From: a virus
Taxonomy: Duplodnaviria; Caudoviricetes
Virus record (IMG/VR): IMGVR_UViG_3300031539_000172
Coordinates: 1 to 32,778 of that record
Strand: one strand, 5' to 3'
Length of the DNA: 32,778 bases
Within the stretch, counting starts at the first letter, position 1. Each line of letters begins with the position of its first letter. Below are positions 1 to 32,778 of the stretch, one piece after another. Position numbers and translations under genes: made by a program. The notes under the pieces were generated by a model. That model saw only the letters and a list, made by a program, of their open reading frames with translations, was not told the DNA's origin and made no database searches.

Positions 1-177
1 GATACGGCGGGTTCCTGGGGATCAACGGGAACGAACCAGCGTCACTATCTGACGCGTGTGTTTTATCGGACCCTTTCAGCGCAGTCCTACACGTTCACGC
101 TGGACTACAACGCTGAGTTTGGGGGCAACGAGGCGTCCATTTGGGATGCCTCCATGACCCTCTGGAGGATGAGCTAA
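1..177 (+). CDS. 3' end of a beta-rich putative virion/fibre protein (partial)
   Basis: Frame 1 is open from base 1 (DTAGSWGST...YTFTLDYNAEFGGNEASIWDASMTLWRMS) to TAA at 175-177, just before the next ATG at 179. Confidence 0.6.
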   Translation, partial: DTAGSWGSTGTNQRHYLTRVFYRTLSAQSYTFTLDYNAEFGGNEASIWDASMTLWRMS

Positions 178-178
178 A

Positions 179-1282
179 ATGGCCGCTACCAACTACACGT
201 ACAGCGTTGCAACGGATACCGCGAACGCCAAAGTTCATCCTAAGAGTCTCGATCAAGAGATCCGTGCGTCGGCCATTGTCATCGCACTCGAGGGTGTGGG
301 CCAGAGCCTCGACGTTCTCACGATCACGATGAAGGATGCCCTTTCCACGGGCGATGAAACGATCCTCGATGGGGTGATCGCCGCTCACCAGGGGACCGTG
401 GCTGTCAACCTTCCACTCCCTACAAATCGAAAAGGTGTTCCAATCGTGATGAACGATTGGCGTGCGGGGACGCCAACGGATTTCATCACGTTTAACTGGT
501 GCGACAAGACGACGTGGTTCGGAGATGCCGCTCGCGTGACGGATGAGGCACTCTCTGACTCAGGGGATGGTTTGACGTGGAACTCGGCGCAGACCTTTTG
601 GATCTGCGTCACCTGCGGGAAAATCCCCCAAGAGCACCGTCTCACCGAAACGCATGGGACGATCATCAAAGTCGATTCCGCGACGATGACGGAGAACCCT
701 CAAGGGACTACGGACGGGGACTACTCCGTCAACTACGACACAGGGGATGTGACATTCAACGCGAGTCAAGCGGGCAAGACGGTCGAAGCGACTTACAGCT
801 ACGCTGTGACCTCCACCATCTACATCACGCCTGATGCGACTAGGACGCTCCGGCTGACGGCGGTTGAGGTGCAGTTCTCGGACGACATCGACCTTACGGA
901 CTCGGTGCAATTCGACATCGAGGGCTACATTCACGCGTTCGTCCCCGGGATTACGGTGGACGACGTGACCCCCAACTACACGACTTCGTTCCCGACCGGG
1001 TTTCGCATTCCGTTGGGTTCTCCTCGTATCTACAAGACCATGATGGACTTCATCGCGGAAGCCCAACGCGCGTACCCCATGATCCCGGCGCTCGGAGGGG
1101 CCTCGTGGCGCGGTCTCATCAAGCCCGTCTATGTGATGCGTTGGCCTTACCAAGAGGACGCAACTCGCGACCTCGTGGCCGACATGGGGATGCGGATCAG
1201 GATCAAACTCCAAAACGACATTCCGTTCGGTGGCACCCATGCCATCGCCACCCTCTACGCTGTTTCCACGAACGGCTCATAA
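179..1282 (+). CDS. Putative virion structural protein (367 aa)
   Basis: Thr/Asp-rich beta protein containing DYSVNYDTGDVTF...VEATYSY, a motif type that recurs in the tail proteins here. Its N-terminal ~75 aa are paralogous to those of 1292..1894. Confidence 0.6.
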   Translation: MAATNYTYSVATDTANAKVHPKSLDQEIRASAIVIALEGVGQSLDVLTITMKDALSTGDETILDGVIAAHQGTVAVNLPLPTNRKGVPIVMNDWRAGTPTDFITFNWCDKTTWFGDAARVTDEALSDSGDGLTWNSAQTFWICVTCGKIPQEHRLTETHGTIIKVDSATMTENPQGTTDGDYSVNYDTGDVTFNASQAGKTVEATYSYAVTSTIYITPDATRTLRLTAVEVQFSDDIDLTDSVQFDIEGYIHAFVPGITVDDVTPNYTTSFPTGFRIPLGSPRIYKTMMDFIAEAQRAYPMIPALGGASWRGLIKPVYVMRWPYQEDATRDLVADMGMRIRIKLQNDIPFGGTHAIATLYAVSTNGS

Positions 1283-1291
1283 GGACTCACC

Positions 1292-1894
1292 ATGGCTACC
1301 ACCTTCCACTACAGCATCCAAAACGACTTCCCCAACCAAGCGGTTGACCTCTCCGTCCTCACGGTCGAGATTGAGGAGTCTACGATCACGGCCACGCTCA
1401 ACGGTATCAACGTCAACGGGGATGACTGCGAGATCGTGTTCGCTACGGATTTGTCTGGGCCCGAGGTGACCACACTCAACCAGATCGTGGCCACCCACAC
1501 AGGCATCCCGTTCAACAACAGTGCTCAACGGGTCAACGCTATCGCAGCCCAGGACAACACCACGAACACTTGGCAGTCGGCGGCCATTCTGAATGCAGAC
1601 CCCGTGGGAGGGGAGGAGTACACGTTGTCCTTCTACTGCGAACTACGAGTGACCGGCGGCAACAACAGCTCCCAAGCGCAGTTTCAAGTTCTCTTGGATG
1701 GGTCTGATGTGGCGAGCGGCGGGGTCGAAGCAATCACCTTCTTCGACTGCCGGAGCGGGAGTCTCGTCATCAACACCTCCCGCGGGTCGAGCCCTGTCAT
1801 TGACCTCCAGTTTCGACAAAACCAGGGAGCTGCAACGACGGCACAGGTTCGCCGGGTGCGCTTGGCGATCGTTCCTGTTGGGGAACCAGCATGA
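1292..1894 (+). CDS. Putative virion/fibre-associated protein (200 aa)
   Basis: AAGGA RBS; shared N-terminal module with 179..1282; beta-sandwich-like C-terminus. Confidence 0.6.
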   Translation: MATTFHYSIQNDFPNQAVDLSVLTVEIEESTITATLNGINVNGDDCEIVFATDLSGPEVTTLNQIVATHTGIPFNNSAQRVNAIAAQDNTTNTWQSAAILNADPVGGEEYTLSFYCELRVTGGNNSSQAQFQVLLDGSDVASGGVEAITFFDCRSGSLVINTSRGSSPVIDLQFRQNQGAATTAQVRRVRLAIVPVGEPA

Positions 1895-2451
1895 CCGCCG
1901 CTTTCCCAGATTTGGTCTTCGTAGCGATCCAGACCACTGGGTCGGACGTGAACAAAGACCTCATTGTCGACATTGCCATCGTGGCAGAAGACGGCACGAC
2001 GGTGCTGAACACGGCCATCGCTCCGTGGAACCTCGAGGGCGAGCTCCCCGAAGAACTTGGGTACACCAAAGGTGACCTGGCTCCCAGTCCGCTTTTCGCG
2101 AAGCTGGCGCTCCAGATCCTCGGACTCCTGACGAGGCCCATCATCGCGGGGCACAACACTCAGTTTGCCATGCGGTTCATCGACCACTTCCTTCGCGCAT
2201 CTTTTACGGATGCAGGGGAGGATGTGGACGAGTTGATGGGGCGCCTCTCCACCAAGTTCCTCGATACCGTCACGTTGTCGCACGAGCAGATCGGGAAGAT
2301 GGGGTTGGAGGAGGCCATGCAGTACCTGCGCCTTCCGTACCAGCCCAACCATTCATCTCTTGAGGACGCGCGAGCATCGAGAACCCTCTACCAGAAGCTG
2401 TCTCGTGCGAGCGCTTGGCAGCGATGGTGGTGGAAACGGAGAGCTCCCTGA
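1891..2451 (+). CDS. DnaQ/DEDDh 3'-5' exonuclease-fold protein, catalytically degenerate
   Basis: ExoI-like VFVAIQTTG, ExoII-like AGHNTQFAMRF, LDT motif, ExoIII HSSLEDA. ATGA overlap with the upstream gene. Confidence 0.8.
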   Translation: MTAAFPDLVFVAIQTTGSDVNKDLIVDIAIVAEDGTTVLNTAIAPWNLEGELPEELGYTKGDLAPSPLFAKLALQILGLLTRPIIAGHNTQFAMRFIDHFLRASFTDAGEDVDELMGRLSTKFLDTVTLSHEQIGKMGLEEAMQYLRLPYQPNHSSLEDARASRTLYQKLSRASAWQRWWWKRRAP

Positions 2452-2792
2452 TGAATGACACCAAGGAGTTACGGGAAGCAGATAAAACGCTCGCCAAGCG
2501 GGCGTGGCAGCTCGTCTGGAACCGCAAGACGCCTTTCTTTGCGACCTTCGGTGTTGCCGTGGTGTTCAGCGTGCGAGCGCTCGTGTGCGGCTACGCCGAG
2601 CCGTACCCGTCCGGTTTGGACTTTGAGTGGTACGGGGAGCACTGCGGCCCTGGTCACGGTACGGGGGGCGTTGCTGTCGATGAACTTGACGAAGCCTGCC
2701 AACGCCACGACGAGGCGTACAAGAAAGCCAAAAATCCTTCTGAACTTCACGAAACACCGACCGCCGGTGACTCTCCTATGCCAACCCCGTAG
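2451..2792 (+). CDS. Phospholipase A2-like protein with N-terminal hydrophobic segment
   Basis: YGEHCGPG Ca-loop-like motif and VDELDEACQRHDEAY catalytic helix. Start taken at ATG 2451, which overlaps the upstream TGA. Confidence 0.75.
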   Translation: MNDTKELREADKTLAKRAWQLVWNRKTPFFATFGVAVVFSVRALVCGYAEPYPSGLDFEWYGEHCGPGHGTGGVAVDELDEACQRHDEAYKKAKNPSELHETPTAGDSPMPTP

Positions 2793-2831
2793 GTGAGCCC
2801 TGGGCTCATCCTCAAGCCACGGAGGCTCAAA

Positions 2832-3194
2832 ATGCCATCCCGCAACGAAGCACAAACCTGGGAGTACCTGAGAGGCGATCTCGAGGCCCGCCGTTCCTTG
2901 CTGACGGATCTTCGCAACGACCACGCTGGAGATCAGATGAAGCAAGCGCAGAGCATCATCCTGCGTTACCTCGAGGCCATGCCTGCACAGGACACCATCG
3001 ACATGTCTTCGATGGCGAATGACATCAGCCGTCATTGGCCGTTTCATGGCGAAGGAGAAGCCTTTTTCCGAAGCGCCGTGGACGCGCTCAAGAAGGACGG
3101 CTGGATCAAGGAAACCAAGGGCGAGCTCGAACTCGACAAAGTAGCTCGCGTCACGCGCCGGTTCATGGCTTCGGCCATCGCCAAGGCTCGTTAG
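2832..3194 (+). CDS. Winged helix-turn-helix-like protein
   Basis: GGAGG at 2821 before ATG 2832. IILRYLEAM...MSSMANDI...FRSAVDALKKDGWIKETKGELEL fits a wHTH pattern. Confidence 0.55.
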   Translation: MPSRNEAQTWEYLRGDLEARRSLLTDLRNDHAGDQMKQAQSIILRYLEAMPAQDTIDMSSMANDISRHWPFHGEGEAFFRSAVDALKKDGWIKETKGELELDKVARVTRRFMASAIAKAR

Positions 3195-3205
3195 AGAGCC
3201 TATAG
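3191..3205 (+). promoter_or_regulatory. Candidate late-promoter motif TTAGAGAGCCTATAG
   Basis: Near-identical to TTAGTGAGCCTATA at 10883 and similar to motifs at 19794 and 9571, all at gene boundaries. Confidence 0.4.
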
Positions 3206-3226
3206 GGCTCCTTAAACAGGAAAGCC

Positions 3227-3520
3227 ATGCCCTCCACGTCTTCAGGGTCGTCGCCCACCTCCAAATTCCTCGACATTGCCATGAAGGTGCTGTCGGCTCT
3301 GGTGATCCCGTTGATCATCTGGGGCGTCAAGCTCGAGGTCACAAACGCGATCCAAGACGAACGCATCTCTGAGATTCAAGACGACCTGGACAAGCTGTCA
3401 AATGTGACCGAAGTGGTTCAAAGCAACACTTTGGCGCTAGTGCGGCTTGAGGGAAAACTCGACAACGTGGATGAGAAAATCGATGAGGTTAAGAAGCTAC
3501 TACGCGATCGCGGGCAGTAG
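3227..3520 (+). CDS. Single-TM coiled-coil membrane protein (holin-like or i-spanin-like)
   Basis: IAMKVLSALVIPLIIWGV hydrophobic helix followed by a heptad coiled coil (LVRLEGKLDNVDEKIDEVKKLL). Confidence 0.6.
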   Translation: MPSTSSGSSPTSKFLDIAMKVLSALVIPLIIWGVKLEVTNAIQDERISEIQDDLDKLSNVTEVVQSNTLALVRLEGKLDNVDEKIDEVKKLLRDRGQ

Positions 3521-4010
3521 CTTTTTGCTGCTCTCGATCTCCTGCCTGTCGCAGAGCCCGAAGCCGGAGGACCCTCCTGATCGGCTGGTCGAAGCTGTGG
3601 CTGACGCGAAAGCTGACAAAAAGGCTGACGCGAAAACCGACGAGAAGGCTGACGCGAAAGCTGACGAGGGCGACAGCGGAGAGGGTGTAGGCACTGACGA
3701 TGGTGGTGGGCCCCCTCCTGACGCTGCCGGGACCAAATTGAGCGATGGGTGTGACCGTGAAGAGATGCCGTTTGAGGGTGTGTGCACCCCGAAGGACCAA
3801 GTCCAGAAGGTCCTCGACATTCGCAAGGACGTAGCGCTCGAGAAGTACCAGAAGGCAGAGAGGCCTCAGCAGGCAGCACAGGCCGGTCATGAGTTGCTTG
3901 AGCAGCAGATTGCTCAAGGCGACAAGATGGAAGACGACCTGGACGAGATTATTGAAGTTCTTCGAGACGAGAAGCGCAAGAAGGACGGCCCCAAGAAGGG
4001 AGACTTCTGA
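3483..4010 (+). CDS. Putative lipoprotein/secreted protein (possible o-spanin)
   Basis: MRLRSYYAIAGSSFLLLSIS-C signal with a relaxed lipobox, Pro-rich linker, ADAK repeats, a Cys pair and a C-terminal coiled coil. Overlaps the previous gene by 38 nt out of frame. Confidence 0.55.
   Translation: MRLRSYYAIAGSSFLLLSISCLSQSPKPEDPPDRLVEAVADAKADKKADAKTDEKADAKADEGDSGEGVGTDDGGGPPPDAAGTKLSDGCDREEMPFEGVCTPKDQVQKVLDIRKDVALEKYQKAERPQQAAQAGHELLEQQIAQGDKMEDDLDEIIEVLRDEKRKKDGPKKGDF
3600..3668 (+). repeat. Coding tandem repeat (12/24-bp units, GCTGACGCGAAA; ADAK-ADKK-ADAK-TDEK-ADAK-ADE)
   Basis: GCTGACGCGAAA occurs three times at 24-bp spacing. Confidence 0.85.
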
Positions 4011-4306
4011 TGGACGCCTCGACCAAGGAGGCTATGGAGGCCCTCAAGGAAGCGGCAGTCTCCAAAGGCCATCGGGTCTACGAGTACACCGACCAAGATG
4101 GGAACATGCTCTGGTCGTTCCACCGGTTCCCGTCGATCATTACCCACAGTCGGACGCTCACCTTGGGAGACCGTGTTGGCGCGCCTTTCGACAGCTATCT
4201 TTCCGAACTCAGAGCCGTACGGCGCCTGATTGTAGAAGAGGAAAAAGAGAAGGAGCTGGGGCGTGCGGGTAGAGTGGCTCGAGACGGAGACACACATGGA
4301 AAATAA
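4010..4306 (+). CDS. Hypothetical protein (98 aa)
   Basis: TGATG coupling to the upstream gene with a GGAG RBS. Confidence 0.6.
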   Translation: MDASTKEAMEALKEAAVSKGHRVYEYTDQDGNMLWSFHRFPSIITHSRTLTLGDRVGAPFDSYLSELRAVRRLIVEEEKEKELGRAGRVARDGDTHGK

Positions 4307-4691
4307 CGAAACCACCCCCGAAACCGCCACTGAGACCCCTGACGCTCCGGTTACCCCCGAGCCCGCGCCCCCTGCGGAAGCACAGGCGCCGACGGACCCT
4401 TCCGTCATCGGCCGTATGACTCCCGAGGAGCACAACGGGATGATGAAGATTCGCGCGGAGTCGCAGCAGCTCCTGGCCAAGGTTGGTGAGCACGAGCTCT
4501 TGAAGCTCCGCATCATGGCTCGTGTCGAGGAACTCGATGAGCAGGGGCAAGGCCTCATCGCCGGTGTCACCAAGCGCCTCGGTCTCGATCCGGGCACCCA
4601 GTGGCACGGGATGCAAGACGGCACCATCCGACTGGTCAATCGACCCGCGGCGCCTCAGACTCCACCAGGAGGCGCTGACGCGTCTTCATGA
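4296..4691 (+). CDS. Hypothetical protein with acidic Pro-rich N-terminus and coiled coil
   Basis: GGAG RBS before ATG 4296. Confidence 0.6.
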   Translation: MENNETTPETATETPDAPVTPEPAPPAEAQAPTDPSVIGRMTPEEHNGMMKIRAESQQLLAKVGEHELLKLRIMARVEELDEQGQGLIAGVTKRLGLDPGTQWHGMQDGTIRLVNRPAAPQTPPGGADASS

Positions 4692-4705
4692 GGGGCAGGT
4701 AACGG

Positions 4706-6232
4706 ATGACGTGCATCAACAAAGGACAGGAGCCATGGGCCACTACACCGAACCCGCAAGGTCCGGCATCGTGCCCCCCTACGCCTCCTCCTGTTCCGCC
4801 GTCTCCGTGTCCTGATCCGTCACCAAGCCCGGGTCCTTTCGGTCCGGGCTGCGTGGGTTGGGAAGCCGGGCCAAATGATTGCCCGGCCCCACCCATCAAC
4901 GTCGAGGTCGTGTCCCCGCTCTTCACGGGGACACTCGACATTCGTTGGGACAATCCGGCCATTCTCGCCAAGAACGGGAAGTTCGATGTGGTGGGGGTCA
5001 ACATCTATCGCTCAGACACTTCCGAGCGCGGCCCCTATACGCGTCTGAACGCCACCCCGGTGGGGGGAACCTTCTACCGAGACTACACGGACAATGCGTT
5101 CGTGGAGAACGAAGTGGTGGACTGGGAAACGAGTTGGCTGCAACGGGGCGAGCAGGCCAACGACCGCAAGTGGCAGTTCCGAGTTCAGCACTACCCCGTC
5201 GTGAAGAAGTCAGGGCAGTCCATCGCGGCCGATACTCCAGGGGACGTCCAGCTCATCATCAACAACCAGATCATCCCTGTGAATGCGGTCTTCGGACCTA
5301 CTGGGGAAGTGACCCTGATCAACGTGCGTGGCTACAACTTCGCCACGGAGCGCTGGATCGAGCCCACGCTGCCCACGGGCCCTGAGACGGCGGTCTCGAT
5401 CAGCTACTACTGGAACAAGAACACAGTCAAGACCGACCTCGACGCGAAGGTCTGGTATCGCGTCACCACGGTGTCTCGAGACGCGGACTCTCCTACGGGA
5501 TTCCGTGAGACACCGATGGACTTCGCGCCGGCCGAGACGTTCCGACAAGTCGAACGCCTTGACTACATCTGGCGTGAGGCCATCCGTCGCAACAACTGGG
5601 TGCTCGAGCAAGGTGGAGAGCGCGTCAAGATCTTCATCAAGAAGACCAGCGGAGATCAGTGCTTCTGCGGCCGTGACCCACGGACCATGGAGTTCGGTCA
5701 ACAGCCTGACGCACGTTGTCAGGTCTGTTTCGGCACAAGCTTCATCGGCGGCTACGAAGGCCCTTACGACATGATCGTGGCGCCCGACGATGCGGAGCGC
5801 GCCATTCGGCAGTCCCCTACGGGTCGTCATGTCGAGCATCTCCAAGACGTGTGGACGGGGCCGAGCCCCATGCTCACGATGCGAGATTTCATCGTGAAGC
5901 AGACGGGGGAGCGTTACTCGATTGGGCCGGTGCGCAAGCCGTCGTCTCGCGGCAACGCGATGCAGCAACACTTCCAGATGAAGTACATCGAGGAGAACGA
6001 CATCCGGTACAAGATCCCGTTGTTCGACACGACGGAGCTGTGCTGGCCTGAGTGTCGCGGTCGTCCTGCCGTACTCCAAGGTGGTGCGTGGCAGACCGAG
6101 TACCCGCCGCTTGGCCCGTACCCTGTGGGCGCGGACTACCAGCAAACCCCCATGCAGACCGAGAAGGATGGTATCCCCGACGAGCGCGAGCAACGGGGAC
6201 GCACTCCGGTCTACGAAAACATAACGTACTGA
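4706..6232 (+). CDS. Head-closure/neck protein with FnIII-like domain and Zn finger
   Basis: LDIRWDNP...GVNIYRSD...YTRLN is FnIII-like. GGERVKIFIKK..CFC...CQVCFGTSFIGGY resembles the Zn finger in neck/stopper proteins of large myoviruses. Confidence 0.65.
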   Translation: MTCINKGQEPWATTPNPQGPASCPPTPPPVPPSPCPDPSPSPGPFGPGCVGWEAGPNDCPAPPINVEVVSPLFTGTLDIRWDNPAILAKNGKFDVVGVNIYRSDTSERGPYTRLNATPVGGTFYRDYTDNAFVENEVVDWETSWLQRGEQANDRKWQFRVQHYPVVKKSGQSIAADTPGDVQLIINNQIIPVNAVFGPTGEVTLINVRGYNFATERWIEPTLPTGPETAVSISYYWNKNTVKTDLDAKVWYRVTTVSRDADSPTGFRETPMDFAPAETFRQVERLDYIWREAIRRNNWVLEQGGERVKIFIKKTSGDQCFCGRDPRTMEFGQQPDARCQVCFGTSFIGGYEGPYDMIVAPDDAERAIRQSPTGRHVEHLQDVWTGPSPMLTMRDFIVKQTGERYSIGPVRKPSSRGNAMQQHFQMKYIEENDIRYKIPLFDTTELCWPECRGRPAVLQGGAWQTEYPPLGPYPVGADYQQTPMQTEKDGIPDEREQRGRTPVYENITY

Positions 6233-6235
6233 TGA

Positions 6236-6778
6236 ATGGCCAAATCCTCCGTCAAGCTCAAGATGACCCGCGGTACGACGTGGGTCAGTCTCAAGGAAAA
6301 AGACTTCCTCACTTCTGAGTTCATGGAGAAGCTTGGCGGGTTTCTCGTCGATACCATCATCTACGAAGCCCGCAAGGACCTAGCCAAGCAGGGCGGCAAA
6401 CCGACTGAGCGCGGAGCACCTGAGGGCATCCCGGCTTCCGAGCGGTTCTTCAAAAGTTTCCGTTATGAGGTCAAAGGGACCTCCATCGAGGTCTATTCGG
6501 ACTGGCCCTGGATCGAGCAGATCACCGAAGGGCGTAACGAATTCTCGATGGAATGGCTCACCCAGCAGCAGGGCGTCTCTCGCGTTCCAATGAAGGGGAA
6601 GCAGCCGGGTACAGTGCTTATCAAGAGTACTCCTGGCGGGCGCCAACAGCCTTGGATTCACCCAGGCTTCCGCAAGCACAATTTCATCCGACGTGGATAC
6701 GAGAAGGCACGGCGTAAGTTCGAGCAGGAGCTTAACAAGCAGATCGAAAAGGTCCTCAAGAAAACCCCCATCGTATGA
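6236..6778 (+). CDS. HK97 gp10-like neck/tail-completion protein
   Basis: FFKSFRYEV...VYSDWPWIEQITEG...HPGFRKHNFIRRG pattern; basic protein; position after the head-closure gene. Confidence 0.6.
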   Translation: MAKSSVKLKMTRGTTWVSLKEKDFLTSEFMEKLGGFLVDTIIYEARKDLAKQGGKPTERGAPEGIPASERFFKSFRYEVKGTSIEVYSDWPWIEQITEGRNEFSMEWLTQQQGVSRVPMKGKQPGTVLIKSTPGGRQQPWIHPGFRKHNFIRRGYEKARRKFEQELNKQIEKVLKKTPIV

Positions 6779-7503
6779 TCGAGGCGAAGATCATTTGCTC
6801 GCACCCGTGCGACATCCCCGATCTGGGGATTACCGGCCTCAAGCGTGGAGAGGAGCGTTGGGTATCCGTTGCGGCAGCACAGGCTTCGCGGGATCTCACC
6901 AAGGAGCAGGGGAAGGGCAACGTGCGCGTCTATAGGAAAGTCCGTCGTATGGAGACCGCTCCGCGTAGACCTGCCCCGCCGTTCGTGGCGGCTTCACGGC
7001 CACCTGTTCGAGAACGCGTACAGCCTGAGACCATCGAAAAACACATCGAGGTCGAGGTGGAGCGGATCGTTGAGTCCTCCGTCGATGTCGATGAGCTGGC
7101 TCGTAAAATTAAGGCTGAGATGCTGGGGGATCTCATTCCGAACTTGAAGGATGTGATCGCGCAGGAGGTAGGCAAGGCCCTGGCCGCCCAGAAGCCCGCA
7201 GAAGCTCCCGCTCCCGCGCAGCCGGGGCTTGACGCCTCCCAGCTTGAGAACGTCCTCGAGGGCGTCCTGAGGCGTGTGGGAGTGGGTGGTGGAGGCGCCC
7301 CCGGACAACAGGGATCGAGGGCTTCAGGGCCTGCCGATCCCTTGTTCATTCCCACGGACATCGTGGACAAGGCTGCGAAGGGTAAAATCACCGTGAAAAG
7401 CAAGGATTCCGAGGGCACCGACGATCTCGACGACGCCCAAGCCGCACTTCGTGAAATGAAGCGAGCTCGGCGCGGTAAAACGAAGGGCAACGAGGAGAAG
7501 TGA
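6775..7503 (+). CDS. Hypothetical protein (242 aa), possible partner of the actin-like ATPase
   Basis: ATGA overlap with the upstream gene; helical and low-complexity segments; ends 3 nt before the actin gene. Confidence 0.6.
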   Translation: MIEAKIICSHPCDIPDLGITGLKRGEERWVSVAAAQASRDLTKEQGKGNVRVYRKVRRMETAPRRPAPPFVAASRPPVRERVQPETIEKHIEVEVERIVESSVDVDELARKIKAEMLGDLIPNLKDVIAQEVGKALAAQKPAEAPAPAQPGLDASQLENVLEGVLRRVGVGGGGAPGQQGSRASGPADPLFIPTDIVDKAAKGKITVKSKDSEGTDDLDDAQAALREMKRARRGKTKGNEEK

Positions 7504-7506
7504 CCA

Positions 7507-8523
7507 ATGACCGAAGAACTTGAAGTTTCAACCCTGGGTGTGGGTCTCGACATGGGCACGATGAACATCGTGGCCGCGAGGCGGTCCCAAAAGGGAGTGG
7601 TCACCAATCGTATCCGCGATGCTTTCCATGTCCTGCCTCGTGAGAACAAGAAGATGCTCCGGCTCTCAGGTGTGAACTACATCGAGAAGGAGGAGGATCT
7701 CATCGTCGTCGGTGATGCGGCCTACGACATGGCGAACATGATGAGCCAAGAGGTTCGTCGTCCGCTCCAGTCGGGACTCATCGCCGCCGGAGAGATTGAT
7801 GCGCTCGACATTCTCGGTGTGCTCGTCAAGCACGTCCTCGGAGATCCAAAGGAAGACAACGAGATCTGCTACTTCTCGGTGCCTGCGGCTCCGGTGGATG
7901 ACCTGTCTCGGGACATTGTCTACCACCGTGGTGTTCTTGAACGCATCGTCACGGAGTGCGGCTACAAGGCATACCCAAGCAACGAAGCGCTGGCCATCAT
8001 CTACTCCGAGTGCGCCAAGGATGCGTTCTCTGGGATTTCGTTCTCCTTCGGCTCAGGCATGACGAACGTGGCGCTCGCCATCAACACCATCGAAGGTCTG
8101 AGCTTCTCGGTGGCTCGAGGTGGAGACTGGATCGATCACGGCGCAGCGAAGTCCACCGGCTCCACGCAAGCACGCATGTGTTCGTTGAAGGAGAAGGGGC
8201 TCAACTTGGTGAACCCGACCGACCGGGACCAGGAAGCGCTGTGCGTCTACTACAAGGCTCTGATCGAGTACGCCATCGACAACGTGGCGACGGAGTTCAA
8301 GAAGATCCAGAACAAGTTCTCGTTGCCCAAGGCGATTCCCATCGTGGTGTCCGGCGGAACGAGCAAGGCTGGTGGTTTTCTTGAGTTTTTCACGCAGGTG
8401 TTCAACGAAAAGAAGCGAAGGTTCCCGATCGAGGTCTCCGAGATTCGTGCGGCCAGGGAGCCTTTGGACGCCGTAGCACGCGGTCTTCTCGTACAAGCCC
8501 TGCAAGAGTACGAGGATGAGTAA
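7507..8523 (+). CDS. Actin-like ATPase (MreB/MamK superfamily, volactin-like)
   Basis: Phosphate-1 GLDMGTMNI, NEALA, phosphate-2 SFGSGMTN, RGGDWID, adenosine VVSGGTS, connect-2 AVARG. Confidence 0.9.
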   Translation: MTEELEVSTLGVGLDMGTMNIVAARRSQKGVVTNRIRDAFHVLPRENKKMLRLSGVNYIEKEEDLIVVGDAAYDMANMMSQEVRRPLQSGLIAAGEIDALDILGVLVKHVLGDPKEDNEICYFSVPAAPVDDLSRDIVYHRGVLERIVTECGYKAYPSNEALAIIYSECAKDAFSGISFSFGSGMTNVALAINTIEGLSFSVARGGDWIDHGAAKSTGSTQARMCSLKEKGLNLVNPTDRDQEALCVYYKALIEYAIDNVATEFKKIQNKFSLPKAIPIVVSGGTSKAGGFLEFFTQVFNEKKRRFPIEVSEIRAAREPLDAVARGLLVQALQEYEDE

Positions 8524-9574
8524 GTCCGACGGAATGTCCCTCTGGACGGAGACGAAGACAGATCTGTCGTTCACTCCTGACCTTGAGGGCTACCAACCCG
8601 TCGTTTCCTTCAGCGGTGGCAAGGACTCGGTGGCGACGGCGCTCGTACTGCGCGAGCACGGCATCGAGGCAAGGCATGTCTTCGCCGACACGGGATGGGA
8701 AGCCGACTCAACCGTCGATTACGTGCATGAGATCTCTGAGAAGCTCGGCCTCAACGTCGAGGTCGTCGGAACCACCCCTCCTGTGCTCGAGCCTTGGGCT
8801 GAGGAACTCATCGAGGCTGCGGAGAAAAGGCTCGGTCGGAAGTTCGGCGCGCTCCCTCGAGGGATGCTGCATCGTGGAGGCTCCCCTCTGCGCATTGGGC
8901 GGTGGTGCACGATCGAGTACAAGCTGCGTCCCATCAAGAACTTCCACCTCAAGGTGCAAGAGGAGACGGAGCTCGACACGATCAACGTCATCGGTGTCCG
9001 CGCCGAAGAGAGCGTCTCGAGAGCGCAGAAGGAGCGGTGGTATTTCGACGACCAATGGGACGGCCAGATGTGGCTGCCCATCCATCATTGGCGTACCGAT
9101 GACGTGCTCCGCATCCACCAGCGCCACGACATCCCCGTGAACCCGCTCTACATGAAAGGGCACGACCGCGTGGGGTGCTACCCGTGCATCCTTGCGCGCA
9201 AAGATGAGATCGCCCTGATCGCCAGGCGGGCTCCTGAGCACATCGACATGGTGCGCGAGCTCGAGGGGTTGTTTCAGGCGATCAGGAGCCGACGCAACGA
9301 AGAGAAGCCCGGACGTTACGGCAAAGAGAACCCGGCCTTCTTCGAGGCGGTGATCGAGCGCAACAACTCCAAGGTTTCCGCGAAGATTGACGAAGTGGTG
9401 GATTGGGCCCGAACCGACCGAAAAGGCAAGAAGGTACGTTTGGCGCAGCTCCCTCCTGGTGGTGGCTGTTTCCGGTGGGGTCTTTGTGAAACCCACATCG
9501 AAGGAGAACCGGTAGACGAACGCGCCTCCATCGCTGCGACGCTGAATGAGGCGTTTGGGGGCGCTGAGGACTAA
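8516..9574 (+). CDS. PAPS reductase family (PP-loop) protein
   Basis: SFSGGKDS PP-loop, FADTGWE, RWCT..K..P, GVRAEES..R, NPLY..G..RVGCYPC. Confidence 0.9.
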   Translation: MSKSDGMSLWTETKTDLSFTPDLEGYQPVVSFSGGKDSVATALVLREHGIEARHVFADTGWEADSTVDYVHEISEKLGLNVEVVGTTPPVLEPWAEELIEAAEKRLGRKFGALPRGMLHRGGSPLRIGRWCTIEYKLRPIKNFHLKVQEETELDTINVIGVRAEESVSRAQKERWYFDDQWDGQMWLPIHHWRTDDVLRIHQRHDIPVNPLYMKGHDRVGCYPCILARKDEIALIARRAPEHIDMVRELEGLFQAIRSRRNEEKPGRYGKENPAFFEAVIERNNSKVSAKIDEVVDWARTDRKGKKVRLAQLPPGGGCFRWGLCETHIEGEPVDERASIAATLNEAFGGAED

Positions 9575-9583
9575 TCGTCCTAT

Positions 9584-9618
9584 CTCAAAGCCTCCTGTGG
9601 AACCCAGGAGGCTTTGAG
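9584..9618 (+). promoter_or_regulatory. Perfect 14-bp hairpin sequestering the RBS of the gene at 9621
   Basis: CTCAAAGCCTCCTG (9584-9597) pairs with CAGGAGGCTTTGAG (9605-9618). AGGAGG lies in the 3' arm. Confidence 0.75.
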
Positions 9619-9620
9619 CT

Positions 9621-10886
9621 GTGTACTATTTCCTCACCGAGCAGGTTCAGCGGAAGTTCATCGAAGAACTTCGCAAGTACTGGTCCTACCATCCCAAGTA
9701 CAAGGACATCGTTGCCCACATTCAGGGCAAGTACTCGTTCCGCGAGCGTCCGCAGTACGGCATCGTGCTCAAGAACAGCGCGGGCAACCAAGCCCAGCTC
9801 GCCGCGGACAACTTCCAAGGGACGGTGCAGTCCTACGTCTACCTTGCACACGTCGATGGGAAACCGAACCTGTCGATCGAATGGGTCCGTGAGGACTACG
9901 TGGCGATCCAGAACAACGGAGGGTACTTCCCGACCGTACCTGGCATCTACTTCCTTGATTTTTGCGATGAGAACGGCAACCCAACGGACCAAGAGTTCTA
10001 CGTTGACCCTCTTATCGACGTGATCGACGAGACGCCCCTCAAGATCAACGACACGCAGTACCAGCTTGAGGAGGGGAAGTTCCTCAAGGGGACGCTCAAG
10101 CTCTACAGGATGCCGGGCAACATCCGGCTGTACGAAGACACCAACTACACGGCAGACCCGGCCACAGGTCTGGTCACCCTCATTGATGAGCTCAACGACG
10201 ATGATGGGGAGTTCGTCTCGGCCGACTACCGTTGTCCTGGGGAGACCACGGGGCCGTGGAAAGTGTTTGAGAACCGAGCACTCCGTGAGCCCATCCCGGG
10301 CGCTGTCTTGGCGTTTGGGCGTCGCATCACCAAGGGAGACCGCCTTGCAGTGGTGGTTCAGCGTAAACGCACCATCGCAGCACTCGAGTACGGCGGTCGG
10401 TGGGACCTGACCCTCGACGTGGATGTCATCGCTCGCGACCCCTTGTCGCAACGTGAAATTCTCGATCAGACCGCGCTCTACCTTTGGGCAACCGCCCGAC
10501 CTCGGCTCTCGAGCCAAGGCATTGAGGTTTTGGCCGTCAACATGGGCGGCGAGACCGAAGAGGTCTACGACGAAAACGCGGACGACTACTTCTACAACGC
10601 GAGTTTTTCGATGCAGCTCCAGACGGATTGGAGCATCCATGTCCCTCTGGGCATCACTTTGCGAGGAGTGGAGCCTGGCGGTGGTCCTCCTATCGCCCCG
10701 GGAACCGCGCCTCTCACCCCACCTTTCATCGAACAGATCGCAGGGCTCACCGATCAGCAGATCGCCGAGATCCAAACGAACATTCGAGGGTTGGCGGCTT
10801 TGGGGCTCCGAGCGCCATGGGACCCCTACTTCACGGGCAAATCTGGGCGTCCCGGAGTGTACGGAACTGGCGAGATGCTCCGTTAG
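9621..10886 (+). CDS. Putative tail completion/terminator protein with inserted beta domain
   Basis: GTG start after AGGAGG. GRWDLTLDVDVIARD...REILD...FSMQLQTDW is terminator-like. Lies between neck and sheath genes. Confidence 0.6.
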   Translation: MYYFLTEQVQRKFIEELRKYWSYHPKYKDIVAHIQGKYSFRERPQYGIVLKNSAGNQAQLAADNFQGTVQSYVYLAHVDGKPNLSIEWVREDYVAIQNNGGYFPTVPGIYFLDFCDENGNPTDQEFYVDPLIDVIDETPLKINDTQYQLEEGKFLKGTLKLYRMPGNIRLYEDTNYTADPATGLVTLIDELNDDDGEFVSADYRCPGETTGPWKVFENRALREPIPGAVLAFGRRITKGDRLAVVVQRKRTIAALEYGGRWDLTLDVDVIARDPLSQREILDQTALYLWATARPRLSSQGIEVLAVNMGGETEEVYDENADDYFYNASFSMQLQTDWSIHVPLGITLRGVEPGGGPPIAPGTAPLTPPFIEQIAGLTDQQIAEIQTNIRGLAALGLRAPWDPYFTGKSGRPGVYGTGEMLR

Positions 10887-10896
10887 TGAGCCTATA
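10883..10896 (+). promoter_or_regulatory. Candidate late-promoter motif TTAGTGAGCCTATA
   Basis: Matches the 3191 motif at 13 of 14 positions; upstream of the FmdB-like gene. Confidence 0.4.
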
Positions 10897-10926
10897 TAAG
10901 CGCACATATAGACGGAGCACGCGCGC

Positions 10927-11394
10927 TTGCCCATTTTCAAGTACCACTGCTCGGACTGCGGTTTGCGGTTCGGGGCCATGCAGCCCTCTCAGGGGGCGAA
11001 GGACTCGCTTGCCTGCAAGCGGTGCGGCAAAGGTGCGGATCGGCAACTCTCCACGGCGAGTTTCAAGTTCGCCCATCAGCCTGGTGCGCCTGCTCCGCAA
11101 AACACGGGGGCCTCGTCCGTCGATCACGACGTTGATGTGGTCATCGGTCGGAGCGCGGCACAGAACTTGGCCGAGTTCCAGAAGCGTTCGGACTACAAGC
11201 GGCGCGTGATCGCCGCCAATCAGACTACAGGCGACAACCTCTCCCGTCTCGATGGCGGTGAGTACTTCGTCATGACGGAGACCGAGAGGGTCGCCGCCAA
11301 GAAAGCCCGCCTCGCGAATCAAGACGCGATGAAGCGGATCAAGGATTTCAAGGACGCGCGCCAACAAGGTGCGTCCCAAGAGGCTGCTTCGTAA
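10927..11394 (+). CDS. FmdB-family zinc-ribbon protein
   Basis: MPIFKYHCSDCG...CKRCG...RQLS pattern; TTG start with a GGAG RBS. Confidence 0.8.
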   Translation: MPIFKYHCSDCGLRFGAMQPSQGAKDSLACKRCGKGADRQLSTASFKFAHQPGAPAPQNTGASSVDHDVDVVIGRSAAQNLAEFQKRSDYKRRVIAANQTTGDNLSRLDGGEYFVMTETERVAAKKARLANQDAMKRIKDFKDARQQGASQEAAS

Positions 11395-11663
11395 GGAAGC
11401 GGTTGCTACCCCCGGCCCCTCCTCGAGGGGACCCAAACAGCCAGACATACAGACCCGATTGAGACAGACCCACCCTGCGTAAGCAGGACCCAAACGCTTC
11501 CTCCCTTCGGGGATGGCCAAATGGAAACCGATAGACAGATGCAGATGTGACCACCGATGTGGACCTTCAGCGCGCTCTCAGTGCGCATCCAGCGACTGCA
11601 ACCCGGGCTTTCAAGCTCCACAGGACAGATGCGTCCTGACGTACCCGAAGAGGTAGCCCCAAA
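11395..11663 (+). promoter_or_regulatory. Structured non-coding leader/ncRNA candidate upstream of the sheath
   Basis: Several short hairpins (CCTGC-GTAA-GCAGG, TCCC-TTCG-GGGA, CAGGAC-AGATGC-GTCCTG), repeated CAGAC/CAGAT/CAAAC words, and a core shared with 20862-20920. Confidence 0.55.
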
Positions 11664-14600
11664 ATGGCCGATTTCCCAGGCAACATTTACTCGCCCCCAG
11701 GTGTCTACACCCGTACGCTGTTCAACTCCCCGGTTTCGGGAGTTCTCGCGGGTGTGCGCATTCCGGTCTTCATCGGAACGGGCAACGAACTTCTCCAACA
11801 GCAAGGTCTCGAGGTCATTCGTGGCTCGAGCTCGTCGGTGGACCAGCAGGTCCCCCAAGAGGATGAGACGGGCCGTGCCGTGGTCCAGATCTCCCAGACG
11901 GGTCAGGTCACCCTTGGTGACTTCAACGGAGAACGACGCCGTATCCAGGTCCGCAATTTCCCCATCACGAATGGGGACGGCAGCGGGACCATCGCTACAG
12001 ATCCCAGCTCGATCTTCGTGACGATCAATGGTCAGCCAGATGTCGTCCTGAGCGTGTCTCGCGCCGACATCGGTGTGATCGAGATCAGCACGGCCCCGGT
12101 TCTGGGTGACGAAGTGCGGATCACGTACTTCTTCAAGCGCACGGATACGCAGACCACCGACACCACCTCGGAGCAGACGACCCCGCAGTCGGCCATCCTC
12201 GACGGTGCCATCGGCAACCTCTACGAGTTCACCGCGGAGACCAACACCTTCACCGTCCGAGTGGACGATGACCAGAACCAAGAGATCACGGCGACGTTCC
12301 CCACGGGATCTGTCTCCGCGGCCACGGTCGTTTCGCTCATCAACGGAGCCGCGGCCGCCACCTCTTTGGTCGCTTCGACGTTCACGAACAACTTCGGGGA
12401 CACCGCCGTTCGTCTCGTCTCTGACCGCGATCTTCGCATCCTCGACGGCACTGCCAACGTGGTGCTCGGGTTCACCCAAGGTCAGGACACGAACCGCAAC
12501 AAGACCTACTTCACGTTCAACGGTCCCATCGTGGACGGCTCGAACGGAGGTATTGCCACCACCGACACCGCCAAGGTGACGGTGCGCGTCGCTGGTGTGC
12601 AGGTCATTCCGACCGAGGTCGACGGCCAGAACCGTGCCGTGACCCTCCCCTTCGCCCCCGGCGTCGGAGAGTCCGTCACCATTCAGTACTACTTCAACAC
12701 TTGGCAGGACACCTTCGACTACCTGGCGAACATCAACGTCACGGAAGTCCTGCGCTGTGGAATCGTCCCCGGCAACAACGACTTCATCGAAGGGGCTGAC
12801 TTCATCCTCAAGGATGACCTGATCGTGTGGGGAACTGCTTTTTTGGTGGCCCCTGGCGTTACGACTCCCGGAGCCCCGGCATTCGGCCCCACTCAGATCA
12901 GCGGCCTGTTGATCGACAACCGCTGGTTCCTTGCGTCCACGAATGTCGTGATCAATGACGCTGTGACGCCGCCCCTCGAGGATCGGACCAAGTTCCAGCT
13001 CCCCGCACAGCCCACCACGGGCAACGGACGCGACAACCCGCTTGGTCAAGATGCGTTCCTGAGCATCTCAAACAACCGACAGGACCTGCCGACCAACAAC
13101 CCCAATCTCGTCAAGGCGTACTGGGGCTTCGGGATGCAGGACGCGCTCCAGCGTGGTCCCGTCACGGTGACCGAGGTAGAAGGCACCATCATTACCCTCA
13201 AGAACCCGGTTCCTGTGGGCGCCGAGGTGTTCGCTACCTTCTGGTACAACATCCTCGTCGATGAGGAGTACACCGTCGAGGTTCAGACCTCGGGCCCCTC
13301 GGGCATCGGAACGTACTTCCTGTTCGACAGCAACGGGAACTCCATTTACACGCCGAAGTTTGGCGTGAAGGGTCCCGCCATGACCGGCGTGACCATTCAG
13401 TTCCCCTCGGGTTCTGAACTCACCCCCGACGTTCACTTCGAGGGAGCCACGCAAGGCCCCGTCGAGGAGACGGTCACCGTTTCGTTCGCGGACGAGGATT
13501 CCACGATCGGAAAGTTCACGGTTCCCGGAGCGGGCAGCTACGCATTCGTGAGCAGCGAGTCGGATCGCGCTCGATTCCTCATCGACAGCACGCCTCTCGC
13601 AGGCGGGGTCTCGGGAATCGATCTTTCGGCTCCTCACGGCATCCAAGGGCTCGGGTTCAACGCCAGCCTGCTCGGTGACGAGATCACCTACACGGACGAC
13701 TCGGGCAAGACCACCTACGACATCCTCTCGGGCATCAACGACAACGTGTCGATGTCCGTGGACAACGTGGTGCTCACGGTGCTCGTGCCTGGGCAGACCG
13801 GGGTGAACGCGGACGCTTACGTGGAGGCCATCAACGCCGACGCGAAGCTCGCGCTCAACAACCCGTACCTCGATGGTTCGACCCGGTTCCAAGGAACCAC
13901 TGTCATCACCGCGGGTGAGTACGACCAGCTCGTGTTCAACTATACGGGTGTCACGAACGGTTCGACGGGACCCGTCACGGCGACCATCGCACCGGGAACT
14001 TACCTGTCCCCGAACACCATCGCTGCCGCAGTCAACAGCGCACTCACCACGGCCATCGCGGCGCTGCCGGCTGCCTACGACGGCATCAACATGGTTTGCA
14101 CGGCCAACGTAGACGGTCAGATGCGCTTCACCATGACTGGTGCGGACACGGACCTCGGCACCTTCGCCACGGGCACCGTGACCACCGCGTTGTCGATCCT
14201 CAACGACACCATCACCATCGGGGGCATCACCCTTACCGGTGAACTGGGTCTCACTGCGGGTGGCCTCAACTACGACACCGGACAGGCTCGAGGGACCGTC
14301 ATCCCGACTGGCGTGCGCCCCGGCGACACGATCAGCATCGACACCACCGCTGTCGGCGGCGGTTTGGTGACTCTCACTGCAGCGGGTGCTCAAACCCCGG
14401 GTGGCCTCAACTTCAACGAGGGCACGCAGGCCACGGGCACCATCATGGTGGCCGGACCGATTCCGGGCGACACCTTCACGGTGGATGGCATCACCATCAC
14501 CGCGCTCGGGGCTCAGACCCCCGGTGGTCTGGACTTCGACGAGGGAACTCGTGCGACGGGCACTGCAACGTTGTCTGCCGTGCAATACGGCGACACCATC

Positions 14601-17600
14601 ACCATCGACACTTCGGCGGTGGGCGGTGGTCCTGTCATCCTGACGGCCAGCAACACGCTGACCCCGGGTGGTCTTGACTTCAATGTCGGAACCGCAGCCA
14701 CGGGTGACTTCATGCTGATGGGGGCGCGTCCGGCCACTCTTGCACCGTTCCCGGCCCTTCCTGCCGACACGGTGACCATCGGTGGTGCCGTCCTCACTCC
14801 TGTCGAAGGATTGCGTACCCCAGGTGCGGATGACTTCGATGCTGGTACTCGAGCCCTTGGATCGGTCGTTGTTGTCGCCGATTCATTGGCTCCGAGCACG
14901 GGTGTTCTCTACGGAGACACCATCACGATCGCGGGCATTGCTCTCACGGCGGACGATATGACCACTCCTGGTGGTCTGAACTTCGACGCAGGCACCCAAG
15001 CCACGGATCTCGTCAATGTGGCGCTTTCCCCGGCCATCGCGACCATCGTCATCGATGCGGCGCCTGCCAACGGCGGTCCTTTCCCCCTCGCAGCCGGCAC
15101 CGGAATTCCGGGAACCAACACCTACGATGGAACCCCGGCTTCGACGGCCGCCATTGCTGCGAACATCGCATCGGCGATCAATAACCCGGCGAATGCTTTC
15201 TCCACGTTCATGAGCGCGGCAGTGGGCCCCGGTCCGAACGATGTGACTCTGACTTGGACGGTTCCGGGTTCCTTCCCCAACGCGGTCATCACCACAACGA
15301 GTTCGGACGTTAGCGTGACTGTTGGTGGTGGTGCTGCAAGTGCGTTCGCCGGTGGTGTGGGTGACGAGATCACCACTGCGACGGCCATCGTTGCGGCCAT
15401 CACCGATACGCTCAACGGCCTCGGTGGCACCGTACAGGCTCATAACACGGGCGGTACCTCTGCAACCGTGGACATCCAAGCGCTCACTCCGGGCCTTGCA
15501 GGGAACTCCATCAGCACCGTTTCGACGGCGCCGGCGCGTCTCACTTGGGGCGCAGGCGTCTTGGGTGGTGGTCTTGGAGATGATAGCACCGCAGCGACCG
15601 ACGCATGTATGGCCATCGCGGACGGGTTGAACTCGTTCGACACGATTGTCACCTGCGTGGCGATCGGAAATCAGGTGGACCTCACTTCCGTCACTCCGGG
15701 AGCGGTGGGCAACCTGACCACTCTGAGCACGACGGCGGCAGGCCGCTTCGTTCTTTCGGGTGGGAGCCTGACCGGGGGTGTCGGCGACGACATCTCGGCA
15801 GCCACAAGCCTTGTGGCCGCCATCGGCGATGCTGCCAACGGTCTCGGTGGAGTTACCTCCGACAACGTTGGAGGTACCTCTGCGGTCGTCACCATCGACT
15901 CGTTCACTCCGGGCACTGTCGGGAACAGCATCACGATGGCAGAGTCCACCGGTGCTACTCGCGTTGTCCTGTCCGCAGGCACGTTGCTCGGTGGTTTGGG
16001 GGATGACACGACGGTTGCGGCCTCCATTGCGGCGGCCATCAACGATGCCGGCAACGGTATCGCGGCTACTGTCAGTGCCCTGTCGGCACTTGCTGTGGTC
16101 ACGATGACTGCGGTCACCCCCGGCAACATCGGCAACATCATCGATACGACAAGTTCCGACGGAACGCGTCTTCTCATGTCTGCACTGACCCTTCAAGGTG
16201 GTGTAGGCACGGATCTGTCGGTGGCGAGCTCCATCGCGGCTGCGATCAACGATCTCGGCAACGGTCTCGCAGTGGACATCAGCGCGGGCAACGGTGGTGG
16301 GACTTCCACGACGGTGACCGCATGGGCCGATGTGCCTGGCGTTTTGGCGAACGGCATTTTGCTCTCCTCGAGCACGGGCCCTCGCTTGCCGGTGTCGGGG
16401 GCTACCTTCGGCGGCGGTCTGACCGACGTTGGAGTGGCTACCACTATCGTCTCGGCCATCACGGACCCCCTCAATGGGCTCGACACTCTGGTCACGTCCG
16501 ACAACAGCTCGGGCACTTCTTCCACCGTGGACCTCACGGCGGCGGTGCCTGGACCGAGTGGGAACTTCATCGATCTGCTCTCGAGCAGCGCGGTGCGGCT
16601 CCTGACTTCCGCGGCTACTCTTACGGGTGGCTCGGGTCTCGGCGGCGGTGTGTTCGAGTTCCTCGATGCGGCTACGTTCGCAGAGGACTTCGCGGTGCTG
16701 GCAGGCATCTCAACGGACGTACTGCCGAGCCAAGAGCAGACCAAGGTCATCGACGGAGACATCGCTCGTCGCTTCACTGTGGCAGGCACCTCGGGTCGCC
16801 TGATCTACGACCGCATCCTTCTGCGCAACCGCATCGTGCCCGGCTCGGGCTCCATGCGGCCCGAGAGCCAGGTCGCTCAGACCCAGCTCGTCGTCGAGGG
16901 AACCAATGCCAAGTCTCAGACGGGACTGGCGGCCAAGGCCTTCGGTGAGGCCGACATTGAAGCCACGATCCGCGAGGCTTCACTCTTCGGTGAGGTTGGG
17001 TTCAAGGACGGCCAAGTGCCATCGGGAACCTACGGAGACAGCCGAGATGGTCAGCCGCAGGTGCAGTTCTACGGCGCCAATGGTCTGAACCCGCAGAACA
17101 ACGTGTTCAGGTTCAACATCGACGGATCGCCGGTGACGGTCGTGTTCACGGACGCGTCTGGAGTCGGTATTCCGGCAGCCGGAGAGGCACTCGTGCCGCT
17201 CGGTCCTGTGACGACCCCGAACACGGTGTTGCGTCAAATCCAAAACGCGGCTGTGGCGGCCGGTCTGAGCGCGAGCTCGGTGGCGCAGGAAGGCGCGGGC
17301 ATCCGTCTCGTGTCTGGCCTTGTGGATACCAACTCCGCGGTCACGATCAATCAGGCCAACGGCACTGATCTGCTCGGGTTCTCCGAGGGTGCCACGGCAA
17401 CTCGCAGCTTGGTGACCGTCGAGAAGGTCGCATCGGCTCTGATGATGCACCACAGCAGCAGCATCAACGGTGCGATGCTCGACTACCAGAGCCCGGACGC
17501 GACCTACTTCGCGGACCAGGCCTTGGCAGCCAAGGAAACGGACTCGGCGAACAACGAGTTCCTGTTCGTGCAGTCGCAAGCCAACAACGTCGTGGGTTTG

Positions 17601-19118
17601 GGGGCTTCCTCCAACGTGGCGTTCCTGGATGCCTCCACGGATTCTTGGCTCCGCACTGGCACTGGTCTCGGGGTTGCTCCCGGTGCCGCTGCTTCGGGCG
17701 AGACGGGCTTCCAAGGCTTCTACGTCACGAGCTCCGATCCTATCGATGGATCGGGTTCGTCCAACACCTCGTGTCTCAACGCGGGCGTTGGCCAGGACGG
17801 GCTGCTTGGTCAGACCTACCGCGACACCAAGACAGGCTTGGTCTTCACGGTCCTCGAGCGAGAGGGCGGTGCGGACTACCCGACGGGTGCCGGAGCATGG
17901 TTCACCTTCGAGGTGCGCAAGCTCGTCACGACGAATGCCAACCTCCCGGTCAACTCGATCCCGGGCCTCGAGCTGCTCGTGGCCAACACTGAGGGTTCGA
18001 CCATCCCGACCGGGGACACCGCAATTGTCGAGACCTTCGACCGTGGTGGCCAAGAGCCTCAGGTGGGTGACAGCTACTTTGTCACCTACAACTACTCCAA
18101 GACGGAAGCCGACTTCCAGACGCTGCTCTTCACCAACCAACGAGCGGTGGAGCGCAACTACGGCCAGATCAGCCCGGACAACCCGGTCTCTCTCGCAGCG
18201 TTCCTGGGCTTCCTGAACGGGGCTGTGGTCATCGCCATCAAGCAGGTGCCGAAGATCCCAGGCAGCAACCAAGCGAGCACGCCGGCTTATCTCGACGCGC
18301 TCCACGACCTGCGTGGGCCGCTTCCGGGCGGTGGAACGCTCGACACCATCACACCGCTCAAGGGTGATGATGTTGACCTGTTCCTTGCACTGAGCAATCA
18401 CTGCGATATTCAGTCGAGCATTCGCTTCCGAGCGGAGCGCACGGCGGTCATCGGAGTGGCCTCGGGCACGCAGCCGACGGACGTGGGAGGGATCGCTCAG
18501 CAGATCCAGAACACCCGCATGCGTTTGGTCTACCCGGACATCGTGACGCTCTCCGTTCAGGACGCGCTTGGCAACGACAAGCAGTTCTTGGTGGACGGCA
18601 CGTTCCTCGCGGCTGCGGTCGCGGGTGATCGCGCAAGCCCGAACATCGACGTGGCGACTCCGTGGACGCGGGCTCGTATTGTCGGGTTCGATCAGCTCGC
18701 GCGCAACTTGGATGCTGTCGAACAGAACCAAGTGGCTGTGCAGGGTGTCACTGTCCTCACACAGCGGGGAACGGTCATCCGAGTCCGTCAGGGGCTCACG
18801 ACCGACATGAGCAACATCCTCACGAAGCTCCCGACCGTGATTACGATCGCGGACGAGGTGCAGCGTTCCTCGAGGCGGGACCTCGACAGGTTCATCGGCA
18901 TCAAGTTCTTGCCGGGCGTCCTGTCGGAAATCGAGGGTCAGCTCTCTACCACGATGAAGGCGTTGAAGAACGCTGAGATCATCACGGCCTTCACCGGCAT
19001 CCAGGCGCGTACTACCAACGACCCCACGGTCGTCGAGGTCGAGGCGTTCTACCAGCCGGTGTTCCCGCTGCTGTACATCGTCATCACGTTCAACCTTCGG
19101 TCGAACCTGGGGGGTTAG
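11664..19118 (+). CDS. Giant contractile tail sheath protein (2484 aa)
   Basis: N-terminal YSPPGVYT...VFIGTG. C-terminal sheath domain (QGVTVL...VRQGLTTD...IADEV...LDRFIG...VEVEAFYQPVFPLLYIVITFNL). Upstream of tube and tape measure genes. Confidence 0.9.
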   Translation: MADFPGNIYSPPGVYTRTLFNSPVSGVLAGVRIPVFIGTGNELLQQQGLEVIRGSSSSVDQQVPQEDETGRAVVQISQTGQVTLGDFNGERRRIQVRNFPITNGDGSGTIATDPSSIFVTINGQPDVVLSVSRADIGVIEISTAPVLGDEVRITYFFKRTDTQTTDTTSEQTTPQSAILDGAIGNLYEFTAETNTFTVRVDDDQNQEITATFPTGSVSAATVVSLINGAAAATSLVASTFTNNFGDTAVRLVSDRDLRILDGTANVVLGFTQGQDTNRNKTYFTFNGPIVDGSNGGIATTDTAKVTVRVAGVQVIPTEVDGQNRAVTLPFAPGVGESVTIQYYFNTWQDTFDYLANINVTEVLRCGIVPGNNDFIEGADFILKDDLIVWGTAFLVAPGVTTPGAPAFGPTQISGLLIDNRWFLASTNVVINDAVTPPLEDRTKFQLPAQPTTGNGRDNPLGQDAFLSISNNRQDLPTNNPNLVKAYWGFGMQDALQRGPVTVTEVEGTIITLKNPVPVGAEVFATFWYNILVDEEYTVEVQTSGPSGIGTYFLFDSNGNSIYTPKFGVKGPAMTGVTIQFPSGSELTPDVHFEGATQGPVEETVTVSFADEDSTIGKFTVPGAGSYAFVSSESDRARFLIDSTPLAGGVSGIDLSAPHGIQGLGFNASLLGDEITYTDDSGKTTYDILSGINDNVSMSVDNVVLTVLVPGQTGVNADAYVEAINADAKLALNNPYLDGSTRFQGTTVITAGEYDQLVFNYTGVTNGSTGPVTATIAPGTYLSPNTIAAAVNSALTTAIAALPAAYDGINMVCTANVDGQMRFTMTGADTDLGTFATGTVTTALSILNDTITIGGITLTGELGLTAGGLNYDTGQARGTVIPTGVRPGDTISIDTTAVGGGLVTLTAAGAQTPGGLNFNEGTQATGTIMVAGPIPGDTFTVDGITITALGAQTPGGLDFDEGTRATGTATLSAVQYGDTITIDTSAVGGGPVILTASNTLTPGGLDFNVGTAATGDFMLMGARPATLAPFPALPADTVTIGGAVLTPVEGLRTPGADDFDAGTRALGSVVVVADSLAPSTGVLYGDTITIAGIALTADDMTTPGGLNFDAGTQATDLVNVALSPAIATIVIDAAPANGGPFPLAAGTGIPGTNTYDGTPASTAAIAANIASAINNPANAFSTFMSAAVGPGPNDVTLTWTVPGSFPNAVITTTSSDVSVTVGGGAASAFAGGVGDEITTATAIVAAITDTLNGLGGTVQAHNTGGTSATVDIQALTPGLAGNSISTVSTAPARLTWGAGVLGGGLGDDSTAATDACMAIADGLNSFDTIVTCVAIGNQVDLTSVTPGAVGNLTTLSTTAAGRFVLSGGSLTGGVGDDISAATSLVAAIGDAANGLGGVTSDNVGGTSAVVTIDSFTPGTVGNSITMAESTGATRVVLSAGTLLGGLGDDTTVAASIAAAINDAGNGIAATVSALSALAVVTMTAVTPGNIGNIIDTTSSDGTRLLMSALTLQGGVGTDLSVASSIAAAINDLGNGLAVDISAGNGGGTSTTVTAWADVPGVLANGILLSSSTGPRLPVSGATFGGGLTDVGVATTIVSAITDPLNGLDTLVTSDNSSGTSSTVDLTAAVPGPSGNFIDLLSSSAVRLLTSAATLTGGSGLGGGVFEFLDAATFAEDFAVLAGISTDVLPSQEQTKVIDGDIARRFTVAGTSGRLIYDRILLRNRIVPGSGSMRPESQVAQTQLVVEGTNAKSQTGLAAKAFGEADIEATIREASLFGEVGFKDGQVPSGTYGDSRDGQPQVQFYGANGLNPQNNVFRFNIDGSPVTVVFTDASGVGIPAAGEALVPLGPVTTPNTVLRQIQNAAVAAGLSASSVAQEGAGIRLVSGLVDTNSAVTINQANGTDLLGFSEGATATRSLVTVEKVASALMMHHSSSINGAMLDYQSPDATYFADQALAAKETDSANNEFLFVQSQANNVVGLGASSNVAFLDASTDSWLRTGTGLGVAPGAAASGETGFQGFYVTSSDPIDGSGSSNTSCLNAGVGQDGLLGQTYRDTKTGLVFTVLEREGGADYPTGAGAWFTFEVRKLVTTNANLPVNSIPGLELLVANTEGSTIPTGDTAIVETFDRGGQEPQVGDSYFVTYNYSKTEADFQTLLFTNQRAVERNYGQISPDNPVSLAAFLGFLNGAVVIAIKQVPKIPGSNQASTPAYLDALHDLRGPLPGGGTLDTITPLKGDDVDLFLALSNHCDIQSSIRFRAERTAVIGVASGTQPTDVGGIAQQIQNTRMRLVYPDIVTLSVQDALGNDKQFLVDGTFLAAAVAGDRASPNIDVATPWTRARIVGFDQLARNLDAVEQNQVAVQGVTVLTQRGTVIRVRQGLTTDMSNILTKLPTVITIADEVQRSSRRDLDRFIGIKFLPGVLSEIEGQLSTTMKALKNAEIITAFTGIQARTTNDPTVVEVEAFYQPVFPLLYIVITFNLRSNLGG
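14163..16631 (+). repeat. Protein-level 7+7 split-domain repeat array inside the sheath
   Basis: Seven ATG...GDT.TI...TPGGL.F..G units followed by seven GDD..A..I..AI.D..N...TPG..GN.I...L.GG units. Confidence 0.85.
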
Positions 19119-19141
19119 CTTCTAAGGGGAGAGGTGCATGG

Positions 19142-19182
19142 GTCGGCCCTGAGTTTGTGAGAGCTCAGGGCCGACTTTTTTT
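19142..19182 (+). terminator. Rho-independent terminator after the sheath
   Basis: GTCGGCCCTGAG / CTCAGGGCCGAC 12-bp stem (extendable to a GTGA loop) followed by T7. Confidence 0.9.
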
Positions 19183-19212
19183 CTTCGGTAACATCCGATC
19201 GGGGGAACTCCA

Positions 19213-19611
19213 ATGAACAACATGTACGCAGGCTGGCACCTCATCTTTGATGGGGTTGTCGAACCGGGAGAGGCTTCGGAGCGCCTGGGGGACGTGGATT
19301 TCCTCAGGACGGCTTTTTTGGATCTCGTGGCCGGTGTGGGCATGGAGATCTTGGTGCCACCGGTGTTCAAGGTTGTGCCGTTGACCCCTGAGAATGCTTC
19401 AAGTGACCTTGAAGACGACGGGGGAGTCACCGGCACCTGCATCATCACGACGAGCCACATCAGCATCCACACTTGGCCTCTTCGTTCTCGCTTCGCGCTC
19501 GATGTCTTTTCGTGCAAGGAGTTCAACAGTGAGGCGGTCTCGGGCTTCCTCATGGATCGGTTCAATGTGAAGACACGATCGTTCCATTGGATCGTGAGAA
19601 ATTGGCCGTGA
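19213..19611 (+). CDS. speD: Pyruvoyl-dependent S-adenosylmethionine decarboxylase proenzyme homolog
   Basis: GWHLIFD, GGVTGTCIITTSHISIHTWP, ALDVFSCKEF. Confidence 0.85.
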   Translation: MNNMYAGWHLIFDGVVEPGEASERLGDVDFLRTAFLDLVAGVGMEILVPPVFKVVPLTPENASSDLEDDGGVTGTCIITTSHISIHTWPLRSRFALDVFSCKEFNSEAVSGFLMDRFNVKTRSFHWIVRNWP

Positions 19612-19808
19612 GTGAGTTTCACGAAGGGGGCTACATGAACGTGCCTCCCACGGAACTCGCCAGGAAACTCCGTGGAGAGCGCGACCCCGCGAAACGCCGG
19701 GAGATGCGCCAAGCCCTCGAGGCATGGCGGGAGACCCAAGGGAATCCTTTGGCCAAATCGGCTTCGCGCGTTGCCCGCAAATGGTTGGCTTCGTTTCTCA
19801 GTCTATAG
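19608..19808 (+). CDS. Small basic helical hypothetical protein
   Basis: GTG start overlapping the speD TGA (start uncertain); ends ...KSASRVARKWLASFLSL. Confidence 0.5.
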   Translation: MSEFHEGGYMNVPPTELARKLRGERDPAKRREMRQALEAWRETQGNPLAKSASRVARKWLASFLSL

Positions 19809-19901
19809 GCGGCGCAATTGGTAGAGGAGACACTCAGTCTCCATTTTGCGCGGTGAGTCGCCCCGGCTGGGGCCGACCGCCCTACCTACGAGGAAGGCAT
19901 C

Positions 19902-20696
19902 ATGGGCACCAACAACGATCTCAACCCCAGCAACGGCGTACAGGGCTCAAGCTACCTGTACGACTTCGGAACTTCTCCGCAGACGCGTACGGCCGTGAGT
20001 CAGAAGGTACGCCTGCTGACCCCGGCGTACGGTTCCGACGCGAATCTTCTCTTTCAGATGGGCGTCCTGAGCTCGTTCACGCCGAACGAGACCCGTACCA
20101 TCGACACGCTTCGTGGCATCGGCTTCGGCGACATGATCGCTGAGCTCGTGCCCTCCGTCACGGAGGCCATGACAGCCGGCTTCGAGCGCGCGCTCCTGTA
20201 CCTGTCCAACCTCTGGCAGGCCACGGGCTATGCCGGCGGTGTGAGCGGTCCTGTGCGGTCGCTGCGGCATCACAGGTGGCCCTTCGACATCGAGCAGCAG
20301 CTCGTGTTCTCGACTTTGGCAGACCGTGACCTCACGGGTCAGTCCGGCGTCGGATTCAACGGCGGCGGTGGCACCTTCGACGGTGGCGTCAAGGAAATCG
20401 TCTACCCGCAGGTCACGAACGACCCGAACAACAACCCCGGCGATCTTCGCGGCCACACCGCCATCATCACGCTGTACGAGACCTGCTGGTTCAACTCGTG
20501 GTCTTTGACCAACCTGAGCCGCGACACGGGCATGTTGATGGAGACGGGCGACGTCACCATCTCGGACGTGCACGATTTCAGCTCGGAGTACGGCGAGTTC
20601 CTGGCTACTGGCAACGATCCCACGATTGGTCAGGTGGGCTCGGTTCGTTTCAACGCGGGCGATCAGCGCGCGGCATCCGATTTCATCACGGTCTAA
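19902..20696 (+). CDS. Tail tube protein
   Basis: GVLSSFTPNETRTIDTLRGIG...ELVP...FER...PFDI...LYETCWFNSW..METGDVTISDV tube-fold pattern; GAGGAAGG RBS; follows the sheath. Confidence 0.8.
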   Translation: MGTNNDLNPSNGVQGSSYLYDFGTSPQTRTAVSQKVRLLTPAYGSDANLLFQMGVLSSFTPNETRTIDTLRGIGFGDMIAELVPSVTEAMTAGFERALLYLSNLWQATGYAGGVSGPVRSLRHHRWPFDIEQQLVFSTLADRDLTGQSGVGFNGGGGTFDGGVKEIVYPQVTNDPNNNPGDLRGHTAIITLYETCWFNSWSLTNLSRDTGMLMETGDVTISDVHDFSSEYGEFLATGNDPTIGQVGSVRFNAGDQRAASDFITV

Positions 20697-20706
20697 CCGT
20701 GATTTT

Positions 20707-20773
20707 GAGGGGTAGGGTGCTGAGTGCCCTCCTACCCCTTTTGTGCCTTCCGCACCTTGGGTGGGGGGGTTTT
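20707..20773 (+). terminator. Terminator-like hairpin(s) after the tail tube
   Basis: GAGGGGTAGG / CCTACCCCTT stem followed by TTG, then a second CCTTCCGCACC / GGTGGGGGGG hairpin followed by TTTT. Confidence 0.65.
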
Positions 20774-20861
20774 CGTGCAACCCGAGCAATCGGTGGAGCG
20801 TCACAGACGCAAACGTGAACGTGAAAAAATGGGAACGCACAGATCTTTGATCGGGCTACCC

Positions 20862-20920
20862 CTTCCTCCCTTCGGGGACGGTCACATGAAGATGAAGATG
20901 GGTCTCTACAAATGTGAACC
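20862..20920 (+). repeat. Second copy of the conserved intergenic element (first at 11497-11565)
   Basis: 17-bp identity CTTCCTCCCTTCGGGGA plus conserved downstream blocks. Confidence 0.8.
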
Positions 20921-20976
20921 CGCTTGCGCTGTGAAAACGAACCGCCGACTTGCTCCACGCAAAAGTGGAGACAGTC

Positions 20977-22425
20977 ATGGTCACTCTCAAGGCCCTTGAG
21001 GCCGCAATCAGTCAAATCGATTCAATCCGTGCCCACGAACTCTCGTTCGAGGCCGGTGGTTTTCCAATTACACTACGCCCCCTTCGTTCCGACGAAGAGA
21101 CGCAGGTGCAGCGGTATTCGCAAGCTGCGTGGGAGGGGGCCGATTCAGAGGGTGACCCGGCTGCGTACCAGGACTTCATGGACCGGGTGCGTCTTTCGAC
21201 GCTTGGGTACTCCATCATCCAGATCGGTGAACTTGATCTGCGCGACGTGGAGTACCTCGATACCGGCGAGTTCGATGAGAACAACAACGCCATCGCGATG
21301 ATGAAGCACGATGGCGTAATTGATCTCATCCAAAAGCAATGGACCAAAGCGCTCTGCCTTCAAGTCTTTGCGAAGTTTGGGGAGCTTCTTGAACGCGTCG
21401 AGGTTGCGGCATCGAAGCTTGTGAAGTTCACCCCAACTGACCTCGATGAGGAGATCGGGCGTCTTGAGCGGCGACTCAAAACCTTGTCGGAGCAACGTGA
21501 CGCACGCGAAAACGTCGAGACCAAATCGTTCGTGCAGAAGCAACAGTCAGCGGTAATCCAAGCGACTGAAGAACAAGCTCGAGTTCGACAGGAAGTGTTG
21601 GAAAACGCGGCAGGCACTCTTGAGGAAACAGAGCAGCCTGACGAGGCGCCTCAGCCCCCTCGTCAGGCGCCTCAGCCCCCTCGTCAGGCTGCGCCACCCT
21701 CACAGCCCTCCGAGCCCCCTCGTCAGCCTACAGCGCCGCCACAGACGCCACAGACGCCACAGAGGCGCCAGTCATCCCTTCCGCAGGAAGCGGCTCCTCC
21801 AGAACGCCACACGAGCCCCGAGACCCTTGAGGAGGCGTCGCCTCAAGAGACACAGGCTTTTGATGAGCAGGGCATCGTTCTGCCGCATGACGGCGATTCT
21901 TTTTTCGATCCCTCCGACCCCGAGGCCGCGATGGCTGCTGAGGCCGAACGTCAAGCTCAGCTCCATGCTGCGAACATCCGGCGACAACGTGAAAAGAAGA
22001 TGGCTCAGCAACGAGCCGAGGCAATTGGAGTGCCCACAAGCGCGGATATGGCTCGAGAACGACTTCGATCTCAGCAAGATGCGGGGCACCCAAACGCAAA
22101 CCGTCTTGATCCTCGAACGGCGGGCCTGAGGGAAGCCGCCAATCTTCAAGATCAGGTTTTCGATACGGGGGCTGGTCGTCAACAAACTGGGCGCCCACAA
22201 CGAGCCCAACCTCAGCAAGCACCAGGACAGCCCGGAGCGCCAGCTACCCTGCATGGAAAGCCTGTCTACAAGATGCCGACGCAGACGCTCGACAAGTCAA
22301 GAAAGCAGCAGGCCGAAGAGTCCGCTCATGCGCGACAGCACGGGGAGCCAGCACCGAGCCCCGTTCAAGTCAATCCTGCTGGGGGGGGTCGCCAAGACAA
22401 GTTCCGAGGCCCTCAAGACAGGTGA
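20977..22425 (+). CDS. Tail assembly chaperone-like protein with long disordered P/Q-rich C-terminus
   Basis: GGAG RBS before ATG 20977. ITLRPL...LGYSIIQIG...VFAKFGEL is chaperone-like. Lies between tube and tape measure. Confidence 0.6.
   Translation: MVTLKALEAAISQIDSIRAHELSFEAGGFPITLRPLRSDEETQVQRYSQAAWEGADSEGDPAAYQDFMDRVRLSTLGYSIIQIGELDLRDVEYLDTGEFDENNNAIAMMKHDGVIDLIQKQWTKALCLQVFAKFGELLERVEVAASKLVKFTPTDLDEEIGRLERRLKTLSEQRDARENVETKSFVQKQQSAVIQATEEQARVRQEVLENAAGTLEETEQPDEAPQPPRQAPQPPRQAAPPSQPSEPPRQPTAPPQTPQTPQRRQSSLPQEAAPPERHTSPETLEEASPQETQAFDEQGIVLPHDGDSFFDPSDPEAAMAAEAERQAQLHAANIRRQREKKMAQQRAEAIGVPTSADMARERLRSQQDAGHPNANRLDPRTAGLREAANLQDQVFDTGAGRQQTGRPQRAQPQQAPGQPGAPATLHGKPVYKMPTQTLDKSRKQQAEESAHARQHGEPAPSPVQVNPAGGGRQDKFRGPQDR
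21644..21763 (+). repeat. Coding tandem repeats (21-bp x2; CGCCACAGA x3)
   Basis: AGGCGCCTCAGCCCCCTCGTC twice from 21644; CGCCACAGA three times at 21737-21763. Confidence 0.85.
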
Positions 22426-22428
22426 CGG

Positions 22429-23670
22429 ATGGAACTGGCGAAGACGACGTCCGAACAGCGGGCTGAGATATATGAGGACGTGCGCGAGCTGCTTTCGCCA
22501 GGGTTCCTTGCGCACTCTTTCTCCATAGGAGAGGCGCACTTCGCCATGCGTTCGTTTGATCGAGAAGACTGGGATCTCCTCAAGTACCGCACTTTCGGAC
22601 TCAACGACCGTCAGTGGGAAGCTTGGTGCGTCGCCTCCTCTATTTGGATGGTCAACGGTACGGTCATCGGTTCTGACGAAAACGCTTTGTACGATCTTGC
22701 GCAGAGCTTCCTCATGTTGCCCCCGTTTGTGCTTTCGACCCTCTACAGCATTTTTAACGGGTTGATGAAACGAGTCATGGAGGCGTCTTGCCGGTCTGAG
22801 GCGTTTTTGTACGAAGCAGAGTCTCGAATCCTGTGGAAGACGTTGGGGCCCTCTATTATGGCGCAGGTCCCGGTGCGACCAGCGCAGCGGTTCCGTAACC
22901 CGGTTTTGTCCCTTTGGGCCTACTTTAATCAAATGGAGGACTTGCGCGAATCTGAGGAGCGGGAGTGGGCATACGCCAAGTTCATGGCAAGTCCGCATGC
23001 TCCCAAAGGCGTCAAGAAGATCAACGCTCAAGACCGCAAACGGCAGAACGATACGGATCGTCGTCGTGAGCGCGCTTGTGACAGGGTTTTTTACGAAGCA
23101 AAAGGGCTTATCGCCCGCAAGGGTGAGGCTGAAAAGGCAGGCAAAAACAGGCCGTTTCAGCAGGTCGTCATGGCCGAAACAGAAGACGAACTCCGTGAGT
23201 CGATGCGCCGGTGGGTGGCGGGCGAGAAAGACGACCACGACCGCACCGTCGACAACATCAAGGCTCGGATCAAATACGGGGTGGAGAAGCGCAAGGAAGA
23301 TGTCCTCAAGCGACGGCAGGCTTTGGACGCGGCTCTGTCCGAGGAGGGGTTCTCCCGGAATCAGCTCACTCCTCTTGGGGGAGAAGCCGGCAAGAAATTC
23401 CTTGAGCGCATGCACGCACGGATCCCGGGTGCCAAAACGGTCATCGCTGACAACACGCACAACAGCGCGTACACCAAGTACATCGAAAACAACCCTGAGG
23501 TAGGAGACCTTCACGTTGACGAAGAGGGAAACATCCAGTCGTTACGGCCGGTAACCGAAGAAATGCTGGATGTCCTTCGCAAGCCGACGGATACGCCAAC
23601 CCTCCAGCAACAAATTGAGAACCGCAGGCCGACCGCGACTTTCGTGGACGACGAAGGAGAAGAGAGCTAA
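22429..23670 (+). CDS. Second tail assembly chaperone-like protein
   Basis: FAMRSF...VASSIWMVNG echoes the upstream gene; immediately precedes the tape measure. Confidence 0.5.
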   Translation: MELAKTTSEQRAEIYEDVRELLSPGFLAHSFSIGEAHFAMRSFDREDWDLLKYRTFGLNDRQWEAWCVASSIWMVNGTVIGSDENALYDLAQSFLMLPPFVLSTLYSIFNGLMKRVMEASCRSEAFLYEAESRILWKTLGPSIMAQVPVRPAQRFRNPVLSLWAYFNQMEDLRESEEREWAYAKFMASPHAPKGVKKINAQDRKRQNDTDRRRERACDRVFYEAKGLIARKGEAEKAGKNRPFQQVVMAETEDELRESMRRWVAGEKDDHDRTVDNIKARIKYGVEKRKEDVLKRRQALDAALSEEGFSRNQLTPLGGEAGKKFLERMHARIPGAKTVIADNTHNSAYTKYIENNPEVGDLHVDEEGNIQSLRPVTEEMLDVLRKPTDTPTLQQQIENRRPTATFVDDEGEES

Positions 23671-23673
23671 CCG

Positions 23674-26600
23674 ATGGCCAACCCACGCATTACCGCGGAG
23701 CTCTATCTCCAGCTCCACCAGCAACAGGTCGTCACGGATCTGTCCGATGCTCTGTTGAGCGGCACTGATAAGGCCCTCAAGCAAGCGCAGAAGAAAATTA
23801 CGAGTGTCTGGGAGACTTCTGTCCAGCACGCCCTTACAGGCGGCAAGGTTGGGGAGGCGCAGAAAGCCCTTTTGCGTACGGGAGTCATCGAGGCCGCTGA
23901 AAAGTACAAGAGCATTTTGGAAAAGGCTTCCAACGAGCACGCGGCGGCTATGCGCGGGATCACCGACGACATGGACGAAGCGACCAAGAAACGGCTGAAA
24001 CGAGAGGCGGACGGTGCCCGGTCGCGCACGATGGCGGAGGCTGCTGACACCAAGAAGATATTGGACGAGAGGCTTTCGTCCTACGAGAAGGAACTCAAGC
24101 TCATGAAGGAGGCCGCCAAAGAGCAACGTGCGGCTGCGGGCAAGTGGGCTCAGGATGTTGAGAGGGGGGCTGGAGTTCTCAAGAGCATCATGTCGGGGCG
24201 CGGTCTTGGAGACATGGCCGTTGGTGGTCTCAAAGGGATGGCCCAGGACCGTCGAGGTAAGGGGGAGGACGCATTCAAGAAGTCGGAGCTCTTGGCCCAA
24301 GCGGGCAAGGGGGATGAGGCCAAGCAGATGGCCAGCATGGGTAAAGGGCTCGCCAAAATCGGAGCTTCTTTGGCGATGGTGGCTGCGGTCATCGGCGCCG
24401 TCGTGATGCTCGTCAAATTGTTCATGGATCTGGAAGCCAAGATCAAGGAGATGAACAAGGCACTCGTCCAGACCTCTAGTGTTGCGGACTTCGGTTTTTC
24501 TCATGCCGAAGTTGGCGCGAAAGCATTCGAGAAGGAGCTCAAGAAGATTCGCGATGAAACCACCGGGTTGAACAAGAACTACGACGATTTCGCAGCCAAG
24601 ACCAAAGAGCAACAGGATGTTTTGGCCGAGCTCAATCGCTCTGGATACGTCTGGTCGCAGATGCGCAAGGACATGAAGGGGACCAATGACCAAATGCGGA
24701 ACTATGGTGACGCGGCTGGATTGGTTCTCACTTACGCACGGTCCATCGGAGTTGAAAGTGGTGAGATGGCGAAGTCGATGGCTGACCTTCATCTCAAGAG
24801 TGGAATTACTTTTCCACAGATTGCTGAACAGTTCAGCATCATCACTCGTGAAGCTGACCGTGCTGGGTTCCAAACCAAGCGTTTCTACGCGGCGGTAGTC
24901 GAAGCTACCTCAGGGATGTCGTTCTACGGAGTTCGCATTGAGCAAACGGCGAAACTCCTTTCCACGATGGGCGCCCTCATTGGTCAGGTCTACGGTGAGG
25001 ACGTGATGAAGCAGATCACCGGTAAGTTCGGTGGTTCCTACCAGGACATGCTCAAGATGGTTTTGGTGAAGGGCACCGAAGCCACGACGGACGCCTACCG
25101 TGACGCGTTCAACCGCAAGGTCCAGATTATGACCCGAGATATGGGCATCAAGGATCTTAAGGGGATGATCACAGAGGCGGGCAGTATCGCCAAGTTCCAA
25201 GATCAAGTTCTCAGGATGAACCTCAGCGGCAAACAGGTCGGTGAGATGATGGACCTTTACGATGTTTACATGGCGTCGCAGGGCAACATGGCGGCTCAGG
25301 CGTCCTCGGGCAAAAAGGCCGGCCCAGGGTTCATGGCCACCATGGCACTCACCTCTTCGTTGCCGCTCAAGGAGTTCGGGGACAACGTCGCTGATGCGTT
25401 CGACAAGGCGCTTGAGACCGACAACCCAGCCCTCATCGCGGCGCTCGAGCAGCTCGAGAGTGTTTCGGATATGAGTCGGGACGAGCTCATTCGGCTTGGA
25501 CGCATGACCGGTAAGGGAACTCCCGCGCTTCTCAAAATGGCGAAAGAAGGGGGAGAGATCCCGCAGTGGGCCAAAGATCTTGGTGTGACGTTTGAGAACG
25601 CTGGCACGGAACAAGCCAAAGTCATGAAGGACGGCATCGTCATCGATAAGTGGCAAGACCTGTTCCAAGCCACGGTCGAGACCCGATTGCAGCAGAAAGC
25701 CGCGATGCTCACGGAGCGGGAACTCGCAGCGAAACTCTACGAAGAGGTCAAGACCCTCAACGACACCGTGGATCAGGCGATTCTTGGAGTTCTCAACGAC
25801 ATCTATGCGGTTACGAGGACGATGCTTAGTCTCTGGCCCGGCGGCAAAAGTGAGCACGAGAAGGAGGCGCTTCGCAAGAAGCATTCAGGTGAGGCATTTG
25901 AGACCTCGGCAAACCGAAAAAAGAAAGCAGCAGCGGATCGAAAAAAAGAGGCAGATGCTGCCGCGGCAGATGCTGCGAGCGAAACAGATCCTGTCAAAAA
26001 GCGGCAGAAAGAAGCGGGAGAAAAGTACGCTCGACATCAGGAGAAGAAAGCCGCCCTTGAGAGTAAGGAAGCAGATCTCCGCGTAGCAGCAAGAAAAAAA
26101 CTCAAAGACACAGGAGCCGAGGACCTTGGCTGGATGGAGGCCGGCCAACAGGGTCGAGGAACAGACCGGATGGATGCGGGAACCATCGATGCTTGGACGG
26201 ATTGGACGGGCGGAAAGACCGACGATGACAAGGGTCTCACCATCAGGCATGGCAAATCCCAAGGCATGTTCGGCATGTACAATCCTGCTGGAAAGGGGGA
26301 CAAGGCGGCTCAAGCTCGAGACCAGTATGAAGAATACTTGGAATCTACTGGTGCCAAAGACCGCATGATGGAGGTGCTGGGGGGCCAGGCAGAGTGGGAC
26401 GCTCACTTGGATGCGGCCGAAGAATCCGCTCGTGAGGCGGGTGCTTGGACTTTCCGCCAAGTGCGTAAGGATGTCATGAAAGGCTTCCAAGCGGACGTGG
26501 GTGTCAGTGCCGGTAAACAAAAAGGAGTCACTCCTGAACTTAGTGGCGACGAGTACTTCACGGGTGCGGCCTCGTCGGCGGCTAGCTCCAGCAATCCCCT

Positions 26601-26967
26601 TTACCGTGTCGTTGGAGAGACGGGTCTCCAAACCATTGAAGCGTTGCGCAAGCTCGATGAGGAGATGACCAAGAATCGAGAAGCCAATCAGAAGACAGCT
26701 CAAGGGGTGCAGGATGGTGTGGCGATCGACGCCACAAAAGTGAATGACCTCATTATCCCTGCGGGAGGCGGCACACCTTTCATCACCGATCCGGCAGACA
26801 CACTCCTGGCGTTCAAGCCGGGGGGTCCTATTTCACAAGCATTGAGTGGCGGAGGGGGCGGCGGCGGCGGTCGAGGCGGCAACGTCCAGATCAATGTTCA
26901 CGGCGGAGACACGAAGAAGGTGTACGACACCATCATGCGTGTTTTGAAGGCGACGGGAAATGCCTGA
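23674..26967 (+). CDS. Tape measure protein (1097 aa)
   Basis: Long Ala/Lys/Met-rich helical protein with a hydrophobic segment (IGASLAMVAAVIGAVVMLVKLF) and a C-terminal NVQINVHGG; canonical position. Confidence 0.85.
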   Translation: MANPRITAELYLQLHQQQVVTDLSDALLSGTDKALKQAQKKITSVWETSVQHALTGGKVGEAQKALLRTGVIEAAEKYKSILEKASNEHAAAMRGITDDMDEATKKRLKREADGARSRTMAEAADTKKILDERLSSYEKELKLMKEAAKEQRAAAGKWAQDVERGAGVLKSIMSGRGLGDMAVGGLKGMAQDRRGKGEDAFKKSELLAQAGKGDEAKQMASMGKGLAKIGASLAMVAAVIGAVVMLVKLFMDLEAKIKEMNKALVQTSSVADFGFSHAEVGAKAFEKELKKIRDETTGLNKNYDDFAAKTKEQQDVLAELNRSGYVWSQMRKDMKGTNDQMRNYGDAAGLVLTYARSIGVESGEMAKSMADLHLKSGITFPQIAEQFSIITREADRAGFQTKRFYAAVVEATSGMSFYGVRIEQTAKLLSTMGALIGQVYGEDVMKQITGKFGGSYQDMLKMVLVKGTEATTDAYRDAFNRKVQIMTRDMGIKDLKGMITEAGSIAKFQDQVLRMNLSGKQVGEMMDLYDVYMASQGNMAAQASSGKKAGPGFMATMALTSSLPLKEFGDNVADAFDKALETDNPALIAALEQLESVSDMSRDELIRLGRMTGKGTPALLKMAKEGGEIPQWAKDLGVTFENAGTEQAKVMKDGIVIDKWQDLFQATVETRLQQKAAMLTERELAAKLYEEVKTLNDTVDQAILGVLNDIYAVTRTMLSLWPGGKSEHEKEALRKKHSGEAFETSANRKKKAAADRKKEADAAAADAASETDPVKKRQKEAGEKYARHQEKKAALESKEADLRVAARKKLKDTGAEDLGWMEAGQQGRGTDRMDAGTIDAWTDWTGGKTDDDKGLTIRHGKSQGMFGMYNPAGKGDKAAQARDQYEEYLESTGAKDRMMEVLGGQAEWDAHLDAAEESAREAGAWTFRQVRKDVMKGFQADVGVSAGKQKGVTPELSGDEYFTGAASSAASSSNPLYRVVGETGLQTIEALRKLDEEMTKNREANQKTAQGVQDGVAIDATKVNDLIIPAGGGTPFITDPADTLLAFKPGGPISQALSGGGGGGGGRGGNVQINVHGGDTKKVYDTIMRVLKATGNA

Positions 26968-27769
26968 TCTGTCTACGCCTGTCTTCCAAGGTGCCTTCCC
27001 TAAGGGCCCTAACCAGGAATTCTCCGATGATGTGCGAGAGGGCCCGCAAGGCCGTCGTCCTGTCATTTTCGATATCCTTGCGCCGAACCAAGAGACGAGC
27101 CTCCTACCGGGCAATCTCAAACTCGTGTTGCACGTCAACCCGCGCAGCATGCAGCTCAGCTACACAAAACAGATCACGCGCACACAAACTCGAGGCGGCT
27201 TTGTGGAGTTCCATTGGGGGGATGCCGCAGAAGAGATTTCGTTCGATGCTGCGACGGGCGGCTTCATGCGCATGTACACAGGGCTCTCCAATGTCACAGG
27301 GGGCCGCGGGGCTGTGCAAGGGCGCCGTCAGACGTTGGCGTATGACCGATATCTCGACCTTCTTGCGTTGTTCCACAACAACGGTGCGGTGTTCGACCTT
27401 TCGGGAAACATCGTCATCCAGGGCTACATCAAAATCACTTTCGATGGTGGGGTCCATATCGGTTGGTTTGATGGGGATTTTGCTGTGGTCGAGGACGCAA
27501 GTACTCCGTACATGTTCAACATGACTTCACGGTTCATCATTGATCGTGAGATCATGCAGTTTCGCAGTCCTCCGTTGTGGGATTTCAATCGCTCTGAACT
27601 CGCTATCACGGACCGGGATCGGGAGACGTTCAGTCAAGGCTCGACGGCGGTACTCGATCCACTCGCCAACGATCTCAAGGACCCTTTCGCAGCACGTCCC
27701 GGACTCATTCCGCAAGGAACGGGAAGCACATCTGGCCTCATAGACCCCTTTGAATCGGAGGAGTTTTAG
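26960..27769 (+). CDS. Baseplate tube-initiator (tube-fold) protein 1
   Basis: LHVNPRSMQLSYTK...TRGGFVEFHWG...ISF pattern; directly after the tape measure. Confidence 0.7.
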   Translation: MPDLSTPVFQGAFPKGPNQEFSDDVREGPQGRRPVIFDILAPNQETSLLPGNLKLVLHVNPRSMQLSYTKQITRTQTRGGFVEFHWGDAAEEISFDAATGGFMRMYTGLSNVTGGRGAVQGRRQTLAYDRYLDLLALFHNNGAVFDLSGNIVIQGYIKITFDGGVHIGWFDGDFAVVEDASTPYMFNMTSRFIIDREIMQFRSPPLWDFNRSELAITDRDRETFSQGSTAVLDPLANDLKDPFAARPGLIPQGTGSTSGLIDPFESEEF

Positions 27770-29161
27770 GTGGCCGAACGTAGCAACAGGAAAGGGCCCT
27801 CACGGTTCCGTCCCGCCGGAGCTTACGGCGGTCTTGTGGCAGGCCCCAACTGGGTTAGGCACGGTGTCGGGTCGAAGTCTTCTGCTATTGATGGGACGAA
27901 ACAGCGTCTTCGCGACCCTTCTCTCGGCTCTCCTTTCACTTTCCGTGTAGCGCCCCCAGACACGTTACTCGATGCGTTGCTTGGACGTGGTCAGGCCGAT
28001 ACGACGGGGATCTACGACCCTATTCTGCGAGAGCAGTTTTTGGCTGCGGAGCGCCAGTTTGAGTTTGTCCGTAACGACCCCACTTCGACTCAGGAGCAGA
28101 TTTCTGATGCGGCGCAAGGGCTTCTTGGCGGTCGAGCTCCGGCTCCGGGTCAGAACATCGGTATCATCGATGCAGCCATTCAGTCCACGAACAACTACGG
28201 GGCACAGGTTCGTCGGCGTCAAGAATTTCGTCAGTCGAACTTCTTCGCTACGGGCCCCGAGCGTGGAACCACTTTGCGTACGCTTGAGAAGTACGTGGCA
28301 GCGAATGGCATCCAGTTCGACCCGGCCAAAGCCCCGCAGACGGAGGCCAATCAAGCGGCTATTTCGGACCTCTCACAGGCGCTTGATGTCATCGTTCAAC
28401 TCAACCGCATGGCGGTTACCCCTCCGCTCACGTTGCTTGTGAATCCTGAGCAGCTCCAGATCACATACAGCAAGAAGCAGACCTACCAAGACCGGAGTCG
28501 GTTCAACTACATCTTCCAGAGCTGGGGGGAAGAGCAAGTGCGACTCTCGGTCAAAGGAAAATCTGCTGGATTCGTCGTCGGCAACCAAGGGCCCGCGATT
28601 CCAGGTCAGATTATTGGGGACCCCGAATTATTCGACATCGATCCGAAGTTCTCAAGTTCGACTTCGGGCTACCAGTACGCATCGAAAATGGATTCGGCAG
28701 CGTGGCAAAACTTGATGTCGTTGTTCGCCCTTTACCGGAACAACGGATACATCTACGACAACTCGCAGACTCCGCGCTCCGAAGCACATCTCTTCATCGG
28801 GCACATCGAGATCAGTTACGACCAGTTCGTGTATCTGGGTCAGTTCGAGAACTTCAACTACTCGTACAGTGAAATGAAACAGCAGGGAGCCATCGAGTTC
28901 AGTTTCGATTTCGTTGCTTCCTTTGTGTTCGACAACGCACAAGGGGGCCCCGTGGAGCCCGTTTCGGGGCCGACCCCAAGCCCGTCTGCTGCCACCCGTC
29001 GAGGCACTCCGTTCATGCCTCCGCCGGAATCAAGGACCGACCGAGGGGCTGACAGACCGGTCCCTCCTCAGCCAGCTTTGGACCCGCTTGTGGACCGTTT
29101 GAACTCCCCCATTGGGTTGCTTGGACGCAGCAACGCGACGGCGTTCGGGGAGGAGTTCTGA
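27770..29161 (+). CDS. Baseplate tube-initiator (tube-fold) protein 2
   Basis: LLVNPEQLQITYSK...FQSWGEE...GQFENFNYS...IEFSFDF; paralogous to the previous gene. Confidence 0.7.
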   Translation: MAERSNRKGPSRFRPAGAYGGLVAGPNWVRHGVGSKSSAIDGTKQRLRDPSLGSPFTFRVAPPDTLLDALLGRGQADTTGIYDPILREQFLAAERQFEFVRNDPTSTQEQISDAAQGLLGGRAPAPGQNIGIIDAAIQSTNNYGAQVRRRQEFRQSNFFATGPERGTTLRTLEKYVAANGIQFDPAKAPQTEANQAAISDLSQALDVIVQLNRMAVTPPLTLLVNPEQLQITYSKKQTYQDRSRFNYIFQSWGEEQVRLSVKGKSAGFVVGNQGPAIPGQIIGDPELFDIDPKFSSSTSGYQYASKMDSAAWQNLMSLFALYRNNGYIYDNSQTPRSEAHLFIGHIEISYDQFVYLGQFENFNYSYSEMKQQGAIEFSFDFVASFVFDNAQGGPVEPVSGPTPSPSAATRRGTPFMPPPESRTDRGADRPVPPQPALDPLVDRLNSPIGLLGRSNATAFGEEF

Positions 29162-29162
29162 T

Positions 29163-32100
29163 ATGGGCTCGGTTGGAAACCGTCCTCTAGCAGGGACTTG
29201 GAAGCTCAACAACCGCCAGGTCGTCAAGTACACGCCTGACGCTCTTGTGTTTCTCAATGGGGATACTTCCCTCCCGGGCTGCCCTCGATGCCGCGGCCGC
29301 ATCCGCATTCAAGATTACGTCACGTCCTTGTCGGTGGAAGCGGGCACTGGTCCGACGAGTCACTCCGCGAGCATCAATCTCACGCTGCCTCGAGTTCAAG
29401 GGCAACAGCTTTTCATTGACGGATACAACGTCTTGCGGGTTGGTCTCGAGGTGAACATTTTCATGCGCGGGTACTTCCAAGTGCGTGGCATGTTCCGCCA
29501 TCTCAAGGACCCACAGAACCTCGATAGCGAGGGGACCCCTGGACAGCTCGGTAGTGACTTTTCGTTTCAGAATCCGACTGACAACGACAAGCTCGACTTG
29601 AGCAAGTACGCGACCTACCCGTACTACCCTGTTTTCCATGGGGTGGTGACGCAGGTGTCCTACGATTACGCGGACGGGTTCTACACGGGGACTCTCCAGT
29701 GCGCTTCTCTCTTACATTTTTGGCAATTCCAGAACATCGCAACGGCCTCGGCGTGGATGGCTCAGGACAAGAAGCCGAACAATGACCCGGCACGTCCCAC
29801 GCTCCAAGGGCACAACTTCAACAACATGCACCCGTTCGGGATCATCTACACGTTGTATCGAGACGTGGCGGGTGCTGCCTCAGGGGTGGAGTATGCCCTC
29901 TCGGAGGAATCCAATATGGATCCTGCCAATCAGAGTGGGTCCGCGCAGATTTACGACCAGATGACCCTGTATTGGACGCAGCGATTTAAGACGCGCATCC
30001 AAAATCTCCGCATGTACGGGGTAAACGGTCAGCTTTTCAACTCCGCACAGCAGGCGTGGCTCGGTACCGCGTCCAACCGCGACGTAGACGGACTTCTTCC
30101 GAGTCCCACTTACAATGACCCGAGCACGACTCGGACTGAGAAGGACCCCACCTCTGCTCGGTGGTCCGCAGCCAAGGCCCTCGGCCTCGCAAGCGCGGGC
30201 TCGGATTTCGTCTACTCACCTCTCATCAACTCCGAAGGCGAAACTCTGAGCCTCAGCGTGCTCGACATGTTCGCGTTCAGCCAGTCCATGGCTGAGTTTG
30301 GCCCCGGGAATGTCTGGCAGTCCACTTACCAGACCAAGCTAGACATGGCGCAGAACGTCATGGAGGTCACGGGCTACGAGTTCTACCAGGATGTCGATGG
30401 TGACATCGTTTTCAAACCTCCGTTCTACAACCTCGATACTGCCACAAGTCGCTACTACCGCCTCGAGGACCAAGACATCATCAACATCTCCTTCACGGAG
30501 AAAGAGCCCACGGCGACTTTCATCATCGTGCGTGGGTCGTGGTTCCAAGGGTTCACTGACCTCGTGCCGAACGCCAACGGCCCGACGACGAACCGGGGGC
30601 TGTATATCGACTACAAACTCGTGGCGCAATTCGGGTGGCGTCCTGCTGCGACGCTCGACATCACCTACGCGACCGATCCAAAGATTCTGTTCTGGATCGG
30701 GGTGGCACGTCTCGACATGCTCAACGTCGACACGTTCAGTGCTTCTTGTACCATTCCGATCCGACCTGAGATGAGGCCCGGCTACCCGGTCTTCATCCCT
30801 TTCGTGGACTGCTACTACTACATTTCGCAGCTCAGCCACTCTTTTGCGTTCGCGGGTACTTGTACGACAAGTTTGGTGCTCACCTGCCGTCGAGCCAAGT
30901 TCCACGCGCCCGGGGAACTCAAAGCGATGGCTGGAATCACAGGCGTGGGGCCTGGGACGCCGATCGAGAGTGCGGTCAAGCTCATCAAGCTCGACCGTCC
31001 CGATCTGCCTCCGCGTCCGCTTCAAGCCTACGACCAGTCCTTCACCACAGGACAGGGGGTGGTAGAGGGAGTCCCTCGCATCATCGGGTTCCCGAACGTG
31101 GTGCTCGCCCTCGACCCTGAGAAGATCAACCCGAATTTCACGGTCATTGGGCTTGGGGTGGAGTTTTTTGATCAAACTAAAGGCGACGCCAACATACTGT
31201 TCAGCATGCTCCAGCGCGACGTGGACCTGTCGGACGCGTTTGAGGCCGTGGGGTTTTCAGTGGGGCCTGACGGTAAGCAAAGTATCGCCGACCCCAAGAA
31301 GATTACTCGATTCAAACTCCGGTACAGCTCCAACCCTGACCAGTTTGCTGAGTTCGACCTGTTGAAACTTCAAGGGGCTTACAACGATTTTCAAAACTAT
31401 CGCAGTCAGATTCTCAGTCTTGAGAGCCAGATCACGGAACAGCAGAAAGCGGTGGAGCAGGCCCTTGGTTTTGAGAATGCCTACAGCTCTTTGGACAAAC
31501 AGGGCACCCGAGGTCTCCAGCGGAGTCAAGAATTGAGTTCCGAGCGCGCGAAGCTCGACACGCTGCGTGGACAGCTTCGTAGCGAACAGGCTCAGCTTGA
31601 GCGTGCGCGAAGCGGCTCCGGGGCTCCTGAGGGGGTCAACCTTGTGGCCATGGTCTTTGAGGCGCTTCAGCCCACTCAGAACAAACCCATCAGGCGTCGG
31701 GTGGATGGCATTGCTGGATCTGACGTGACGATGTCGTATTTCGAGACCTTGAGTCATCTCAAGACTCAGTACGTGGCCAACACCATCCCCGGTTCTTACC
31801 GCTACTACTCCTCCGCGCACCCTGAGGAAAAGATGCAGGGCCAACCCATCGTGATTTTCAACGATGGAGAACTCCCCCCTTCGGGAGGTCGTATCCCGCG
31901 TTCCCGTCGTCGATCGGATGGTCGTATTGAACGAGAGTCCAGCACTCGTCAGAATTTCGTGCCGCAAACTCGAGCCGAAGTGCGGGCGTTGACTCAACGA
32001 ATGCAAGATGCGCTCGACCGCAACGGCGTCACTACCATGCAGGCCGTCGAGCCCACCCCGGTTCCCTCACAGTTTGTTCAGAATCGCAAAAACAGTAACG

Positions 32101-32778
32101 CGTTACTCGGTGCGGGGCTTGGGGGCAACAACCGTCGGGCCGATGAAAACCTCGACTCAATTTCGGCGCAAAGACTTGTGGACATCGCCGTTGTTGTCGA
32201 TGGTGTCATCAAGGCGTGCCTTGGTCGGGCGGATTGGCCCTCTACGCGTACACTCATCGTCATTTCTACTTGGCGTCCTGATGAAGGGCCAGAAACCGAA
32301 GCCATCCACGGTGAGGGGCAGGCCATGGATATCCAAGTTTCGGGCTCACAGGGAGGTGCCAACAAAAAAACCAACGCACCTGATGATGTGCGGAAAGCGT
32401 TTGAGGTCCTCCAAGAGGAGTCGGTTCGTGTGATGTCGGACGGACTTATTACGGGTCTGGGCACTTACATTGGCCGTCCTTCTGGATGGTTCGTTCACCT
32501 TGATCGGCGAGATGTCGAATCGCTCCAGAACACCCGCCAGCGTAAAGCCGATGCCGCAGGGGTTCCTGTCGAGTGTTACCCCCCAGAAGTGCCCCCTACC
32601 AAAGAGAAGCCCAAGGGAAAAAAGAAGGGGGCTTGGAGTCACTATCCCGGCAAGGACAGATGGCAGCAAGGACGAACGGATAAAGAAGCTGAGGCGTCCC
32701 TGAAAGAGTCTGCGGCTGCCCTTGGTGTTTCGTGGCCCCCTAAAGGGACGCGATTCCCCGAGCCTGTTCCAGGGAACA
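29163..32778 (+). CDS. Baseplate hub (gp27/VgrG-like) fused to a coiled coil and an M15-type peptidase; partial, >1200 aa
   Basis: GGAGGAG RBS, ATG 29163, frame open to the window end (hence absent from the ORF track). Hub motifs YPVFHGVVTQV, YEFYQDVDGDIVFKPPFYN, IRPEMRPGYPV...YYISQLSHSF. Peptidase motifs STWRP, HGEGQAMD, GLGTY, FVHLDRR. Confidence 0.8.
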   Translation, partial: MGSVGNRPLAGTWKLNNRQVVKYTPDALVFLNGDTSLPGCPRCRGRIRIQDYVTSLSVEAGTGPTSHSASINLTLPRVQGQQLFIDGYNVLRVGLEVNIFMRGYFQVRGMFRHLKDPQNLDSEGTPGQLGSDFSFQNPTDNDKLDLSKYATYPYYPVFHGVVTQVSYDYADGFYTGTLQCASLLHFWQFQNIATASAWMAQDKKPNNDPARPTLQGHNFNNMHPFGIIYTLYRDVAGAASGVEYALSEESNMDPANQSGSAQIYDQMTLYWTQRFKTRIQNLRMYGVNGQLFNSAQQAWLGTASNRDVDGLLPSPTYNDPSTTRTEKDPTSARWSAAKALGLASAGSDFVYSPLINSEGETLSLSVLDMFAFSQSMAEFGPGNVWQSTYQTKLDMAQNVMEVTGYEFYQDVDGDIVFKPPFYNLDTATSRYYRLEDQDIINISFTEKEPTATFIIVRGSWFQGFTDLVPNANGPTTNRGLYIDYKLVAQFGWRPAATLDITYATDPKILFWIGVARLDMLNVDTFSASCTIPIRPEMRPGYPVFIPFVDCYYYISQLSHSFAFAGTCTTSLVLTCRRAKFHAPGELKAMAGITGVGPGTPIESAVKLIKLDRPDLPPRPLQAYDQSFTTGQGVVEGVPRIIGFPNVVLALDPEKINPNFTVIGLGVEFFDQTKGDANILFSMLQRDVDLSDAFEAVGFSVGPDGKQSIADPKKITRFKLRYSSNPDQFAEFDLLKLQGAYNDFQNYRSQILSLESQITEQQKAVEQALGFENAYSSLDKQGTRGLQRSQELSSERAKLDTLRGQLRSEQAQLERARSGSGAPEGVNLVAMVFEALQPTQNKPIRRRVDGIAGSDVTMSYFETLSHLKTQYVANTIPGSYRYYSSAHPEEKMQGQPIVIFNDGELPPSGGRIPRSRRRSDGRIERESSTRQNFVPQTRAEVRALTQRMQDALDRNGVTTMQAVEPTPVPSQFVQNRKNSNALLGAGLGGNNRRADENLDSISAQRLVDIAVVVDGVIKACLGRADWPSTRTLIVISTWRPDEGPETEAIHGEGQAMDIQVSGSQGGANKKTNAPDDVRKAFEVLQEESVRVMSDGLITGLGTYIGRPSGWFVHLDRRDVESLQNTRQRKADAAGVPVECYPPEVPPTKEKPKGKKKGAWSHYPGKDRWQQGRTDKEAEASLKESAAALGVSWPPKGTRFPEPVPGN

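Follow-up and report, generated by a model that had tools for sequence, protein, structure and literature searches.

Domains inserted within other domains are an established feature of contractile tail sheaths. A 'Russian doll' organisation has been described for T4 gp18 and diffocin CD1363 (PMC6088184), and type-3 multi-domain sheaths carry out-and-back extra domains, with more of them in jumbo phages (PMC9230969). In the parts of these papers available to us, the additions sit on the sheath core, away from the tube, and consist of two to four dissimilar domains, with 'five and more' in total in jumbo phages. Self-nesting is known from the flagellin of G. thiophilus, a helical filament in which D5 is a duplicate of D4 inserted into a D4 loop (PMC11532411), and is two deep in the accessible text. 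In Si3 of cyanobacterial RNA polymerase, one domain family is recursively nested into an elongated arm (PMC10895346); the available text gives eight SBHMs, four of them discontinuous, and a length of 150 Å for seven. With its six levels, Si3 is the most complex example singled out, in that text, by an ECOD survey covering 2.7 million domains (PMC10895346, PMC13114784).

Nesting is therefore known in sheaths, flagellins and Si3, and the stack described here, found in a 32,778-nt stretch of DNA (the window) from an uncultured huge phage, is an extreme variant of it. In contrast to the sheaths above, the subunit, of 2,484 aa, carries seven nested copies of a single homologous domain. Predicted structure and sequence tests indicate homologous domains that are all discontinuous save the innermost, as in Si3; however, the fold is unrelated to the sandwich-barrel hybrid of Si3, which is intracellular, branched and six levels deep in the text available, whereas the present stack has seven unbranched levels of the same type and probably about ten overall. 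It is thus built like Si3 without being a member of that group. A literature search, covering mostly open-access main texts, found no paper on a seven-deep sheath stack.

Identification of the giant sheath protein

The open reading frame at nt 11664-19118 (plus strand, as are all features below) encodes a giant contractile tail sheath protein of 253 kDa. Searches with tblastn connect it to annotated sheaths (Tunturi_5, E 2e-35; phage G gp178, E 1e-27; 226 records), and the ESM Atlas gives 0.97. The whole protein has no match in Pfam, but residues 2100-2484 match Phage_sheath_1 (E 3.4e-5; 24.2 bits, below the curated cut-off of 31.4) and Phage_sheath_1C (E 0.0035; 17.8 bits, below the cut-off of 26.9), and these two sub-threshold matches fall in the expected order along the protein. 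Sequence searches of the PDB with the whole protein, the family profile and the tip domain gave no match, Pfam and PHROG provide no name for the stack, and Foldseek with the stack model returned nothing at E ≤ 0.001.

The core fold was assessed on a modelled homolog (L022, 60% identity), which stands in for the window protein's own core. The top 24 rows of the VIA comparison are all chains of contractile tails or injection systems (Z 14.6-8.3), and residues 860-1087 of the homolog model align to solved sheaths from residues 36-49 of the latter onward, with Z up to 14.6. On this basis, the C-terminal part of the conserved core would begin at about residue 2149 (nt 18108-19118), and the point at which the large insertion departs from the core seems to be near residue 45, not the site that outer domains usually occupy. 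Downstream, the genes are conserved and their sizes fit tail genes, although none is named by Pfam or PHROG; one of these, of 264 aa (nt 19902-20696), matches neither database, is present at 63-97% identity in 18 of the 33 related loci and, from its position only, likely encodes the tail tube.

Layout of the repeat stack

A reading of the sequence alone had proposed that seven N-terminal half-units in this protein are followed by seven C-terminal ones, and self-alignment and unit profiles recovered both sets over the same spans. Seven A units of 39-52 aa apiece occupy residues 834-1156 (nt 14163-15131) and seven B units of 69-75 aa apiece occupy residues 1157-1656 (nt 15132-16631), the whole lying at nt 14163-16631 within the sheath reading frame. 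Repeat diagonals are seen between A units and between B units, and similarity between A and B is almost nil. The stack sits in a loop of a host domain (level 0), whose N- and C-terminal portions have approximate boundaries at nt 13890-14162 and 16632-16754. The A halves succeed one another at nt 14163-14282 (A1, the first half of nested domain 1, with about four strands), 14283-14426 (A2), 14427-14549 (A3), 14550-14693 (A4), 14694-14849 (A5) and 14850-14996 (A6); A7 and B7 together form a contiguous innermost or tip domain of distinct sequence type (nt 14997-15356); and the chain continues through B6 (15357-15572; a helix and three to four strands), B5 (15573-15779), B4 (15780-15995), B3 (15996-16202), B2 (16203-16418) and B1 (16419-16631). 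B6, B3 and B2 are assigned from profile and model, B5 and B4 from profile and co-divergence, and B1 from the profile.

The repeats are not a product of chance, because a search of 270 proteins with fixed-column profiles yielded 562 A units and 617 B units, compared with 11 A and no B units when those proteins were reversed. Nor is the stack an assembly artefact: single Logan contigs cross it entirely, with zero differences, in two of four runs, two overlapping contigs cover it in the other two, and read depth across it is roughly even. The four runs may represent the samples from which the sequence came. No RNA data sets carrying the sequence were found. In composition the stack has no lysine, a net charge of -49, few aromatic residues and a single cysteine, features that do not suggest a sugar-binding surface. 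The alternation of long and short loops noticed earlier is present in this protein but is not conserved, A3-A6 all being 41 aa in 6 of 42 sequences.

Fold of the unit and depth within the sheath

By DSSP of the model, the unit is a sandwich of about seven strands with a helix after the first strands, and in the model it is a β-sandwich of the type found in sheath outer domains (ΦTE 'D3', Bas63 'D2') and FliD. The contiguous A7+B7 pair, which is the least similar to the remaining units of the stack, aligns with residues 91-186 of the A-1(L) sheath at Z 10.7-10.9 (rmsd about 2.1 Å over 93-94 residues), which agrees with the earlier suggestion that only this central pair is contiguous and forms a complete domain of the sheath insertion type. 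The same seven-strand sandwich with one flanking helix is found, at Z 7.6-10.9, in ΦTE D3, Bas63 D2, A-1(L) 91-186, Mu and the Milano outer domain (PMC11972413, PMC12609058), which bears out the assignment of the unit to that class; in those sheaths, as far as the accessible text describes them, the domain is single and contiguous, whereas the copies in the window are split before the helix and self-nested. FliD residues 104-225 also match (Z 7.0-7.6), as do T4 gp11 and T7-type tail proteins. The match to G. thiophilus flagellin is a single row (range 177-590, Z 4.8) and does not establish this fold for D4/D5.

The stack is not inserted directly into the sheath core at the usual site; it is buried three or more levels deep in the insertion, whose return to the core is at about residue 2149, and this would imply a total of about ten levels. 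The host domain is contiguous at residues 318-437 in the model of a stack-free homolog, and its loop measures 15-18 aa in homologs without the stack.

Pairing of the half-units

The seven domains are very probably nested in the order A1..A7-B7..B1, as had been proposed, a prediction that draws on both the model and co-divergence. Modelled as a monomer, residues 734-1700 gave a mean pLDDT of 85.4 (about 90 over nearly all units); the pTM is 0.51, and the model hence gives no support for a straight rod. Pairing was read from the first and last aligned residues of the VIA rows. Among 50 rows, 20 fall on A7+B7, 28 extend across a discontinuous Ai..Bi or host pair, 2 lie on the host N-terminal half and none fits a parallel pair; a second VIA comparison repeats this pattern. 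As anticipated for nesting, solved single domains align to A2+B2 (9 rows; model residues 140-855), A3+B3 (13 rows; about 187-783), A6+B6 (2 weak rows to unrelated proteins; 329-572, Z 4.6-4.8) and A7+B7, with ranges of 1-13 to 949-961 for the host pair, so that the reading is direct at levels 2, 3, 6 and 7. A4 and A5 would then partner B4 and B5.

Across 42 sequences, A/B co-divergence places the nested order 1st of 5,040 and the parallel order 3,776th, these ranks not being p-values since the compared sequences are related. In six subsets the nested order ranks 1, 1, 16, 1, 1 and 2, and among 200 half-samples it is one of the ten best orders in 196. With the contiguous level removed, it is 1st of 720, with r 0.40 for partners versus -0.09/-0.13 for DNA neighbours. 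The signal is strongest for A3-B3 (r 0.73-0.82) and weak at some levels: A5 and A6 favour a neighbouring B in the 5,040-order test, and A1, whose partner B1 is assigned by exclusion and co-divergence, has r 0.00 in the test without the contiguous level. The paralog similarity matrices of A and B mirror one another (r 0.80-0.90).

The monomer model, and the inability of co-divergence to distinguish partners in the same chain from partners in different chains, leave some room for an arrangement in which the A run and the B run form folds of their own, match up in parallel or pair across neighbouring subunits. This is most improbable, given that Ai-Bi is the pairing favoured by the ranges in the model and by three sequence tests, that A units by themselves make only half a sandwich in the model, and that small proteins show an AnBn pattern at n = 1-5 by fixed-column profiles.

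Depth across homologs and smaller proteins

Equal numbers of A and B halves, expected of homologs under nesting, are observed: of 120 sheath homologs, 42 carry precisely A7B7 and 57 lack any unit. The proposal that length is tunable by nesting depth is not supported for sheaths, where all 44 stack-bearing long proteins found are seven deep and the loop holds 0, 1 or 7 domains. The content of the host loop thus appears, from these sequences, to be exchanged all-or-none (empty, one domain or seven). Growth by two-domain duplication is likewise disfavoured, with no clean even/odd pattern in paralog identities, no conserved loop alternation, and related proteins at both odd and even depths.

Smaller non-sheath proteins carry the same module at depths of 1-6, the 6+6 count of P0154 coming from reading and an iterated-profile search; iterated profiles drifted over the A/B border, and their counts were replaced by fixed-column counts. 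In the five closest smaller nested proteins (P0122, P0123, P0124, P0126 and P0127) a tip-type unit is innermost in every case, and it is to this unit that A7+B7 is best matched. Mixed or incomplete unit strings occur in 54 of 150 and 36 of 105 proteins. Three apparent cases of unequal counts were set aside: P0147 is 4+4 with short A units and, read by eye, P0303 combines nested with tandem arrangement and the loop of P0192 is occupied by a different domain. The small 2-deep protein did not turn up in viral contigs when these were scanned for it.

A probable spacer arm and its alternatives

On balance, the seven-deep stack likely forms an out-and-back spacer arm on each sheath subunit, which would keep the distinct tip domain at a distance from the tail, available for weak accessory contacts. 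One sheath-surface domain of about 115 residues would be repeated, each copy inserted in the same loop of the preceding one; each would be a β-sandwich interrupted immediately ahead of its helix, where the chain exits through the loop and later comes back to finish the domain, so that adjacent domains would be linked by two strands. An outward orientation is a reasonable inference, the arm terminating a branch that is itself nested. It may be swapped as a whole cassette and may not be required for contraction, and its depth would be hard to change because A and B must be gained or lost together. In the available text, the homologous ΦTE domain is outward-facing and dispensable for contraction (PMC11972413), and adhesion has been hypothesised for extra sheath domains (PMC9230969). 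Our best guess is a dispensable spacer presenting the tip domain; as to its role, the best guess, though a tentative one, is multivalent accessory binding through a coat of bristles. Against this, conservation of the tip (0.56) does not exceed that of the spacers (0.57-0.70).

The same nested arm might instead dock retracted tail fibres or whiskers away from a very thick sheath. The homologous single domain touches fibres in ΦTE, A-1(L) and Bas63 (PMC11972413, PMC12609058, in the parts accessible), the fold resembles T4 gp11 and T7-type tail proteins as noted above, and the sheath mass alone gives a computed diameter of at least 24 nm extended, or about 44 nm at phage G's fill; this role is nonetheless unlikely, as the 57 homologs without such a unit have a similar sheath and the tip type is shared with small non-sheath proteins. 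Packing of the arms on those of neighbouring subunits, as an outer coat stiffening or shielding the tail, would be consistent with the separate identity kept by every level (0.56-0.70 among orthologs, 0.3-0.5 among paralogs), with the dimerisation of G. thiophilus flagellar outer domains (PMC11532411) and with the cross-linking of the Milano sheath by a homologous domain (PMC11972413), the last two as given in the accessible text. However, every level carries a net negative charge (-4 to -9), which speaks against packing unless cations are present, and with one cysteine in the whole stack such a coat seems rather improbable.

It is very improbable that the repeats are an almost neutral expansion tolerated by a surface loop, with seven retained solely through the difficulty of changing depth. 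The stack is dispensable family-wide, P0018, inside the seven-deep clade, having one divergent domain in its place, and it is less conserved than the sheath core (0.56-0.70 versus 0.76). Yet it adds 78 kDa per subunit on probably hundreds of subunits, is intact in all 44 carriers at 47-100% identity, and is also present in a separate branch (P0121).

Significance

If the nesting holds, the stack is deeper than the published cases found (two-deep flagellin, six-level Si3), and represents a route to a longer protein that ordinary tandem duplication cannot provide at a single step, since the two halves have to be gained jointly. A rod with two connecting strands between successive domains would also be a useful template for protein spacers. 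Depths from 1 to 7 occur naturally across several host proteins, so that the way recursive insertion arose can be put to a direct test. There is perhaps an even chance that huge-phage virions use the domain generally as a telescoping module, extending to depths of 1-7 in one loop and about nine in a second, keeping a dedicated tip innermost and moving between structural proteins as a cassette, here as an unbranched chain of about ten insertions in a tail with hundreds of double-tethered arms of up to about 25 nm. The predicted tail would be unusual, very thick or bristled, and recognisable in environmental cryo-EM.

Identity and surroundings of the sheath protein

The sequence-only reading had placed the repeats in a tail sheath, an assignment that is upheld for the protein concerned, the 2,484-aa product of the ORF at 11664-19118. 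Annotated sheaths in 226 phage records, phage G gp178 among them, match residues 2050-2484, the ESM Atlas scores residues 2100-2484 at 0.97 to a sheath cluster, and Pfam Phage_sheath_1 and 1C match the latter residues in order, both under cut-off. A model covering the final 1,200 residues of L022, a homolog that has no stack, was built (pLDDT 74) and compared with solved structures; 24 contractile-tail or injection-system chains headed the VIA list, with Z up to 14.6. The sheath core restarts at residue 860 of this model (window-protein residue ~2149), which aligns with residues 36-49 of solved sheaths, suggesting that one N-terminal core loop carries ~2,100 inserted residues. Relatives lie on viral contigs of up to 619 kb, and the window therefore comes from a huge phage. 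Its other genes include a Volactin-like actin homolog (7507-8523, +; Pfam PF25216, E 1e-74) in the phage head-tail region, a PAPS-reductase-family gene (8516-9574, +) and, between the sheath and the likely tube, an AdoMet decarboxylase (19213-19611, +), present at variable position in 12 of 33 related loci.

Predicted nested pairing of the A and B units

Self-alignment resolves two distinct repeat families within the protein, and the predicted succession of seven A halves (residues 834-1156) followed by seven B halves (residues 1157-1656) is confirmed. In two of four sequencing runs, which may be the window's own source samples, one Logan contig crosses this stack with zero differences; in the other two it is covered by two overlapping Logan contigs. 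The seven-deep stack is real and well supported.

An AlphaFold model of residues 734-1700 (alignment of 42 sequences; mean pLDDT 85.4, pTM 0.51) gives each A unit ~4 strands and each B unit a helix and 3-4 strands. Pairing was deduced from the ranges over which solved single domains align to the model rather than from coordinates. Of 50 such VIA alignments, 20 cover the contiguous A7+B7, 13 run from A3 to B3, nine begin where A2 begins and stop where B2 stops, and two, both weak, run from A6 to B6; four span the host domain, whose loop carries the stack, and two its N-half. None of the 50 fits a parallel A/B pair, and a second comparison of the same kind gave the same pattern of ranges. Given the short links, levels 1, 4 and 5 are paired by exclusion. 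In fold, the unit comes closest to the A-1(L) sheath's outer domain (Z 10.9, rmsd 2.1 Å, 94 residues); ΦTE, Sf14, Milano, Bas63, Mu, T7-type tail proteins, FliD and flagellins come next.

The nested order A1..A7-B7..B1, as originally proposed, thus agrees with the model ranges, and it is also borne out by sequence divergence. With the common phylogenetic signal removed, Bi divergence follows Ai divergence: of 5,040 possible orders the nested one comes first and the parallel one 3,776th, ranks that are descriptive only because the sequences are related. Nested ranks in six subsets were 1, 1, 16, 1, 1 and 2, and among 200 half-samples the rank was 1 in 93 and <=10 in 196. Applied to these data, a second measure again ranks nesting 1/5,040 (1/720 without the contiguous level) and finds no covariation between DNA-adjacent units. 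Between the A and B paralog identity matrices the correlation is 0.80-0.90 when units are matched in nested order, but ~0 when they are matched in parallel. Counting against nesting, A5 and A6 favour a neighbouring B in the first test; A1-B1 gives no signal in the second.

Single-domain matches on the L022 model span 141..800, 196..732 and 318..437, and the host domain therefore lies three or more levels deep in the core; mapped onto the window protein, this model would place the tip (A7+B7) some ten levels deep. The remaining sheath insertion (window 11800-13900 and 16750-18100) also appears to run out and back, residues 45-420 lying outside the model, and a homolog model indicates further FliD/FlgL-like domains there.

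Depth among homologs and probable exchange of the cassette

Among the best 120 of 805 sheath homologs, the window protein included, 42 are exactly A7B7, 15 are AB and 57 have no unit; five with B alone and one with A alone are read as single domains that were weakly detected. When proteins of 1,366-4,347 aa were searched with the stack, 44 were found, all 2,420-2,489 aa long and all seven deep. No sheath of depth 2-6 was found in either set. Host loops in 19 aligned examples measure 15-18 aa (seven proteins), 122-142 aa (eight) or 802-844 aa (four). In a phylogeny built from the C-terminal 780 residues, three changes are required to account for the seven-deep state, and a single clade of seven-deep sheaths is rejected (p-AU 3e-38; 13 against 9 rows). 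The related sheath P0018 holds one domain, yet both its flanks fall in the seven-deep clade, while P0121 is seven deep, yet both its flanks are nearer to one-domain sheaths. This discord between flanks and loop content argues that the contents of the host loop are exchanged as a complete cassette.

For the module elsewhere, 150 representatives comprise 62 AB, 20 AABB, 10 ABAB, two A3B3, one A4B4, one A7B7 and 54 mixed or incomplete; a further 105 proteins comprise 25 AABB, 17 AB, 16 A3B3, seven ABAB, two A4B4, one A5B5, one A7B7 and 36 mixed. P0154, read by eye, has 6+6 units. The proposed growth by two-domain duplication is not supported, because stacks of odd and of even depth are both found and the long loops are not conserved. 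One small-protein family (P0122, P0123, P0126, P0127, P0272, P0274-P0277; L043) shows 0, 2, 3 and 4 nested levels, its 4-deep stack being 51-55% identical to sheath stacks; pairs differing in depth share equal-sized longest contigs, which suggests paralogs in one genome. The innermost units of P0122, 123, 124, 126 and 127 match A7/B7 best, and tip and spacer are therefore distinct types.

In several module-bearing proteins, consecutive first strands precede consecutive remainders, suggesting that the module may nest at a second loop as well. In P0128, P0130, P0237, P0190, P0176 and P0202, ~15-aa first strands stand in series before ~100-aa remainders; in P0128 some nine of each can be counted by eye. 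The module is also fused to methyltransferase-like and superoxide-dismutase domains (P0125, P0139, P0206), and an insertion seems to interrupt the fold in two solved chains, PDB 9d93 chain M (Bxb1 tail tip; range 328-567) and PDB 6iwy (range 107-436).

A proposed outward arm

Beyond the established unit order, counts and cassette behaviour, the stack would form an outward-pointing arm of seven domains, neighbours being linked by two strands each in the prediction. If straight, it would measure ~25 nm as estimated from domain sizes, though other shapes are compatible with the pTM of 0.51. On the phage G lattice, as given in PMC8570332, sheath mass alone sets a minimum diameter of 24 nm extended and 37 nm contracted, or ~44 and ~65 nm at phage G's own fill. 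The arm is acidic, with no lysine and few aromatics, and is dispensable across the sheath family; its tip is no more conserved than its spacers. Given nesting, it may, tentatively, be a spacer holding out the tip for weak accessory contacts. Fibre docking, for which a single homologous domain serves in ΦTE, A-1(L) and Bas63, is ranked below this reading, as is an outer coat formed by the arms. Constant depth need not imply a ruler, because a change of depth takes two matched events.

'Russian-doll' is the standard term for a sheath that combines two to four unlike domains (PMC6088184), and jumbo-phage sheaths have been described as carrying extra domains that run out and back (PMC9230969). Self-nesting has been described in the flagellin of G. 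thiophilus, where it is two deep (PMC11532411), and in Si3 (PMC10895346), to which an ECOD survey gives six levels (PMC13114784). The literature covered, which was incomplete, yielded no description of this stack. The stack is an extreme form of an already known design.
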